From a virus (taxonomy: Duplodnaviria; Caudoviricetes): a stretch of DNA of 64,000 nt. Both the position numbers and the translations under genes were made by a program. This document shows, one piece after another, positions 1 through 64,000 of this stretch (positions are counted from its first letter, which is position 1; each line of letters opens with the position of its first letter). The notes under the pieces are model-generated. The model was not told where the DNA came from, searched no databases, and was given only the letters and a program-made list of their open reading frames with translations. Location of the stretch: the IMG/VR virus record IMGVR_UViG_3300011008_000034, positions 32,001 to 96,000 of that record. One strand, written 5' to 3'.

Positions 1-15
1 ATATGTTACACCTCC

Positions 16-2481
16 TCAATAAACAATTTTTACAACAATAGGACCCTGATTGCCAAATGGTGCAGCTAATTCACAGTAATGGGGATTGGACATGTCAGTA
101 TAGAATACATTATTAGATACTTTAGTAGCTCCTTGAGAACCCATTACTTGAATAAAGCTTACATCAGCAAGATTATAACTTAAGAAATCTGCTGGTAAAT
201 TGGTATCATCGTAATCAATTTTTACTCTTGAACTAGAATCTACATCTGCAGCATCAAAATGAAATGTTAATGAATGAATAAAACCATTCTTTACAATTCT
301 TACAGTTCCAGCGGTTTTTGAAAATACTAGAGCATCTTCTTTATACGCATAATATTTACAATTTCCTGTTGGGTCTGTAAATTCTTGTAATTTATGTCCT
401 GCATTTTCAATTAAGCTGTCTACAGTTGTTTTATCATAAACATCTACTGTATCTGCTTTGTTTGCTAATAAGTTATTTGTTTCGGTTTTATTATAGATAT
501 CAGATTTTGTATAAACGTCTACAGAATCTGTTTTATTAGCGAGTAAGTTGTTAATTTCAGTTTGATTGTATGTTTCAGTTTTTAGATATACTAAATCTTT
601 TTGGATATAATTATTTAAATCTGGTTTATTAGTAATGTCATCCCAGTTTAAAGTAGTTGTATGATTAGTAGAAGATTCTAATTGGAATCCATTATTATTG
701 TAAACGTAAGTAGCAGAACCAGACCGTACACGAGAATCACCAGAAGCATCCTGAACAAAATATTCTTGACCGTCCTTTAGATTCATAAAGGGAATGGCAA
801 GTAAGTCTTCATATGTAGCTATAGTAGTGATTTCTTTATCTTCTAATACGCTATCTGGTAAGAATTGTTCAGGAATCTTTCCATTATTATCAAGTGGAAC
901 ATATCCATTAGCTACACCACGATTTGCGGAATTTTCAGGAGTATATCCGAGAGCATCTTGTTTTGCATTCCAAGCATTAATTTGAGATTCACTAACAAAT
1001 CTATGTACACTGTCTTCAATAATTTCAGCAGAAGAATGATTATGATTAACTAACGCTCTTTGGTCAAGTAAATCATTTACTTGTTGTTTTTGATAGAATA
1101 AATCTTTTGAATTAGTTAATGCATTATCAAATTTATTATCTACTTCAGACTTAGTATAAGTATCTAATTTATCAGCTTTTAAATCTAATTCAGAATGGAT
1201 TTGTGTATAATCTGCTTTTTTGGATAATTCTGAGTCAATATAATTTCTGGTATAAGTATTAGTAACTACGTTTTGTAATAATGTATCTACTTCTACTTTT
1301 TTATAGTAATCATCAAAATGAAGATTAGAGATAGCATCCCAATCTACTTGATTGAATTTATCATCTACATCAGTTTTCGTATAATAATCATTTAATAATG
1401 TATTAACTTCGTCTTTCGTATAAGTTTGAGAAGCATTGGCTTTTACTGATAAGAAGGAATCAATTTGAGACCGAGTATATGTATCAAGGATGCGATTATC
1501 TAATTCTGACTTGGTTACAAATATTGCGTTAATATCATCTTTGGAATAAGCAGATTCTACATCTAGTTTTAAGTCTAATTGGTTTTTTAGACTTTCATTT
1601 GTAACATACTTATTAGATAATTCTGTTTTGCTTACTTTTTCATTAATGGATAAATATAATGGGTCTGTAATTGAAACAGCTACTGGCGAATTTGGGTCAG
1701 TGGGTTCCTCACTTAACATAACATTGCCAAGCGAAGTGGCCGTAGCAATATTAGTTCGAGCATCATTATCAAAAGAATTCCAATTGCTACCGTCATTTGA
1801 ATATACCCATTTATCTAAATCTTCATTATACTTTATTCCTACTCTAGGCATTGAGCCACGATTAACGTAAATGCCGCAGTGTTCTACTGGAGTTCCAGTA
1901 TCTTCAGCATTTAATGTAAATGAAGCAGAATCCGTTCCAATGGAATTTGCTTTTGTAGCAATTAATGTTTTAGCTTCATCTAATGATAATTTATCATCTA
2001 AGATTGACTGTAAATCTGTGATTGCTTCAATTGTGTGACTGTTTTCTTTATTTCTATTTTGAAGTTCGTTATGATTTAATGGATATCCTCCAGCAGCATA
2101 TACTGGACGTGCATCATAAATCATATCATTTGTAATTACTTTTGTGGAAGATTTAATATACACAAAAGCAATTGGAAGTATATTCTGTCCAATATTTGGT
2201 ACTGAAGGATTATTATTGGATGGAACGCCATTTAATAATACAATCTTTCCTGCTTTATTTAATGCTACTAATACCCATTTTGCGCCTGAAGTAGGAGCGG
2301 TGATAACTGGGCTTTTTCCTCCAGCATATTCTATAAATTGAGAGTTGTTTATCCAAAACGAACCTTGTTTTATATTAATCGTCATATCAGGCGTGTTGTT
2401 CGCAGAAGGTTGGAACATTAATAACGCATAACTATCACGACGATATTCGTCTCCTTTTGGTGGACGGTTCATATGTTTCAC
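16..2481 (-). CDS. Virion structural / tail-fibre-like protein with YTKxEVD-type repeats
   Basis: 821 aa with many YTK(S/T/D)E(V/I)D/N repeats, an HRFVS..I..WN motif and a GVANGYVPLD..GKIP motif typical of phage tail/fibre proteins. Confidence 0.6.
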   Translation of the reverse strand: MKHMNRPPKGDEYRRDSYALLMFQPSANNTPDMTINIKQGSFWINNSQFIEYAGGKSPVITAPTSGAKWVLVALNKAGKIVLLNGVPSNNNPSVPNIGQNILPIAFVYIKSSTKVITNDMIYDARPVYAAGGYPLNHNELQNRNKENSHTIEAITDLQSILDDKLSLDEAKTLIATKANSIGTDSASFTLNAEDTGTPVEHCGIYVNRGSMPRVGIKYNEDLDKWVYSNDGSNWNSFDNDARTNIATATSLGNVMLSEEPTDPNSPVAVSITDPLYLSINEKVSKTELSNKYVTNESLKNQLDLKLDVESAYSKDDINAIFVTKSELDNRILDTYTRSQIDSFLSVKANASQTYTKDEVNTLLNDYYTKTDVDDKFNQVDWDAISNLHFDDYYKKVEVDTLLQNVVTNTYTRNYIDSELSKKADYTQIHSELDLKADKLDTYTKSEVDNKFDNALTNSKDLFYQKQQVNDLLDQRALVNHNHSSAEIIEDSVHRFVSESQINAWNAKQDALGYTPENSANRGVANGYVPLDNNGKIPEQFLPDSVLEDKEITTIATYEDLLAIPFMNLKDGQEYFVQDASGDSRVRSGSATYVYNNNGFQLESSTNHTTTLNWDDITNKPDLNNYIQKDLVYLKTETYNQTEINNLLANKTDSVDVYTKSDIYNKTETNNLLANKADTVDVYDKTTVDSLIENAGHKLQEFTDPTGNCKYYAYKEDALVFSKTAGTVRIVKNGFIHSLTFHFDAADVDSSSRVKIDYDDTNLPADFLSYNLADVSFIQVMGSQGATKVSNNVFYTDMSNPHYCELAAPFGNQGPIVVKIVY

Positions 2482-2811
2482 CTCATTTCATATTTAGTAT
2501 TTTTGCAAAAATAATAAATTAAATTTTTCTTCTAAAAATAAAATAAAAAATAAGTTTTGTTCTTATCTGAAAAAGGATGATAGATGTGTTTTTACAAAAC
2601 CTAGGATCAAGATTATTTCCTATTCATGTTGAGATTTTTCATAACATGCATTTAATTCAACATAATACATTGAATACTACTATTTTTACATTTTTTGCAT
2701 TTAATGAACGAAAAGGACAATATGATATTTTTTCATATAAAGGACAATGTTTTTCAGAATACAAAAAGCATTGCTTACGAGCTTGTATTTTTTTATAGGA
2801 GGGTGATGAAC

Positions 2812-3273
2812 ATGAAGATTAGAAATGATTTTGTGACGAATTCAAGTTCTAGTAGTTATATCATTACAACTAAATTAGATTTAGTTCCTAGGCCATTTTT
2901 AAAGTTAGATGATGTAAGCACCGAAGAAAACTTTATTAATTCTTTGTATAAAGTTGCATGTGTAGAATGCGGAAAACCATCTAATATATATGATAGCATA
3001 TTTGAAAAACATGGATTTAATGATATTCAGAAAAAAATTGCTTTATTATTAAGTGACGAATTCACAAATCGTAATTTTAATAGCGACAGTTACGGAACAA
3101 ATGAATATGCAAACATATTAGCAAACATGAATAATATATTAGGAGATTTAAGTGAAGAAGAAAAACACCGTCCTTTATATTTTACAGAAACTGTAGAGAA
3201 TTATGCTTTAGATAGAGTTCAATACATATTAGATGATAAATCTACGCGCATTATCTATAATTATAATCTGTAA
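2812..3273 (+). CDS. Hypothetical protein with N-terminal MKIRxDFVTNSSSSS motif
   Basis: AGGAGG RBS before ATG 2812; the recurrent phage/Firmicute motif KIRNDFVTNSSSSSYI. Confidence 0.7.
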   Translation: MKIRNDFVTNSSSSSYIITTKLDLVPRPFLKLDDVSTEENFINSLYKVACVECGKPSNIYDSIFEKHGFNDIQKKIALLLSDEFTNRNFNSDSYGTNEYANILANMNNILGDLSEEEKHRPLYFTETVENYALDRVQYILDDKSTRIIYNYNL

Positions 3274-3352
3274 TTTATTACCTTAATTTTTTTAACAATT
3301 ACTGCCTTTTTATTTTAAAAAGATATTTTTTATTTAAAAGGTGGTGATTTTT

Positions 3353-3541
3353 ATGAAGAAGGTGATTAGATATTTCCCAGGTATTCAACTGGAATTAAAT
3401 GAACAACAATTTATTATTAAAAAATATAATGAGGTTGATTGTTGGGATTTAAAAGATAATTTATTTTGTACTGTAATCGCCTCGAGTATTTTTGGAAAAA
3501 TTTTTGAATCTATGGTGAAAGAGATGTGTGAATGTGATTAG
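3353..3541 (+). CDS. Small hypothetical protein
   Basis: GGTG RBS; stop overlaps the start of nrdG. Confidence 0.5.
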   Translation: MKKVIRYFPGIQLELNEQQFIIKKYNEVDCWDLKDNLFCTVIASSIFGKIFESMVKEMCECD

Positions 3542-4013
3542 ATTTGCTGGTATAGAAGAAGAATCAACTGTTGATGGTGAGGGAATTCGTTTTGTATTAT
3601 TTTGTCAAGGATGCCCTCACCATTGTAAAGGATGCCATAATCCATCTACTTGGAGTTATGATAAAGGTGACTTTATATCTCCGGAAGAAATTTTATATAA
3701 AATGAAACAAAATGAATTATTAGACGGAATTACTTTGTCAGGTGGAGAACCTTTTGAGCAAGTTGATGAATTGTTACCATTACTAAAATTAATAACTCCT
3801 GAATATAATGTTTGGTCTTACTCAGGATATATATATGAAGATTTAATACAAGATACTAATAAAAAGAAATTATTGCAATACATTGATTATTTGATTGATG
3901 GTCCTTATATAGAAGATTTAAGAGATTTGACGTTACAATTTCGTGGGTCATTAAATCAAAGAATTATAAATGTACAAGAATCATTAAAACAAAATAAAGT
4001 CATGTTAAAATAG
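3528..4013 (+). CDS. nrdG: Anaerobic ribonucleotide reductase activating radical SAM protein
   Basis: DGEGIRFVLFCQGCPHHCKGCHNP, LSGGEPFEQ, DGPY and FRGSLNQRII motifs. Confidence 0.92.
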   Translation: MNVIRFAGIEEESTVDGEGIRFVLFCQGCPHHCKGCHNPSTWSYDKGDFISPEEILYKMKQNELLDGITLSGGEPFEQVDELLPLLKLITPEYNVWSYSGYIYEDLIQDTNKKKLLQYIDYLIDGPYIEDLRDLTLQFRGSLNQRIINVQESLKQNKVMLK

Positions 4014-4040
4014 ACCGAGAATATTCTCGGTCTATTTTTT
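4008..4040. terminator. Bidirectional intrinsic terminator
   Basis: AAATAGACCGAGAATATTCTCGGTCTATTTTTT inverted repeat between convergent genes. Confidence 0.8.
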
Positions 4041-4293
4041 ACCTTAATGTAATTGCTATTCCATTTTTATCTTGGACGATTAGATATTCTTTTCCCTTAT
4101 TACAATCTCTTAAGATTGTAACTTGAATATCATCATATGTTTCTGCTTTTTCTAAAATAATTTCATCTGTAGAAAATTTTTGAGAATGTACTTTTTTCTC
4201 TCCAATATTTAATAGCAGAGTAATGATAAAAATAGGGATTAAGAAACACTATATTCCTATTAAGATATTTAAGTTGTCCTTTACTTTTTTCAT
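4039..4293 (-). pseudogene. Small membrane-anchored protein (84 codons) with an in-frame TAG at codon 15
   Basis: ATG overlaps the dnaE stop; MKKVKDNLNILIGI*CFLIPIFIITLLLNIG...ILRDCNKGKEYLIVQDKNGIAITLR; TAG at 4249-4251. Confidence 0.55.
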
Positions 4294-5832
4294 TCATCTT
4301 CCCCCTCAAAATTTTTTTCATCAAATGGTTCTATTTCTAAATCTTTAGCAGAAATTCCACCAAATGATTTAGTACCAATAATCTTTAAAAGGCTTCCTTC
4401 TTCAAACAATGATAAATATTTTCCATTTCTATGACCTTCGTTATCAGCATACATATTTTTCCAAGCATAGATTTTTATTGTACCAAATTTTGTCAAGAAC
4501 CAAATATTGTACATAAAACTTTTTCCATTTTTAGTCGGTTTCTTAGTAATTTCATTTACTATTCCAATATAAGATAATCTTTGCCCATCAAAAGCTTCTT
4601 CTATAGGAATTTCTCCACTAGTACTATGACTTAATGCTGGATGAGGAATAAAAGAAATTTCAAACCGATTAATGTCTTTAATATATGCTTTGTATAAGGG
4701 TTCCACTTCATATGCAATTTCTCCAAAATGACCAAAAAATGCTTCTGTAAAATGATTAACTTGCCCCTGTTTTTGTTCTATTAATACACCAGTAGGCTTG
4801 ACTTTTACAGGATAAATATATTTGGATTCAAGTGTTAGATTAAATAATCCTAATTGACTTTCTTTTACAACAATATAATGTTCAAGAGATTTTTTGAATT
4901 TTAATTCAAATTGCTTATGCATGGTTTTATATGTTTTTAATTTGTCTTTTAATGATTTGATTTTTTCTTTTAACTTATCCAAATGAAGCTTTTCATTTTT
5001 TAATTTTGCATTACGTTTAGATAAAAATTTTCGAGTTTCTTCAGCATTGGATAAAATTTTACTTGCATTAGAATTAATATAATTAGCTGCAGTAATTTGT
5101 TCTTCTGTTTCTGGAACATATTTATCTTTACTAATAGCTCGAATCATTTCATCAAAAGCATTTCCTTTGTCAAATTTGATATTGAAATCATCTCTTTGCT
5201 GTTGAGTAATGTAATTAATATCTATAGCATAATTCTTTTCTGGTTTTTTATCAATAGATTCAATATAATATTTAAACCAGATTTCTTGTTTAGACCTGTC
5301 CATGAATATGTAATAATTTGATTCATCTTCAGTTTTTCTTAATTTATTATGATGTTTATATGAATTTGTTTTTAATGGTTTGATTCTTTCTAAAACCTTG
5401 AGCATGTCATCGTTTACTTCTTCTTTAGGAATCTCCAATGGAATTCCTTCAAAAGCCCCAATAGCAATACAAGCTTCTACATTCTTTTTATTTTTTCCTC
5501 CGCCTTCTACTCTATTATAAAAATCTTGAATGGATTTAAATGGTCCATCACTTTGAGCTTTTATAATTTCATCTACAGAAGTTTCTCCAACACCTTTTAC
5601 ACAATTTAATCCCATACGAACAGAATTAGTATCAATATTTTCAATTGTTGCAATAAATTTAGATTTAGAAATATTAGGTGGAAGAATGTTAATTTTAAAC
5701 CGTTCTGAAGTTGCTTCTTTAAAACAAATAGATAAATTACTAATCGCTTCAGCATTAAATAAATGAGTAAAAAAAACTAATGGATAATTAATTTTTATCC
5801 AGGCAGACCAAAATGATATATACGAATAACAT
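4290..5832 (-). CDS. dnaE: DNA polymerase III alpha, C-terminal gene, exon 2 (HhH and OB-fold region)
   Basis: After splicing reads FNKSHSI-CYSYISFWSAWIKINYP...ILPPNISKS...RMGLNCVKGVG...GPFKSIQDF; open frame to 4290. Confidence 0.9.
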
Positions 5833-6135
5833 CACTTAAAAAGTGGACTATCCCATCACCTAAACGGTGCCGATATTATAGTCTCTGAACGTCTAATCAA
5901 AATAATAGATTCATTATTTTGATTATTTCGATGCTGATTGGTTGTTGTTTATGATACTTAGCATTTTCAGCTTATATCCAAAATTTAATTTTTTCTGTCT
6001 TTCGACTGCGATTCACACTTATTTTTACAAATTATGTTGTAGCTTAAATTTTGTTCAACGTTCCCAGCAGTTTAATCGGTTTTTCATCCTATCTTTCGAT
6101 ATGAAGCCACATGTTTATACGAAACGTATACGTCT
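5833..6135 (-). ncRNA. Group I intron (303 nt, no ORF) in dnaE
   Basis: Core elements AACTGCTGGGAA (P), AATCAGCA (Q), GTTCAGAGACTA (R) and GGGATAGTCC (S). 5' exon ends in U (TCCAT) and the intron ends in G. IGS AACATGTGG pairs with both exons (P1 with U.G, P10 with ATGTT). Splicing restores the frame. Confidence 0.92.
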
Positions 6136-7460
6136 ATGGAATGTGATTTATTAAAGAGATATGCACTATTGTCAATAATCGCTTTTGTTACTTTTTGACA
6201 TGCTTCTTTTGGAATTCCATTTTCTAATCCAATTCGTTCAGCATTATCATAAAAGTACTGAGCTCTATCTTTATTTTTCTTTTTATCTGGTTTTTCCAAA
6301 GCACGACGATAAATATCACTTTCACCAAAAGAAATATTAAACAGAATTGATATTAGAGACATTACCTGTTCTTGATATACTATACCTCCCATTGTAGGAG
6401 CTAAAACATCATCAAAAGGTTTATATCCCATTAATCTGATTTTTTCAGGGTCTTTTTTTCCTTCTACATATTCATCTAATCCTGAAGTACCAGGACGAAT
6501 AAATGCATTTACAGCAGATAAAGATTCCATGTCTTGTGGCTGGATTTTTTTAATTACAGGCTGTGCTGCTGCGCCATCCATCTGAAAAATACCTTTTAAA
6601 TATGCAGCTTCACAAATAAAATCCCATGTTTTTTTATCATTTAATGGAATGGACATTTGTGTATAATTTTTATTGTAATATTGATTAATCATCTTTAATT
6701 CTTCGACAATAATATCAATATTCTTTAAACGCAATATATCGTATTTTATTCCACCTAATAAATCGACTTCTTCTTTACAATATTGAGAACAATCCCAAGT
6801 ATTCCCTGTATCAGTTGGTTTAGAAGATTTAACAGGAATAATATCTGTAACACTTAATTCATTTGGTAATACAACAATTCCTGCAGGATGCTGAGAAACA
6901 GACCGAGGTAAATTTGCAAATACTTTACTATATTTTAGAATGTCTGGATAACGATCAAAAAATTCTTTAATTTCAGGAATAACCAAAATATCATCAAACG
7001 TTTTCATATCATTTGTGATTAATTTAGTAATATTATTTGCTTCTTGCGGTTCAATTTCATATACTCTAGCTACATCCTTAATAACTGCTTTTATCTTTAA
7101 ATTTTGAAATGTAGCAATATTACAACAGTGCTCTCGTCCCCAACGTTGATTACAAAAATCATAAATTTCGTCAGACCGTTTATCAGAGAAGTCGTTGTCT
7201 ATATCTGGAATTACGAGGTGAGTTTCTCCCTGGTCGTCTTTATATGTTCTGGCAGGATTTAAAAATCTTTCAAACAAAAGCTGATATTCGATGGGATCAA
7301 CTTGAGTAATATCTAATGCATAATTCAATAATGACCCTGCACCTGAATTATGTACGATTAGTTTATCTACATTATAAGAATGTTGGTCTCGTACTTCTAA
7401 ATCATATATATCTCCTTTATAGTGAAAAATTTCTTTCTTTTTTATTCGCCTAAATTTCAC
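6136..7460 (-). CDS. dnaE: Split-intein C-part (38 aa) fused to DNA polymerase III alpha catalytic region, exon 1
   Basis: GTG start with GGAGG RBS; IYDLEV...IVHN|SGAGSLLNYALDITQVDP, LLFERFLNPAR, PDIDNDF, HPAGIV, KYDIL, GIFQ and VYQEQVM. Confidence 0.93.
7347..7460 (-). other. Split intein IntC
   Basis: Block F YDLEV, block G HN followed by +1 Ser. Confidence 0.92.
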
Positions 7461-7533
7461 GAGATATCCCTCCTTTTAATTTTATTTTAGAAAAAAAGAC
7501 TAAGATTTAATTTCTTAGTCTTAGATAAATGCA

Positions 7534-8950
7534 TTATTTACTTTTCAAATAAAAACCATTAAATGATTGGTTTGTATTAACAATTTTTTTATATGTTTTA
7601 TAAACAATTCCAAATAATGGATAAAGTAATTTTATGCAATTAAATTCTATTATGTATTCTCCATTTGTTAAAAATAAATCTATTGGCTTTACATTTTTTC
7701 GTATTTTACATTCAAATCGAAGATAAGTAAAATTTTCAAATCCTTTCAATTTATATGTATTTAAATCAAAATCATGAAATAAATCATCGTTATACAAATA
7801 TGTACAAATAAGATTGTTTTGTTTATCAAAGACTTTTGTTACTGTTTTATTTCTTTTTACATTTGCTAATTCTCTATATATACGATTACTTTTTAAAAAA
7901 TTTAATGTTTTTTGGGGAATGTTTTTTTCAGTACATTTTTTTACAACATTTATTCGTTCATCATGATTTAAATTTAATAAATTTATCTGTTTATTAAAAA
8001 TTACAACGTTAAATAAATCATAAAATTGTTGTTGACCAGCTGTTTTACATACAGAAAAGTTATTAAAATTCCGATAAAAAACAAGTTGAATTATTTTTGG
8101 AATATATAAATCTTGAGAAACATAGTTATCATTAAAAATGTGTTTATATTCATAATAAAATTTTATAAGATTAAAAAAAGAATTAAAACAATAAAGTATT
8201 TCTATATGATGATATTTATCATCACATAATTGTTTATGAACATTTCCCCATTGATAATGAACATGTGTTTTATTGTTTTTCAAATCAACGCACTTGTAAA
8301 TAAACCCTAAATAATCATTCGTCTTTTTTATATGTTTTGTTAATGGAACATTAAAAAAAATAACATCATTAAGAAAATTTTGATAAAAATTAATGCTATT
8401 TAAATCAAAAGGAATTAAATTTAATAAAATTTCCTCATTAATAAAACAAAATACCATGTTATGTTTTTTACAAAAAATTTGTGCCGCTTTTTTCTTTTTA
8501 TCAGAACTTGTACTTTCTTTTCCTTTAATTTCAAAAATTGTATTATTAATGATAAAGTCTGGATGAAAAGTTTTATTTTCATAAGAGATGTTTATGTCAC
8601 AACGTTTAACATTTAACTTGTTTTGATAACAAGAATATAAAAATGCTAACTCATAACTACTTTCAAATTTAATTCCATGATAAAATCCAGTTAAATTATT
8701 TTGATGGATATAACATTCTTGACAAACTTGTTCAAATTTTTTATGTTTTCTCTGCGTTAAAAAAGATACTGTTACATATTTTTCTTTATGACAATATTGA
8801 CATGTTATTTGTACTTTAATGCTTGAATTTTTTTTAAATTCATTCCTATAAGTTAAAAACATATCATAAATAATAAATCCATTTTTATCATAAAAAATAA
8901 AAATAAATTCTGGAATTTTATCTTTATAGTGGTTATTAAAAGTACTCATA
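7534..8950 (-). CDS. Putative homing endonuclease, PD-(D/E)XK (TnsA-N-like) with Zn-ribbon
   Basis: GIKFESSYELAFL...FHPDFIINNTIFEIKG; CxxC pairs; GAGGTG RBS before MSTF at 8950. Confidence 0.7.
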
Positions 8951-9017
8951 TTATCACCTCTTATTTTTTTATAAGAAAAAAGACTAAGTTTCGTTCTTAG
9001 TCTTATCGGTAAATGCA

Positions 9018-9320
9018 TTATTCTTCTTTATAATTATAAGCTTCGCTTGCTCCTTCAATATCTCCAGAATAATCAAGTAATTTATTTGAAATGGATAATA
9101 CATCTCTTACTGTTTCTTCTACATTTTCAGCCATAGAACCAAGATTATCATACCAACCTTGAAGTTGTTCATCACATTCTTGACCCATTTTATAAACAGG
9201 TCCACCTTTTTTTACTAAATCGTAAATATCTTCTAATTGATAAGCAATTTCTTCTAATTTTTGAGTATATTGAGGAAAATTATTTGCAGCTACTTTTTTT
9301 AATTTTGCCAATTTTATCAC
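9018..9320 (-). CDS. Hypothetical protein (basic N-terminus, acidic helical body)
   Basis: ORF with GGAG RBS; KLKKVAA N-terminus. Confidence 0.6.
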   Translation of the reverse strand: MIKLAKLKKVAANNFPQYTQKLEEIAYQLEDIYDLVKKGGPVYKMGQECDEQLQGWYDNLGSMAENVEETVRDVLSISNKLLDYSGDIEGASEAYNYKEE

Positions 9321-9395
9321 TCCTTTTATTTTTCTAAAATAAAATAGCTTATTTATGCAAAAACTATTTTATTTAAAAGAAAGGAGGCGAGAAAA

Positions 9396-9935
9396 ATGCC
9401 AAAAATTTTTATTAACCCTGGACATTCTCCAGATTTTAATAATGGCGGAGACCCTGGTGCAGTTTCTCCAAGAACTGGATTAAAAGAAGCTGAAGTGGCA
9501 TTAAAAGTTGGAACTTTAGTCAAACAATATCTTGAAGCAGTCGGTTATGAAGTATATTTACTTCAGAGTGATAGTTTAGGATATATTTGCAATGAATCTA
9601 ACAACTGGGATTCTGATTATTTTGTAAGCATCCATTGCAATGCAGCAGCGAATTACTCAGCTCGCGGAGCAGAAACCTGGGTATGTGCTGGTAGTGTAAA
9701 AGGTAGAAGATTAGGAGATGCGATTCAAAAACAAATTATTGATAATATTCCCATTACAGATAGAGGCATTAAAGTTTCCAGTGGATTATATGTATTAAAA
9801 AATACTGATTGTCCAGCGGTATTAGTTGAAATGGGATTTATAACAAATGAAACTGATGAACAGTTGTTGAGTGATAGTCATTATCAAGACGAATTTGCTA
9901 GATGTATAGCACGTGGTATAAGTGACGTACATTAA
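9396..9935 (+). CDS. N-acetylmuramoyl-L-alanine amidase (Amidase_3), probable endolysin
   Basis: INPGH, GLKE, FVSIHCNA, LYVLKNT..PAVLVEMGFITN. Confidence 0.92.
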   Translation: MPKIFINPGHSPDFNNGGDPGAVSPRTGLKEAEVALKVGTLVKQYLEAVGYEVYLLQSDSLGYICNESNNWDSDYFVSIHCNAAANYSARGAETWVCAGSVKGRRLGDAIQKQIIDNIPITDRGIKVSSGLYVLKNTDCPAVLVEMGFITNETDEQLLSDSHYQDEFARCIARGISDVH

Positions 9936-10030
9936 AAAGAGAGGATTTATTCCTCTCTTTTGATTAAAAATTAGGAGTATCACTCCCTGTATTTTATTTA
10001 TAAATAACAATATACAAGGAGTGATTTTTT

Positions 10031-10621
10031 ATGAATAAATTTTTAATAAAAAATCTCTATAAAAATAAATCTCCTATCCGGAGTAGAATTATAATAGCAA
10101 ATATATATAAAAAATTTGCAAACTTTTTAGATGATTTAAAAAAATTTAAGAAATTTGAAAAGTACTTTATAACAAAAGAAGATTCTGATAAATTAGTAGA
10201 AGAAAAAAAGAAAAATGAAGAAGGAATTTATGATAATGATTTAGAATGGTGGGAACCAACAGGCAAATTAGAAGAATTTTATATGGCTACTCATCCAGGA
10301 AATGGTGGATTAACGCCTTTATATGCGAAATGTCATATGATAGAATTTATACGTAGAGGAAATAGTTATCCAGCATGTTTAGCAGCATTATATAAATGTG
10401 ATGAAAATGGAAAAGAATCTGGTTCTATGATAGGTTATGAATGTTATGAAGATACTACTATAGCGCAAGGATTAAAAAACATGATAGATAAAGGCATGAA
10501 AGGTTGGGGAAAACAATATCATTGTTATGGAAATATTTATTATGATATAGAAGATTTGAAATTAATAGTAATAAAAGCATATGAACAAATTAATAAAGAT
10601 ATAAAAAAAGAGGAGAAATAA
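10031..10621 (+). CDS. Hypothetical protein
   Basis: 196-aa ORF; AGGAG RBS lies inside a hairpin; terminator follows. Confidence 0.65.
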   Translation: MNKFLIKNLYKNKSPIRSRIIIANIYKKFANFLDDLKKFKKFEKYFITKEDSDKLVEEKKKNEEGIYDNDLEWWEPTGKLEEFYMATHPGNGGLTPLYAKCHMIEFIRRGNSYPACLAALYKCDENGKESGSMIGYECYEDTTIAQGLKNMIDKGMKGWGKQYHCYGNIYYDIEDLKLIVIKAYEQINKDIKKEEK

Positions 10622-10642
10622 ATTCTCCTTTTTTATTAAAAA

Positions 10643-10674
10643 CTATTTACATTGGCAAAGAAATGTGTTATAAT
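10643..10674 (+). promoter_or_regulatory. Sigma70-type phage promoter CTATTTACA-N17-TATAAT
   Basis: TTTACA 10646-10651, 17-nt spacer, TGtTATAAT; one of about 12 copies in the window. Confidence 0.8.
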
Positions 10675-10705
10675 ATAATCAGGATAAGGAAAGGAGAAAA
10701 TATCA

Positions 10706-11239
10706 ATGAAAGAATTAACTAAACAGATGAAATCAGTTTTAAAAACTTTTGATATGCTTGACAATAGAGACATGACAATTAACGTTTATACAGATATAAA
10801 AAATGATGTAAAGGGATTTATACATTTCGCATATGTCCATTATGTCGGTAGTGGATTAAAAGATACATATAAAGCAAAACTTAAATCAGAATGTCATTCA
10901 TTTGACAATACTGCAGATTTAAATATTGAATTTTCTTCATATGAATCTAATGAAGATAGAATTGTTATTGATAAAACAAAAATGTTATCGCATCGACTTT
11001 TAAAAATAATTTTTTATATTCATGATCGTCAAAAAATGTATGATGTTTATGACATATTTATAAAATGGGGAAACAATCGTCAAAAACCCATAAAATATGA
11101 AGATACTGAAATGACCATGACTATTCCGCCTGATGATCCTAGCGATCCTAATTACAAAACGTACATGAAACAGTGGTTTAAATTTTGTGAAGAAAATCCC
11201 GAATGGATTCAGAAATTAAAAGAAGATGGAGTTATTTAA
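10706..11239 (+). CDS. Hypothetical protein
   Basis: 177-aa ORF with AAGGAG RBS after the promoter. Confidence 0.7.
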   Translation: MKELTKQMKSVLKTFDMLDNRDMTINVYTDIKNDVKGFIHFAYVHYVGSGLKDTYKAKLKSECHSFDNTADLNIEFSSYESNEDRIVIDKTKMLSHRLLKIIFYIHDRQKMYDVYDIFIKWGNNRQKPIKYEDTEMTMTIPPDDPSDPNYKTYMKQWFKFCEENPEWIQKLKEDGVI

Positions 11240-11255
11240 AAAGGAAGTGTGACAA

Positions 11256-11558
11256 ATGAGTGATACATTAGAAAAGTTCTTTGAAAAGTATGGCGACTTT
11301 GGCAAAACAGACAAATATTATGGTGATATGCATCAAGTTTTAGCTGGACAAATTTATGCTGGTGGTGTAGATAACAATCCCGGTAAGAAAACTGCATGGG
11401 GATTTGATAAACAAAAACCGAGTTTTGCAGGACGTAAAGACGTTGAAAAAGCAGCAAGAGAATATGCGGAAAGCAGACCTTGCATAACAAGAAAAGCAAC
11501 GTCTGAAGAACTCGCAGAACTCGATAAGTTATTAGCTAAAAAGCGACGTTATAAATGA
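11256..11558 (+). CDS. Hypothetical protein
   Basis: 100-aa ORF with RBS, co-transcribed with the previous gene. Confidence 0.65.
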   Translation: MSDTLEKFFEKYGDFGKTDKYYGDMHQVLAGQIYAGGVDNNPGKKTAWGFDKQKPSFAGRKDVEKAAREYAESRPCITRKATSEELAELDKLLAKKRRYK

Positions 11559-11735
11559 TTGAGCACTTTTGAGAATGAATTGTTTTATCCAATTAGAATA
11601 AAATAAACCCCATAAATCAGACAATAAGCTAATTTATGGGGAAAGGTGTATTGTGCCTTTTTTAGATTACAATTATGCAAAATACAAAATTATATAATAA
11701 AAAGACACGGTGAATAAAATGTTTTTGCATTTTAT

Positions 11736-11993
11736 TCACTTTTCTCTTTTTTGTAGTCTTTTTTTACCTTCGCATCCTCCAAAATCTCCGCCTATACTTA
11801 AATCATAGCCTTGATAAGACCCGCCAGCACTGTCACTAGAACTATCAGTTGCTCCGTAATCATCTCCGCCATAATTTCCTGCATTATCATAATAATCACC
11901 ATAGCCCCAAAGCCAAGGATAACCATAAAAAGCATGATACGGGTACTGATTTGAAGGAGTTTTTTTTACTAATCTTTTCAAACTAATCACCAT
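11736..11993 (-). CDS. Small Tyr/Gly/Asp-rich low-complexity protein with KRL N-terminal motif
   Basis: KRLVKK...YGYPWLWGYGDYYDNAGNYGGDDYG...; probable TTG start at L5. Confidence 0.55.
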   Translation of the reverse strand: MVISLKRLVKKTPSNQYPYHAFYGYPWLWGYGDYYDNAGNYGGDDYGATDSSSDSAGGSYQGYDLSIGGDFGGCEGKKRLQKREK

Positions 11994-12261
11994 ATTTAAA
12001 AATATATTCTGATATGATTTTTTTTCTTATATTCAAAATATCTTGTTTCGCCTTCTCAATGAAATTATTATATGTAGCATTATTATTAATAAAGATATTT
12101 TTCATAAATATCTTTTCTGTTCTTAACATTTCATCTATGATAATATATCGTCCATGCAAATGTTTCTCATTAGAAAAAATAGTTATTTTCAAAGGAATGT
12201 ATTCGCGTCCGATTTCATATGTAACCATAATAGAAAAATGTTTTTTATTAATAATTATCAT
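11983..12261 (-). CDS. Hypothetical protein
   Basis: Translationally coupled with its neighbours. Confidence 0.5.
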   Translation of the reverse strand: MIIINKKHFSIMVTYEIGREYIPLKITIFSNEKHLHGRYIIIDEMLRTEKIFMKNIFINNNATYNNFIEKAKQDILNIRKKIISEYIFKYGD

Positions 12262-12925
12262 ATAGAGTCATTCCTACTTTATTGACATAATCTCCATATA
12301 TAATAGAAATAGTTTCCATTAACTGTTCAAATTCTTGACATGTATATAAATATTTAATTGGCTGATTATTATAATCAATATTGATTCGATAAAATATATC
12401 TTTTCTTTTAAAAATATCTACCAATGAATATTTATCCATATTTTTTAAAATAGCATTGATGTCAATAAATAATCTATTTCGTTGAGAAGTAAAATTATAA
12501 TCGCAATATGCTAATATAAATGGAAAACAAACTTGTTGAACATATTTTTCTATATCTTTTTGTCTAATCATACATTCATAATGTAAAAAATTATCACTAA
12601 ATAAAATTTCTTTTATTGATACAATTTTGACATCTATTCCAACATTATAGATAGAATTAAAATCAATGCCTGTATATTTATCATTAGTAATACTATAAAT
12701 AGATTTGTCTCCTTTATATGTAAAAAATCTTTTACATAAATTGCTTTCATAAAAATCTATTTCCGCCATACGCCCTTCAATTAATCGTTCTTCAAATTCT
12801 TCTAAAGGTTGGATAGTTTTTTGATATATTGGCATAGTAATATCATTGAATATGGGTGATGTTTGAACTAAATGTTTCATAAAATTTGATTGATATTTAG
12901 CTAATAATTTCTCCTTTAATCTCAT
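12248..12925 (-). CDS. Hypothetical protein
   Basis: 225-aa ORF overlapping both flanking genes. Confidence 0.6.
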   Translation of the reverse strand: MRLKEKLLAKYQSNFMKHLVQTSPIFNDITMPIYQKTIQPLEEFEERLIEGRMAEIDFYESNLCKRFFTYKGDKSIYSITNDKYTGIDFNSIYNVGIDVKIVSIKEILFSDNFLHYECMIRQKDIEKYVQQVCFPFILAYCDYNFTSQRNRLFIDINAILKNMDKYSLVDIFKRKDIFYRINIDYNNQPIKYLYTCQEFEQLMETISIIYGDYVNKVGMTLYDNY

Positions 12926-13967
12926 TATATTTTTCCTTTAATATATGATATAAAATAAATTGATTGGATTGAATGATTTTATCATATTCTGTAAAAAACA
13001 TATCATCATTCATATTCTGGAATTGTTTGACACGTTTTTTCTCTCTTAAATAAAACCAGATGTTTTTAAATGCTTCATCTCTATCTGAAATACATTTAAA
13101 TTTATTATATATGGTTTGAAAAATATCATGATTTTTATAATAAAATTTATCTTGTCTCCATGAAACTGGATAATTAAAAATAATTAAATCTTTTTGTGGA
13201 ATAATTTTTATATCATCATTACTTCTAAAATCTGTATAAATATCTTCTTTGAAAATGACTTTATATTTTAAATTATTACGTTTTGCAAGCTGCATTCCGG
13301 CAAAACAACGCTCATTGTAATCTAATGGTTTTGCCGCATACACTTCTATGATTTTTTTATCCATAATAATATTGGGGCGATAATAATAAGTTTCATTTTT
13401 ATATTGATACGAAGTAAATAAAGTACAGTTTTTAGTATTAATATGTTCATATAAAAAATTTAATTCTGTAGTATTAGAAAAAAATACACCTTTATATAAG
13501 CCACATAAAGAATTTTTAATTTTAAATACTTTGCGAATAATATTCTCTTCGTTTGTTTTTGGTTTTTGCAATCTTTTCCTTGGTTTAGGCGGTTTTTTTG
13601 GACGAGATTGATTAATGCGGACTGATATACAAGAATTACAAATTGATTCGTCTTTAAAATGTTGTCTGGCTTTTAATTGCCGAACTTGTTTGATTTCTGT
13701 TGTGTTACATTTTTTGCAAACATATTTAACATATTGTTTTGAAAATTCAGAAAAATATTCCTTATATTTAAAATAAATGTCATAAGAAAGAGGATATTGT
13801 TTATCCCCTTTTATATAAAAAAGTTCTTCTGGAAAATTTTTAGTTTTTAATTGTTTTACAGTACTATAACAACGTCCACATAAATTTTCTTTTAATCCTA
13901 AATTTTTTCTGTCTTGAATTTGGTTGTCATTTAGAGTAATTTCTTTTTTACATCTTTCACAAATCAT
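12897..13967 (-). CDS. Degenerate PD-(D/E)XK endonuclease-like protein, paralog of 14223-15380
   Basis: MICERCKK vs MKCIRCGK; GLYKGVFFSNTTELNFL; catalytic motif eroded (RPNII...IEVYA). Confidence 0.65.
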   Translation of the reverse strand: MICERCKKEITLNDNQIQDRKNLGLKENLCGRCYSTVKQLKTKNFPEELFYIKGDKQYPLSYDIYFKYKEYFSEFSKQYVKYVCKKCNTTEIKQVRQLKARQHFKDESICNSCISVRINQSRPKKPPKPRKRLQKPKTNEENIIRKVFKIKNSLCGLYKGVFFSNTTELNFLYEHINTKNCTLFTSYQYKNETYYYRPNIIMDKKIIEVYAAKPLDYNERCFAGMQLAKRNNLKYKVIFKEDIYTDFRSNDDIKIIPQKDLIIFNYPVSWRQDKFYYKNHDIFQTIYNKFKCISDRDEAFKNIWFYLREKKRVKQFQNMNDDMFFTEYDKIIQSNQFILYHILKEKYNEIKGEIIS

Positions 13968-13987
13968 TATTGGTCGGCCTTTCTTAA

Positions 13988-14257
13988 TTACTCAATTTCA
14001 CAAAGTACGTCATCTTCTTCTAATTTTCCGGCTTCTATCCAAATTGGAATTCTTACTCCATTATCGAAGTCTTCTTTTTTTATGGCTAGTATTTTGTGAT
14101 CCTGAGTAATTCCCTCAATTTTTAGATTATTATCCATATACAATTTTACCATATTTTCGTCCACATGGTAAATAAATTTACTATCAACTATATGTAATTG
14201 TTCGTCTTTGGAGTAAACAACATCACACTTTAATTTGTCCATTTTTTGATTGTTCAA
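13988..14257 (-). CDS. Orphan truncated copy of the dnaE IntN (no Cys1, no extein)
   Basis: GITQDHKILAIKKEDFDNGVRIPIWIEAGKLEEDDVLCEIE is nearly identical to the IntN C-terminus GITKDHKVLAIKQKDFDNGIRIPIWIEANKLEEGDILCEVE. Confidence 0.8.
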   Translation of the reverse strand: MNNQKMDKLKCDVVYSKDEQLHIVDSKFIYHVDENMVKLYMDNNLKIEGITQDHKILAIKKEDFDNGVRIPIWIEAGKLEEDDVLCEIE

Positions 14258-15380
14258 AAATATAAAATATGATAAATAACGGAGAATCTAAAACTTTTAA
14301 ATATTCTTCGGTGAATTTACTTATTGACATACGATTAAATTTATTGACCAATTTTTTCTCTTTTAAGAAAAACTGAATATTGTTCATCATTGATTCTCTA
14401 TTTGTATCTTGTTTATATAATGCTAATAAGTCTTGTACCCATTTTTTGTTTTTATAATAATATTTATTATTTTCAGTATCCCATAATTTTGGATAATGAG
14501 TTAAAATTAATTCATCATCTGGAATTTTTTCTAATAATTCAGGCTCATCAAATTTTTCAATAATGCAATTAGCATCATACAAAAGATATTGCATGTTATG
14601 TTCTTTTGCTAATTTTTTTCCAGCATTACATTTGTTTATATAATCATCAAAACAATTTTTTTCATTAGAATCAAAACTACCCTTATTTCCTTTTACTTCA
14701 ACAATATAATTATTCATAATAAAATTAGGAAAGTAATAATGTAATTTTTGGTCTTTTTTACGAATATATTGTGTATATAAATTACAGTTTGAAATTTGCT
14801 TATCTTGATTTTCATATAAAAACGATAATTCAAAACTACTAGCAAAGTAAATCCCTTTATAAAAACCACGTAATGTATTACTTTTTCCAAATGTACGTTT
14901 TATTGCAAAATACGGGTCTGATTTAACTAAAACTTCTATTGAGTCTTTTATCTTATTTTTTACTTCATCTTTACATTGAACTTTTTTCTGAGCTTCACTA
15001 TTTTTTTGTTTCCATTCTGGTAAATTGCAAACATATTCCATAATATGGTTAGGACAGATGTTTAAGTCTTTTGTATATGTTTTACGTTTTAATCCGCGTG
15101 GTTGATTTATAAATTCTTTACCACATACTAAACAATTAAATTTTACATATTCATGATTATGCATTGTGAATAAATCTTTATATTTTACATACAAATCCCA
15201 AGGAATAGGATTTAATTTTGTTCCTAAATACCATAATTCCTGAGGACGATTTTTCTTAATATATGATTTTACAACTCTAAAACATCGAGGACATGTATCT
15301 ATATGTATACCTAAATCTTTTCGTTTTTGAATTCCTTTTTCTTTTTGCGGAAATTCCTTTCCACATCTAATACATTTCAT
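14223..15380 (-). CDS. PD-(D/E)XK endonuclease-like protein directly after IntN
   Basis: GFYKGIYFASSFELSFL...YFPNFIMNNYIVEVKG; ATG immediately follows the IntN TAA in the same frame. Confidence 0.7.
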   Translation of the reverse strand: MKCIRCGKEFPQKEKGIQKRKDLGIHIDTCPRCFRVVKSYIKKNRPQELWYLGTKLNPIPWDLYVKYKDLFTMHNHEYVKFNCLVCGKEFINQPRGLKRKTYTKDLNICPNHIMEYVCNLPEWKQKNSEAQKKVQCKDEVKNKIKDSIEVLVKSDPYFAIKRTFGKSNTLRGFYKGIYFASSFELSFLYENQDKQISNCNLYTQYIRKKDQKLHYYFPNFIMNNYIVEVKGNKGSFDSNEKNCFDDYINKCNAGKKLAKEHNMQYLLYDANCIIEKFDEPELLEKIPDDELILTHYPKLWDTENNKYYYKNKKWVQDLLALYKQDTNRESMMNNIQFFLKEKKLVNKFNRMSISKFTEEYLKVLDSPLFIIFYIFEQSKNGQIKV

Positions 15381-16871
15381 TTACTCCACCTCGCACAAAA
15401 TATCTCCTTCTTCTAATTTATTTGCTTCAATCCATATGGGAATTCTTATACCATTATCAAAATCTTTCTGCTTTATTGCTAAAACTTTATGGTCTTTTGT
15501 AATTCCCTTAATAATATTATCATTTGTAGATAAAGAAACTAAATCTTCATTGACATTATAAATATATTTATTATCAACAGGATATAATTTTTCATTTTTA
15601 GCAAAAACTAAATTGCCTATTTGAATGTCTTTAATTTGTTTGAATCCATGATTTGTTAAAACGTTACAATCTCCAACCAAGCATCCTCTCCCACTTCCGC
15701 AAGGTATTTTTGCTTTATTTCGCACAAAATCAATAATCTCACGATATAAAATAAAGTATGTTTCAAATCCCATTTCTTCGATTGTTTTTAATTCATGTAA
15801 TGCGCGAATTCGATCACTTTTAGTTAAACACCATTTTTGGACCAATCCATTTAAAAATTCATATTCTAAATATTGGGTTTTGTCTTTTTTATCGGATTTA
15901 ATCTGTTCTTTCCAGTAATTATAAGCTTCATCATCTTGAGGAATTTCTGCAGATGGCAAATAATGATTTAAGGTTTTTAATTCTACATTACATTGACTTG
16001 CAATATCTTCCGTTCGTTCAATAGCATCTAATACTAATTTTTGATTTAAATCTCCATGAAAATCTTGAAATGCTTTTATGATTTCATCTTTAGTCATGAT
16101 ATAATAAGTATTTCCTTCATATGTCCACCTGTCAGGATTGCTCATAACATCTTTTGACTGCATACATAATAATACATCATGAGCTTCTTTAAATGTTTTA
16201 TTAATGTAATGAGCATCAGTTGTAGCCACTGTAGGAATTCCCATTTCTTGACTTAATTGCAATAATACTTCATTGACTATTCCTTGCTGTTTAATTACAG
16301 TAGGCTGGATTTCTAAATAAAAATTATGATTGAATAATTTATCATAATAGGCAATCCATTTTTTAGCTTCTTCTATATCATCTTTTAAAATGCACCTGGG
16401 AATTCTTCCTGCAACACATGCAGATGTAGCTATTAGATGGTCTGTCCCAATTTCTTCTAGCATACTATCATCAATACGTGGACGATAATAAAATCCTTTT
16501 GTAAATCCTAAACTAGATAATTTTGAAATTTGTTTATATCCTTCGTAATCTTTAGCTAAAATAATCATATGTTCATTTGGATGGTCTTTGTAATGTTCTT
16601 TGTCTTTATTCAAAGCATCATCTGTTACATAAAATTCTTCTCCAATAATCTGATGAATATTATAATTTTTACATAAATTATAATGAAACATTGTGGCATA
16701 TAAATTCCCATGATCTGTAATGCAACTATGTATCGTATGATTTTCATTATGTTTTTGATTAAATTCTTCTGTAATTGCTTTATTTCTTACTACTAAATCT
16801 TCCATTCTTAAACAAGAATCTAATAACGAGTATTGGGAATGTACATGTAAATTGACAAACATTTTTGGCAT
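15381..16871 (-). CDS. dnaE: DNA polymerase III alpha N-terminal part (PHP domain) fused to split-intein N-part
   Basis: LHVHSQYSLLD, ITDHGN, GFYYRPRID, ATTDAHY, GFETYF, then GSGRG|CLVGD. Confidence 0.94.
   Translation of the reverse strand: MPKMFVNLHVHSQYSLLDSCLRMEDLVVRNKAITEEFNQKHNENHTIHSCITDHGNLYATMFHYNLCKNYNIHQIIGEEFYVTDDALNKDKEHYKDHPNEHMIILAKDYEGYKQISKLSSLGFTKGFYYRPRIDDSMLEEIGTDHLIATSACVAGRIPRCILKDDIEEAKKWIAYYDKLFNHNFYLEIQPTVIKQQGIVNEVLLQLSQEMGIPTVATTDAHYINKTFKEAHDVLLCMQSKDVMSNPDRWTYEGNTYYIMTKDEIIKAFQDFHGDLNQKLVLDAIERTEDIASQCNVELKTLNHYLPSAEIPQDDEAYNYWKEQIKSDKKDKTQYLEYEFLNGLVQKWCLTKSDRIRALHELKTIEEMGFETYFILYREIIDFVRNKAKIPCGSGRGCLVGDCNVLTNHGFKQIKDIQIGNLVFAKNEKLYPVDNKYIYNVNEDLVSLSTNDNIIKGITKDHKVLAIKQKDFDNGIRIPIWIEANKLEEGDILCEVE
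15384..15683 (-). other. Split intein IntN (100 aa)
   Basis: Block A CLVGDCNVLT and block B TKDH; ends at a stop codon with no blocks F/G. Confidence 0.92.
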
Positions 16872-16914
16872 ATCTCTTCACCTCTTATGAAAAAGAGGAG
16901 TATTTTTACTCCCC

Positions 16915-17883
16915 TTATAATTCTCCATATCTGTCTAAAATAAATACTAATTCATTTGTAATAAGTTTCTTAAATTTATCTAATGTCTTTTGGCTATAAT
17001 GCATTTTTCTATAATTATATAATGCTAAGAAAGCTGCATTTGAACGCCAGTATTCTGAGTCAATATCTAATAACATTTTCTCTATGGTTTCTACATCTAT
17101 TAATCCAATCATTTTTCGAGTAGTTTGTTCTACATTTAAAAATGTTTGAATATCATTGGAACTGAATTTTCGTTCAATTTCTAAAGAACCATAGACAATT
17201 TGTTGTTCTTGCATAATATCATTTGCCCAAGATAATTGTTCTTTATATAAATGGAAAGAATCAACTATATGAGTATATATACCGACATTAAGATTTAATT
17301 TATTTGCCATAATTGACTGTAATGTAGAAAAATTAAAAACATCATAGGGATATCCAAACATGATATCATTACTTCTCATAAATACAATCATATTTAATTT
17401 ATTTTCTCTAATAGAAAAACGAATTAAATTGGTACATGGTTTATCTTTTGTTGGCTGATAATCTCTTGTTGGGTCAAATAATACTATGGTAGCTTGTCGT
17501 GAATTTGGGTCTTTTTGCAATTGATGAAAAGCTTCTTCGAATTGATTTATTCCATGATAATCAAAAATTCTCTGGCCATAAGCACCATTTAATGTTACAC
17601 CATCATCAGAATAATTTAACCAATTTTTATTATAATGAGCAATATGATTTGCATCATTACTCTTTTGAAGAATCCATCCTAATTCACCTAACATAAAACC
17701 ATAATTGAGCTTTCTAGAATCACTGAAGATGACATTTTTCAATGGTTCCTTTATGGTTATAGATACTGGCGATATTTCTAACGTATCCATGCCTCTAGGA
17801 GATACTGATTTTCCTTCATTTATTAATGTTCGGATTAAGACAGGATATGAATCAGTAAAAGTTTTAAATTCAAATATTCTCAT
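16915..17883 (-). CDS. Thymidylate-synthase-fold enzyme, probably a dCMP hydroxymethylase/methylase
   Basis: GAYGQRI, SRQA, DKPCT (catalytic Cys), MRSNDIMFGYPYD with Asp at the position where TS has Asn, SFHLY. Confidence 0.75.
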   Translation of the reverse strand: MRIFEFKTFTDSYPVLIRTLINEGKSVSPRGMDTLEISPVSITIKEPLKNVIFSDSRKLNYGFMLGELGWILQKSNDANHIAHYNKNWLNYSDDGVTLNGAYGQRIFDYHGINQFEEAFHQLQKDPNSRQATIVLFDPTRDYQPTKDKPCTNLIRFSIRENKLNMIVFMRSNDIMFGYPYDVFNFSTLQSIMANKLNLNVGIYTHIVDSFHLYKEQLSWANDIMQEQQIVYGSLEIERKFSSNDIQTFLNVEQTTRKMIGLIDVETIEKMLLDIDSEYWRSNAAFLALYNYRKMHYSQKTLDKFKKLITNELVFILDRYGEL

Positions 17884-17894
17884 AATATATTCCC

Positions 17895-18146
17895 TTAAAT
17901 ATTCTCTACTACATTTAATTTATTGACATAAAAAAACAGGTCATTTCCATAATATACATGAACCTTAAAAGAATTTTCTTTCTCTTCAAAAATCTGATCT
18001 TCACTGTAGATTTCTTTGATTTTCTTTAACATTTGTTTAACTGAATTTTCAGTATAGATTTCATTTCCAAAAATCTGAGACTTCTCAACAAACTTCTTGT
18101 TAATAACATCATAAGAATCAAACATAATCAAATACATTTCAATCAC
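17895..18146 (-). CDS. Hypothetical protein
   Basis: 83-aa ORF with GAGG RBS. Confidence 0.55.
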   Translation of the reverse strand: MIEMYLIMFDSYDVINKKFVEKSQIFGNEIYTENSVKQMLKKIKEIYSEDQIFEEKENSFKVHVYYGNDLFFYVNKLNVVENI

Positions 18147-18217
18147 CTCTTAAATTAATTATATTTAAACACTAAAAAAGCAAGATTCCTAAATTAGAAT
18201 CTTGCTTTATTTGTTAA

Positions 18218-18601
18218 TTAAATTGTGTAATTAAAAATCAATTTGTTAAGATTTTCATATGTAAGAGTATCTTTCGTATAGTATGTTAATTTAATGGTTT
18301 TATTATCAATGAAATTTAATTCAACATCATAATCATTAGAAAATCTAATACAATCAATGATTAAAATTGAATCATATTTATCAATGATATCTTCAATTAC
18401 AGTTGAATCAGAAAAAAACATATGTTTATCATCAAGAAATACATTCCCTAATACTTGTTGTGTATGCAAACAACATAATGGTAAAAAATTATCCTGATAA
18501 TCTTTTGATATACAAAAAATACCTACATCTTTTTTTGTATTAAAGAAATTTATTAATCGAACACCAATTTCATGAACTTTTGAATTTAGTTTTTCATACA
18601 T
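18218..18601 (-). CDS. Paralog family A protein
   Basis: Similar to 19268, 25190, 28414 and 55653 (K..CIF/Y...V.F...YD.II....D/N..L.....K.T(F/Y)Y); preceded by the conserved promoter. Confidence 0.65.
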   Translation of the reverse strand: MYEKLNSKVHEIGVRLINFFNTKKDVGIFCISKDYQDNFLPLCCLHTQQVLGNVFLDDKHMFFSDSTVIEDIIDKYDSILIIDCIRFSNDYDVELNFIDNKTIKLTYYTKDTLTYENLNKLIFNYTI

Positions 18602-18605
18602 ACAA

Positions 18606-18658
18606 AACACCTCTTTTCTTGAATTTATTATATCACAGAAAAGAGGTGTTGTAAATAG
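18606..18658 (-). promoter_or_regulatory. Phage promoter whose spacer is the reverse complement of the downstream RBS
   Basis: CTATTTACA-N17-TATAAT; 14-bp inverted repeat AACACCTCTTTTCT / AGAAAAGAGGTGTT. Confidence 0.75.
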
Positions 18659-18662
18659 TTTT

Positions 18663-19181
18663 TTATATATTTTTCATTGCGACATTAAATGCTTCATCAA
18701 AAGTTTCAAAATTACCTATAGTTGCATATGAATCAATTGTATCACCACTAGTTGCTGAAAATTTATTTTTAACTTGCCCGCCGTATACATCATATCTTTT
18801 TACAAATGGGTCTTTTCTGACTAATTTATCTGGAGTAACATTTTCTTTGGTCGATAACATTTGTCCTTTTGTATCATGTGGCCATGAAATTAAAAATGTT
18901 TCATAACGTCCTGTTTTATTAATTTCTTTAAATGTATAGATTTCATTATAAAAAATAATTGGAAATTTTATAGTTTCCTTTTCTTTATTTGTTAATGCTT
19001 GATAACAATAAAATCCATAAAATCCAATTTCTCGATTAAATGTACCTACTCTTTCATATTTACTTTTATCTAATACATAACCATATCCTTTGTCTTCCAA
19101 AATTTTTAAACAATCTTCATCTGAAAATGGACTATTAGCATTATTTTGTACAGCACTAAAATGTTTCACTAATCGTTTCAT
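18663..19181 (-). CDS. Paralog family B protein (MKRL start)
   Basis: FSDEDC...GFYCYQ...PIIFYNEIY shared with the C-half of 25731 and with 56270. Confidence 0.7.
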   Translation of the reverse strand: MKRLVKHFSAVQNNANSPFSDEDCLKILEDKGYGYVLDKSKYERVGTFNREIGFYGFYCYQALTNKEKETIKFPIIFYNEIYTFKEINKTGRYETFLISWPHDTKGQMLSTKENVTPDKLVRKDPFVKRYDVYGGQVKNKFSATSGDTIDSYATIGNFETFDEAFNVAMKNI

Positions 19182-19267
19182 AAAAAATCACCTCTAATTT
19201 TATTATAGAGGTGATTAAATAAAATAGGATTCTTAAATCAGAATTTTGCTTTATTTGTTATTAATTT

Positions 19268-19738
19268 TCACAAAAGATGTTTATATTCCGGCTTTATCTC
19301 TTTATGCCATTTATGAGGCGCATCATCAATATAATTATACATACGGCAATCGAATGATTCTGATAAAACAAATTCCATTTCCCATGTAAATGTTTCACAT
19401 ACAGAATATTCAACAATAACTTCTTTTTCATTTTTTACGAAAAAATGTATATCTGTTTTCTTTTGAAAACGTTTACCTGTAATATGAATAATGAAATCAT
19501 ATTGATTATAAATTTCTTTTAAATCAGTATTTCTATCATCATAAAAATCTACATTAATATCTCTTAATTCCATAAATTGATGTTTATAGCATAATACTGA
19601 AAATAAATCATTATAGTTATTGTGTTCCTTTATATGGCAAAATATACATGCTGATTTTTTGTTTTTTGATATTTTTAGTAATTCAATTCCTACATTTAAA
19701 TTTAACTGTCCAATTCTATCCTGTTCAATCATATCCAT
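19268..19738 (-). CDS. Paralog family A protein
   Basis: Similar to 25190 and 28414; conserved promoter at 19765-19796. Confidence 0.7.
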   Translation of the reverse strand: MDMIEQDRIGQLNLNVGIELLKISKNKKSACIFCHIKEHNNYNDLFSVLCYKHQFMELRDINVDFYDDRNTDLKEIYNQYDFIIHITGKRFQKKTDIHFFVKNEKEVIVEYSVCETFTWEMEFVLSESFDCRMYNYIDDAPHKWHKEIKPEYKHLL

Positions 19739-19842
19739 TTCGCAACACCTCTTTCTTAATTTTGATTATACTATAAGAAAGAGGTGTTGTAAATAGTTTT
19801 TTATTTATTTTTCATTAGCTTTGTTAGTGTAAGTGAATGTGA

Positions 19843-20607
19843 TTAAACTTTAATTACTAATGTAATGTCAAACTCTTTCATTAAACAATTATCAAAATGT
19901 TCGACACTACCTACAACTAAGCTTGAACCAAAACATCCACCGGCACCATCGTAAATCGCGATGTATTCATTATTCCCGTAAATTAAAACATCGCCTTCGT
20001 TAATGTTCAATAAGTTGTTGTCAAATGGAACTACGCTATCATTTAAATCCTCCACGATATAATTTATAGAACCATAATTCCGATTTAATTCTCTTTTCAA
20101 ATCTGAACTATAATATGCACCAATTGATAATGCAATCTCAATATAATTTTTAATTTCATTTGCATCTATAATAACTTCTTGAGATTTTCTTCTCATATAT
20201 CCTTTATATACAAGACTTTGAAATGTACTAGTAGAACTGCATAATTCTTGCCATTCAGTCCAGGAATTTAATGAATTACTATATCTGATATATAATTTTC
20301 CATTTTTATTTGCATCAATAACATCATTAAATACCATCATAGTCTGATAGCAGTGTTTATTTGCAGCATAATGAATTAAAACACCTTCTGTACAAAACCA
20401 TTCACTGACATTCATTTGAGGAATAATGCTATATGTAATCGTTCCATTATCAGGCCATAAACCTGGTGAATCTTCTAATACATCAATTGTAATTGGGAAT
20501 TTACTTCTGCTTTCATATAAATTAAATAGGTAATTAACTTTTTGCCCTAATGTATCTTCTAATTCTTTAAACTTATTATATAAATCTGCTAATGATAATT
20601 TAGCCAT
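19843..20607 (-). CDS. Possible virion/tail-associated protein (knob-like segment)
   Basis: GVLIHY...YQ....KLYIR......WTEWQEL resembles fibre knob domains. Confidence 0.4.
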   Translation of the reverse strand: MAKLSLADLYNKFKELEDTLGQKVNYLFNLYESRSKFPITIDVLEDSPGLWPDNGTITYSIIPQMNVSEWFCTEGVLIHYAANKHCYQTMMVFNDVIDANKNGKLYIRYSNSLNSWTEWQELCSSTSTFQSLVYKGYMRRKSQEVIIDANEIKNYIEIALSIGAYYSSDLKRELNRNYGSINYIVEDLNDSVVPFDNNLLNINEGDVLIYGNNEYIAIYDGAGGCFGSSLVVGSVEHFDNCLMKEFDITLVIKV

Positions 20608-20611
20608 TATT

Positions 20612-22261
20612 TCACCTTCTTAAAATATTTAAATAATTCGCGAATTGTTTGAGTTCTTCTGTAATTAAAATATCAACTTGAGTATTTTTCAAAATTTCAT
20701 TAGCTATATCATTATCTATTCCAGCGCTATATTCATCAAAATATACAATACGACTAATACCAGCTGTAACAATTGCTTTTGTACAATTCACACATGGTTT
20801 CGCAGTTACATAAATAGTGGCATCTTTTAAATTCGCTCCATTATTCATTGAATAAACAAGACTATTGATTTCACTATGAACGCCGAAACAATTGTGAACA
20901 ATTACGCAAGAATTATCACCCAAATCGATTGCAAAATTATTTGTTTTTGGAACAGATATATCATATACAGGAAATTTTCCCTCCAATTTCTTTACTTGAA
21001 CAACTTTGTGATTATTTGTCCTTGCATCTTCAAAAGCTTCTTCGAGTGAATCATAATATTTTAAGATTGTTTCGGTCTTTCGAAGTGAAGGAGTTTTATC
21101 TCCTAAACGAGTAGCAATTTTATATTTTTTACGCATCTCTTCATAATTTTCTGGAGTAACCTCTTCACCATTTTGCTTTGCTTTAAAAAATAAATTAGAT
21201 AAAGAAATTCGAATATTTCCCCTTTGACGTGATTTTATTGCTTTAGGGTCTTTATTGGATTTTAAATTTCCTTTTCGCCAATTTTCTCGTCCTCTAATTC
21301 TTGCAGTTTTTGCCCATTCTTCATTTTCCCATAATTTATTCATATTTTTACGTCCTATATCAGAACGCTTCTTTGCAAATTCAGGGTCATTTTTTGCTTT
21401 TTCGCGTTGTGCTTCAATACCTTTTCTACACATTTTCAATAATTTTTCTTTTGGCCACTTCTTCCATCCGCCATGTTTGGAAATATGTTCTCCATGAGTA
21501 AGCATTTCAAGATTCTCTGGACGATTATCTTGTTTATTTTCATTAATATGATGAACATCTCTTACATTTTTCCCAAATGGCTCGTAAAAATTATGAATAT
21601 AACGATAAACCATATGATGAGTTGCTTCATTAGATTGATATAAATAACTATTATTAATTTCCCGTTTCTGTCCATATCGATAACTATTTGAAACATATTC
21701 ATGTCCTTTATTACCTTTTTTATCATAATAAAATTTATAATAAATAGGCATACAACTATCACCATATTGTAAATCTTTTGCTTGTTTGTATGTACAATCT
21801 CTCATCATAATTAAATGGTCACTTGTACATTTAATTGATTTACCATTATCAAATATTACTTCAACAATATCATCTCTATATCCAGAACAATGAATATTTG
21901 TTGCTAATCCAGGAATTATCTTTCCTGTTTTTTCATTAATTGAATATACCCAAACATCTTTTTCATCTTTTGCCAATTCTTTTATTGTTTTATATGTTCC
22001 ATCCAGCAATTTAATAACATTATCGCCAGTTAAACATAATTCTTCATGTTCTCCAGACTTTACATGAAGTTTTTCTCTAATACATCTATTTGGAACATCA
22101 ATACAATTATCAATTCCAGATGGAGCTCCATTATATCCAGCACCAATTTGAATTTTATCTTTTACTATGACACTGCCTACTTTTCGTCTAATACATGTAG
22201 AACGAGTAGCATACATCATAGCAATTTTCATAAAAAAAACATCTAATGACTCACGCATCAT
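20612..22261 (-). CDS. dCMP deaminase containing an intein
   Basis: RSTCIRRKVG, GYNGAP, (C)FGVHSEIN and PCVNC; mature protein about 167 aa. Confidence 0.93.
   Translation of the reverse strand: MMRESLDVFFMKIAMMYATRSTCIRRKVGSVIVKDKIQIGAGYNGAPSGIDNCIDVPNRCIREKLHVKSGEHEELCLTGDNVIKLLDGTYKTIKELAKDEKDVWVYSINEKTGKIIPGLATNIHCSGYRDDIVEVIFDNGKSIKCTSDHLIMMRDCTYKQAKDLQYGDSCMPIYYKFYYDKKGNKGHEYVSNSYRYGQKREINNSYLYQSNEATHHMVYRYIHNFYEPFGKNVRDVHHINENKQDNRPENLEMLTHGEHISKHGGWKKWPKEKLLKMCRKGIEAQREKAKNDPEFAKKRSDIGRKNMNKLWENEEWAKTARIRGRENWRKGNLKSNKDPKAIKSRQRGNIRISLSNLFFKAKQNGEEVTPENYEEMRKKYKIATRLGDKTPSLRKTETILKYYDSLEEAFEDARTNNHKVVQVKKLEGKFPVYDISVPKTNNFAIDLGDNSCVIVHNCFGVHSEINSLVYSMNNGANLKDATIYVTAKPCVNCTKAIVTAGISRIVYFDEYSAGIDNDIANEILKNTQVDILITEELKQFANYLNILRR
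20891..22036 (-). mobile_element. Intein (382 aa) with HNH endonuclease
   Basis: CLTGD start, CTSDH block B, HHINENKQDNRPENL HNH motif, VYDISV...IVHN|C end. Confidence 0.92.
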
Positions 22262-22955
22262 AAATTACCTCGTCTGGTTGGATAATATTAATTTGTTCCT
22301 GTACACATTTATCTTCGGTTATCCATAAATTACCATTTTTAATATCAGGACGAAGAATTAAAGTATCTTTATTAGATACTACACGAAGACGTTGTGCATT
22401 AATATCTCCACGTGGTTTTACTTTCCAGTCTTTTGTTAAATCACAAATTTGTTTCCATTTATTAACAGAATATTTCATAGTATTATAAGCTTGTTTATGA
22501 TTTAAAATTGATGTATTAATCCCACAATAACTTAAATGCTGATTATGCATAAATTTATCAAATAACTGTCGTTCAATTAAAAATTGTTCTGGTTTTATTA
22601 AATCTTCGCCACGATGTTCAGCACGTGCTTTGATATCTTTTAAATCTGCATAAACATAAATATAAAAAGGAATAGAATTCATCTTATAAAAACGTTCTTC
22701 AATTTCATCTAAATATGAAGCTGTGTAATTTCGGATCATTGGTGCATATGTCCACTCACCTTCATGAAAACGGTCTAAAATATAATCTTTATTTTCATCA
22801 TAATTATCTAAAAATGTATAATACTGATTTTTTCCATCTTGTTCATCTTTAGGATTTTCAAAGTGTTGAGTAAAGAAATCATGATTATCTCTCAAGAATT
22901 TTTTGCACAATGAACTTTTTCCGGCACAATTACAGCCTGATACTATGATAAACAT
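22251..22955 (-). CDS. Deoxynucleoside monophosphate kinase with a short UDG-like C-terminal remnant
   Basis: P-loop SGCNCAGKSS, ILDRFH.GE..Y, R..HRGE; GGAG RBS before MFII. Confidence 0.8.
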   Translation of the reverse strand: MFIIVSGCNCAGKSSLCKKFLRDNHDFFTQHFENPKDEQDGKNQYYTFLDNYDENKDYILDRFHEGEWTYAPMIRNYTASYLDEIEERFYKMNSIPFYIYVYADLKDIKARAEHRGEDLIKPEQFLIERQLFDKFMHNQHLSYCGINTSILNHKQAYNTMKYSVNKWKQICDLTKDWKVKPRGDINAQRLRVVSNKDTLILRPDIKNGNLWITEDKCVQEQINIIQPDEVIYDA

Positions 22956-22968
22956 ATAATTACTCCTT

Positions 22969-23850
22969 TTAAAAATAGATAATTTCATTATTTGAAACCA
23001 ATACTTTTTCTTCTATATCATAACGAATATAATTTATTTTTTTTAATTTTTTCAAACAAATATTCAAAATTTTCAAGAATTCATCAGCTGATAACAATTT
23101 GTCATGTTTTGAAACAAAACGAATTACTTTCCATCCTTTTGATATAACATGAATGTCTCTATTTGAATCATTTTTATGTGTAGGGTCTTTTCTTGAAAAA
23201 CCACAATGTCCTCCACCATCATATTCAAAGTCAATTTTTTTATCAAGAAAAACTATATCAAGCAATTTCCCAAATATTGGATAATCATTAGCTACATTCG
23301 AAAAATTTTGTTGTATTATTTCATAATAATATTGTTCTTGAACAGATGTATATGCAAAACCATGTTTAGCTCTTGTTTCCATTGACTTTTGAACAACATC
23401 TTCTAATTGAAACGTATAAGGAGTATTATAGTTTGCTAAATTTGTTTGAATCATTTTATTTTTTACATCTTTATTTTTCATTGGATGGTCTGAATTGTAC
23501 TTTTTTTCCCATGTTTTCCGACGCTTTTGTTTACATTCTTCATTTTGCCAATGATGTTTTTTCCCAAATTTTTTCAAACATGTATTTTCTATACGTTTTT
23601 TTGTACAAGGATAATCAGAACAATTATCATAACCATCAAATTTTATTTGTGAAAAACTTTTATAAAAAATTTTTCCGCAAAAATCACATCTAATTGCGAT
23701 TTTTTTTGTATACCATTTTGGTAATTCAATAACTTTTACAATTATTGCATCTCCCAATTTTATATTTGTAAATCCATTCTTTCTCCAATAGTTTATATTC
23801 GATGTCCAAATTTTTACTAATTCATGTTCTTGATAAATCATAATCATCAC
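22969..23850 (-). CDS. Free-standing endonuclease (Vsr/DUF559-like C-terminus, Zn-ribbon, KYG-type repeats)
   Basis: CDFCG, T.L.KFG repeats, LDI....KIDFEYDGGGH...RD......GWKVIRF. Confidence 0.75.
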   Translation of the reverse strand: MMIMIYQEHELVKIWTSNINYWRKNGFTNIKLGDAIIVKVIELPKWYTKKIAIRCDFCGKIFYKSFSQIKFDGYDNCSDYPCTKKRIENTCLKKFGKKHHWQNEECKQKRRKTWEKKYNSDHPMKNKDVKNKMIQTNLANYNTPYTFQLEDVVQKSMETRAKHGFAYTSVQEQYYYEIIQQNFSNVANDYPIFGKLLDIVFLDKKIDFEYDGGGHCGFSRKDPTHKNDSNRDIHVISKGWKVIRFVSKHDKLLSADEFLKILNICLKKLKKINYIRYDIEEKVLVSNNEIIYF

Positions 23851-23922
23851 CTCTTTTTTATTTTATTTAAAATACTAAAAAAGCAAGCCTCACATTTTAT
23901 GGCTTGCTTTATCATTTATGTG

Positions 23923-25044
23923 TTATTTTACGATTTTATTAAATGTTTCAAATGCTTGATTAAATTGTTTTAATACAAATGAATATGTAAAAATACATTC
24001 TTCAAAATCAAGCAATGGTCGTCCAAAACGAAACGCACCTTCTTGTTCTTCGTGTTTTACCATAGGAAATTTTGTATAAGAACCAAAAAAATCTTTTCCT
24101 AAACTATAGGGAAGATGAAAAGAAAATGTTCCATAATCATTATCGGCTAATTCTAAATAATACAATGAATAATAGTCTCGTTTTATAGTACATGTACATT
24201 GTTCACATGCTAAAATTTCTTCTTCGTTTCTAAAGAAAAAATCTAAAACATTAGAACACATGTAATACGAGCGTTCTGTTCTAAATTCGTCCATATGATT
24301 ATTGCACAAACAAAAATCATATTTATGCGGTTGTTCTGGTTGATAAAATGATACTTTTGCATATGGAGACCGAAATAATGCAAACATAGCTTGTTTTTTT
24401 AATTCATAACATTCTTTTTTCTTTTCTTCATATTGGGTTTTTTTGCGATACGCTGTATAACTTTTTTCTTGATATGTTTTTGCTAATCTTGATAACCACG
24501 TTGTCCAATATGCTAAATCAAAACTGGCACAAAGAACTCTATCTTTCATTACCCATACAATTTTTTGTTCATTTAATTTAAATATAATTTCTTTTCTTAG
24601 TAAATTACGTTTATTTTTTGTTTCATTCGATTTCTTTATTTGCAGTGTTTTATCTTTTTGCGATTTTTGAAGTTTGTATTCTTCTCTCCATTGATTAATA
24701 AGTTCTTCAGTAATACAAAACCTAATTTGATATCGTGAAAATATTGGAAATTCACCGTATTTAAAAGGAATCTTATCTACAATTTTTAGTTTCCCTTCCT
24801 TTGACCAACGAAGACGTTCTGTTTTTGTACATTGTAAAGCTTCTTCCAATTGGCTTGGATAAATTGCTGTTTCTCTTTCAAAACGTTTTAAAAATTTCTT
24901 TTCTTCCGCTTTATCTTTTATTAATTCTAAAATTTTATTTTGTAAATCAACTTTTTTTAATTTACTTGTATTAGAAATATTTAGATACTCACCTAATTCG
25001 TCTTTCAATATGTCACTAAATAAATGTTCATTATCTATTTCCAT
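23923..25044 (-). CDS. Conserved-looking hypothetical protein with Cys/His cluster
   Basis: 373 aa; LCNNH, CEQC, YYSLYY and FSFHLPY motifs; own promoter. Confidence 0.65.
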   Translation of the reverse strand: MEIDNEHLFSDILKDELGEYLNISNTSKLKKVDLQNKILELIKDKAEEKKFLKRFERETAIYPSQLEEALQCTKTERLRWSKEGKLKIVDKIPFKYGEFPIFSRYQIRFCITEELINQWREEYKLQKSQKDKTLQIKKSNETKNKRNLLRKEIIFKLNEQKIVWVMKDRVLCASFDLAYWTTWLSRLAKTYQEKSYTAYRKKTQYEEKKKECYELKKQAMFALFRSPYAKVSFYQPEQPHKYDFCLCNNHMDEFRTERSYYMCSNVLDFFFRNEEEILACEQCTCTIKRDYYSLYYLELADNDYGTFSFHLPYSLGKDFFGSYTKFPMVKHEEQEGAFRFGRPLLDFEECIFTYSFVLKQFNQAFETFNKIVK

Positions 25045-25189
25045 GTGAAATCACTCCTTTATTTTATTGTACCATAAATTTTTATAACTGTACAAATTAA
25101 TAAAAGGAGGAAAATCCCTCATTTTATCTAACTCATTCATTGTTAACATCTCCTTATGAAAAAGAGAGGACATTTTAATCCTCTCTTTT

Positions 25190-25666
25190 TCAAATTAAAT
25201 CTTTAAATTTATTTTTAATTGTCTTTTCTATTTTTTGAGCATTTTCATTTATAATGTACTTTTTATTAAAAATTTCTTTATTAAAATAAACACAATAATT
25301 TTCATTATATTCAAATTTATCTTTTACATAAAAAGTTATTTTTAACGTATTTGTATTAATTATTGACAATCTTATATCATTTTTTTTATGATTTTCAATT
25401 CCTTCGTATAAAATAATTAAATCGTATTTTTTTAATAAAGTATTTTTTTCTTTTATCATTTCTCTATCAAAAAAAACAACATTTTTTTCACCTATACAAT
25501 CTATAGCATTTGTATAAAAATGAAAATACATTTTATCATTATCATTATTTTCTTCATTAAGAAGAGGATATATACAAATATGTTTTTTATGTTTTGCCAT
25601 TTTCATTAATTTTACAATTATTTTATTAGCAATTAATTGCATTCTTTCATTTTCAATATCAAACAT
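25190..25666 (-). CDS. Paralog family A protein
   Basis: Highly similar to 28414-28872; promoter at 25694-25725. Confidence 0.75.
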   Translation of the reverse strand: MFDIENERMQLIANKIIVKLMKMAKHKKHICIYPLLNEENNDNDKMYFHFYTNAIDCIGEKNVVFFDREMIKEKNTLLKKYDLIILYEGIENHKKNDIRLSIINTNTLKITFYVKDKFEYNENYCVYFNKEIFNKKYIINENAQKIEKTIKNKFKDLI

Positions 25667-25730
25667 CGTTCCTTACCTCCTTTTCTTATTTCCATTATAT
25701 CAAAAAAAAAGCTATTTGTAAATAGCTTTT

Positions 25731-26639
25731 TTATTTTGAGTTTTTCTTAAGATTATTTTTTGCATCATTATAGGCATCATTATATGATGAATATATATCA
25801 CAAATGTTATATCCTGATGAAAGTGTTATTCCATGTGATTTTATTTGATTTTTAATATCTTTAGGATTATTATCAATTTTTGTTATAAATGTATCTCTTA
25901 TTTTTAATTTATCTTTTGTATTATTTTCCATAATGTTACCACTAACATCATACATCCAAGATAATAATATTGTTTCAAAATTCCCGTTAGAATCATTTTT
26001 TGAAAATGGATACATTTCATTATAAAAAATAATTGGATAATCAACATCTAATTCAGAAATTTGTCTAGAAAAAAATCCTTCACAACCTTGATTATTATAA
26101 TATGCACGTTTATATTTATTTTCATCAAGTAAATATGAATATTCTGATTTTCTTATGTAATCAATGCAAGTTTCATCTGAAAAACTAGGTTCTAATATAT
26201 TAGGAACCTTAGATAAGCGCTTCATTCTTTTGAATAATTTAGACTCTTTTAAGTCTGGTCTTCTTTCAGATTCTGAACTAGATGTATCTTTATAGTAATA
26301 ATCAATTTCATCTGGATCATAACTATCAGAAATAGATTTATTAATCAAATCAAGTTCGCTTTTGCTATGAATAGTGTCATCTTTGATTATCTTGTCAAGA
26401 TGCGAATCTAAAGCTAACCGGTCATCATTGTAATTTTGATGAATATTGTTATCATATAAAAAATATTGTAAGATACTTTCGTCCCAATTAGAAAAATGGT
26501 CTCTCATCCATGTCCTAAACATTTTTCCAATTTTATCACATTCAATTACATCATCGTCAAAAATGTCTAAACAGTATTTCATAGTCACTATCACTGACTT
26601 TCTTTTCCTACGAGGCTTAGCAAGTCGTTTCAAAATCAA
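25731..26639 (-). CDS. Two-module protein (KRL start, internal second MKRLSK, C-half is family B)
   Basis: Internal MKRLSK...FSDETC...PIIFYNEMY aligns with 18663-19181; linker KDTSSSESERRPDL. Confidence 0.7.
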   Translation of the reverse strand: MILKRLAKPRRKRKSVIVTMKYCLDIFDDDVIECDKIGKMFRTWMRDHFSNWDESILQYFLYDNNIHQNYNDDRLALDSHLDKIIKDDTIHSKSELDLINKSISDSYDPDEIDYYYKDTSSSESERRPDLKESKLFKRMKRLSKVPNILEPSFSDETCIDYIRKSEYSYLLDENKYKRAYYNNQGCEGFFSRQISELDVDYPIIFYNEMYPFSKNDSNGNFETILLSWMYDVSGNIMENNTKDKLKIRDTFITKIDNNPKDIKNQIKSHGITLSSGYNICDIYSSYNDAYNDAKNNLKKNSK

Positions 26640-26896
26640 TCACCTCTTTATATATAAAATAAAATTTAATTACATAAATAAATAACTATGCATAAAATTG
26701 TTCCAAAAATCATGCATATCCAAGACAACCCTACTAAAGGCTCGTTAGCCCATGATTTTCTTTTATTTTTTGCAAATCAATTGTTACATATAAAGTCATA
26801 GTGATTAGTATGACAATAAGAATTGAATCAACATTTATATTCATAGTAATTTATCTCCTTATAAAAATCCCCCTCAATTAGAGGAGGATTTTATTC

Positions 26897-28303
26897 TTAC
26901 TTCTTTCTTCTTTTCTTAAAGACTTGGATTTCTTTTTCCTTTTTACCATCAATAATGGAGAAGATATTATTTGCAAATAATTCGCGATATCCCCAAACAA
27001 CTACTTCATCATCATTGTATTTATGGAACAAATCAAGATATTCATCAACAAAATCATCGTCAATTAAATACTTAATCATATCTTCTTCGGACTTGAATTT
27101 ATTATTGTCCTTAGTAGTATTGGCAAACATCTCTAACATCTGAGGACAAATAACATTTGTATCATATTCCATCTGAAGAATTTTATATCCATTTTCTATC
27201 ATTTCTTTTTGATGATTTTCGTCTTTAGCGATTTCCATCATTTCTTCAGCTGTTTCTCTAAGTTTTTCTCTATCACTAACAATCATAAATGGATGTTCAA
27301 GATTATAATCATAATATGTCCGTCCAATAGCATTAATCTTATTATGCTTTGCCCAATGAATATCAAGAACTGGAATTGCTCCACAATTAATAATTTCACA
27401 AGCAGTGTATTCCATTCTATCACCATATTCTTCAGGATGTTTATCTAAATGGAAGAAAGTACATCCAAACATAATCTGTGATAATTCTTCCATAGTTTCA
27501 TCATGAATATATTCTTTATAAACCTCAGCCATTCCCTTTTCGTTTGGTTTTGGACCACGTTTTTTATCAGTCATATCAATAGCATAAGGATTATCGTATA
27601 CGTCGGTTTTCGCTCCCAAAGATCTCTCAATACCTTTTAATACAATTTTAAAATCAGGGTCCAATTCCTTAATGTAAGGTGATAAAAACAAAAGTCTATG
27701 AGGTTCTTTAGTAGATGTCCAACGACCTAAATACATAATTTGCTTTTTCTTATTAGTATTTGTGTTCCTAAATTTTGCTTGGTCTTCTAAATCAAACCAA
27801 AGAGACATCCGTTTTACACGATCTTTTTTAGATGGGAACATTTCCGAACAAGCTTTATTAAAGAAAGTAGTTGGTCCATATCCCATAATTAAATCCATAC
27901 TATTAAAAACCGGAATCATATAAGGGATTTTATCAATATAAGTTTTATGAACTTCATGGATAAAACCTACACGAATTGGATTATTTACTCCATTAATAAT
28001 TTTTTCATAAAAAGCTTTTACATATTCTGGACCAGATTTGATATACGGATATGAAAAGAAAATTACTACATCTTTTTGATTTAAATCTTCTTGCATTTTA
28101 TCTAAATCTTCAATTTTATATGGTGTATATCTAATATTATGAGAATTTGTACGAGACATTTTTTTCCCAGCATACCCATAAATTTGAAGGTCTACACCGT
28201 TTTTGTCGCACCATGTTTGAAGTTGATGTGCACAAAAAGAACATCCACAACCTTCTACACTTCGGCCTAATATTAATGCATATTTTTTGTCTTTGTAACT
28301 CAT
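26897..28303 (-). CDS. DNA alpha-glucosyltransferase homolog (T4 AGT-like GT-B)
   Basis: GRSVEGCG, SRTNSH, YLGRWTSTK, GIERS and MEYT..E...CG.IPV correspond to T4 AGT motifs (ARGLEGCG, RTSSH, IGRTTTWK, GLERS, LEYTHLELGACGTIPV). Confidence 0.85.
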   Translation of the reverse strand: MSYKDKKYALILGRSVEGCGCSFCAHQLQTWCDKNGVDLQIYGYAGKKMSRTNSHNIRYTPYKIEDLDKMQEDLNQKDVVIFFSYPYIKSGPEYVKAFYEKIINGVNNPIRVGFIHEVHKTYIDKIPYMIPVFNSMDLIMGYGPTTFFNKACSEMFPSKKDRVKRMSLWFDLEDQAKFRNTNTNKKKQIMYLGRWTSTKEPHRLLFLSPYIKELDPDFKIVLKGIERSLGAKTDVYDNPYAIDMTDKKRGPKPNEKGMAEVYKEYIHDETMEELSQIMFGCTFFHLDKHPEEYGDRMEYTACEIINCGAIPVLDIHWAKHNKINAIGRTYYDYNLEHPFMIVSDREKLRETAEEMMEIAKDENHQKEMIENGYKILQMEYDTNVICPQMLEMFANTTKDNNKFKSEEDMIKYLIDDDFVDEYLDLFHKYNDDEVVVWGYRELFANNIFSIIDGKKEKEIQVFKKRRKK

Positions 28304-28413
28304 TATATCATTCCTTTCTTATCTTATGAAAATTATAATAATTAATCTCCTTTCCATTTAAAATATAGAAAAAAAATGTATTTTTTATCGCTAACAAATT
28401 TAAAAATGTGTTA

Positions 28414-28872
28414 TTATGTTTTATTTTTTTGAGTTTTCATAGTTTTATATTTTTCATCATTAATTTTTATGCATTTATCATTCGTTACATTTTTATTGAA
28501 ATAAACTTGAAAATTTTTATTATATTCAAATGACGAGGTTATATAAAATGTAATTTTTACAGTATTCACATCAACGATTGTTAATTTTATGTCATTTTTC
28601 TTTGCATATTCAACTCCTTCATATAAAATAACAAAATCATATTTGTTCGTTCCATCATTTAATTTTCTTTTATTAATAAAATGTACTACTTTATCATTAA
28701 TGTAGTCAATTGCATTTGTAAAAAAGAAAAAATACATTTTATCATTATCTTCATTTAAAATTGAATATATACAAATAGAATTTTTATGTTTTGTTAATTT
28801 TAAAAAAGATAACATAATTTTATCAGCAATACTTTGTAATCTCATTTCTTCAATGTTATATATAATAATCAC
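28414..28872 (-). CDS. Paralog family A protein
   Basis: Closely similar to 25190-25666; promoter at 28889-28920. Confidence 0.7.
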   Translation of the reverse strand: MIIIYNIEEMRLQSIADKIMLSFLKLTKHKNSICIYSILNEDNDKMYFFFFTNAIDYINDKVVHFINKRKLNDGTNKYDFVILYEGVEYAKKNDIKLTIVDVNTVKITFYITSSFEYNKNFQVYFNKNVTNDKCIKINDEKYKTMKTQKNKT

Positions 28873-29002
28873 TTCCTTTCACGAATATATTATACCATAA
28901 AAAAAGTTATTTGTAAATAGCTTTTTATTTATTTGATTTTGATATATTTAAAATTTTTATAATCAGTTTTTCAATTTTCATTTTTCTTCTAATAAATCTG
29001 GC

Positions 29003-29036
29003 CTTCGTTCTGATTCGGAACTAGATGTGTCTTTTA
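29003..29036 (-). repeat. 34-bp direct repeat, copy downstream of iscB
   Basis: TAAAAGACACATCTAGTTCCGAATCAGAACGAAG; 2 mismatches to 30688-30721; diverged copy at about 26260-26293. Confidence 0.9.
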
Positions 29037-30488
29037 TTCAAAAACTAATCCTTGATTTCTTTTTAAGATTTTACATTCTTTTAGTTTTGCAAATCCTTTT
29101 TCAAAAGATTTACAAATAAGATATTTTTCGTGACTTGTTCCTTCACATATATATCTTTTTTGTTTATGTAAAAATATTGCTCCTGGATATAATCGTTCCA
29201 TTTGTTTATAAATATGTCTTCCTTGAACAACAATCAAATTACTTACATTTTGAGGATATTTTTTTGCATATTCTTCTAAAGAATCTACATTCTGTGCAGT
29301 CTTTTTATGACGATTTTTACACACTATTTTTGTTTTATAATAATATAGTCTATCAATTATTCGATAACACATTTTACGATCATGTCTTCTAAATTGCCTA
29401 ATATTATACTTATTTTCAATAATAGGTTGTTTATATTGATTTAAAGACGAAACAGCAATACACCAAGCATCAATATAGTGATCCTTATTTAATTCTAAAT
29501 CATTTCTAATTTGATAAGTTTCATAACCAGTTGTACAATTCAAGGGTAAGATTTGACTTAATTGTTCTATTAATTGATTTTTAATTTGATTTAATACAGA
29601 TAATGCACCATATTTTTTTAAAAGTCCACCATGTTTTTGAACACATTTTTTATCCCATTTTTTATCTTTATGAATTAAATCATGATGTTTAAAACATACA
29701 CCAGCAATATTATCTACAGTATCATTACCACCACGACTTCTCCAAATAACGTGATGATAATGTTCAATACCATGCTTACAAAATAAGCATTTTCCTTCTT
29801 GTTGATGATAAACATATTCTTCTTTATTTTTAAATCCAAATAACTTACCTTTAGCGTATTCCCAATTTTTAATATTAGGATTTTCCAATTTAGCTATATC
29901 AAATGAATTAATTTCTAATACCAATTCGGATATAGGTAAGAATTTTTGAATCTTTTTTACAAGATTAATATGCGTACGTAATAACTGAGTCGCAGTAGGA
30001 GTTAACCATCCTTCTTTCCGCTTACGATTACAAAAACGTGATTGTTTATTTTTGATTAATTTGAATTTTACATCAACGCTATAATGAGGTAACCGTCTAA
30101 TAATTACTCTATCTTTTTGCAAAGGAAAATATTTTTTAAATCTACGAATACGTTTTTTTCTTCTATAAAAACGTCTCATATATCTACTTGCACGACGATC
30201 GTCCATTAATGTTTTTATTTTTTTATTTCTAGTAGTTACATTACTAGAAAACAATTCATTACTTTTTTCATCAACAACACATAATCCAATATTTGTTCTT
30301 CCAGGATCTATTCCTAAGATACATTTTTGTGTTTTAGTATCAGATGTATCTCTAAGAAATTGAATGGTAAATGGTTTATATTCAACTATTTTTACCTCTT
30401 TTCTTTTTAACCATCTTTTTACTCTGCCATAACTATGACATGGCATTAATGGTTTTCCATTCTTATCTAAAACATAAATGCAATTCAT
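29034..30488 (-). CDS. iscB: IscB RNA-guided endonuclease (AT-rich copy)
   Basis: PLMP domain, RuvC-I GIDPG, Arg-rich bridge helix, RuvC-II E, HNH (HHVI..S.GG.D..DN...C..HH..IH), RuvC-III HYIDA. Confidence 0.93.
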   Translation of the reverse strand: MNCIYVLDKNGKPLMPCHSYGRVKRWLKRKEVKIVEYKPFTIQFLRDTSDTKTQKCILGIDPGRTNIGLCVVDEKSNELFSSNVTTRNKKIKTLMDDRRASRYMRRFYRRKKRIRRFKKYFPLQKDRVIIRRLPHYSVDVKFKLIKNKQSRFCNRKRKEGWLTPTATQLLRTHINLVKKIQKFLPISELVLEINSFDIAKLENPNIKNWEYAKGKLFGFKNKEEYVYHQQEGKCLFCKHGIEHYHHVIWRSRGGNDTVDNIAGVCFKHHDLIHKDKKWDKKCVQKHGGLLKKYGALSVLNQIKNQLIEQLSQILPLNCTTGYETYQIRNDLELNKDHYIDAWCIAVSSLNQYKQPIIENKYNIRQFRRHDRKMCYRIIDRLYYYKTKIVCKNRHKKTAQNVDSLEEYAKKYPQNVSNLIVVQGRHIYKQMERLYPGAIFLHKQKRYICEGTSHEKYLICKSFEKGFAKLKECKILKRNQGLVFE

Positions 30489-30494
30489 TAATTA

Positions 30495-30687
30495 TTTTCC
30501 TTCCTTATAAATAAGTGAAATTTTTAATGATTATAAACCACTGAATTTCTTAACAGTTTTAGTTTCCATGGCATTTATACATATAATCTCTGTAGAGCAT
30601 TCGAGCTTGGAATCACCCCAAGGTACACATGTATTCGACTATATATTTTGCCTAGATAGATACCCCTATTCATTAATCAGATCATTT
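30495..30687 (-). ncRNA. omegaRNA of the AT-rich iscB (minimal 5' stem plus putative guide)
   Basis: CTAGGC...ACCTTGGGTGATTCCAAGCTCG..GCTCT...GCCATGGAAAC resembles the omegaRNA core; lies directly upstream of iscB. Confidence 0.7.
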
Positions 30688-30721
30688 CTTCGTTCTGATT
30701 CGGAACTGGATGTATCTTTTA
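30688..30721 (-). repeat. 34-bp direct repeat, copy upstream of omegaRNA
   Basis: TAAAAGATACATCCAGTTCCGAATCAGAACGAAG. Confidence 0.9.
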
Positions 30722-30970
30722 AATAAAATAAACTACTTTATCATCTATTTTTATATGGTCGTTAAAAAACGTATAACTTTTTTCTTTTAAATGTATTGTT
30801 TTATGATTTTCCCTAAACTTATTGTGTAATACAATAGGGCGCTTAAATGGTCTTTTAATAATGATTTTATCGCGAATAACATCGTAAAAAATAATTTCGT
30901 CTAGCTTGACAATTTGTTTCTTATTAAATATAGCATGAAAAATTTTTTTAATGTAATTCCAAATAATCAT
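30719..30970 (-). CDS. Small hypothetical protein
   Basis: GAGGTG RBS before MIIW. Confidence 0.5.
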   Translation of the reverse strand: MIIWNYIKKIFHAIFNKKQIVKLDEIIFYDVIRDKIIIKRPFKRPIVLHNKFRENHKTIHLKEKSYTFFNDHIKIDDKVVYFI

Positions 30971-31165
30971 ATTTGCACCTCTTGCATATAGCATTTAATA
31001 AAATGTAAAAATTTAATTTTAAAATTTTCTTCCATATTAAAATTATAAATCTTTAGACAATTTTTAACATTCAGTTTTTAGAAAATTTGTTGTTAGCTAT
31101 TTACAATTGGTAATTATTGGTATATAATCAGTTTTGTAAATAGTTAGAGGAAAGGATGAAGCGCT

Positions 31166-31471
31166 ATGAATAATGTTGAGGTGTCCACTGAAAAATTGAT
31201 TGAGGAATCCATTGAGAGAGGCAGGAAATTCATTGAACGATTGAAAAAGTCTAAGCAAAACGTTGTAGATGCCTCGCAATACGTAGTTCCTAGAAATGTT
31301 ACCAAAGAAGAATTCCAAGAAGCAATTGACAGATTCAATATAGCAAATAATCAAGTAATAAATTGTAATATGGAACATTTTGATACGTCATGCATGAAAT
31401 TGACATTGGAAGAAACAGAACTGAACAAATTATTTTTAGCAGCAAAGCTTTACAAACAACAAATTGCATAA
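31166..31471 (+). CDS. Small helical protein (weak YaaL/DUF2508-like C-half)
   Basis: Promoter at 31097-31128, RBS, terminator after the stop. Confidence 0.65.
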   Translation: MNNVEVSTEKLIEESIERGRKFIERLKKSKQNVVDASQYVVPRNVTKEEFQEAIDRFNIANNQVINCNMEHFDTSCMKLTLEETELNKLFLAAKLYKQQIA

Positions 31472-31612
31472 CAAGAATGAGGAGGACAGTAGATTGTCCT
31501 CCTTTTTGAATTTGCGATAACTTTTTTCGTAAAAAACTATTTACAAATATTGTAAAATGTGATACAATAAATTCAGGTAAAAAAAATAAGGTTTATGAAA
31601 GGAAGAAAAATT

Positions 31613-32860
31613 ATGGCGAAAAAAGAAACAATGAACACTGTCAATTATTATTCAATGACTCCTGATGAAATTGTTGAAATGTTCCCTATTATGTATTCAG
31701 GTGAGGATTTTGCAGACCAGCCTACGAAAATGCTTTGGGGGCCTCCGGGTGTGGGAAAATCCCAAGCAGTAAAACAATTTGGTGAACGTCTTGAACAAAT
31801 TACAGGAAAAACTGTAGAAGTTCATGTGGTTTCATTATTGTTAATGTCTCCGATTGATTTGAGAGGTATTCCTTCTAAATCACAAAAGGAAATTTACCTT
31901 AATGATGAAAAAACTACAGTAGATGTAGCAAAATGGCTGCCACCTGATATTTTCCAAATGAATCCGAGCAAAAATCATATTAATATTTTGTTCTTGGATG
32001 AAATTTCTGCAGCACCTCCCAGTGTGCAAGCAGCAGCATATCAGATTGCATTAGATAAAAGAGTAGGAGAATTTAAACTTCCTAAAAATTGTGTAGTAAT
32101 TTGTGCGGGCAATCGTACAACTGATAAAGCAGTTGCTTATACAATGCCAAAACCTCTTGCAAATCGTATGACACATATTGAGATTGTTTCAAATATTGAT
32201 TCTTGGAGAGTTTGGGCATTCCAAAATGAAGTTGACCCACTTGTCATTTCATTTATTCTGAAAAATCCTGGTAATTTAAATACTTTTTCTACTAATAATG
32301 ATGATGTAGCATTTGCAACACCTCGTTCATGGGAAATGGTAAATTCTTATATTAAACTTGCAAAAAATCGTGGGATTATTGATGATATCTCAGATTTAAG
32401 AGGAAATGACTATTCTCAGAATAAACAATTATTTACGTTGTTTAAAATGATTGCGGGTTCAGTGGGAATGGGAATTGCAAATGAATTTAGAGCATTCTTA
32501 AGTGTACATAAATATTTGCCTGAATTTAAGGATATTGCAAATGAAAAAGTAAAAGAAGTGGATAAAAAAATCCTTGATAGAATTGATGTATTATATGCAC
32601 TTTGCTCGATGGTAACTGCAGGCGTAATTCGTTTTGCTAAAGAAATTCCTGATGAAAAATTAGTTGAAAGAACGACTCAGCTTAAAGTTGATAAATTCTT
32701 GACTATTATTGGTAAATATATTGAGACAATTCCCAATGCTGAAATGAAAGCAAAAATTGTCCAAGATATTTACGCTAGTGTAAGCAAACCTTTCGGGTCT
32801 ATCATCAATAAAAATAAAGGATTCAATTCATCCTTTGCAGCAGTGGCAAAATTCCTTTAA
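31613..32860 (+). CDS. MoxR-like AAA+ ATPase
   Basis: Walker A GPPGVGKS, DLRGIP, Walker B LFLDE, AGNR, LANR, TPRSWE; promoter at 31537-31568. Confidence 0.9.
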   Translation: MAKKETMNTVNYYSMTPDEIVEMFPIMYSGEDFADQPTKMLWGPPGVGKSQAVKQFGERLEQITGKTVEVHVVSLLLMSPIDLRGIPSKSQKEIYLNDEKTTVDVAKWLPPDIFQMNPSKNHINILFLDEISAAPPSVQAAAYQIALDKRVGEFKLPKNCVVICAGNRTTDKAVAYTMPKPLANRMTHIEIVSNIDSWRVWAFQNEVDPLVISFILKNPGNLNTFSTNNDDVAFATPRSWEMVNSYIKLAKNRGIIDDISDLRGNDYSQNKQLFTLFKMIAGSVGMGIANEFRAFLSVHKYLPEFKDIANEKVKEVDKKILDRIDVLYALCSMVTAGVIRFAKEIPDEKLVERTTQLKVDKFLTIIGKYIETIPNAEMKAKIVQDIYASVSKPFGSIINKNKGFNSSFAAVAKFL

Positions 32861-32996
32861 TAATTGATGATTAAATGGAGTGCACAACGAAAAATTGTGC
32901 ACTCTTTTTATGAAAATAGTCGTGCACTCTTTTTATGAAAAACTGTTTACAATTTTATAAGAATTTGTTATAATAGAATAAAAGGAGGTAAGATAA

Positions 32997-34292
32997 ATGG
33001 ATTATAAAGAAAAATTAGAAAAATGTCGTACATTAATTGTTATTAATTATGGTTTTTTTGCTTCATTGATGATGCAATTAAAAATCGTAAAAGATGATGA
33101 AAGAATGGAACAAATGGGCATGCCTACAATGGCAACTGATGGAAAGGAATTGATTTTTCATTCAAAGTTTGTTGAAAAAATTACATGCAGTGATTTAAAT
33201 TTTGTTATTATTCATGAAATCATGCATGTAGCAATGGGACACATGTGGCGAAGAAATAATCGTATTCCTGAAATTTGGAATATTGCATGTGATTATGCAA
33301 TTAATTTAGCCATTATGGAAATTTGTGGTGATTATCAAAAACGTTTAAAAAATCTCAGCGATGATGAATTAGTAACTATGCCTAAAGAAGTTTTATATGA
33401 TGAAAAATATAAAGGCATGTTTGCTGAACAAATTTATGAAGATTTAATGAAGAATGTAAAAGTTGTTCAAGCATATTCATCTAGTAATGGTAATGATAAT
33501 TCGCAAAATAATAAAAATGGTAAAGGTCAAGGCCAAGGAAAAGGTCAATCTCAAGAAAAAGGAATTCCTCAAGCACCACAAAATCATAAATTGTGGGATA
33601 AAGAAGATAAAAAATCTCAAGCATATAAACAAGATAAATTATCTCAATGGGATTCTAATACTCAAGAAGCAGCAAAACAAATGAAAAATTGTGGTGTAGG
33701 CAGCGATTATATTGAAAGATATATTACGAGCATTACTAAACCACAAAAAAATTGGAGAAATCTTTTACGAGAATTTATTGATGAAGAAGTAAATGATTAT
33801 AGTTTTGTCCCACCTGACAGGCGTTATGATTATGATGGAATTTTCCTTCCTGATTTTAATGATAAAGCTGAAATTGTGAAAGATGTATTATTCTTTATTG
33901 ATACATCTGGGTCAATGTCTCCTAAAGAAATATCTGTATGTTTCTCTGAAATTCAAGGAGCAATTGACCAATTCAAAAAACATTTGCATGGTACATTACT
34001 TTTCTTTGATTATGATGTAAAAGATAAGTATTATGACTTTGATGATGTTCATGGAGATATTACTAAAATTGTTCCGCTGGGTGGAGGTGGAACAAACTTT
34101 AGTGCACCATTTGAATTTGTAGAAGAAAATAAACACATTTTTGAAGATGTAAAAGGGATTATAATACTTACAGATGGTGAATGTAATTATCCAGATAAAT
34201 ATTGGGAAAAATATAAAACATTATGGATTTTTACACAAGATAATTTTGAGGAACCACCATTTGGAAGATTTACAAAGTTGGATGTAGAGTAA
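32997..34292 (+). CDS. Metallopeptidase-like (HExxH) plus vWA protein, DUF2201 type; MoxR partner
   Basis: TMATDG, HEIMH, WNIACDYAIN, MIDAS DTSGSM, GGGGTNF, LTDG. Confidence 0.88.
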   Translation: MDYKEKLEKCRTLIVINYGFFASLMMQLKIVKDDERMEQMGMPTMATDGKELIFHSKFVEKITCSDLNFVIIHEIMHVAMGHMWRRNNRIPEIWNIACDYAINLAIMEICGDYQKRLKNLSDDELVTMPKEVLYDEKYKGMFAEQIYEDLMKNVKVVQAYSSSNGNDNSQNNKNGKGQGQGKGQSQEKGIPQAPQNHKLWDKEDKKSQAYKQDKLSQWDSNTQEAAKQMKNCGVGSDYIERYITSITKPQKNWRNLLREFIDEEVNDYSFVPPDRRYDYDGIFLPDFNDKAEIVKDVLFFIDTSGSMSPKEISVCFSEIQGAIDQFKKHLHGTLLFFDYDVKDKYYDFDDVHGDITKIVPLGGGGTNFSAPFEFVEENKHIFEDVKGIIILTDGECNYPDKYWEKYKTLWIFTQDNFEEPPFGRFTKLDVE

Positions 34293-34346
34293 AAAGTAGG
34301 GGAAATTTTCCCCTACTTAAAATCCTATGAAAGGGGAACATTTATA

Positions 34347-34715
34347 ATGAAAAACGAAAATTTTGATGAACTGAAAGAAAAAATCGCCAAGGCGATGAAA
34401 GAATGCACCAATAAGCAAGGTGTGTTAAATGTCACAGAATTTAGAAACAAATATCGTAAAGAATATAGTAAAATCCCCGCTTGTTTTGGTGATATCGAAT
34501 CAGCTATGAAAAATGCAAATATCAAAAAAATGGTTAGTGGAAAAAATAATCCTTCATTAAATACTAAATTGGCATTGGATTATTTGAATCTTCTGAGCGA
34601 ACAGGGTGTAAGTTTGGCGGCTATTGCAAGAAAATATGGCGTAAGTCGTGCAAATGTTAGTCAGTTGTATAAGTATATGAAAAAGGTAGTGGGAACAACA
34701 AGCACACCGGCATAA
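34347..34715 (+). CDS. HTH DNA-binding protein
   Basis: SLAAIARKYGVSRANVSQ. Confidence 0.7.
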   Translation: MKNENFDELKEKIAKAMKECTNKQGVLNVTEFRNKYRKEYSKIPACFGDIESAMKNANIKKMVSGKNNPSLNTKLALDYLNLLSEQGVSLAAIARKYGVSRANVSQLYKYMKKVVGTTSTPA

Positions 34716-34743
34716 AAGAAAAGTGGTCTTAATGACCGCTTTT

Positions 34744-35931
34744 TTAATTCGTTAATTTAGAATAAGTTTTGTCTACATCTAATTCATTTAATTGTAAAAA
34801 TTCTTCTTTAGAAAATGTCTTATATTTATGCACAACATGTTGTTGGAATACAATTTCACCGGTATCATAATAATCTAATTTATTTTCCAATGCTAATTTC
34901 ACTTGATTTGCAATATAATATCCAAAGTTTGCGGGTACTCCTTGTGCTATTGCTTGAGTAACATGAATTTTACATTCATTATTTGGGTCAGTAAAATCGT
35001 ATGTATCTGGATAATTCATAATCCTAGCTAATTCTTTTAGATTCAATGACCGGTCTTGATGAGGATGTAAATATTCTACTACTGATGCAAATGATGGGAA
35101 ATGTTTATCATCTTCTAATTTATAAGGAGATTTATCCCAATAATTTTCTTTTGCATTAATCTTTTTTATGATTCTTTCCAAATCATGTTTATGCTTACCA
35201 ATCTTTGCATATATATCATCTGCATATTCGTTTTGAATTACATGTAATGCTAATGATGTCATTAATCCTTTTCCTGGGATTGCATATTTATATAATTCTT
35301 TGATATCATCACATGTTCTTGTTTTGAAATCATCTGTTGTATCATCATATAAGTCAGATAGGGTATTATATACGTTTGAAATTGGATAACTATCCTGAAG
35401 GACGTGAGGGAGTTTAGGGAAGTTGGATTTATTCCATCCTACGACCAAAGTCCTCATACGCTTCATGGCTACATTGTGGTTTCCTGCATAATCTCTAATA
35501 ATCGTGAAATTATAATCAGGTAATTTATTTACCATATCTTTTAAAATTGGAAAACCTAATTTAATTAATGTCGGAGCATTTTCAATGACAAAAACTTTTG
35601 GTTTTACTTTATTGAAAATATTAAATAACCGATAAAAATGTACATTATTTTTTCCGTCTACTGAAGCATTACGATTAATTTGCGATAAACTGGAACATGG
35701 ACAGTTACAACACATTAAATCTACATCTTTTAAATTGGTTAAATATTCATCATTTTCCCATTCACTTGGTAATACTACAGGAATATCTGGATAATTTTTA
35801 ATAAAATAAAACGCATTTTCTTGAGGCTGAGTATCTGAAATTTCTAATACTCTATCAAGATTAAAACCTGCTTTCATTACTCCTATTGAAAAACTACCCG
35901 CAAAAATAAAAGCATTTACTGCTTTAAACAT
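34744..35931 (-). CDS. DNA cytosine-C5 methyltransferase-like protein
   Basis: FAGSFSIG (motif I), PCSSLS (IV), IENAP (VI), R.R (VIII), R.L...ELARIM.YPD, GVP (X). Confidence 0.8.
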   Translation of the reverse strand: MFKAVNAFIFAGSFSIGVMKAGFNLDRVLEISDTQPQENAFYFIKNYPDIPVVLPSEWENDEYLTNLKDVDLMCCNCPCSSLSQINRNASVDGKNNVHFYRLFNIFNKVKPKVFVIENAPTLIKLGFPILKDMVNKLPDYNFTIIRDYAGNHNVAMKRMRTLVVGWNKSNFPKLPHVLQDSYPISNVYNTLSDLYDDTTDDFKTRTCDDIKELYKYAIPGKGLMTSLALHVIQNEYADDIYAKIGKHKHDLERIIKKINAKENYWDKSPYKLEDDKHFPSFASVVEYLHPHQDRSLNLKELARIMNYPDTYDFTDPNNECKIHVTQAIAQGVPANFGYYIANQVKLALENKLDYYDTGEIVFQQHVVHKYKTFSKEEFLQLNELDVDKTYSKLTN

Positions 35932-35979
35932 ATAATCACCTCTCAATTGATTATAGAATAAAAACAGTAAATGCTTTTC

Positions 35980-36282
35980 TCATACGTATTGTTCTTGAAT
36001 TTGAAATTTTGTAATGAACTCGGATATATGGTCTCTCATCTTATTACCAGAATGAAACTGATAATGAGTACTAAACTTTGGTCCTAATTTTTTCATTGAT
36101 GGACCAAACATAGTTTTAAAGAAATCGTAATTAAGAGAAAATACCTTTGGTGAAAAATGTATAAATACAATTTCATCAGAATCATCAAAATCATCTATAT
36201 GATAATTCCGACGGTATTTTTTTCCTAATGCACATCCAGTAAGATTTTTTTGTCCTTTAGTTGTTGTTATTTCAATTGTCAT
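35980..36282 (-). CDS. Hypothetical protein (STAS-like/DUF4325-like)
   Basis: LTG...G...R...V..L...FF..MFG pattern; promoter at 36303-36335. Confidence 0.5.
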   Translation of the reverse strand: MTIEITTTKGQKNLTGCALGKKYRRNYHIDDFDDSDEIVFIHFSPKVFSLNYDFFKTMFGPSMKKLGPKFSTHYQFHSGNKMRDHISEFITKFQIQEQYV

Positions 36283-36340
36283 AATCTTCCCCCCTTAAAA
36301 AAAATTATAACAAATTGAAACGACAATGTAAATAGTTCAT

Positions 36341-36703
36341 TTACAGTTCCTGATAAATAGTATAAAAAATATTTCTATTAATTGGTCCAAGTAATTGAGC
36401 AGCTAATGTCTGAACACGAAGATTAATGTAAATTGGCTTATTTTTATAATTGATTAATTTTTTTGGTCCTTCAAATCCAATATTTGTATCACTCACATAA
36501 TTTACTAAAGTAATTAATGCTTGTGATTGGTCTTCATTTAATTGTAATTCTTCAGTTGGCTCTGCATTTGCTTTTTGAACAAAATGAATTTGTATTGCAA
36601 TTGGTTTTGTTTTTATAATTACATCTTCATTATTAAATTGAACAATATTTCCTGAAGATATAATTTCCTTTGTTTCTGTTAATAATTGAAAATCTTTTTT
36701 CAT
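36341..36703 (-). CDS. Hypothetical beta-rich protein
   Basis: 120-aa ORF with RBS. Confidence 0.6.
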   Translation of the reverse strand: MKKDFQLLTETKEIISSGNIVQFNNEDVIIKTKPIAIQIHFVQKANAEPTEELQLNEDQSQALITLVNYVSDTNIGFEGPKKLINYKNKPIYINLRVQTLAAQLLGPINRNIFYTIYQEL

Positions 36704-36802
36704 GATAACTTTCCTTTCGGCGTGCAGTTTTTAAGACTTATAAAATAAATCTAATTTTTCTAGAAAAAAGAGACTAAGCCCTCACATTACACGAGAGATT
36801 TT

Positions 36803-37480
36803 TTAGGTTTTTTCTAACAATTGTTCTTCATCTAAATAGTAGATTTTATTGTTTTTCACATGTAAATAATTTTGTTCAATTAAATTTTCCCATGATAACG
36901 ATGACCCCACGCCTAATTCTTTCCGGTAGTCAGATAAAAAACGAATTGCTCTTACTAAAGGCATTCCATTTGAAAAAGGCATTTCAATAATATCATTTTT
37001 TATGGTTTTTATCCAAACTCGATCTTTGCACATATTATAAATTGTTTTGTTTTGATTTGTTATTGTAACTGTAATAACATTGCTTGCATCTTCATCTATT
37101 TGTTGAAATTCGACGTAATCTAAATCCGTGCCAATCTTCTTTAAATTCTGTAATTGTCTTCCTAAACTGGAAACTATAACTACTTCTTTTTTCTTTTCAG
37201 TAATTGTTTTGATAGCTATAGAAAAATCATTATCTTGTGTTAGCAAATAATAAATATTAATATCTTCTTCGTATAACGATTTTACTATATCCGTAGTCAT
37301 AAACATATCTGCAGAATTCTTTTCAGTCAAGCAATAAATGAATTTAACGTTTTTCATTTTAGAATAAATATTACTCATGCTTACTTTTTTACCATATACG
37401 CGGTATTGTTCTGTCTGGTGTTTTTCATAAAATTTTTTTACTAATTTTTTACTGACATTTTCAGCATCTATAAATACCAT
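36803..37480 (-). CDS. NYN/PIN-like domain protein
   Basis: FIDAENV, KNSADM.M..D, TQDNDFS. Confidence 0.8.
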   Translation of the reverse strand: MVFIDAENVSKKLVKKFYEKHQTEQYRVYGKKVSMSNIYSKMKNVKFIYCLTEKNSADMFMTTDIVKSLYEEDINIYYLLTQDNDFSIAIKTITEKKKEVVIVSSLGRQLQNLKKIGTDLDYVEFQQIDEDASNVITVTITNQNKTIYNMCKDRVWIKTIKNDIIEMPFSNGMPLVRAIRFLSDYRKELGVGSSLSWENLIEQNYLHVKNNKIYYLDEEQLLEKT

Positions 37481-37548
37481 GTTTTCATCTCCTTTCTTAA
37501 ATTTAAAAAGCGCCTAATTTATTTTAGGCGCTTTTTAATGATATGTTT

Positions 37549-38259
37549 CTATGCGATATTTTTATGTAATAAATCTCTTAATGCTCTTCCTGCTTCAGTA
37601 TTATCTCTCAACCGTTTGATTCTAACATAAATTTTGTTTGTACTTTCATGAAGGTCTCTACTAATATCATTAATATTATAACCTTGTGAAAGATAAATAA
37701 TAATTTTTCTATCCAATTCATCAACTTTCGGGAAAATGTATTGCTGGAGTGATGTAATGAATTCGCTGTCAACGATTTGTTCTTTTGCGTTTTCATCCGC
37801 AATAATATTTTCCAAAGTCATATCACCATCATTTGACATTGCATTCATTGAAACAACACCGTTCGGAGCTTTACGTTTCAGTGAATTATCACGACCACGA
37901 TACATCCGGACATGATTCCGAGCTGAATGCCAGAATAATGTATTAAAACAGCTGGACCCGCCTGGTTCATATTTTTTTGCACAATTAAGAAGAACAGTAG
38001 CTAATTCTTGCACGATATCCTCATCCTTGTAAGTATTTGCTACATATTCGATTTTGCTCTTATAATGATTATATAAGTAATTGAATGCCTCTTTACATCC
38101 AAACTTATAATCTTCTACTGCAACTTCCAATGTTGGTTTTTTAAATAAAGGTTCTTTTGCTGGTTCTGAACATCTTTTGTGAGGAACGTCTTGATAAACT
38201 TTTAATGTAGGATTATTTGACAAAGAAAACTTTTTGGGGTGGTCATCAAAATAAACCAT
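37549..38259 (-). CDS. Phage-encoded RNA polymerase sigma factor (SigH/ECF-like)
   Basis: AFNYLY..Y, EDIVQE, KYE.....FNT.F....RN region 2; C-terminal HTH GYNINDIS..L..S...IY.RIKR. Confidence 0.8.
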   Translation of the reverse strand: MVYFDDHPKKFSLSNNPTLKVYQDVPHKRCSEPAKEPLFKKPTLEVAVEDYKFGCKEAFNYLYNHYKSKIEYVANTYKDEDIVQELATVLLNCAKKYEPGGSSCFNTLFWHSARNHVRMYRGRDNSLKRKAPNGVVSMNAMSNDGDMTLENIIADENAKEQIVDSEFITSLQQYIFPKVDELDRKIIIYLSQGYNINDISRDLHESTNKIYVRIKRLRDNTEAGRALRDLLHKNIA

Positions 38260-38595
38260 AATATCACTCCTCTTTATACATTATAAAAAATTTGAACTGG
38301 ATTATTAGTTGTGGCTAATTGTTATTATTTCTAGTTTGGTTTTATTATTTAAAAACCAATTTAGAATTTTGTGAAGAATGTTAAGATAATTTATTTAACT
38401 TATAAGATTATTATACCATGTAAATGCAAAAAAGTACACCTTCAAATGCAAAAAAATAGACATTTTTTTAGAAATTTTTTTTCTTTGAAATGTCTATTCT
38501 TTATAACTTATTTCTCAAAAATTTTAGCAAGGTCATTTGCTGTCAAGTTGTTTTCTTTTATATCTAATTTATCCATCCAACCTGGAATTTTATCA

Positions 38596-39249
38596 TTATT
38601 TTGATTGGTTGTCGGAGTTATCAAAATCAGATTCTCCTTCTTCAGATTCGGAGGAGTCTGTTGTTGGTAATCCGTTATTTGCATCTTCAAATTCATCATT
38701 CCCTTCATTAGAATCATTTATGTCTTCAGCATTGTCTATGCCTTCAGTATTATCTATACCTTCAGTATTGTCTATGCCTTCGACATTTATGTCATCTATA
38801 CTTTCTATATTTGTATCTGTATTTTCTAATGTATCTACAGCTTCAGCATAAGGTTCATCTGGCATTTCATTTTCAGATAATTGCAAAATTTCATCAATAT
38901 TCGGTAATGGTGGAATTATATAATCATTAGGAATAGTTTCTTCTTCTTGTTGTTCTGTTTCAGGTGGAGATTCATATGCTTGGATTAAATCATCCTCTAT
39001 AAATAATTGATTAATTCGATCATAACGATAAGACCGGATTTCACCTGTAGATTTATAACACATAACTAGTAAATCTCCAGCTTTTGATGTACTCCATCCA
39101 TAAGGAAGAATATTATTCCGCATTCCACTTCCTGTATAATCTATATCAATCGTTAATCCGTTCGCCATTGAATCTGTAATTAACGATACAGCTTCATCGT
39201 TTATTGGGATTTGTGTTTTTGCTAATTTAATTTTTGCTAATCTTTTCAA
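38596..39249 (-). CDS. WYL-like domain protein with KRL start and long acidic tail
   Basis: IDY....R..ILPYG.......L..CY...EIRSYRYDRI; IDNTEG tandem repeats; TTG start after GGGTG. Confidence 0.65.
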   Translation of the reverse strand: MKRLAKIKLAKTQIPINDEAVSLITDSMANGLTIDIDYTGSGMRNNILPYGWSTSKAGDLLVMCYKSTGEIRSYRYDRINQLFIEDDLIQAYESPPETEQQEEETIPNDYIIPPLPNIDEILQLSENEMPDEPYAEAVDTLENTDTNIESIDDINVEGIDNTEGIDNTEGIDNAEDINDSNEGNDEFEDANNGLPTTDSSESEEGESDFDNSDNQSK

Positions 39250-39425
39250 TATAATCACCCTTAAAAAAGAAAGATAACAAATACGACATGTACTATGCAA
39301 TCTAAACAATAATATATAGTCTTAGGTCGAACAAGAATTTATATGTACACTCAAAACTTAATTCTCCTAAAGACGGTCAATTATGTCCATTGTTGCATTT
39401 CTATGTTATAATTGTTTCTTTCTAA

Positions 39426-40358
39426 TTATAGAATAGATTTTGTTTTGAGTATTAATTCTTCTATAAATTTATAAATATTTTTACAATAATACTTGCTTAT
39501 TCCAGCAGCATTTTTATGTCCTCCGCCACCATAACACTTCATTATTTTACAAACATCTATCTCATCACTTCTCGCCTTGATAGAGAGTTTGTTTCCATTT
39601 TTTATAATAAGATATATTACGGTTATTTCTTTGATGTTCTCAAGCAGTTCTATGAGGCGACTAGCTTCAGTGTAATTAGAATTACATCGTTCAATGTCTA
39701 TTTTATCAATTATCAAATATGCAATTCTATCTCGATAGATTAAATTTGGTAATGTTTTTCGGATTAAATTAACATAGCTAAGATTTCTTTTATCTAATTC
39801 TTGAATAATATTCATATCTGCATGATATGCTATTAATTCAGAAGCCATTTTAAAAATATCAAAATTAGGATTAAATACAGTAAAATTATTCGTATCTGTT
39901 TTTATTGATAAAAATAACATTGTAGATATATATGAAGAAAATTCAAAATTATGAATAGCTTTTAATAATTGATAAATTAAAACCCCAGTAGATTGAACAG
40001 GTTCTCTCCAGCAGATATCTCCCATTAATTTTCCATTATCTGTATGATGGTCTATACAAATTATAAAATTAGATAATGAATGACATGAAATATTTTTTAT
40101 CCGGTCAAATCCTGAACAATCTAGCACAAACAATAAGTCAAAAAATTCATTACTTTTTAAATTATGCTGAGACTGAACTAACGAAGCATAGCTTTCGTTA
40201 ATATTTTTATTTACTATAAATTTTGAATCTTTCCCCATTTGTAATAAAGCTTGATTTAATGCTAATGATGACCCAATCGCATCACCATCTGGAGAATCAT
40301 GAGATATAATACCAATCTTATGAGACTGGTTGATTTGCGTAATTATATTTTGAATCAT
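39426..40358 (-). CDS. nrnA: DHH/DHHA1 phosphoesterase (NrnA-like nanoRNase/pAp phosphatase)
   Basis: H..PDGDAIGS, LDC, IDHH, DT..F, GGGGH..AAG. Confidence 0.88.
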   Translation of the reverse strand: MIQNIITQINQSHKIGIISHDSPDGDAIGSSLALNQALLQMGKDSKFIVNKNINESYASLVQSQHNLKSNEFFDLLFVLDCSGFDRIKNISCHSLSNFIICIDHHTDNGKLMGDICWREPVQSTGVLIYQLLKAIHNFEFSSYISTMLFLSIKTDTNNFTVFNPNFDIFKMASELIAYHADMNIIQELDKRNLSYVNLIRKTLPNLIYRDRIAYLIIDKIDIERCNSNYTEASRLIELLENIKEITVIYLIIKNGNKLSIKARSDEIDVCKIMKCYGGGGHKNAAGISKYYCKNIYKFIEELILKTKSIL

Positions 40359-40449
40359 TTCGTCACAAACTTTCTAAAAAAATGTAGTAGGAGCAAAATT
40401 TTACTCCTACTATCAATATAGGTTTTGTGATGATAAGGTATTTCTTTTT

Positions 40450-40791
40450 TCAATTTTTTATCTCAAAGGGAATGGATTGTGTAGCTAAACATTTTTTCAC
40501 AAAAATACGAATAGCTGTTTGCGTATCTAATCCTAAATTGTCCATTAGGGAAGTAAATTTTAAGAATTCCTGAAGATTAGCAAAATTATTAGTAGGAATA
40601 TCATGTTCTACTAAGAAAACTTTATCCTCATAATTCATTTCATTAATGTAATTATCTCGTTCATCTTCATCTTCTACATGTTCACGAATATAATCTTCAA
40701 AATAATCAAAAGCTTCCTCTGCGTCAGCAAACATTTTTACTTTATTAGCAGTAATACTTTCATTAAGATTTACAATAGCATATACTCTCAT
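40450..40791 (-). CDS. Protein with RelB/DinJ antitoxin-like C-terminus
   Basis: LGLDTQTAIRIFVKK......IPFEI. Confidence 0.6.
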   Translation of the reverse strand: MRVYAIVNLNESITANKVKMFADAEEAFDYFEDYIREHVEDEDERDNYINEMNYEDKVFLVEHDIPTNNFANLQEFLKFTSLMDNLGLDTQTAIRIFVKKCLATQSIPFEIKN

Positions 40792-42422
40792 TTTGCATTT
40801 CCTTTCTCAAAATTGTTTAACATTAATTGAATATTCCGTCTTCCTGCAAATTCATTAATAGATAAATTATAGGCAATATTAATTATATTTTCATTGTCAA
40901 ATTCTTGCATAAAATGATTCATTGTGGAATTAAAACAAATTCCATCAAATGTTACTCCATTCTGAAAAAATTTGAATTTCAATGCATTTTTCTTTTTGCC
41001 TAAAATTTTCTTTTCAAGAATTTCTACATTTTTAGAACAGAATATCAATTCTTTATTTCCGTTTCCAAATGGCCTTAGTAAATTTATTTTATCCATTAAA
41101 GTCCAAGATATATCTTCAAAATTTATTAAATAGTCTATGAGATATTCATCTTCAACATATTCATGTGTCTCTAGCCATTTTTTAAAATCTTCATTACACC
41201 GACGTTTAAATTCTTTCAAATCACTATTTTCTATAGATAATGCACAAGCTTCTGCATGTCCACCACCAGAAATTTTTAAATCTTTATTTTGAATAATTAC
41301 ATTAGATAAATTATATCCAGGAATAGACCGTCCTGAACCTCCAGAATGTGTTTTTCCTTTTACCATTGCAAAACAAGGTTTTTTAAATTTATCTGATATT
41401 TGATTAGCTACAATTCCTAATACACCAGCTGGAACATTTTTAAATGTCTGAATAATAACTAAATCTTCGCTTGGTTTTACTTCTTCTAATAATTTAGATT
41501 GAATTTCTTTACGTTTATCATTTAAAGAAATCATTTTTTTGACAATTTTTTCTGCTTCAAACTCATCATCACTAAGAAATAAATCTACTACCATGCTAGC
41601 GTCTTCCATACGTCCAGCTGCATTCATTAATGGTGCAATCGTAAAACCAATATCATTTTCAATAACTTTTTTTAAATTACACAATTTCAATAATGTATTT
41701 AATCCAATATTAGCAGTTTCTGTGAGATGATTTAATCCATGATAAACGAAAATTCGATTTTCATCTTGTAATGGCATAACATCCGCTAATGTCCCTATAG
41801 TAGCTAAAGCAATTAATTGAGGATTTAAATCTGGATATAACAATTTAATATCTGGAATTAATGCTCTAATGACTTTATAAGCTACCATAGCTCCACAAAT
41901 TCCATGGAAAACATTTTCATCTAAATAGGGGTCTACAACTATTTTACATGGAAGAGTTTTTTTATTATGAGGATGATGATCTGTCACAATGACATCAATT
42001 CCATTATCCATAGCATACTTAATTGATTCATGTTCTGCGATTCCTGTATCTACAGAAATAATCAAATCAATATTATCTTTAATACATTCGTCTATTTGAC
42101 GTTTTGAAATGCCATATCCATCTTTTACACGATTAGGAACACTATAACTGACATTAGGCGTTAATTGAGATAATCCTAACATCATAATAGAAACAGAAGT
42201 TATTCCATCAGAATCATAATCCCCTAATATTTTTATCTTTTCATTATCAAGTATAGCTAATTGAATTCTATCAATAGCTTTTTTCATATTTGGAAGAGAA
42301 AAAGGAGAATTAATTCTCCCCTTTTTATATAAAAACTTATTAAAGTCTTCGTCAGACATGGAAAAATATTTTTGAATAGAATGCAAAAAATCACCCTCAT
42401 ATGTATTCAAAATTTTCCACAT
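40788..42422 (-). CDS. recJ: Single-stranded-DNA exonuclease RecJ
   Basis: GDYDSDG, PNR..DGYG, VDTG, TDHH, GTLADVMPL..ENR, NAAGR, GGGH, PFGNGN. Confidence 0.93.
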   Translation of the reverse strand: MWKILNTYEGDFLHSIQKYFSMSDEDFNKFLYKKGRINSPFSLPNMKKAIDRIQLAILDNEKIKILGDYDSDGITSVSIMMLGLSQLTPNVSYSVPNRVKDGYGISKRQIDECIKDNIDLIISVDTGIAEHESIKYAMDNGIDVIVTDHHPHNKKTLPCKIVVDPYLDENVFHGICGAMVAYKVIRALIPDIKLLYPDLNPQLIALATIGTLADVMPLQDENRIFVYHGLNHLTETANIGLNTLLKLCNLKKVIENDIGFTIAPLMNAAGRMEDASMVVDLFLSDDEFEAEKIVKKMISLNDKRKEIQSKLLEEVKPSEDLVIIQTFKNVPAGVLGIVANQISDKFKKPCFAMVKGKTHSGGSGRSIPGYNLSNVIIQNKDLKISGGGHAEACALSIENSDLKEFKRRCNEDFKKWLETHEYVEDEYLIDYLINFEDISWTLMDKINLLRPFGNGNKELIFCSKNVEILEKKILGKKKNALKFKFFQNGVTFDGICFNSTMNHFMQEFDNENIINIAYNLSINEFAGRRNIQLMLNNFEKGNAK

Positions 42423-42436
42423 GTTTACACCTCTTT

Positions 42437-43498
42437 TCATAAATCTTCTTCAATATCATCATAAATAATTTTATTAATATCATAATCAATTATTACTTTT
42501 TGTTTTCCATTTATACATAAATCATATGCTTTGTGTATATTTTCAAAAAGATTTTCTAATTTTTGTGGTTTTTTGCATTTTGTTTCAACAATTCTAATAA
42601 TTTTCCATCCATTACTATAAAGCAATTCTTCACGTTTAGATTCATTTTTAAAGAATTGTTCTTCTGATTCATTTTTCATTTTATAATATGCAAAATGTCC
42701 ACGTCCATCAACTTCAATACAGATTTTATCTTCAGGAAATGCAATATCCAATCTTTTACGTTTAAATTTATAGTTTAACTCTCCGCCAATTTTCAACCAT
42801 ATATATTCCTGTAATCTCGATGTATTAACACCTGTACCATGACTCCTATCCAAAAGACCTTGATTAATTTTTTTACGTATTTTAGGACTTTGCGAAATAT
42901 TACTTTCAACACCATAATTTTTTTGTAACGTTTCTAATTTCTTTTTCTTTATTATCTCACTTTGACAAACATTTTCAACACCCCAATGTTCCAATGTTGT
43001 TTGCGTTATGCGTTGTCTTATTTCTGGATTTTGTGAAACATTCTCAACTCCCCATCTTTCTAAATTTGTCGCTTTTACTTTATCTCTCACTTCTTGACTA
43101 CAAGTTGGGGCAATCCCTCCATAACGTTCAGTGTTTGTCTTAGCAACTTTTTCATGCCATAATTTTGTTTGAGAAATGTTTTCAACTCCGTATTTTTCAA
43201 ATATTGCTTTTTTTGTTCGCTCTCCAAGATATTTGTTAAAAGCTTTTTTGCATTCATCTGTTTGTCGACAAAAATGTTTTTCTTTTCCTTGAACGCAACC
43301 ATACGTTTTTTGATACATTGTATGACAATGATCACATATAACATCAACTTGTATAGAAGAGTATTTAGGTAAATCAAATACATTTACTTCTATATTTCTG
43401 TTTGATTCAGATAATATATATCCAAGATTTTCATAATAAGATTTATTTTTTTTATTCCATTTTGTTATATATGTTTTATCAATTATCATTAAAATCAT
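42437..43498 (-). CDS. Free-standing endonuclease (Vsr/DUF559-like, NLE.YGV repeats)
   Basis: CDHC, KYGVENISQ repeats, LDIAF...KICIEVDGRGH, GWKIIRI. Confidence 0.78.
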   Translation of the reverse strand: MILMIIDKTYITKWNKKNKSYYENLGYILSESNRNIEVNVFDLPKYSSIQVDVICDHCHTMYQKTYGCVQGKEKHFCRQTDECKKAFNKYLGERTKKAIFEKYGVENISQTKLWHEKVAKTNTERYGGIAPTCSQEVRDKVKATNLERWGVENVSQNPEIRQRITQTTLEHWGVENVCQSEIIKKKKLETLQKNYGVESNISQSPKIRKKINQGLLDRSHGTGVNTSRLQEYIWLKIGGELNYKFKRKRLDIAFPEDKICIEVDGRGHFAYYKMKNESEEQFFKNESKREELLYSNGWKIIRIVETKCKKPQKLENLFENIHKAYDLCINGKQKVIIDYDINKIIYDDIEEDL

Positions 43499-43549
43499 TC
43501 CTTTTAATTATTTGATTTAAAATAATCAAAAAAGAAAAAATTTATTTTT

Positions 43550-43708
43550 TTAATATTGTATGGCTTTTTTCATGTTTGGAAGAGAAAAAGGAGAATTGAT
43601 TCTCCCCTTTTTATATAAAAACTTATCAAACTCTTCATCAGACATGGAAAAATATTTTTGAATAGAATGCAAAAAATCTCCTTCATATGTATTCAAAATT
43701 TTCCACAT
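43550..43708 (-). pseudogene. Truncated duplicate of the recJ 5' end (52 codons)
   Basis: MWKILNTYEGDFLHSIQKYFSMSDEEFDKFLYKKGRINSPFSLPNMKKAIQY*; part of a ~240-bp direct repeat of about 42276-42514. Confidence 0.85.
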
Positions 43709-43955
43709 ATTTTCTCCTCTTTTCATAAATCTTCTTTAATATTATTATAATTAATTTTATTAACATCATAGTTAATCATTACTTTTTGTTTTCCATTTAT
43801 TATTATAAATACTATAAAGCAATTCTTTATGTTCATTTTTTATTTTATGATATGCAAAATTATATATAGTAAAAAAATTATTAAAAATTTTTAATCAAAG
43901 ATGTACATTTTATTACGAATATGATATAATAAAATATTAATAAGGAGGTATAACT

Positions 43956-44339
43956 GTGGTTCATAATGAAAGAAATCAACACAATATAGTAGAAAAAGAA
44001 CTTATTCTATTTCAGTCTATAGTAGACCGAAAATCGGTTGTAGAATCTACAATTAATCAAGCTATAGATAACCATGTGAAATCATATCCTAAACAACGTA
44101 AAATTTCTAGTACTGTTATTATTGTAACAAATTCTGGAGACGAAAAAGTAAATGAAGAAGCATTAAAAAAGGTTCATGATAAAATCATTACAGAACATCT
44201 TCAAGCAGTTAATCAATTAAATCATTTGAAATCATCAGGTAGTTGTAATTATAATGATATTCATTCTGTTCCACCACTATATCAAAATAAAGCAAGAGAA
44301 ATTATCGAAGAAAACAATTGGCTTATGAATAATGAATAA
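43956..44339 (+). CDS. Hypothetical protein, first gene of the radical SAM operon
   Basis: GTG start with AAGGAGG RBS and upstream TGTACA..TATAAT promoter. Confidence 0.65.
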   Translation: MVHNERNQHNIVEKELILFQSIVDRKSVVESTINQAIDNHVKSYPKQRKISSTVIIVTNSGDEKVNEEALKKVHDKIITEHLQAVNQLNHLKSSGSCNYNDIHSVPPLYQNKAREIIEENNWLMNNE

Positions 44340-44357
44340 CTATGGAGGTGAAAAATA

Positions 44358-45137
44358 ATGCTTACAAAAGTAGCTGAAAAACATTTTGCAAATGGTTCAG
44401 TATATGCATTAAAAACAGAAGATGGTTTTTTATTAGAAACGACTGATACATTCCTTCCTTATTATACGAAAGATGCTATTGGAAGAAAACAAAATTTTTT
44501 AGATAATAAAGATTTAGGCAGTAGAAGTGAACGTTGGATGATTGGTGTTTCTACTATGTCAGGTTGTTGTGTAGGATGTAAATTCTGTTCTACTGGTAAT
44601 ATGAAGAAATTTAGAAATTTAACTGCACAAGAAATTGTCGAACAAGTTGAATTTATTTTAAGTCTTCATAAGGAAAATCCTCTTGACAGTAAAGAATTTA
44701 AAATTAACTATACAAGGATGGGTGAACCTTTTCTTAATATAAAAAATGTAAAAGAAGCAATGTCTATCTTAAATAAATACAAACCACATCATTATATTTC
44801 AACTATTGGAATTAAAGATAGTGATTTTTCTTTTATTAAAGGTAATATTACATTACAAATTTCACTTCATTCGTTAGATAATAAACGACGTAATAACTTA
44901 ATTCCTTTTAAAAACAAAATGACTATTGAAGAATTAGGTCAAATTCGTACAAAATCAAACCTAAAAACGACTATTAATATGACATTGGTCGATAATGCTG
45001 ATTTTGATATTGATAAATTAAAAAAACACTTTGACCCCAAATACTTTTTTATTAAATTATCGCCTATTAATGAAAATGTTATTTCTAAAAAGAATCATTT
45101 AGGAAAAGGTATTGTGGAAGGAATAAATATTATTTAA
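44358..45137 (+). CDS. RlmN/Cfr-like radical SAM protein lacking the C-terminal AACGQL segment
   Basis: ET, VSTMSGCCVGCKFCSTG, RNLTAQEI.EQV, MGEP..N, ISTIG, LQISLHS....R..LIP; only 259 aa. Confidence 0.85.
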   Translation: MLTKVAEKHFANGSVYALKTEDGFLLETTDTFLPYYTKDAIGRKQNFLDNKDLGSRSERWMIGVSTMSGCCVGCKFCSTGNMKKFRNLTAQEIVEQVEFILSLHKENPLDSKEFKINYTRMGEPFLNIKNVKEAMSILNKYKPHHYISTIGIKDSDFSFIKGNITLQISLHSLDNKRRNNLIPFKNKMTIEELGQIRTKSNLKTTINMTLVDNADFDIDKLKKHFDPKYFFIKLSPINENVISKKNHLGKGIVEGINII

Positions 45138-45150
45138 GGGAGAAACCAAA

Positions 45151-45438
45151 ATGGAAATTTTAACGAAAGCAAATTTATTTGGGGTACAAGTTTCTATTGA
45201 CGAAGAACGAGTTATTATTGATATGATCGAAAATTTAACGGGGAAATCTATCTATAAAAATATTTATGTTAAAAATGATAAGCTTGTTCATGAATATGAT
45301 GGTTCATATCACGGTTCATATTCTCCTGAATACGAAATAATTACGACAGACGTTAAAAAAATTAAAAAATTTCAGTTATTGAAAGAATTATTAAATGTTA
45401 TAGAAACAGAAAAGGTGGACGAAACATTATGTCAATGA
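45151..45438 (+). CDS. Hypothetical protein
   Basis: 95-aa ORF in the operon. Confidence 0.6.
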   Translation: MEILTKANLFGVQVSIDEERVIIDMIENLTGKSIYKNIYVKNDKLVHEYDGSYHGSYSPEYEIITTDVKKIKKFQLLKELLNVIETEKVDETLCQ

Positions 45439-45659
45439 AAGAAAAATTTTGCAAAGAACAACTTCAAGATATACTTGATTTTTACGAATTTTGTAAAACG
45501 AAGAATAAGAAATTTCTTTATGTCAAAACGAATGAAAATAAAACTGGAGTGAACGTCATTAATCATGTAAAAGAAATGGTTAACCTTTATACTAATAAAA
45601 ACGAATTCTTAAAAGATGCCGAAAGAATTTTTAATTTAGTAAAGGATGATGAAAAATGA
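45429..45659 (+). CDS. Hypothetical protein
   Basis: 76-aa coupled ORF; KEQL..ILDF.EF N-terminus resembles that of the next ORF. Confidence 0.55.
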   Translation: MSMKEKFCKEQLQDILDFYEFCKTKNKKFLYVKTNENKTGVNVINHVKEMVNLYTNKNEFLKDAERIFNLVKDDEK

Positions 45660-46036
45660 ACAATATAAAAGAACAAATTGAATTCGTATTAGATTGGTGT
45701 GAATTTCAAGAATCAAAAGGAAAACCAGCAAGACTAGATATTATTTTATCTTCTGAAGATATTGATGAAGAAGTAAAAAATATTTTTAATTGTATTGGTT
45801 ACTTAAATAAACATTTATCAAAAGATGAATTAATAAACATTATTAATAAAGCGGAAAATGCCGAAAGCGAATATCAAAGTCCAATGAAGTGTTGTATTAA
45901 AAGAAAGATGGTTGGAGATGGCTGTATGAGCAGTACTCGTTACGTTGAATATTGTGTAGCAGCAGAAAATTGTACAAATGAAGAATGTTTATATGCTACT
46001 CGAAAAAAGAAAAGAGAACATTCTTCTTTTTGTTAA
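45656..46036 (+). CDS. Hypothetical protein with Cys-rich C-terminus
   Basis: 126 aa; CC...C...C....C...C. Confidence 0.6.
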   Translation: MNNIKEQIEFVLDWCEFQESKGKPARLDIILSSEDIDEEVKNIFNCIGYLNKHLSKDELINIINKAENAESEYQSPMKCCIKRKMVGDGCMSSTRYVEYCVAAENCTNEECLYATRKKKREHSSFC

Positions 46037-46047
46037 AGGATTATACA

Positions 46048-46909
46048 ATGAAAATTTTCGATTATGATATTCAAACAAAACAATATTATTGTCAATTAAA
46101 TAATCATCCATTAAAAAAAATTCCTTCTTCTACTATAAATGTTTATGTACGATTACAAAATGTTTGTAATGCAAAATGTAAATTCTGCGAATTTAAAGGC
46201 AATTATATCCCTTTTAATGAAAAAGGATTTAGAGAAGCATTAGAAGAAATTCGTAGTAAAGTAAAAATTAATCGTTTATCATTTACAGGAGGAGAACCTA
46301 GGAGGAGAACCTACTTTAGATTTTGAACTATTTAAAAGATGTTTAAAATTTGTTCAAGATTTTGATAGTGATATTTTTACTGTTGTCAATACGAATGGAT
46401 TATACTTGAATGAATTAGAAGAATTAGGATTAAATAGTATTGCTTTATCAAGACATCATTATAATCAAGATAAAAACGATGAAATATTCGGTATAAAGAC
46501 ATCTAATATTAAAAATATAAAGAATTTACATTTATCATGCAACTTAATAAAAGGTTATATTGATAATGAAGAAGAAATCTTAAAATATCTTGATTGGTGT
46601 GATATGAATGGATTTACAGATATTGGTTTTGTTGCGCTAATGAAAGTAAACGATTATTGTAAAGAACATTTTATTTCACAAGATATATTTAATTTCAATG
46701 GTAAGCGATTCTTAAAAGTCAAAGAATATCATAATAAAGATATTCATAATGAACTTTGTTGTAAGTGTTGTAACTATCTTTATGGTGGTGATAATTTAGT
46801 CAATATTTATAGCAGGCATTACATAAAGTCTGATAATAATAATGCATTGGTTTATGATTTAAATAAACTAAAAGATGGATTCAATGGAAAAATCATTAAG
46901 GAGTGGTAA
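46048..46909 (+). pseudogene. Second radical SAM protein, frameshifted by a 13-bp tandem duplication
   Basis: CNAKCKFC, SFTGGEP; AGGAGGAGAACCT twice at 46287-46312; removing one copy gives a 282-aa ORF with NTNG, ISRHHY-like and CCKCC motifs. Confidence 0.85.
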
Positions 46910-46911
46910 AG

Positions 46912-47040
46912 ATGGAAGAAATTAAAAAACAGTTAGAAGACAATGGATATGATTATGCGGTAGCAATCGCAACGCAAGCAGAAATTGAAAATGGAGCAGC
47001 TTGTGGTCAGCTTGCAATTATTGTCGAAAACGAAGAATAA
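46912..47040 (+). CDS. 42-aa peptide equivalent to the RlmN/Cfr C-terminal catalytic segment (not in ORF track)
   Basis: AAGGAG RBS; MEEIKKQLEDNGYDYAVAIATQAEIENGAACGQLAIIVENEE; terminator follows. Confidence 0.8.
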   Translation: MEEIKKQLEDNGYDYAVAIATQAEIENGAACGQLAIIVENEE

Positions 47041-47052
47041 GTTTTAAATAAG

Positions 47053-47095
47053 TAAAAAGCTCATTATCCTTAAAATTGGGATAATGAGCTTTTTA
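47053..47095. terminator. Bidirectional intrinsic terminator
   Basis: AAAAAGCTCATTATCC...GGATAATGAGCTTTTT. Confidence 0.85.
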
Positions 47096-47874
47096 TTATG
47101 CTATTGTTTTAGTATTATGAACAATGAACTCTTTCAAGTTTCTCGGAAGTTCTTTATAAATATCTTTTTTATATTTCTCCCAACCATTCAAGGTATTTTC
47201 ATATCCAATATGTTCGCATACATAAGAATCAAAATTACAAAAATGACTTTTTCCATCTTTAATAAATTTCATTGTAATTTTTTTATTCGGATTTTCTTCA
47301 GCGAGACTCATTAGTTTTGTAAGAATCTTTTCATCGTCATGAATAAGGTTAACATTAATTGCAATTTCGTCTATACTAGTAGCGAACTGTCCATGAGAAA
47401 TATCATTAAAAGTATGAAGATAATTTGGAGTATAAATGGTCAAGTCATTAAAATGACCATCATCATATCCATCGCATGTCCAAGTTGTGCCGGTTACAAA
47501 AATATTATATTTTTTATGCCATGCAAAAAGTTGAATTTCATGTCGTTTTCTATTATATGCTTCAAATTGAAATTCTTTTTCATAAGTTTCAAATCCAAAT
47601 TTTTCAAGGACTTTTTTCGCTTCTTCAAGATTAATATCTGGATAGAAATCATCTGCTTCCACTCGTTCGCCAAGAGTTACAATGTAATATTTTTCAGCAG
47701 TTTTCTTTACCTTAGCAATTTTAAAGAAGCCTCCAGAAGGAAGTACTTTATCAGAAATGATTACTTTCCCATAAGCATCATATCCAACGAAAGACTTTCT
47801 ATTTCTCTTGCTATCATAAGAATCCGCGAAATAATATACATCGTTTTCTTTTACTTCGTTTTTAAATTTGTACA
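47096..47874 (-). CDS. Hypothetical protein (early promoter)
   Basis: Promoter at 47943-47974; AAGGAG RBS before MYKF. Confidence 0.7.
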
Positions 47875-48014
47875 TTTTAATTCTCTCCTTTTCTTTAACT
47901 ACTCTTTTTCTATCCTTACGGATTTTCCTTACCTCTGATTTTATTATACCATATTCGAAGTAGTTTGTAAATAGTTTTTTCATTTTTTCAATATCATATA
48001 ATAAAAAGGAGAGA

Positions 48015-48323
48015 TTAACTCTCCTTTTCCACCGCTATTACTACAGAAAATACATCATCAGGACAATCAACATTTAATGTTATTAACCAAACTTTATCAA
48101 ATTCTGTTTCCAAATCTTCTACCAGTTTTTTTATAGCTAATAAATACCTTGACCATTTTCCTTTATCAGCGGTACATGCATTTTCTCCACCATAGAAAGT
48201 TACTAACATGTGACTGTGATCTGTTTCTTCTTCGTCATATCCATAACAAATCATACCCACTTCATCGATTGTACCATTTAAATACTTTTCACAAATTGGA
48301 CGTACTAATTCTTTAGTTAACAT
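48015..48323 (-). CDS. Hypothetical protein
   Basis: 102-aa ORF with RBS. Confidence 0.65.
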   Translation of the reverse strand: MLTKELVRPICEKYLNGTIDEVGMICYGYDEEETDHSHMLVTFYGGENACTADKGKWSRYLLAIKKLVEDLETEFDKVWLITLNVDCPDDVFSVVIAVEKES

Positions 48324-48337
48324 ACGAATTCTCTCCT

Positions 48338-48592
48338 TTAATGTTCTTTTATTTTAATTTCTTTCGACGAATTTGAATTTTTTACGGTATATTCCTCTAT
48401 TGGTTCGTTTTCACGTCTTGGACGATATACATATGTATATCGTAAATTTTCGTCACAATTAATACAAACAAATTTTGTGTTTTCAGGAAGATTAATTTCC
48501 GTTAAAACATTATCATCATAAGATACTTGATGATTATCATGCGCACATCCAATGCATAATAATGCAATTGCTATTAATAAAAATTTTTTCAT
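48338..48592 (-). CDS. Putative lipoprotein
   Basis: MKKFLLIAIALLCIG-C signal peptide and lipobox. Confidence 0.65.
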   Translation of the reverse strand: MKKFLLIAIALLCIGCAHDNHQVSYDDNVLTEINLPENTKFVCINCDENLRYTYVYRPRRENEPIEEYTVKNSNSSKEIKIKEH

Positions 48593-48840
48593 GATTTTGC
48601 CATCCTTTCTAAATCAACAGGTTCAATATCTCCGACTTCTTCAATTAATGTTTCTTTTGCAGTATTAAAATTACCATCAATTGAATTAATTTCGTCTTCA
48701 TATTTTGTACATCCATCACTGTAAATGATTGTCCAACCAGATTCTGCACTTTGAATTGTATAAATAAATCCGTGACTATCGATAAAATGTTCTTGACGTT
48801 CTACTTCATCTATTGGTAATAATCCAAATAATCTTTCCAT
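48589..48840 (-). CDS. Hypothetical protein
   Basis: 83-aa ORF with RBS. Confidence 0.65.
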   Translation of the reverse strand: MERLFGLLPIDEVERQEHFIDSHGFIYTIQSAESGWTIIYSDGCTKYEDEINSIDGNFNTAKETLIEEVGDIEPVDLERMAKS

Positions 48841-48888
48841 TTTTAAAACTCCTTCATTCGATTTTTACCAAATCTCTTACTTTGCTTA

Positions 48889-50094
48889 CTAAAAATCTTC
48901 CTCTTTATCACCGTAAATAATTTTATAAGTATTATAATTAATTATGACTTTATTTATGTCTGTCGTCTTTAAAATAGATTTAGCATAATCAATTCTAATT
49001 TTTATATCAGATAAAATTTTTTCATAATCACGACATGTAGTCTTTGTGTCAATAACACGAATAATCTTCCATCCTAAATTAAAGAAAAATTGTTCTCTAT
49101 CATATTCATATTGCAAAAACTCTTCATGAGTCATATTCTTAAATTTTATACAATATTTTTCATGTCCTCCACCATCATATTCTACATATATCATTTCTTC
49201 AGGAAAAGAAATATCTTGAGCTTTTTTTATAACTTTATAATTCAATTTTCCACCAATTTGAAGCCAAATAAATTCTTGCTGTTGTGAAGTAAAAACTCCT
49301 GTCCCATGACTTTGTTCAATAAACGTTTGATGAGCTTTATTTCGTAATTTTTCATTTTGTAATGGATGTTCTACTCCGTAACGATCTAAATTTGTTAACT
49401 TAATTTTTTCTTTTATGGGTTCTGCAGCAAATACATTTTCAACTCCCCATTTTTTCATATTTGTTTCCGCAATTTTTGCTTGTACCTCTGGATCTTGCAT
49501 CACTTGTTCTACACCACGTTTTTCCAAATTAGTTTGTTTAATCTTTTTTTTGCCATATTCCGATGCCCAAACATTTTTAGCTCCATATAATTCAAGATTA
49601 GTTTTTGCAATTTTTTCTTGTATCTTTGGAACTTGAAATGTAGATGGATAACCATACAAATCCATACACGTTTGAGCCATTTTTGCTTTTACTTCTGGGG
49701 ATTGCGATGCACATTCATATCCATACTTATTTAAGTTTGTTTGCTTTATCTTTGCTTTACCATAATCAGATGCCCAAACATTTTCAGCTCCATATATTCG
49801 CATATTTGTAGCTTTTCTTAAATCATCAGAATATTTCTTATGTGCAGCTTTACAAGCATCAGTACTATGACAAAAATGCATATCATGAACTATAGCTGCT
49901 TGAAACATTTTTTGAAAAATAACATCATCACAATAATCGCATTTTACGTCAATTTTCATACATGAATTAGGATGTATATCAAATACATTTACATCTACAA
50001 AATCTCCATATGCTAAATTTTGAAAACCATGTTGTTTGTAATAGTTTATATTGTGATATGTTATTTTCACTAAATAATTTTTATCTACTATCAT
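48889..50094 (-). CDS. Free-standing endonuclease (Vsr/DUF559-like, ~6 TNL..YG repeats)
   Basis: Paralog of 42437 and 22969: CDYC, repeats, DI.F....IYVEYDGGGH, GWKIIRV. Confidence 0.78.
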   Translation of the reverse strand: MIVDKNYLVKITYHNINYYKQHGFQNLAYGDFVDVNVFDIHPNSCMKIDVKCDYCDDVIFQKMFQAAIVHDMHFCHSTDACKAAHKKYSDDLRKATNMRIYGAENVWASDYGKAKIKQTNLNKYGYECASQSPEVKAKMAQTCMDLYGYPSTFQVPKIQEKIAKTNLELYGAKNVWASEYGKKKIKQTNLEKRGVEQVMQDPEVQAKIAETNMKKWGVENVFAAEPIKEKIKLTNLDRYGVEHPLQNEKLRNKAHQTFIEQSHGTGVFTSQQQEFIWLQIGGKLNYKVIKKAQDISFPEEMIYVEYDGGGHEKYCIKFKNMTHEEFLQYEYDREQFFFNLGWKIIRVIDTKTTCRDYEKILSDIKIRIDYAKSILKTTDINKVIINYNTYKIIYGDKEEDF

Positions 50095-50097
50095 TAA

Positions 50098-51276
50098 TTA
50101 CATCCTTTCAATAATATCACTTTCTGTTACTGTATATTTTTTTATTTTTGACCCAGGTAACTTATACATAATATTCATAAGACTTTGTTCTAATATTGAT
50201 TTTAAACTACGTGCACCAGTCTTTTGTTTAATTGCCAAATGAGCAACTTTTTTAATAGCTTTTTCATCGAATTCCAAATCAATATTATCATATTTCATTA
50301 GTTGCTTATATTGTTTTATAAGAGAATCTTTTGGTTCAGTCAAAATCTTTAATAAATCATTTTCATCTAATGGGTCAAGAGGAACGATAATTTGAAGTCT
50401 TGAAACTAATTCACGAATTAATCCAAAATTCATAATATCTTCTTGTTTTACTTCTTTAAATAATTTATCATTAGCTTCAACTTTTTTTGCATCTCCTCCA
50501 AAACCAATTGTCTTTTTACTCATACGAGAAGCAATAATATCTTCAATTCCAGAAAAAGCGCCCATACACACAAATAATATATTATTAGTAGAGATTTTAC
50601 GACCTTTACCAGATAAAGGATTTCCGCTTAACTCAAACGTAGAACCCTCAATCATTTTTAAAATCGATGACTGCGCGTCTTTTCCTGAAACATCGCGTTG
50701 TCCATCATTACTAGCTTTTAATTTATCGATTTCATCTAATACACAAATTCCACGTTCAGCAACTTCAATGTTCCCATCTGCCTCATCCACAAGACGTTGA
50801 AGAACATCACTTACATTATCCCCAACGTAGCCAACTGCGCTTATCGCACTGGCGTCATGAACAACAATAGGAACATCAATAATACGTGCAATTGTACGAA
50901 TTAAGTGCGTTTTACCTGAACCAGTATTCCCGATAAACAATACATTTCCTTTCTGAATTTCTACATCATCTTTATTATTAATATCTTGTTTAAAAATGCG
51001 TTTATAGTGATTATAAACAGCTACACTTAAGGCTTTTTTAGCATAGTCTTGTCCGATGACATATTCATCAAGTTTCTTTTTAATTTCCTGAGGATTAAAT
51101 GGAATATTATCCATTTTCTTATTTAATTTTCTGCCAGCTAAAATGCTGTTACATAAATCTACACATTTATCACAAATATTAATAGAGCTCGTCATACCGT
51201 AAATAATTTTATCTTCATTGACAGATTCACCACAAAATTTACATTTAATCTTTTTGGCCATATTTTCCAACCTCAC
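50098..51276 (-). CDS. clpX: ATP-dependent Clp protease ATP-binding subunit
   Basis: CKFCG...ICDKC zinc domain, VIGQ..AK..LSVAVYNHYKR, GNTGSGKT, LDEIDK, RDVSG, IGF loop, TGAR. Confidence 0.93.
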   Translation of the reverse strand: MRLENMAKKIKCKFCGESVNEDKIIYGMTSSINICDKCVDLCNSILAGRKLNKKMDNIPFNPQEIKKKLDEYVIGQDYAKKALSVAVYNHYKRIFKQDINNKDDVEIQKGNVLFIGNTGSGKTHLIRTIARIIDVPIVVHDASAISAVGYVGDNVSDVLQRLVDEADGNIEVAERGICVLDEIDKLKASNDGQRDVSGKDAQSSILKMIEGSTFELSGNPLSGKGRKISTNNILFVCMGAFSGIEDIIASRMSKKTIGFGGDAKKVEANDKLFKEVKQEDIMNFGLIRELVSRLQIIVPLDPLDENDLLKILTEPKDSLIKQYKQLMKYDNIDLEFDEKAIKKVAHLAIKQKTGARSLKSILEQSLMNIMYKLPGSKIKKYTVTESDIIERM

Positions 51277-51377
51277 TTTCTTAGTTATATTGTAGTTGGT
51301 TTTATTAGTTTGATTTTTTAAAAATAGACCAAATACACAGTTTAAAAAGAGACCCTTAGAAGAGTCTCTTTTTTAAT

Positions 51378-51515
51378 CTATTCATCTTTTTTGTTAATGG
51401 TTTTTTTATTAATAGTAATTAATTTAAAATTTCCAATAGCAGCACATAATGAACAAAACATAAAAAATGTTAGATAAGGGTGAACAAAACACCACCAGAC
51501 AATACTGTCAATCAT
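51378..51515 (-). CDS. Small hydrophobic protein (45 aa)
   Basis: ATG overlaps the topoisomerase A stop; MIDSIVWWCFVHPYLTFFMFCSLCAAIG... Confidence 0.45.
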   Translation of the reverse strand: MIDSIVWWCFVHPYLTFFMFCSLCAAIGNFKLITINKKTINKKDE

Positions 51516-53818
51516 AATTGATTCACCTCAAATGTATTTGGAACACCTTTTAGAATATCCATTTTTTCTAAACGTTGTTTTGTTTTATATTGTTCTATAG
51601 TAATTAAATCATTTTTCGTATCATAATATTGAGGAGACTGGTTAATATAAATCTTGAATAATTCTGGTTTTTCTTTATTAGTAATATAATTTAATGTTTT
51701 AGCTGTACGTCCTTTGATTAAAATAGATGACATCGGTACTACTTTATAGAAGTAATTATCTGCTTTAGCAAGAATTAAACAAGAATTATTTTTGTCTTCT
51801 GATTCTAAAGATACTTGTACATCGATTATTTCATCATTAATAATGGACGAAATTTGAATGCCTTTAGTATTTACACCGCTCGTTTTGCAATTTGGCTTAA
51901 AACGAGTAATTCCCCCAGATTTAGTAGCTATAGTCACAACTTCATCTTCAGTATCTGAAATTAAAAGATTTTTTACTATAGTATGTTTTTCTGAGAATAA
52001 ATTCTTTCCTGATACCAATTTTGAAAATGCAGTTTTCTTTAAAAATCCATCACTAGTAATAGTCAATAAAATCTTATCAGAAACAGGAAAAATATCTGCA
52101 ATATTATTGATTTGAGTATTAGGAATATCAATTACTTTTGTTTGTACTAACTCTCCAGTTTTTAGAATAATCCAGATATAATCATTAGATTTTGCTTGGA
52201 AATATGTTTTATACAATGTTTTTCCTTCAGCAAGATTTTTAATCTTATCCACTAGTTTTAAGTTTTTATTAGTAAGAACTACATAATAAGATTTATCTTC
52301 TTCTTGAGTAGATGTATAATCAGAAAACGACTTAACAATTTTTGTACGGCGAGCGTCTCCAAATTCTTCTTTTAATTGAGTCAATTCGTTAATCATATAT
52401 TGTTTTAATTCATTTTCATCATTAAGAACCTTAGTATGATAAGATAATAATTGTTCTAATTTTTTAATATCTTCATGAATTTTTCCACGTTCACGTTTTA
52501 CTAATGAGCGTGATTTTCGGTCTAAAATATAATTTGCCTGAACATCTGTTAATTTATATTTTGTTTTTAATAGCTCCAATGCAGACTTATCATCTTCAGC
52601 TTCAATGATTTCCTTAATAACTGTTTTTATCTTATCAATGACTTTTGCTACACCTTGCATAATTTCCAATTTACGTTGTTCTTTTTCTGTAAGATATAAC
52701 ATTCTACGTTTAACTACTTCTTTACGATTTTCAATATAAATATCAAAATAGTCCATTAAAGTAATAATTTTTGGAGCATTTTGATAAACACCATACATGA
52801 CATATTTAATAGATTTTTCTAAATCTGTGTGATTATATAAAGAAGAAATAATACTTTGAAGGTTTGCGGATTTTGAACATTCTATGACTAAACGAATTGA
52901 ATTTTCTTCTGATTCATCTCTGACTGCTTGAATTTTCTGTAATTTCTTTTCTGATATTAATTTTAGAATCTTTTCAATCAATGCTTCAGTTTTTACGGCT
53001 GGAGGAATGTCAATGAAAGCTATTTCTGGATTTCCATTATATGGATTGGTTTCAATCTTATAATTACTTCTGTAAGTGATAGAAGCCTTTCCCGTTTCAT
53101 ATAAGGATTTAATATTCTCCTTCGTAATGGATGCACCAGTCGGGGCGTCAGGACCTTTAATGTATTTTAATAAATCTGATAATGTATAGGGATTAGAAAT
53201 AGCATAAATTAATGCGTCACATACTTCAGTAAGATTATGAGATGGACATTCGGTTTTCATTCCCACTGCTATACCTGATGCACCTTCGATTAAAAAAACA
53301 GGAAGTAATCCTGGCAATATTACTGGTTCAGTAGTGGTTTCATCATAATTAGGAATAAAATCTACACTGCATTCATCTTTAACATCTTCTAATAAATAAG
53401 AAGAAATTTTAGCTAAACGAGCTTCAGTGTAACGATCTGCAGCAGGAGAATCGCCGGAAATTGAGCCGTTACTTCCATGAAAATCTATTAATGGATAACG
53501 AAATTTCCAATTTTGAGACATATTAGCTAAAGTTCCGTAACAAGATGAATGAGGATGATACTTACCCATTACATTACCAGCTATGCGAGCACATTTTTTG
53601 AATGGCTTGTCATAATCATACCCTTCTTCCATGCAAGAATATAAGATTCTGCGTTGAGCAGGCTTCAAACCATCTAATACATTTGGAATAGCTCTATCAC
53701 ATATTACTAACATTGCATATGAAATCATACTATTTTTTATTTCTTGAGAGATGTCACTTTGCGTAATTTCTTCATTGTCTAACATACGTTGAATATATTC
53801 TGTAGAATTTTTCTTCAT
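51512..53818 (-). CDS. gyrA: Type IIA topoisomerase subunit A (GyrA/ParC)
   Basis: RAIP...DGLKP.QRRIL, KCARI.G.VMGKYHPH, AA.RYTEARL, GIAVGM, HNL.EV. Confidence 0.92.
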   Translation of the reverse strand: MKKNSTEYIQRMLDNEEITQSDISQEIKNSMISYAMLVICDRAIPNVLDGLKPAQRRILYSCMEEGYDYDKPFKKCARIAGNVMGKYHPHSSCYGTLANMSQNWKFRYPLIDFHGSNGSISGDSPAADRYTEARLAKISSYLLEDVKDECSVDFIPNYDETTTEPVILPGLLPVFLIEGASGIAVGMKTECPSHNLTEVCDALIYAISNPYTLSDLLKYIKGPDAPTGASITKENIKSLYETGKASITYRSNYKIETNPYNGNPEIAFIDIPPAVKTEALIEKILKLISEKKLQKIQAVRDESEENSIRLVIECSKSANLQSIISSLYNHTDLEKSIKYVMYGVYQNAPKIITLMDYFDIYIENRKEVVKRRMLYLTEKEQRKLEIMQGVAKVIDKIKTVIKEIIEAEDDKSALELLKTKYKLTDVQANYILDRKSRSLVKRERGKIHEDIKKLEQLLSYHTKVLNDENELKQYMINELTQLKEEFGDARRTKIVKSFSDYTSTQEEDKSYYVVLTNKNLKLVDKIKNLAEGKTLYKTYFQAKSNDYIWIILKTGELVQTKVIDIPNTQINNIADIFPVSDKILLTITSDGFLKKTAFSKLVSGKNLFSEKHTIVKNLLISDTEDEVVTIATKSGGITRFKPNCKTSGVNTKGIQISSIINDEIIDVQVSLESEDKNNSCLILAKADNYFYKVVPMSSILIKGRTAKTLNYITNKEKPELFKIYINQSPQYYDTKNDLITIEQYKTKQRLEKMDILKGVPNTFEVNQL

Positions 53819-53968
53819 TTTTACACACTCCTTTCTAATGGAATATATAAAAAAAGGAGAGATTTAAATCTCTCCTTTTTCAGTAAATGCATATTTATTT
53901 TATCCTCTCTGCGACCAGAAGACCCTCGCCTCTATAGGCGGGAGATGAATGGTCACGCCACAATATTT

Positions 53969-55495
53969 CTAAACATATACTAAAGATTTTCGTTGCACGA
54001 CAATACAATCCCGTGCGGGAAAATTCCTTTGTTCTTGCCCATAAGCCCTGTAATACTGATTATTAGTCAGGCTGCCTGTCATGGTATACCTTTGTTTTTG
54101 GAAAAGGAATGTCGCACCAGCCAGAATTCGTTCTGTATTATTGTATCTACGAAAAGATTTCACAACTTGGACTTTCGACAATTCCATGCGAGCCTGTCGG
54201 CGTCCAACTTTTTCACAAAGTTGCTTATACCAATCGCTTAGTGCAGGAACCTTCTCGTCTTGTTCGAAACGGGGTTTTCGATTTTTGGCTACGACCTCGA
54301 ATATAGGTTTTTCTGTTTCTTTTTTGCCTTTTTTAACCTTTTTTGTACCGACACACATCTTGTAAGTTCGTTCGCACTGAGCTTTGATGTTAGCCCTGTC
54401 ATGGTTTCTGAACTGCATAATCTCAAAGGGTTGGCTGCCGTCATACCGTAAAGGGAGGCTTCCTCTTAAAGCTGCTATGCAGGCAGCGTCAGCATTATGT
54501 TCCTTGACAATATTATGCTCCTCACGGAAATGTGCGGTTTCAAAGCCACGGCAGATATGCAGATTGTTTCCGAACATTGTCAAAAGTTCGTCATAGATAA
54601 ACGGCATGGCAATATTGACGATGGACGCTCCCGCATATTTTTTCTTCTTTCCAATACTGTCGAGCAATGCTCGATTTGTATGGACTTTATTATGACATTC
54701 GTTGCACAGTCCCACGATGTTTTCGGGCGTGTCGCTGCCGCCCTCGTGCCGTGGAACGATATGGTGGTGGTGCTCGATATTACCACCACACAACACGCAG
54801 CGACCGTCCTGCAAATAGTCGATATAAGCATTGATATTGGAAAAGCCCTTCATTCGCCCGTTCTGGAAGTCCATGCCCCGAACAGAGTCATCTTCCAGCA
54901 ACATGAACGCAAACTTGTTGTACTCCAAAGTCCAGTGTGTCACGGACAAAATCCTGCAAATCTGTTTCACCATATTGATATGCGTTTGGACGCACTGTCT
55001 TGCGGTCGGGGTTATCCAGTTTGCGGGACGTTTTCGGTGGCAAAATTTTGCCTCCGTGTTGGTGATGTCCTTCACTTGGAGGACACCGTTCTCGTATTTC
55101 GGGAGCTTCCGTCCTTCAGGAAAGTCTGTTATTGTGCCGTTTTTCTTTGCACGACGCTTCCTGCGAAGACGCTCGCCACGGCGAGAAGCCTGCCGATGGG
55201 CCTTGCGGTTTTTCATCAGCTTTGGAATCCCTTTGTTTCTGGTGGCAACGTGGGCCTCATAAACAACCTCTCCTTTCTGATTGACCACAGCCTCGCCGAT
55301 GTTGGTTCTACCGGGGTCAGTGCCACCGTAAAGGGGCTGGGTATAATTATCGGACTCGTACAAAAGCTGTATGACGAACGGCTTCGTTGAAACAGCTTTT
55401 GCCTGCCCAAAGTTAAGCAGCCTCCGTACATGACCGAACCTTTTGGTTGGCATGAGCGGGTTGCCGTTCTTGTTCAAAACATAAACTACATACAT
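53969..55495 (-). CDS. iscB: IscB RNA-guided endonuclease (GC-rich copy)
   Basis: PLMP, GTDPG, Arg-rich helix, LE, HHIVPR..GG.D...N...LC..CH..VH, HNADA; AAGGAG RBS before MYVVYV. Confidence 0.93.
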   Translation of the reverse strand: MYVVYVLNKNGNPLMPTKRFGHVRRLLNFGQAKAVSTKPFVIQLLYESDNYTQPLYGGTDPGRTNIGEAVVNQKGEVVYEAHVATRNKGIPKLMKNRKAHRQASRRGERLRRKRRAKKNGTITDFPEGRKLPKYENGVLQVKDITNTEAKFCHRKRPANWITPTARQCVQTHINMVKQICRILSVTHWTLEYNKFAFMLLEDDSVRGMDFQNGRMKGFSNINAYIDYLQDGRCVLCGGNIEHHHHIVPRHEGGSDTPENIVGLCNECHNKVHTNRALLDSIGKKKKYAGASIVNIAMPFIYDELLTMFGNNLHICRGFETAHFREEHNIVKEHNADAACIAALRGSLPLRYDGSQPFEIMQFRNHDRANIKAQCERTYKMCVGTKKVKKGKKETEKPIFEVVAKNRKPRFEQDEKVPALSDWYKQLCEKVGRRQARMELSKVQVVKSFRRYNNTERILAGATFLFQKQRYTMTGSLTNNQYYRAYGQEQRNFPARDCIVVQRKSLVYV

Positions 55496-55499
55496 TCCA

Positions 55500-55740
55500 A
55501 AAATCTCCTTTAGAGATAAATCGTCGCAGTTGCGACGTAAGATTGCCATAGACTCGGTGCAGCCTTAGAGTTTCGGGAGGCTTGGCATTACCCCCGGTTC
55601 TGGAGTTGCATCGCCCAACGGATATTTCTGTCGGAATCCCGTGCTTTCGTTATCACGGGTGTCTCTGCTCAACAACGCCCACTCGGGACTTGTTTCCAAG
55701 CCCCCGCTTCAGATGCGAAGCATTAAGCGGGGTTGTTGAC
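55500..55740 (-). ncRNA. omegaRNA scaffold of the GC-rich iscB
   Basis: GTCAACAACCCC...GGGGCTTG...GTTGTTGAGCAGAGAC...ACCGGGGGTAATGCCAAGCCTCCCG...GTCTATGGCAA. Confidence 0.85.
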
Positions 55741-56207
55741 TTATACCCTTTTTTATAACATTTTTTTATCCTATCATACCAGTTAACATAAATACTTATT
55801 TGTGGAAGTATTTTCTTTTTCATTTCATCATCATTTTTTTGTAATTGATATTCTATATATACAACCGGCATAAATTTATCTAATCCAAATTCAAATGAAT
55901 TTTTTACCTCTATTTTTATTGTATTTTTTTTATGACCATAAGTTTGATTCATAAGAATTATCATGTCATGATTTTTATAATAATCTTTATAATCACTATT
56001 GGTTTCATAAAAAGCACACTTTACGGTATTGTCCCAAATTCCCCAAATTCCAGACATAATTAATCCTAAATCTTCTCCATCTTTATTTAACTGAAAAACA
56101 GCTGGATTTTTATATTTACGAGATAATTTATATAAAACTAAATTTAATTTATCTTGCAATGTTCCACTAAAATGTTTATTTATAAAATTTAATTCCCAAT
56201 TTAACAT
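55653..56207 (-). CDS. Paralog family A-like protein; C-terminus extended into the IS
   Basis: Empty-site reconstruction ends ...CYKKGYK*; promoter at 56236-56267. Confidence 0.65.
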   Translation of the reverse strand: MLNWELNFINKHFSGTLQDKLNLVLYKLSRKYKNPAVFQLNKDGEDLGLIMSGIWGIWDNTVKCAFYETNSDYKDYYKNHDMIILMNQTYGHKKNTIKIEVKNSFEFGLDKFMPVVYIEYQLQKNDDEMKKKILPQISIYVNWYDRIKKCYKKGYKSTTPLNASHLKRGLGNKSRVGVVEQRHP

Positions 56208-56269
56208 ATTATAAACACCTTCCTTTCTTGTATATATTATAACACATAAAAAGGAAGGTGTAAATAGTT

Positions 56270-56746
56270 TTATTGGGAAAAATCTATATTTTTTTCTTTC
56301 ATTATTTTAATAACTTCATTATAGGCTTGTGAATATGATTCTGCTTCTAAAGGAATAATTGTGCAATTATCAATAATCGAATCATGCATACTTTTTATAG
56401 AATCACGTATACTTTGCCATGTCTCTCCATCATATTTTTTAGATTGTTTTTCTTTTATTGTTCCATCAATATTGTATTTATATTCATTTAAATATACAAT
56501 GTTATTTCCATTTTTATTTAATTGATAAATTTCACTTAAATAAATATATGGTTCATCTACTGCTGCTTCAGAAAATTGATATCCAAAATGTCCTTCAATT
56601 CCTATGTTTTCATCTCTCGTTATCGTAGCTTTGTACCCATTAGATATGTATTCATCATATCCTTGCATAATTCCTTTTGAAATAGATGAATCTGGTTCGT
56701 TAACATTTAACGTCCTTGCAATTCGTTCAGCTATAACATTTCTCAT
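56270..56746 (-). CDS. Paralog family B protein
   Basis: GIEGHFGYQ...PYIYLSEIY...SY.QAYNE similar to 18663 and 25731. Confidence 0.6.
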   Translation of the reverse strand: MRNVIAERIARTLNVNEPDSSISKGIMQGYDEYISNGYKATITRDENIGIEGHFGYQFSEAAVDEPYIYLSEIYQLNKNGNNIVYLNEYKYNIDGTIKEKQSKKYDGETWQSIRDSIKSMHDSIIDNCTIIPLEAESYSQAYNEVIKIMKEKNIDFSQ

Positions 56747-57363
56747 AAATAATCATTCAACTCCATAACAGTCATAGCAATATAAGATGAAATAGCATCA
56801 TCTATATCACTTTGATTAGCACCTAATTCTTTTGCTAATCTTTCTGCTTCTTTTTCAACTTTATCTAATAATCCATTTTTAGTTAAATAATCTTCCACCA
56901 TTCCAATACGAAAATAACTATCTGATTCTGCATATTGTTTGATAAAATCTTTGTGTTTAGTTATTTCTTCAAACGGAATTTCAAATTTATCTAGAATATC
57001 ATCTACCAAACTGATATATGCCTTCTTTAATCTTTTTGCTACCATATGACGATTTGAATAAGGAAGAGAATCTTGGATTTTTTCTTCTAATCTCATAGAA
57101 AATTCCGTAGATAATGCTTGAATAATATCATATTCATCAGCTTCTAATTGATTTTCTTCTATATAATCATATACTTCCATACATAAATCAGAACCTAAAA
57201 AATAACGTATAGAATAGTTATTTCTCAGTTGTCCTGTCATCTCTATATAATCATCATAGTCAAAACCTTTTCCCTGGAAAGCATTCTCTACTAAATCATT
57301 TAATTTATTTTCAAAATGATTTATTATTTCTTTTATTATATCTTGTGCACTAGATTTTTTCAT
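56743..57363 (-). CDS. Acidic hypothetical protein with internal KRLKKA motif and two similar halves
   Basis: 206-aa ORF. Confidence 0.6.
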   Translation of the reverse strand: MKKSSAQDIIKEIINHFENKLNDLVENAFQGKGFDYDDYIEMTGQLRNNYSIRYFLGSDLCMEVYDYIEENQLEADEYDIIQALSTEFSMRLEEKIQDSLPYSNRHMVAKRLKKAYISLVDDILDKFEIPFEEITKHKDFIKQYAESDSYFRIGMVEDYLTKNGLLDKVEKEAERLAKELGANQSDIDDAISSYIAMTVMELNDYL

Positions 57364-57372
57364 TGTATCACC

Positions 57373-57918
57373 TTATAATTTAATTATGTTTAAACATGAA
57401 TTAACGTAACTATCGTTCACTTTTGGACTATTCCATAAAGTAATATTATCCACTAATACGGGTATTTTTGACATTTTAATTGGTTCAAATTCAGGAGTAT
57501 TAAATGCCATTGTAATATGAGGAACATAACTTTTAAAATCTCTTTCTGGATGCTGATAATTTATTTGTTTATAGATATCATCAAATATATATCTAATTTG
57601 AAATAATTTAAATGCTCCTGAAACATCTAACCATGCCGCTCCCCGATCAAAACGATTTAATGTAGATGCAAATACATAAAAAGCAGGAAAATCTTTTGCA
57701 TAATTATCTTGGAATATCTGCATTGCTTGTTGTACTTTTTTGACATTATCATCGGTTTCTTTTCCAATATAATCAATTGTTATATGAAATGATGCGTCAT
57801 CTACATAATCACCCGGAATAATTTGTTTTGCATTTGTCTGAGAATTTTTTAGCATGGCTATTGTCATAGGGTCAGTTATATTCATAGCTAACCATAATTC
57901 ATTTCTTGCTTCACTCAT
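57373..57918 (-). CDS. 2H phosphoesterase (LigT/Acb1-like fold)
   Basis: Two HxT motifs: FHITIDYIG and PHITMA. Confidence 0.8.
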   Translation of the reverse strand: MSEARNELWLAMNITDPMTIAMLKNSQTNAKQIIPGDYVDDASFHITIDYIGKETDDNVKKVQQAMQIFQDNYAKDFPAFYVFASTLNRFDRGAAWLDVSGAFKLFQIRYIFDDIYKQINYQHPERDFKSYVPHITMAFNTPEFEPIKMSKIPVLVDNITLWNSPKVNDSYVNSCLNIIKL

Positions 57919-58298
57919 TAGTATTCACCATTCTTAATTCTATCATAAATATTGTACATAAAATAATGTTTTGTAAATAAATTCTCATAATCTTTATAAA
58001 TAACATATAGATTTACACCTTGATTTATCTTTTTTTGAATATCGTAAATCATATCATAAGTTAGTTTTGAATTCGGATTATTTTCCACTGTACGCCTAAC
58101 ATAGAAATCTTTGTTTTCCCGAGTAAAAACCTCAGACATGACATTTTTCCAAGTAACACCCTGCCAAATCTTATTAAAGCCAGATAAAGACACAATATCA
58201 GAGTATTTTTTATAAACTTGTTGTTTGTTTTCATGATTTGCATAACTTTTTCTTATTTCTTCAACTTGATATTTTTTAATCTTTGACATAACTATCAC
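57918..58298 (-). CDS. DNA-binding domain of homing-endonuclease type, no catalytic domain seen
   Basis: V.EIRK.Y...KIWQGVTWKNV, NPNSKLT...I..I. Confidence 0.55.
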   Translation of the reverse strand: MIVMSKIKKYQVEEIRKSYANHENKQQVYKKYSDIVSLSGFNKIWQGVTWKNVMSEVFTRENKDFYVRRTVENNPNSKLTYDMIYDIQKKINQGVNLYVIYKDYENLFTKHYFMYNIYDRIKNGEY

Positions 58299-58429
58299 CT
58301 TCCATTTTTTATTTTAAACTAAAAAGAGGAACTTAAATTCCTCTTTTTAAACGTTACCAAATTCCATCTTTTATTTTTTTAAATTCAATAAGAGAGAAAA
58401 CAAAATGTCTTCTCTCTAAAAAATACTTT

Positions 58430-58831
58430 TTACAAACTAGATAAATCTGCTAAATATGAATTTTCTTCAATAAATTGTTTACGAAGTTGTGCATCTTTTC
58501 CCATAAGAATTTCAAAAATTTCCGCAGCTTCTTTTGCATCTTCAATTGTAATTTGCTTTAAAGTGCGTGTTTTAGGGTCGACAAGAGTTTCTTTTACCTC
58601 TTGTGGTCCCATTTCTCCAACTCCTTTGAAGCGGTTTACACTATATTTTTCATTTGGATGTTCTTTACGGTATTGTTTTAATGCTGCATCATCTTTTAAA
58701 TATAACGACGATGTATCTGATTTTATAATTCTATACAATGGAGCCACAACAATATAAACATGTCCTTCTAAAATTAATTGAGGCATATAATAATAAAACA
58801 ATGTAAGAATTAATGACGCAATATGGTTTCC
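58430..58831 (-). CDS. gyrB: Type IIA topoisomerase subunit B, exon 2
   Basis: GNHIASLILTLF, PLYRI, RFKGVGEM, LMG.....RK.FI. Confidence 0.92.
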   Translation of the reverse strand, partial: GNHIASLILTLFYYYMPQLILEGHVYIVVAPLYRIIKSDTSSLYLKDDAALKQYRKEHPNEKYSVNRFKGVGEMGPQEVKETLVDPKTRTLKQITIEDAKEAAEIFEILMGKDAQLRKQFIEENSYLADLSSL

Positions 58832-59198
58832 CGAATACATTCACATTAGTTCGTTACTTCTAATGCAGTTCTCTCATGAACTTCTTACGCTTTCACGTAA
58901 AGTCTAGACTATATCTTCACCATATATCTAAATAGATACTTAGGGCCACTCATTTCCATGCACTTACATGTACTCCTTTTTAGGATAGTCGTTGAGGGTG
59001 AATTATCTTCCCTGCTGATTGCCGATTATATTAGACTTAGGATTTAACCATATCTTATCTAATCAATTTTTTCTACTTTCGTAACCAAATTTATTTGGTT
59101 TGATTAGCTTTACGGGTTTCCAGCATATAAGAGTGGATTCTTATGCAAGTTTCCCTACATAAGGACTTAATTAAATTTTATAAAATTTAATTTTATTA
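58832..59198 (-). ncRNA. Group I intron (367 nt, no ORF) in gyrB
   Basis: ATATGCTGGAAA, AATCAGCAG, CTCAACGACTA and AAGATATAGTCTA core; exon 1 ends in U and intron ends in G; splicing restores DADID|GNHI. Confidence 0.93.
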
Positions 59199-60734
59199 AT
59201 CAATATCCGCGTCAGTTGCTATTATAATTTTATTGTATCTTAATTTACTAATATCAAAATTCTTTCCAATTCCAGTTCCTAAAGAAGCAATAATTCCTTT
59301 TACAGATTCTGCAGAAAGAATTTTTGAAAGTTCAGCTTTATTTACATTAAGTATCTTTCCACGTAATGGTAAACAAGCTTGAAATACTTTATTACGAGTA
59401 AGTTTTATTGAATTACCAGCGCTATCGCCTTCGCAGACATAAGTTTCTGAAAATCCATCATGAATCTGACAATCTGCTAATTTTGCAGGTAACGCCATAT
59501 TAGATAATTTCTTTGTTTTTCTAGCATTTAATCTAGCCGTACGCGCAGCTAATTCAGCAATTTTTGTATTGTTTGCTCTATTTATTATAGATTCAATAAT
59601 CTTCTTATAATCTTTATTTTTGATTATTTTCTTAAATTCATCTTTAAAAATACTAATTACTGCATCTCCAGCTTCTTTATTCCCTAATTTTGATTTTGTT
59701 TGTCCTTCTAATTGAGCATGATGAATTTTTATTGATATAACTGCATATAATCCATCCATATAATATTGTTGTTCAATAGGTTCTTTAATTATTTTTTTAT
59801 CTAACCCATATTCATTTAAACAATCTTTATATACGTTTTTAAATGCATTTAAATGTGTACCACCATCATATGTACGTGCTGTATTGGCAAATGTTTTTAT
59901 AACGGTATTTCTTTCTGATTCATCATCAGTAATAAATGCCATATCACATTTTATAATACCATTTTCTTCATCATTATATGACCCAGAAATAAAAAATGGT
60001 TCATCATATAATGTAGTTTTATTCCCCAAAAATTCTTTTACGTATCCTGCAATACCGTCTTCAAAACAATATGTAGTATTAATATTAGTTAATTCATTAA
60101 TATAATTAATTACGAGTCCTTTATTTAAAAAGGCACTTTCTTTTAATCGTTTTGTAATTCTTTCTCCAGGGTCTAATCCATATTTAAATACTTTTTTATC
60201 TGGTTTGTATTTAATTTTTGTTCCTGTTTGAGATGATTTTCCAATTGTTTCTAAATCAATACACGGTTCTCCTCTTTGAAAACGTTGATGATAAATGACT
60301 CCATCGCGACTAACTTCTACATCAAAATATTCCGAAAGAAAATTGGTTACTGCCGCGCCCATTCCATGCATGCCTACGACCGAAGAGTATTTTGAATCAC
60401 TGGTTTCAAATTTTCCGCCTGAATTTAATGATGTTAAAATACCAGTTAATGTATTTAATGGATTACCATTTTTATCTTTAAATTCATCATTATACCCTAC
60501 AGGAATTCCTCTTCCAAAATCTTCTACTTCAACACTATAATCTTTAAAAATGTGTACATTAACAACATTTCCAAAACCCATGTTGTGTTCATCAATTGAA
60601 TTATCTACAATTTCTATAATTAATTGAGATAATCCAAATGCCCGTATATCTGAAATATACATCGCAGGTCTTAATCGTACTGCTTCTCGTTGAGATAGCA
60701 AATGTACATTACTAGAATTATAATCATTTGACAT
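59199..60734 (-). CDS. gyrB: Type IIA topoisomerase subunit B, exon 1
   Basis: RPAMYI, EIVDNSIDE, D.GRGIP, GGKF, GMHG.G, EGDSAG, PLRGKILN, TDADID. Confidence 0.94.
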
Positions 60735-60836
60735 ATTCTTACCTCCTTTTAAAATCTTTATAAATAATTTTGTTCATATGCATTTTTTCTTTTTTAATAG
60801 ATACGTAAAACAAAATAAGGCAATACGCCTTATTTT

Positions 60837-61238
60837 TCATCTATTCATATGACTATCATATGCAAATTCAGCGGCATCTCGAACATTTTCTTCAACAATT
60901 TCTTCTAACTTTGTTCTAATTTCATCATTATCTTCAAATAAAGTATCATATTGTAAATCGTGAATAAGTGTTTCAACATCGCTTTGATTTTCGTACCATT
61001 TATTATTAATTTTAATAAATTCACGAATGGAATTGTCATTATTAACAACAATTTTTACATGTAAACCATCCAATTCTGTATCATTTTCGGAATAATAGTT
61101 CCATACGAATAAGGAAATTACACCCTCTGCAACAAATCCATCATTTGTATCAGTAATAGAAAAATTGCCATAATCACTATTCTCAAACAATTCTTTTACA
61201 TCTTCTAAGGCACTTGCTTTCTTAATTAATCTTTTCAT
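60837..61238 (-). CDS. Acidic protein with MKRLIKKA N-terminus
   Basis: 133-aa ORF with GGAGG RBS. Confidence 0.65.
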   Translation of the reverse strand: MKRLIKKASALEDVKELFENSDYGNFSITDTNDGFVAEGVISLFVWNYYSENDTELDGLHVKIVVNNDNSIREFIKINNKWYENQSDVETLIHDLQYDTLFEDNDEIRTKLEEIVEENVRDAAEFAYDSHMNR

Positions 61239-61256
61239 TTAAAACTTTCCTCCTTA

Positions 61257-61481
61257 TTATGCATTATATTTCAACCATTTTCCATCTAATTCCATATATT
61301 CTATTGTTCCTAATTTTTTTGTTACAAGAAATTTTACAGATTTTTTGCTCATCCCTTGTTTTTCTTGAACGTCAGCTATTCCTTCAGCTAAAAATCCATC
61401 TAAAGGTTCTCCTTCTAAATCAATAATATGGAAACCTTTTTCTTGAAGTACTTGTTTTAATTCGTTATATTTTGATTTCAT
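61257..61481 (-). CDS. Small hypothetical protein
   Basis: 74-aa ORF with RBS. Confidence 0.6.
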   Translation of the reverse strand: MKSKYNELKQVLQEKGFHIIDLEGEPLDGFLAEGIADVQEKQGMSKKSVKFLVTKKLGTIEYMELDGKWLKYNA

Positions 61482-61604
61482 ATATACTTTCCTTTCTTAT
61501 TTATATTTTTTGTATTTTTTTATACATAATTAAAATAAAAAAACAAAACAAAAAAAGACTACAAATTGTAGTCTTTTTTAAAAAAATGATAATTCAATAA
61601 TAAA

Positions 61605-61677
61605 TGGGGGCTCGGGGAGGAGTTGCACCTCCATCTCCGTACTGCAGTTACGGGCTCTGCTATTAAGCTACCTACCC
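61605..61677 (-). tRNA. Degenerate tRNA-like gene (anticodon TGC/Ala or shifted GCA/Cys)
   Basis: D arm GCTT/GAGC, anticodon stem CCGTA/TACGG with loop ACTGCAG, T arm GGAGG/CCTCC, encoded CCA; two acceptor-stem mismatches. Confidence 0.6.
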
Positions 61678-61682
61678 AAAAG

Positions 61683-61893
61683 ATGGTTACTCATCCACCG
61701 TAAGGACTTCACTGCCGTTACCCATTTTTCATCAATATAACAAACTCTTATCTGCACAAGTAGTTCATTGACGACGGTTATCCGCTCAAATCGGATGGTA
61801 TTCGCTGCCACGGATTGCGAGTCCGTGTCTCCCCGGTGTTTGAGTCACCGTAATGGATGGGAGGTACGCATACGCAGAATTACTACGACTTCA
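61683..61893 (-). ncRNA. Unidentified structured ncRNA
   Basis: GC-rich non-coding tract directly after promoter 61901-61932; several hairpins and long-range complementarities. Confidence 0.5.
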
Positions 61894-61956
61894 TATTTTT
61901 ATTATACCACATTATAATTGAAAAGTAAATAGTCTTTTCAATTTTTTTTACAATAA

Positions 61957-62028
61957 AGGCCCTATACAAATTCGAACTACTAAAAATACATTTGGAGAGT
62001 GTTATTCTGTTCGCTAAACTATAGGGCC
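61957..62028 (-). pseudogene. Decayed tRNA-Trp(CCA)
   Basis: Acceptor GGCCCTA/TAGGGCC, TAGTTTAG, loop CTCCAAA, GTTCGAAT; anticodon and T stems broken; no CCA end. Confidence 0.6.
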
Positions 62029-62236
62029 ATGATGATGCAGGTAAGACTTAAACTCATAATCTATTATATAGTAAAGAAAACTGTTAAAAATATTAAAATT
62101 ATTTAAAAATTTAATATTTTTAATTGTTTTTCATAAAAATGCATATATTTTATTAAATTTATTAAAAAATTTTAATTAAATATATACTTTTTATTATGAA
62201 TTTGATATAATTAAATATTGGAAAGGAGGCGAAAAA

Positions 62237-63547
62237 ATGAAAAAGAGCACTGAAATAAAAAATTTTAGAGTAAAACAATTCATTGTAGAAGAAAGTCATC
62301 CATATTTTCCATTTCTTTTAATACAATTACATTATTCTAAGAACCTTTATAATGCTACTTTGTATGAATTAAGGCAAAGATTTTTTAAAAAAGAAGCATT
62401 TCCTAAGAATTTAGATAAAGTAATGAAAGTAAAAGAATCTAACCGTAGTGATAAACTTGGTTATGATTATTATAATATGGCTACATGCCAGTCAGCACAG
62501 CAAACCATAACGAAAGCTCATAGAAGCATGATTTATTTCCAAAGGTCTTTAAGAAAATATGAAAAAGACCCTAGAAATTATACGGGTAAGCCTAAGATTC
62601 CTAAGTATAAAAGAGATAAATATTATATTGTAACTCTCACAAACCAAAATTGTAAGGTCAAAGGCAATATAGTACATTTTCCAAGAACATATGGAAACTT
62701 TACTTTAGACATAAGTGATTGTTTTACTAACAATGAATATGACTTCAAATCCTTAAGTGAAGTAAGGTATTACTTAAAGAAAAATGTTATAGTTATGGAA
62801 GTAATTTATCAAGTAAAAGCTAAATATCATTATTCTTTAAGGAAAGATAGATTATGTGGTATAGACTTAGGTGTAGCTATTTTTGCCGCTTGTTCTTTTA
62901 ATTTCAATAAGAATCCTATTATTATTGATAGTTCTTATGTAAAGTCTGTGAATCAATTATATAATAAAAAGATAGCTAAATATCAAAGTTTAGCTAAAAA
63001 ATGTAATGATTTATATACCACAAAAAGATTAAATGCTTTATGGTCAAAAAGACATAGAAAAATAAAAGATTATATGCATAAAGCGAGTACATTATTAGTT
63101 AAAACATGTGTAGAAAATAGAGTATCTAAAATAATTATAGGAGAGAATAAGAATTGGAAACAAAAAAATAAGAAAAAACAGAACTTTACTTATATATCTT
63201 TTTCTATGTTTAAATCAATGGTAGAGTACAAGGCTAAATTATATGGAATTAAAGTTATATTTGTTCCTGAAATGTATACATCTGGTACTTCTTTCTTAGA
63301 CAAGGAAACTCCTCAGAAAAAGTTTTATAATAAAAAACGTAGGGTAACCAGAGGAATTTTTTATAGTAACGAAAAAATAGGTATACATAGTGATGTAAAT
63401 GCCGGATATCAGATGATAAAGAAATATGAACTGAAAGAAAATCAGAAAAGAAAAAGGCAAACAAAAAAGAGCTTAATCTCTTGCTTTAATAAAACCTTTA
63501 ATTGGAAAAAAATAGCAAGTAATATCGAACGAGTATATGTTATGTAA
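62237..63547 (+). CDS. tnpB: TnpB RNA-guided endonuclease family protein (no tnpA, no Zn finger)
   Basis: SKNLYN, PKIPKY, GIDLG, DYMHKAS, YKAKLYGI.V....E.YTS..SFLD, R..RG.F, HSDVNAG. Confidence 0.88.
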   Translation: MKKSTEIKNFRVKQFIVEESHPYFPFLLIQLHYSKNLYNATLYELRQRFFKKEAFPKNLDKVMKVKESNRSDKLGYDYYNMATCQSAQQTITKAHRSMIYFQRSLRKYEKDPRNYTGKPKIPKYKRDKYYIVTLTNQNCKVKGNIVHFPRTYGNFTLDISDCFTNNEYDFKSLSEVRYYLKKNVIVMEVIYQVKAKYHYSLRKDRLCGIDLGVAIFAACSFNFNKNPIIIDSSYVKSVNQLYNKKIAKYQSLAKKCNDLYTTKRLNALWSKRHRKIKDYMHKASTLLVKTCVENRVSKIIIGENKNWKQKNKKKQNFTYISFSMFKSMVEYKAKLYGIKVIFVPEMYTSGTSFLDKETPQKKFYNKKRRVTRGIFYSNEKIGIHSDVNAGYQMIKKYELKENQKRKRQTKKSLISCFNKTFNWKKIASNIERVYVM

Positions 63548-63711
63548 AAGTAATGTTATACTACAAGTAGAATAAAATGATTAAGTTTCATTATGTTTGG
63601 AAGCTTTGATGTAGAGCTAGTGAATAAAATATATCTTAGACATGGACGTTTAAGATATACAGAAATAAAATTTATTAAAATTTTTAATAATAAATTAAAA
63701 ATTTAATGATT

Positions 63712-64000
63712 TTATATACATAAATCTTCTCCAGCTTGCCAGATTAAATTATCCATTCCAGGAGACGATGAATAATGAGCTAACCAAATTGGTTGATTTA
63801 ATGATTCGTAATCAATATAACTTTCAAAAAATCCTAAATTAGCATAAATGCCGGTGTTATACCCATAATCATTAAAAACATCGCACCATGCTTTAGCTAT
63901 TCCATTTATATTAGAAAATGAATAATCAAAATCATATTTCTGCCATTTTGAATTATCTTCTATATCTGCCCAGATACGCCTACACCTAAACTATTTATCA
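63712..64000 (-). pseudogene. 3' part of a GH25 muramidase-like gene, apparently frameshifted
   Basis: WADIED...GYNTGIYAN....PIWLAHY......IWQ; frame break near 63973; runs off the window edge. Confidence 0.55.

Follow-up and report, generated by a model that had tools for sequence, protein, structure and literature searches.

An iscB gene that lies between two nearly identical direct repeats in a phage genome raises two questions: whether it is an inserted transposon or a resident phage gene, and where the guide of its omegaRNA lies. IscB is the ancestor type of Cas9, and what is known of its natural function is that it keeps IS200/IS605 transposons in place. The gene studied here (encoding IscB1) resides in a large rumen phage represented by a 177-kb contig; the window is the stretch of 64,000 nt that was analysed, and its features are listed in Table 1. 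The phage lineage is a rumen megaphage, and the cassette site is a recombination-prone early-gene region. A megablast search of GenBank phages with the 10-kb region returned no match. Recoding of TAG was rejected: under the standard code, ORFs of 150 aa or longer already make up 83% of the sequence, and the coding share hardly grows when TAG is taken as a sense codon.

Table 1. Features of the IscB1 locus and related elements (window positions), in 5' to 3' order on the minus strand for the locus itself.
Feature	Position	Strand	Remarks
91-aa ORF	30719-30994	-	Upstream of the cassette; from the ORF list; homologues P0121/P0122 and 19 cluster members
Best candidate guide, 16 nt	30718-30733	-	GTTTATTTTATTTAAA; abuts the 5' side of the long hairpin; end of the DNA in common with IscB-free relatives
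Repeat A	30688-30721	-	Secondarily copied from the KDTSSSESERR part of geneX; supplies the hairpin's 5' strand
Hairpin, 60 nt, 20 bp	30658-30717	-	AGAUAC..AAUCAGA / UCUGAUU..GUAUCU; repeat A and the 32-nt tail
Unique 32-nt tail	30656-30687	-	Repeats A imperfectly in inverted orientation; supplies the hairpin's 3' strand; contains 30670-30687
OmegaRNA core	30489-30655	-	Putative; mapped manually on the OgeuIscB architecture
Nexus stem GGCA : TGCC	30649-30652 : 30570-30573	-	
Central stem	30637-30646 : 30579-30588	-	
Pseudoknot hairpin TTGGGG : CTCGAA	30616-30621 : 30600-30605	-	
Pseudoknot TTCCA : TGGAA	30608-30612 : 30564-30568	-	
Terminal hairpin	around 30519-30547	-	
RBS	30499-30506	-	
iscB (IscB1)	29034-30488	-	484 aa, intact; ORF, Pfam, OgeuIscB alignment, 23-sequence alignment
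Repeat B	29003-29036	-	Native geneX 3' segment, joined to the iscB stop codon at GAATAAAAGA; collinear with L058
Remaining geneX tail	28978-29002	-	RPDLLEEK and stop; matches the C-termini of P0123-P0131
Terminator-like palindrome and promoter	28889-28930	-	Strong promoter (TTTACA-17-TATAAT) of the next gene
302-aa gene	25731-26639	-	geneX codons 1-130 fused to another module; holds copy C
Copy C	26260-26291	-	Inside the 302-aa gene
IscB3	about 53904-55740	-	

IscB1 contains the Pfam domain RRXRR (E-value: 3e-49) and aligns over its full length to OgeuIscB (chains 7xht/7utn; E-value: 5e-124, about 48% identity), with IscB1 residues 2-481 covering OgeuIscB 3-492. It has a PLMP motif (KPLMP, residues 12-16), and in an alignment of 23 sequences this motif, the RuvC residues D61, E192, H337 and D340 and the HNH residues H245/H246, N260 and H269 are invariant. 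Judged from these alignments, the protein has the domain layout of IscB (PLMP, split RuvC with bridge helix, inserted HNH and C-terminal TAM-interacting domain) and is a predicted RNA-guided, TAM-dependent nuclease with intact catalytic residues. A previous reading of this DNA from its letters (the sequence-only reading) had described an AT-rich iscB with intact RuvC and HNH residues, and the ORF, Pfam, OgeuIscB and 23-sequence alignments all agree with that description. OgeuIscB contacts the adaptor/nexus junction through Y101 and H105 (PMC9640706); in IscB1 the corresponding residues are changed or deleted. A programmed -1 frameshift that would add a KDTSSS tail to IscB was rejected: the -1 frame has a TGA two codons upstream, and it is broken in lineage L006.

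The origin of the repeats is indicated by close relatives from other samples. In eight IscB-free contigs (L056, L057, L058 [92-96% nucleotide identity over flanking genes], L062, L293, L294, L295 and the P0146 contig), the 91-aa gene is directly followed, 15 nt later, by a small, conserved gene termed geneX and then by the terminator. The order here is the 91-aa gene, repeat A and its tail, the omegaRNA core, iscB and the last 19 geneX codons (repeat B), such that the first 116 geneX codons of the relatives are replaced by omegaRNA and iscB. The native promoter is placed near 31113-31140. At 30714-30719, the foot of the hairpin, the similarity to the empty sites breaks off, ending at TTTAAAAGA. 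Because the cassette replaces these 116 codons in the gene order of the relatives, both repeats can be assigned to geneX sequence. From repeat B onwards, the sequence is collinear with L058 through the 3' end of geneX and the terminator, and iscB is followed by repeat B in L005, L006 and L055 as well. The geneX homologues are 118-148 aa long, with one 77-aa fragment (n=15), and 11 of the 15 end in KDTSSSESxRRPDLLE (an RRPDLLE-type tail).

The sequence details given for the repeats in the sequence-only reading hold. Repeats A and B differ at 2 of 34 nt, each begins at a TAA stop and reads KDTSSSESERR in the -1 frame, and the third copy lies in the 302-aa gene; the 177-kb contig contains no further copy, and shuffles expect 0 matches. 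The 18 nt after repeat A differ at 10 positions from those after repeat B. What is not supported is a bracket of the element's own making: from the gene order, they are remnants of the geneX displaced by the cassette and not target duplications. Repeats A and B have in common a derived TTCCGAA where all other alleles have TTCTGAA or TTCAGAA, and A is a copy recently made from B. A-rich microhomology (TAAAAGA / TATAAAGA) joins each of the two repeats to a stop codon. In L006, a 2-nt deletion just past repeat B breaks the frame, and the coding reading of repeat B is thus not conserved. A bracket of repeats can accordingly arise from gene remnants and not from transposition, which calls for caution at similar loci.

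Several observations bear on the residency of the gene. The GC content of the coding sequences is 26% for IscB1, 28% for the genome and 47% for IscB3, another IscB of the same genome. The dN/dS of IscB1 against orthologues in other samples is 0.15-0.19 and therefore indicative of purifying selection, a signal that comes from lineages L005 and L006, the 5' omegaRNA parts of both being outside the sequence seen. The iscB1 stop codon abuts geneX sequence directly, leaving no non-coding 3' end. The Y1 transposase TnpA (PF01797) was not found in the 177-kb contig, which belongs to a record only about 36% complete. An ISC transposon would have subterminal hairpins at both ends, but there is a hairpin on the omegaRNA side only, and it is built from phage gene sequence; it would also leave a scarless empty site, but relatives have an RBS and 116 geneX codons at the position of the cassette. 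The polymorphism expected of a homing gene, presence or absence at one locus with conserved flanks, is seen, with the eight empty contigs opposed to the occupied locus of this phage, L005, L006 and L055. The earlier description of a domesticated, resident IscB is therefore supported by the AT-ameliorated GC content, the lack of a 3' transposon end and of a Y1 transposase in the contig, and the low dN/dS. The related statement that IS end hairpins are missing is correct for the 3' side, where nothing follows the stop codon, and wrong for the 5' side, where a 20-bp hairpin is present. The cassette probably encodes a resident nuclease of the homing type.

The locus can be compared with the OgeuIscB-omegaRNA system (PDB 7xht, 7utn; Kato et al. 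2022, PMC9640706), with which it shares full-length protein homology, all RuvC/HNH residues and the PLMP motif; upstream of the ORF lies a putative omegaRNA, in which the nexus stem, central stem, pseudoknot hairpin and CCA:UGG pseudoknot of the OgeuIscB RNA can be placed by hand. The putative IscB1 omegaRNA differs in having a core of about 167 nt with stem-loop 3 absent, in being too diverged for recognition by Rfam or by a model of Ogeu-type RNAs, and in that the adaptor position is held by a hairpin of phage gene sequence. Rfam identified no family, HEARO included, in positions 28000-32000 at E-values up to 1. A covariance model (R1) built from 28 Ogeu-type omegaRNAs, which kept only 10 consensus pairs, did not detect the IscB1 copy (w1). 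RNAalifold applied to ten bacterial and IscB3 upstream regions recovered the pseudoknot hairpin only, and the MAFFT alignment of the 5' domains was poor. The core helices, mapped by hand, show compensatory changes among five phage-type copies (w1, L005, L006, L063w and w2).

Upstream of the core, repeat A and its tail fold into the long hairpin, whose 5' strand spans 30694-30717; its energy of -18.2 kcal/mol (z -3.56) was reached by 0 of 200 shuffles, and copies B and C give no such fold. G-U pairs occur in this hairpin, and its end lies 2-4 nt ahead of the AGGC of the nexus stem, as in canonical omegaRNAs. Natural adaptor hairpins of 43 nt (PMC9640706) and 68 nt (PMC13180657) have been described, and those of Ogeu-type loci in IMG/VR are 42-52 nt long and are followed by AC-AGGC. 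In place and size, the hairpin corresponds to the guide adaptor hairpin of an omegaRNA, and it may act as one. Among other phage-type copies, L063w has an 8-bp adaptor hairpin, and the omegaRNA of the paralogue IscB2 (w2) has no significant 5' hairpin. Because repeat A and its tail form a hairpin that ends before the nexus, the guide more likely lies upstream of it, where the 91-aa gene ends. Another candidate, the final 16 nt of repeat A, was rejected: it matches B perfectly and would be self-targeting, and no hairpin would lie between it and the nexus.

The preferred model, which is held tentatively and at somewhat less than an even chance, is that the intact IscB-omegaRNA cassette, having shed its transposon ends, is now a resident phage gene, using the hairpin as adaptor and the 16 nt upstream as guide for homing without a transposase. 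The hairpin of repeat A and tail would act as the guide adaptor, and the guide would consist of the end of the 91-aa gene. The ribonucleoprotein would cut IscB-free relatives at the junction of the 91-aa gene and geneX, where the same 16 nt occur, and the cassette would then be copied in by recombination that uses the 91-aa gene at one end and the 3' end of geneX at the other. The candidate guide (GTTTATTTTATTTAAA) has perfect matches in L056, L058 and L062, where AGAGGT follows; in the phage's own copy it is followed by AGATAC. As the upstream gene is conserved, these matches exist by construction. The L058-type site reads ...GTTTATTTTATTTAAAAGAGGTGATT... and the self-type site ...AAAAGATACATCC.... 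In some registers AAAAGA, which fits the OgeuIscB TAM (NWRRNA), is read at both the phage's own copy and the empty site, and the phage's self-avoidance is therefore unexplained.

Contigs in Logan from three metagenome runs end at 30649, 30654 and 30656, between hairpin and nexus. In a variant of the model, albeit a rather unlikely one, the phage would have made a new 5' module for its omegaRNA out of phage DNA: a copied geneX segment and its inverted counterpart would have become the adaptor hairpin, and the end of the upstream gene the guide. Guide and adaptor modules would be swapped by recombination exactly at the adaptor/nexus boundary (30655/30656), where the contigs break. If true, such module exchange would be a natural, transposase-free retargeting of an RNA-guided homing nuclease between competing megaphages. 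The same contig ends could also place the hairpin module outside the conserved RNA, and the IscB2 omegaRNA without a 5' hairpin could mean that the phage branch may not need an adaptor hairpin; both points count against the preferred model. So does the narrow occurrence of the exact arrangement, which was seen in this phage (L061, 100% identical, is the same phage and not independent) and otherwise in a single 96%-identical contig of 583 nt that covers the 91-aa gene, A and the tail.

It is unlikely that the cassette is instead crippled or guide-less, templated repair having copied B, snapped back and replaced guide and adaptor. In that event there would be no useful target, or an omegaRNA would be borrowed, and the ORF would be intact because the event is recent. 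Templated repair would fit the near identity of A to B and the inverted A in the tail; the region also carries several microhomology deletions, and the lineages behind the purifying-selection signal are those whose 5' omegaRNA parts were not in view. However, the 583-nt contig is independent and, at 96% identity, extends from the 91-aa gene through A and the tail as far as 30656, so the arrangement has persisted through about 4% divergence. A hairpin with G-U pairs at the canonical adaptor position would, moreover, be an unlikely accident.

The guide proposed in the sequence-only reading, the 16-18 nt after repeat A (30670-30687), would lie next to a minimal 5-bp adaptor stem (ATAGG-GGTA-TCTAT) and would target an RNDLINE-type geneX in rivals, with the phage's own RPDL copies escaping. 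The stem does end 2 nt before AGGC, the small adaptor of L063w and the lack of one in w2 show that the branch tolerates small adaptors, and cleavage of the long hairpin by a dsRNA nuclease might free a 5' end at this point. The tail reads RNDLINE in frame, and one of the 15 geneX homologues (P0132) has the tail RRNDLLED. Nevertheless, this guide is improbable. The stem is not significant (-1.2 kcal/mol, z +0.9, with 171 of 200 shuffles folding as well), and the segment is paired within the much stronger hairpin. No RNDLINE-type allele was found. The DNA of P0132 does not match the proposed guide, and the resemblance between the tail and geneX segments (RPDLLEE, LDLINK, DYYY) is weak and lacks significance (best p 0.04). 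The 16-mer ATGATCTGATTAATGA, whose search in related phages had been suggested as a check, has no match with up to 1 mismatch elsewhere in the contig or with up to 3 mismatches in the geneX of relatives, and its 111 exact matches in IMG/VR have unrelated flanks and no SSSES context.

An omegaRNA without any adaptor hairpin would start at 30655 (CUAGGCA...) and use GAATAGGGGTATCTAT (30656-30671) as guide, with repeat A as a cis anti-guide or a by-product. The Logan contig ends can be taken as a sign that the unit occurs in more than one context, as can the P0153 contig, in which the same IscB (at least 90% identical) lies behind a different upstream gene with a 316-nt gap; w2 has no 5' hairpin, and IscB1 lacks the counterparts of Y101 and H105. 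Against this, no characterised IscB is known to work without an adaptor stem; engineered truncations keep 11 bp (PMC13180657). The guide would also be sequestered in the hairpin, and it has no match with up to 1 mismatch in the rest of the contig or up to 3 in relatives, which leaves this arrangement very doubtful.

Finally, a still mobile IS200/IS605-type insertion that made or captured a target duplication is extremely improbable: although IscB3 is such an element in the same genome, GC-rich and with about 80 nt including a hairpin 3' of its ORF before ATAAAA, in IscB1 the stop codon runs straight into geneX sequence, and the missing 3' end already contradicts such an element. IscB1 is also AT-ameliorated in a contig in which TnpA was not found, the repeats are host-gene remnants, and the IS200/IS605 family is not known to make target duplications. 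IscB3 belongs to the same protein family as IscB1 but has only 36% identity to it, and it has a canonical, GC-rich omegaRNA of 245 nt starting with GTCAAC. With its 3' end and clean flank/TAM, IscB3 is a recent transposon-type arrival.

The preferred homing model has parallels in two known systems. Like the system of doi 10.1101/2023.03.14.532601, the present locus would draw its guide from the flank on the omegaRNA side and target the allele that lacks the element, and the orientation matches the upstream gene. Unlike that system, the IscB1 locus has no TnpA, no transposon-end hairpin after the ORF and no scarless empty site, and the occupied allele is missing 116 host-gene codons. Because of the absent TnpA and the missing codons, spread would occur only via recombination between co-infecting phages. 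The free-standing homing genes of T-even phages (SegF, SegB and Mob; intronless homing, PMC13565253) are likewise nuclease genes wedged between conserved phage genes, with presence/absence polymorphism among close relatives and homologous flanks usable for copy-in repair. Recognition by IscB1 would differ in being by RNA guide and not by protein. An end-less, transposase-free cassette under purifying selection and with one-locus polymorphism is what would be expected of a nuclease that acts between co-infecting phages in RNA-guided homing or competition. To our knowledge, such a role has been anticipated in reviews and not demonstrated. The locus supplies material for testing it, namely an occupied allele, several natural empty alleles and three explicit candidate guides.

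In IMG/VR, scans with the IscB1 protein, the omegaRNA core and the repeat motif gave no match, a relaxed pattern of the core gave 30 chance matches, and the junction 19-mer gave 2 unrelated matches. In a scan of JGI metagenomes for the repeat, L055 was the only match. Microhomology variants also occur in the population, including a deletion joint at the 8-nt GAATAAAA and a short geneX allele that is intact and, in an X1 contig, joined to the same terminator.

GeneX, a small conserved phage gene, has been largely replaced at this site by IscB1, the iscB of the locus. The 91-aa ORF upstream of the cassette has homologues in many samples, and in eight contigs (L056, L057, L058, L062, L293, L294, L295 and the P0146 contig) this gene is followed by TAAAAGAGGTGATTAATTTTG and then geneX. 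The geneX protein is 118-148 aa long in all but one of 15 homologues, the exception being a 77-aa fragment, and ends in ...YKDTSSSESxRRPDLLEE in 11 of them. L058 has flanking genes 92-96% identical to those of the window, and its geneX 3' end and terminator are collinear with repeat B and the sequence following it, so that B is the native geneX 3' end. Replaced here are the geneX RBS and codons 1-116; in their place are repeat A, a 32-nt tail, the omegaRNA core and iscB. TTCCGAA is common to A and B, all other alleles having TTCTGAA or TTCAGAA, and this derived state makes A a recent copy of B and not an independent allele. A single A-rich microhomology underlies both junctions, where TTTAAAAGA and GAATAAAAGA meet geneX TATAAAGA, and this is why a stop codon marks the beginning of each repeat. 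The coding reading of repeat B is unconserved, as its frame is broken by a 2-nt deletion in L006. The observations of the sequence-only reading were largely right: the two 34-nt repeats exist, as does the third copy inside a gene, but what was described as a bracket around iscB is what is left of a gene that was displaced. The 302-aa fusion gene carrying copy C contrasts with the geneX homologues found, 15/15 of which are short proteins (77-148 aa).

Features of the IscB1 locus and related loci (window positions unless stated)
Feature	Position	Strand	Description
iscB (IscB1)	29034-30488	(-)	484 aa; Pfam RRXRR 3e-49
Repeat A	30688-30721
Repeat B	29003-29036
Copy C	26260-26291		in-gene copy
Tail	30656-30687
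A/tail hairpin	30658-30717		20 bp
91-aa ORF	30719-30994		upstream of cassette
302-aa gene	25731-26639	(-)	geneX codons 1-130 fused to separate module; carries copy C
Paralogous modules	25190-25768 and 28414-28963		71-76% identical
IscB2	contig 2062-3582		75% identical to IscB1 across first 420 residues
IscB2 locus	contig C1:1826-3582 (L002; outside window)		506 aa; stop codon abuts next gene's RBS
IscB3 gene	53987-55495		36% identical to IscB1
IscB3 element	53904-55740	(-)	canonical, GC-rich (47%)
Second omegaRNA of L063	L063:976-1196 (JGI contig)		complete, phage-type

The record is 177,647 bp long (the window is its bases 32001-96000; CheckV completeness estimate 36%), with a GC content of 28%. 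Near-identical words are found in sheep and cattle gut metagenomes, and geneX homologues occur on 420- and 504-kb contigs, so that the locus belongs to a rumen-type megaphage. The standard genetic code fits, since ORFs of at least 150 aa cover 83% of the contig and TAG is a rare stop (TAA 81, TGA 36 and TAG 5 in 122 long ORFs of the whole contig). Treating TAG as a sense codon adds little to ORF length across the whole contig, which thus gives no evidence of stop-codon recoding for this portion of the megaphage.

The contig encodes three IscB proteins. IscB1 and OgeuIscB (7xht/7utn; E-value: 5e-124) align over their whole length, and the intact RuvC and HNH residues noted earlier were borne out, with D61, E192, H245, H246, N260, H269, H337 and D340 invariant in a 23-sequence alignment. 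GC content is 26% in IscB1 and IscB2 and 47% in IscB3. The dN/dS of IscB1 is 0.15 against L005 (95% amino acid identity, different sample) and 0.19 against L006 (82% identity); the comparison of IscB1 with IscB2 gives 0.19 for the N-terminal 373 codons but 0.89 for the C-terminal, TAM-reading part. The low GC content and the IscB1 dN/dS values mark IscB1 as a long-resident gene maintained by selection. No DNA lies between the IscB1 stop codon and geneX sequence, and a Y1 transposase is absent from the contig; IscB1 is not a mobile IS200/IS605 element. The earlier proposal of a domesticated IscB is supported on all of these points. Unlike IscB1 and IscB2, IscB3 looks like a recent transposon-type arrival. 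Its 245-nt omegaRNA follows an AT-rich flank and starts with GTCAACAACCC, the GC-rich scaffold beginning GTCAAC; its 3' end is approximately 80 nt long and contains a hairpin, and ATAAAA comes directly after it.

No Rfam family matched in the omegaRNA region, and the IscB1 omegaRNA was also missed by a model derived from 28 Ogeu-type omegaRNAs. The 167 nt upstream of iscB could nevertheless be mapped by hand onto the published OgeuIscB architecture, giving a nexus stem (GGCA:UGCC), a central stem (AUAUAUAGUC:GAUUAUAUGU), a pseudoknot hairpin (UUGGGG:CUCGAA) and a pseudoknot (UUCCA:UGGAA). Compensatory changes occur among five phage-type omegaRNAs (those of IscB1, L005, L006 and IscB2, and the second omegaRNA of L063): the pseudoknot varies as UUCCA:UGGAA, UCCCA:UGGGA and CUCCA:UGGAG, position 4 of the pseudoknot hairpin alternates between G-C and A-U, and the L063 central stem is AUAUAUAAUUUC:GAAAUUAUAUAU. 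These changes suggest that the IscB1 core is a maintained, reduced omegaRNA. The second L063 omegaRNA lies approximately 20 nt past the stop codon of a 67%-identical IscB and is followed not by iscB but by a gene without relation to it that encodes at least 295 aa; this RNA may stand alone and provide an additional guide.

Upstream of the core, repeat A and the tail pair in a hairpin of -18.2 kcal/mol (z -3.56; 0/200 shuffles as good), and copies B and C have no comparable fold. This hairpin is far stronger than the ATAGG/TCTAT stem beside which the guide had been placed (-1.2 kcal/mol, z +0.9). It terminates 2-4 nt ahead of AGGC, the same place at which the guide adaptor hairpin of Ogeu-type omegaRNAs ends; natural adaptor hairpins of this type are 42-68 nt long (IMG/VR Ogeu-type loci; PMC9640706; PMC13180657). 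Elsewhere, the homologous IscB2 omegaRNA, which has an extra 33-nt hairpin, has no significant 5' hairpin, and that of L063 has 8 bp only. In three metagenomes, whole contigs break off at 30649-30656, precisely where the hairpin gives way to the nexus, and in one contig the gene layout places the same IscB behind another upstream gene, separated from it by 316 nt. It may be, therefore, that the 5' module can be exchanged, or else that it is not part of the conserved RNA.

Readings of the locus differ mainly in guide location, or in whether any guide survives. The guide is usually the flank adjoining the inserted DNA. As similarity to empty-site relatives stops at the foot of the A/tail hairpin, by this rule the candidate guide would be 30718-30733, 5' of the hairpin. 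Four candidate 16-mers were compared with the contig (within 1 mismatch) and with relatives' sequence (within 3). Candidate 30718-30733 has perfect matches in L056, L058 and L062, the next bases being AGAGGT in these relatives and AGATAC in this phage, although this match arises by construction. The 16 nt 5' of 30655 have no such match elsewhere in the contig or in relatives. The 16-mer from 30670-30687, previously proposed to target a non-self RNDLINE-type geneX allele, likewise matches neither the rest of the contig nor relatives' geneX; its 111 exact IMG/VR matches all have unrelated flanks, with none in an SSSES context, and the DNA of the RRNDLLED geneX allele P0132 differs from it. The tail shows no significant similarity to any geneX segment. 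Neither the guide of the sequence-only reading nor its non-self allele is therefore supported. The last 16 nt of repeat A match B perfectly and were rejected, as the phage would target itself.

The role that we tentatively consider most likely is that IscB1 would act as a transposase-free, homing-type RNA-guided nuclease on IscB-free relatives. Homing between co-infecting phages has already been proposed for OMEGA systems in reviews (PMC13565253), and the relatives of this phage provide naturally occurring empty alleles as concrete test material.

The region around the cassette is visibly plastic. In a contig of metagenome run X3 the iscB stop codon is joined through the 8-nt GAATAAAA to DNA past the glycosyltransferase gene (window 26888/29032). 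In L055 and one contig of run X1, a deletion has left the beginning of the 152-aa gene fused with the C-terminal end of the glycosyltransferase (window 27037/28814), and a second X1 contig has an intact short geneX allele with the same terminator. Recombination in this region probably uses the two paralogous modules as substrates; each combines a palindromic terminator with a strong promoter (TTTACA-17-TATAAT) and a gene of 152/158 aa.

Follow-up and report, generated by a model that had tools for sequence, protein, structure and literature searches.

A phage RlmN/Cfr-like radical SAM protein encoded together with a separate 42-amino-acid Cys-loop peptide

The radical SAM core and the Cys-loop peptide

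The window, which is the whole stretch of 64,000 nucleotides analysed here, is part of a gut phage record in IMG/VR (IMGVR_UViG_3300011008_000034). It encodes the RlmN/Cfr-type radical SAM protein rSAM1 (44358-45137, plus strand), an open reading frame (ORF) of 259 amino acids that a GGAGG ribosome-binding site precedes by 8 nt. rSAM1 matches the Radical_SAM family of Pfam (E 7e-9) and the RlmN model of NCBIfam (TIGR00048, E 9e-24), with residues 57-210 aligned to positions 102-265 of the 355 in the profile. The RlmN match scores 84 bits and does not reach the curated cut-off of 290 bits, and the Cfr models TIGR04432 and NF000424 score 58-60 bits, below their cut-offs of 530-550. As the core lies so far below the RlmN cut-off, its chemistry may have drifted from methyl transfer. 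A sequence search of the PDB returned RlmN and Cfr chains with E-values of about 1e-10. The AlphaFold model of rSAM1 (pLDDT 87.7) has the RlmN structures 6FZ6 and 3RFA as top PDB matches (TM 0.68-0.71); in the Foldseek ranking RlmN chains come first (TM 0.66-0.71) and Cfr (PDB: 9P0P), which has the same fold, comes next.

Aligned with hhalign, the core profile corresponds to columns 82-301 of the 355-column canonical RlmN profile (E 5e-45). No residues remain to cover columns 1-81, so the N-terminal RNA-recognition domain is absent, and with the core stopping at column 301 the methyl-carrier Cys loop is absent from this chain as well. All four cysteines of rSAM1 lie within the cluster motif; in alignment numbering the cluster cysteines are C70, C74 and C77 and the extra one is C71. 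An insert peculiar to the family occupies residues about 35-57 of the core. Its MGEP methionine, M121, is invariant in the family alignment and is by alignment the equivalent of the RlmN methionine to which a review ascribes stabilisation of the cysteinyl radical (PMC9692996). Pfam, NCBIfam and hhalign agree with the first-pass annotation, which had described 44358-45137 as an RlmN/Cfr core ending at 259 amino acids without the catalytic C-terminus. Judged by its sequence, rSAM1 keeps the [4Fe-4S]/SAM barrel of the RlmN/Cfr class.

The Cys-loop peptide gene (46912-47040, plus strand) encodes 42 amino acids, comprising a helix, a strand YDYAVAIA, the loop GAACGQL and a short acidic tail (net charge about -6), and is the trans equivalent of the RlmN Cys355 segment. 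The gene begins directly behind the stop codon of the upstream gene, and its Shine-Dalgarno sequence AAGGAG (46898-46903, plus strand), as read from the sequence, lies inside rSAM2, at its 3' end, and is separated from the ATG by 8 nt. The peptide profile aligns with columns 313-349 of the 355 RlmN columns (hhalign, probability 94%, E 1e-7). Since the core covers columns 82-301, the two genes tile the RlmN catalytic domain. An ORF of 42 amino acids with a good ribosome-binding site that restores the missing helix-strand-AACGQL segment had been proposed beforehand, and both the AAGGAG motif and the RlmN profile alignment bear this out. In the protein collection the peptide family comprises 364 clusters of 23-74 amino acids; the conservation covers the whole peptide length, with 14 invariant columns (I4, L8, G12, A16, A18, A20, T21, E24, G28, A30, C31, G32, Q33 and L34). 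Searches of Pfam, NCBIfam and PHROGs gave no family for the peptide, and a phmmer search of PDB chains gave chance matches only.

Behind the peptide gene lies a 20-bp hairpin (47051-47097) with flanking A and U runs, likely a two-way terminator that closes the unit. It folds with -26.6 kcal/mol (z -8.2; none of 200 shuffles folds as well), and a convergent gene is found next to it on the minus strand (47096-47983). The terminator scan missed this hairpin, which was revealed by folding. A promoter scan around the unit gave no more hits than shuffled sequences (28 found vs 32 expected).

Genes around and between the core and the peptide

An ORF of 127 amino acids upstream of the core (43956-44339, plus strand) may be the first gene of the unit. 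Four genes on the plus strand lie between the core and the peptide. An ORF of 95 amino acids (45151-45438) is covered by contigs from four metagenome runs that are 85-99% alike; neither this ORF nor the upstream one has a match in Pfam, NCBIfam or PHROGs. It is followed by an ORF of 76 amino acids (45429-45659), whose ends overlap both neighbouring ORFs and which has a sub-threshold GNAT-like Pfam match (E 2e-4), and by a small protein of 126 amino acids (45656-46036) with a Cys-rich C-terminal tail and Cys as its last residue, a candidate partner of rSAM2. A tblastn search of all fetched loci with these 127-, 95-, 76- and 126-amino-acid ORFs, and with the minus-strand genes further downstream, found no relatives.

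The fourth gene, rSAM2 (46048-46909), is a second radical SAM gene, MoaA-, viperin- or YydG-like at weak scores, and is frameshifted in this record. The frameshift is caused by an exact 13-bp tandem duplication (AGGAGGAGAACCT twice, 46287-46312) at the GGEP motif. With one copy removed, rSAM2 has 283 amino acids and is over its full length 39% identical to the intact 288-amino-acid gene of locus L013, for which the family scan gives the YydG peptide epimerase as best, weak match. One of the 13-bp copies is missing in every crossing contig of the runs X1, X2, X3 and X5 from four studies; the frameshift is private to this record. Being frameshifted here, rSAM2 is dispensable at least in this record. 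A scan of viral contigs with the C-terminal part of the window's rSAM2 found no relative, and the only matches in the protein Atlas were unnamed clusters of viral radical SAM proteins.

Together, rSAM2 and the Cys-ended small protein form a nested pair between core and peptide that recurs in other phages. Cys-ended small proteins precede rSAM2 in L013, L109 and L110 too, with no detectable sequence similarity among them; the 126-amino-acid protein and the 116-amino-acid protein of L013 do not align, and their likeness is the Cys tail ending in Cys only. In yet other phages the nested genes are a different radical SAM and a small class-I methyltransferase. The nested genes are optional, recurring accessories. 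The proposal in the first-pass annotation that rSAM2 works together with the peptide, possibly processing an adduct, thus stood in part: rSAM2 does recur nested in other phages, but it has a Cys-ended small protein of its own and is frameshifted here.

Conservation of the split and of the Cys118 position

The residue seven positions before the first cluster Cys is Gly63 in rSAM1, where RlmN has Cys118. The same Gly is found in all 17 aligned relatives and at 47 of 47 Gly-type loci of the genome collection (genomes and MAGs). The earlier claim that the resolving Cys is replaced by Gly was correct after one change of numbering, and the Cys118 equivalent is absent in the whole split clade. A substitute for C118 had been suggested in the extra Cys of SGCCVGC (C71); this was not supported, as 15 of the 17 aligned members have Pro at position 71, among them the Vibrio-, Yersinia- and Pectobacterium-phage type.

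Among Gly-type cores, the core and a separate peptide gene were found at 79 of 80 IMG/VR viral loci and at 46 of 47 loci in the genome collection. At the 31 loci of the genome collection without the Gly, a separate peptide was never found and the Cys loop is always in cis (31/31). The pair is present in Kehishuvirus, Moorella phage MTATph1, Vibrio phage D479, Yersinia phage P778 and Pectobacterium phage Wc4, and in the divergent metagenome loci L095, L096 and L097. The clade is spread over crAss-like gut phages, FelixO1-like enterobacterial phages, Moorella and Vibrio phages and huge phages; cultured carriers of the pair are found among crAss-like, Moorella, Vibrio and FelixO1-like phages. Beyond the pair itself, the neighbourhoods vary from phage to phage. 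Two exceptions have no peptide: in L019 a rearrangement also truncates the neighbouring radical SAM gene, and in L142 no peptide is found in the 721 nt of downstream flank. In Vibrio phage D479 two peptide modules stand in tandem. There are also natural fusions, with the peptide at the N-terminus of the core (P0126, P0148), at its C-terminus in or beside the split clade (P0182, P0209) or fused to a small methyltransferase (P0280, P0282, P0285); L090 has no additional free peptide gene. One core relative carries an intein inside the CxxxCxxC motif, and inteins typically sit in such sites of constrained genes. A second Gly group (KIGVSL...) was considered as the same system and rejected, being a cellular clade without the Cys loop and with no peptide gene nearby.

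By these comparisons of sequences, the split is ancient and conserved across unrelated phage groups, and the locus is no broken gene. The idea that it is a pseudogene of an RlmN-like enzyme, split by a 1.8-kb cassette and with the 42-amino-acid ORF as a remnant, draws on the 1.8 kb of other genes that separate the two parts here, one of them itself frameshifted, but it is already contradicted by the comparative data and is extremely improbable. In most relatives the two ORFs are adjacent yet separate, each with its own start; the two-ORF state extends over core identities from 33% to 75%, the peptide forms 364 clusters with invariant columns, and no Gly-type representative has the Cys-loop segment in cis at the C-terminus. 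The first-pass annotation had asked whether core and peptide co-occur as two ORFs, and had held that homologs that are normally single full-length ORFs would mean a broken gene. Co-occurrence is conserved, and as the two-ORF state is the rule in the Gly-type clade, the single-ORF objection fails for it.

In the tree, all proteins without Cys118 lie on one side of a branch with 99% support. This side also holds clades that have the Cys loop in cis and are encoded in cellular operons, so the loss of Cys118 predates the split, and being older than the split it does not alone imply a dead-end adduct. On the Cys118-bearing side, canonical RlmN groups with the type found in Stenotrophomonas phage BUCTxx99 and Vibrio phage PS17B-2. 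These single-chain, minimal RlmN-like proteins are 30-37% identical to the core. Like the split pair they are phage-borne, are without the RlmN N-terminal domain and have a length similar to core plus peptide; unlike it, they carry both cysteines in one chain (ICCST... and ...GGGCGQLW).

A putative two-subunit enzyme and alternative readings

RlmN is the C2-methyl synthase of 23S rRNA A2503 and tRNA A37, and Cfr is the C8-methyltransferase of 23S rRNA A2503. Both are textbook cases of methylation through a protein-bound methylcysteine, for which two cysteines are considered indispensable; at this locus one of the RlmN cysteines has moved to a separate small protein and the other is deleted. 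RlmN (TIGR00048; PDB 3RF9/3RFA, 4PL1, 5HR6/5HR7, 6FZ6) is the best match in sequence and fold. It shares with the split pair the barrel with the CxxxCxxC, MGEP, ST.G and SLH motifs, the preceding beta extension and the helix-strand-AACGQL methyl-carrier segment, which is here on the peptide. The split pair differs in that the Cys loop is on a separate 42-amino-acid product, Cys118 is changed to Gly and the N-terminal domain is absent, and also in the short acidic tail behind the Cys loop, the insert at residues about 35-57 and its occurrence in phages. The same differences apply to Cfr, at lower scores, and nothing suggests a role in antibiotic resistance. Cfr works by the same class A mechanism, its two cysteines being C338 and C105, and in RlmN and Cfr the Cys118 equivalent is indispensable for resolving the cross-link (PMC9692996). 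We found nothing in the literature on a split or a phage RlmN-like enzyme.

Phage genes in pieces are known in which enzymes split by insertion of a mobile element still assemble, for example the ribonucleotide reductase of Aeromonas phage Aeh1. As in those cases, two polypeptides here appear to rebuild one fold, and foreign genes lie between the pieces in this window. Unlike them, the split is ancient, conserved and mostly free of inserts, the inserts are not homing endonucleases, and the split accompanies the loss of a catalytic residue.

The model of the core-peptide complex reached an ipSAE of 0.64, compared with 0.00 for the best control. Of 80 solved complexes 58 attain this mark, as do 2 of 110 mismatched pairs; these counts apply only approximately, since own alignments were used, and the pass may stem from a resemblance to RlmN structures already solved. 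Between runs, at least 34% of the contacts agree, and the partner pLDDT is at least 53. In the modelled docking, the peptide strand (residues 13-20) extends the barrel of the core by pairing with its last strand (residues 230-236) as in RlmN, and the peptide helix packs against the preceding helix; low-error placement is limited to peptide residues 1-20, and the model gives no confident position of Cys31 with respect to SAM. That the peptide completes the barrel in trans had been claimed from the letters of the window, and the predicted strand addition agrees with it.

Core and peptide probably make up a single phage enzyme of two subunits that descends from the RlmN/Cfr-class methylases. By homology, docking would place the flexible GAACGQL loop with Cys31 at the position of RlmN Cys355, where a first SAM would S-methylate Cys31, and a second SAM would turn methyl-Cys31 into a Cys-S-CH2 radical that would attack an sp2 carbon of the substrate. 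With Gly throughout the clade in place of the general-base Cys118, the step after radical attack must differ from RlmN. Most likely, we assume, turnover persists with the help of another base or an external reductant, and the peptide is an exchangeable carrier of the Cys. Given the loss of the N-terminal domain and the short, acidic peptide tail, target recognition is probably unlike that of RlmN on 23S rRNA or tRNA.

The tandem modules of D479 and the peptide's own strong ribosome-binding site are at least as compatible with a consumed reagent as with a subunit. In this alternative, which goes back to the first-pass annotation and is possible but doubtful, many peptides would be used per core as a co-substrate, leaving an unresolved Cys31-CH2 adduct on an adenine-like ring of a nucleic acid (tRNA, rRNA or DNA) or nucleotide, or else a RiPP-like product tailored by the nested enzymes. 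It agrees with the Gly in place of Cys118 in every split relative, as RlmN C118A accumulates the protein-RNA cross-link (PMC9692996; titles of PDB 5HR6/5HR7), but the loss of Cys118 predates the split, and the cis-fused cellular enzymes that are also without Cys118 would then be suicide enzymes. The nesting of tailoring-type genes (rSAM2 with its weak YydG match, or a radical SAM and a methyltransferase) and the methyltransferase-peptide fusions point the same way as the separate gene, although rSAM2 is dispensable at least in this record, the fusions at either end of the core set a 1:1 ratio, and L090 lacks an extra free peptide. As a RiPP system the pair would be unusual: the core shows a Radical_SAM domain only, with no SPASM/twitch or RRE, and the peptide has no leader-like feature and, instead of a leader and a variable core, its 14 invariant columns, whole-length conservation and homology to an internal enzyme segment, the C-terminal segment of RlmN. 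The acidic tail is ill-suited to attachment on a polyanion, and the RNA-binding N-domain is missing from the core. We consider it rather improbable that the peptide is a 'disposable cysteine cartridge', which the core would methylate, fire as a Cys-S-CH2 radical at an adenine-like ring and leave bridged to a nucleotide or to nucleic acid of host or phage, while the nested radical SAM and methyltransferase genes would serve to tailor the peptide or the adduct; if true, this would be a natural enzyme making a peptide-nucleobase conjugate.

It is more doubtful still that the scaffold is re-used for other chemistry, with a small molecule as substrate, for instance a pyridine or adenine nucleotide, and with Cys31 as a ligand, H-atom relay or thiyl site. 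The core score well under the RlmN cut-off, the insert at residues about 35-57 and the net charge of the split family, which at +3 is low compared with +16 in canonical RlmN, would suit such a change, but the invariant GAACGQL loop and the MGEP methionine are exact RlmN methyl-carrier features. Several neighbourhoods and fusions speak for it: the split pair of L096 stands just after nicotinamidase-like, NAPRTase and NMNAT-like genes, members of the Cys118-less cis-fused clade either share a conserved operon with genes for a thioredoxin-reductase-like flavoprotein and an isochorismatase-family hydrolase or are fused to such a hydrolase, and phage relatives with both cysteines are fused to NUDIX or HD domains or adjoin NadV and Prs. 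Against this, tblastn found no NAD-salvage genes in the 177-kb record or near the other loci, and neighbourhoods beyond the pair vary between phages.

The clade is a natural experiment in how a cross-linked intermediate is resolved, or not, without Cys118, and with the peptide in trans this intermediate should be easy to trap and weigh. The pair is a widespread phage auxiliary gene pair among replication and nucleotide-metabolism genes, and cultured hosts exist (Bacteroides, Yersinia and Pectobacterium). In annotation, the gene of about 40 amino acids is often overlooked or called hypothetical, and the core is readily misannotated as RlmN.

As a side observation, NAD-salvage genes adjoin both L096 and the fused gene of a Vibrio phage, which we note as a lead only.

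Gene unit and source virus

In the window, a compact run of plus-strand ORFs is flanked on both sides by minus-strand gene blocks. A 127-aa ORF (43956-44339) is followed by rSAM1, a radical SAM gene of 259 aa (44358-45137) with GGAGG 8 nt 5' of its ATG, ORFs of 95, 76 and 126 aa (45151-46036), a frameshifted second radical SAM gene, rSAM2 (46048-46909), and a 42-aa peptide ORF (46912-47040) with AAGGAG 8 nt 5' of its ATG. The unit ends, before a convergent gene, with a hairpin of 20 bp (47051-47097; -26.6 kcal/mol on folding, z -8.2). The entire unit is covered by contigs which are 85-99% alike, from four gut metagenome runs of four studies, and three of these runs are labelled sheep. As the source IMG/VR record has 177,647 bases at a CheckV completeness of 36%, the virus is probably a huge phage.

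On the minus strand at 40788-43836, a 550-aa RecJ-like gene comes after a 353-aa endonuclease-like gene, and ahead of the latter the first 58 RecJ codons occur a second time and run into a stop. The endonuclease-like gene has a 401-aa paralog at 48889-50094. The arrangement fits a mobile-element invasion of recJ.

Core and peptide as parts of the RlmN catalytic domain

The rSAM1 protein, called the core here, matches Pfam Radical_SAM, and its sequence matches RlmN and Cfr PDB chains. It scores 84 bits against the NCBIfam RlmN model (cut-off 290) and is likewise well below the cut-offs of the Cfr models. In profile alignments, the core profile built from 17 relatives corresponds to columns 82-301 of a 355-column canonical RlmN-like profile (E 5e-45), and the profile of 43 peptides corresponds to columns 313-349 (probability 94%, E 1e-7), so that both genes jointly tile the RlmN catalytic domain. 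The N-terminal accessory domain (columns 1-81) is absent from both. RlmN is a single chain with Cys118 and an N-terminal domain; the window core lacks that domain, and the Cys loop, the GAACGQL-type segment, is found on the peptide. The Cys118 position, seven residues before the first cluster cysteine, is Gly63, and the only four cysteines of the core are the cluster residues C70, C74 and C77 together with C71. The first-pass annotation had proposed both the separate RlmN pieces and the glycine, and both are borne out. For the core modelled with AlphaFold (pLDDT 87.7), the top PDB matches are RlmN structures (TM 0.66-0.71), and Cfr comes next.

The model of the core-peptide complex reached an ipSAE of 0.64 in three runs, compared to 0.00 for the best control. 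Of 80 solved complexes, 58 pass the same ipSAE mark, as do 2 of 110 mismatched pairs; these counts hold only roughly, as our own alignments were used. The runs share at least 34% of contacts and the partner pLDDT is at least 53. Confident contacts connect peptide residues 13-17 with core residues 230-234, which is evidence that the peptide strand may join the last barrel strand of the core, as homology with RlmN would predict. However, the model may simply be reproducing known RlmN structures, and the Cys loop is placed without confidence.

In two relatives, P0126 (315 aa) and P0148 (695 aa), the peptide is fused N-terminally to the core, which is a circular permutation; P0148 additionally holds a second radical SAM domain. 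Two further proteins in or next to the split clade (P0182, P0209) carry the Cys loop at the C-terminus. Such natural fusions are evidence that core and peptide act together. Other relatives of the core (P0124, 601 aa; locus L149) have an intein with a LAGLIDADG-like endonuclease part inside the CxxxCxxC motif (CAF|C...HN|CAT).

Conservation of the two-gene state and neighbouring genes

Judged from their distribution, core and peptide are a conserved two-gene design. The peptide is a separate ORF in 79 of 80 IMG/VR loci, each time downstream on the same strand, and the single locus without it shows a local rearrangement. An independent locus set was taken from one genome per prokaryote species. 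Here, Gly occupies the Cys118 position in 47 loci, of which 46 encode the peptide as a gene of its own, upstream in two. Cys, Thr, Ile or Val is present there in 31 loci, which without exception have the Cys loop in cis and lack a separate peptide. The co-occurrence as two ORFs, a check named beforehand, is therefore confirmed, and these counts contradict a broken gene. Three divergent metagenome core/peptide pairs are also split. The peptide family comprises 364 clusters (23-74 aa), with G12, A16, A18, A20, T21, E24, G28, A30, C31, G32, Q33 and L34 among the columns invariant in 43 diverse members.

Cultured phages have the small gene directly after the core or within two genes. Their cores are 65% (Kehishuvirus 'tikkala', a crAss-like phage of Bacteroides), 47% (Moorella phage MTATph1), 39% (Vibrio phage D479) and 35% (Yersinia phage P778 and the Ounavirinae member Pectobacterium phage Wc4) identical to the window core. 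The small ORF of D479 (L003, about 5860-6084) consists of two near-identical peptide modules in tandem; a search for longer proteins found no further tandem forms.

Core and peptide are adjacent in about half of the relatives and lie about 1.2-1.3 kb apart in the others. The common insert combines a different 255-aa radical SAM gene with a 148-aa class-I-methyltransferase-like gene, and one phage lineage has this type of methyltransferase joined in frame with the peptide (P0280, P0282, P0285; L111 4001-4540; 179 aa). The rarer insert, present in the window, is a small protein with a Cys-rich tail ending in Cys, followed by rSAM2. The same order is found in L013, L109 and L110, with rSAM2 proteins 39-42% identical. 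Matches of rSAM2 are weak and generic, the best being YydG epimerase, MoaA and viperin, all far under the cut-offs. No other neighbours common to different phages were found among the fetched loci. From their position and the one fusion, the inserts look like optional accessories acting on or with the peptide.

rSAM2 is disrupted at its GGEP motif by an exact 13-bp tandem duplication (46287-46312). With one copy removed, rSAM2 is 283 aa long and aligns over its full length with the intact protein of L013. Every contig crossing the site in the four metagenome runs has a single copy, so the frameshift is private to the window's record, and either arose by mutation very recently or reflects faulty sequencing or assembly. 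The ORFs of core and peptide are intact regardless of its origin.

Loss of Cys118 and possible substrates

A quick-search tree (LG+G4) was built for 92 representatives. One branch, with an SH-aLRT support of 99%, parts all 34 Cys118-bearing proteins, which are canonical RlmN-like proteins and single-chain minimal phage forms, from all 58 Cys118-less proteins. The latter comprise the split clade (support 92) including the permuted fusions, a group (chains of about 300 aa) that has Ile, Val, Asn, Met or Thr in place of Cys118 and a GSNCGQ loop in cis, and a cellular clade without any Cys loop. Genes of the GSNCGQ group share a conserved operon of three genes with an isochorismatase-family hydrolase and a thioredoxin-reductase-like flavoprotein (L099-L101, about 3566-5942; L105/L106), on contigs carrying cellular genes, and the hydrolase is fused to some members (P0197, P0206). 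To our knowledge, no function has been described for this operon clade. The cellular clade (P0183, P0184, P0203 and others; about 275 aa) has KIGVSL.SGC with Gly at the Cys118 position and keeps the C-terminal helix and strand, with both RlmN cysteines gone; no peptide gene was found near its loci.

Since the Cys118-less side of the tree holds the cis-loop group, the comparison indicates that Cys118 was lost before the split arose, and that enzymes with the Cys loop in the chain tolerate its loss. Resolution of the cross-link strictly requires C118 in RlmN and C105 in Cfr, probably as general base, and RlmN C118A traps a protein-RNA adduct (PMC9692996, review). In the Cys118-less clade, therefore, either another group does this job or the adduct itself is the product. 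The comparative data lean towards another group replacing Cys118, which makes the adduct as end product the less likely option. Cys71, which the first-pass annotation had suggested for this role, did not hold up: position 71 is Pro in 15 of 17 aligned relatives, and Cys71 is thus no family feature.

With a net charge of about -6 the peptide is strongly acidic, and the median net charge of split-family cores is +3, compared to +16 for canonical RlmN-like proteins. Together with the lack of an RNA-recognition domain, this would weakly disfavour a large RNA substrate recognised in the manner of RlmN. The pair tends to occur among replication and nucleotide-metabolism genes, and NAD-salvage genes lie beside one split pair; tblastn detected no NAD-salvage gene in the window's 177,647-base record. 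Single-chain phage relatives with both cysteines have NUDIX or HD/dGTPase-like domain fusions (P0189, P0221), and one (L087 1215-3890) directly follows NadV and ribose-phosphate pyrophosphokinase genes. These fusions and neighbours hint at nucleotide rather than RNA substrates.

Our literature searches yielded no account of an RlmN-like enzyme that is split, peptide-dependent or phage-borne. In Stenotrophomonas and Xanthomonas phage records (L086), a single-chain RlmN-like gene bears the label 'prohibitin family protein', apparently a misannotation inherited from a neighbour gene. In Kehishuvirus (L001 3446-4663), an SPFH/band-7 gene is located two genes upstream of the core/peptide pair.
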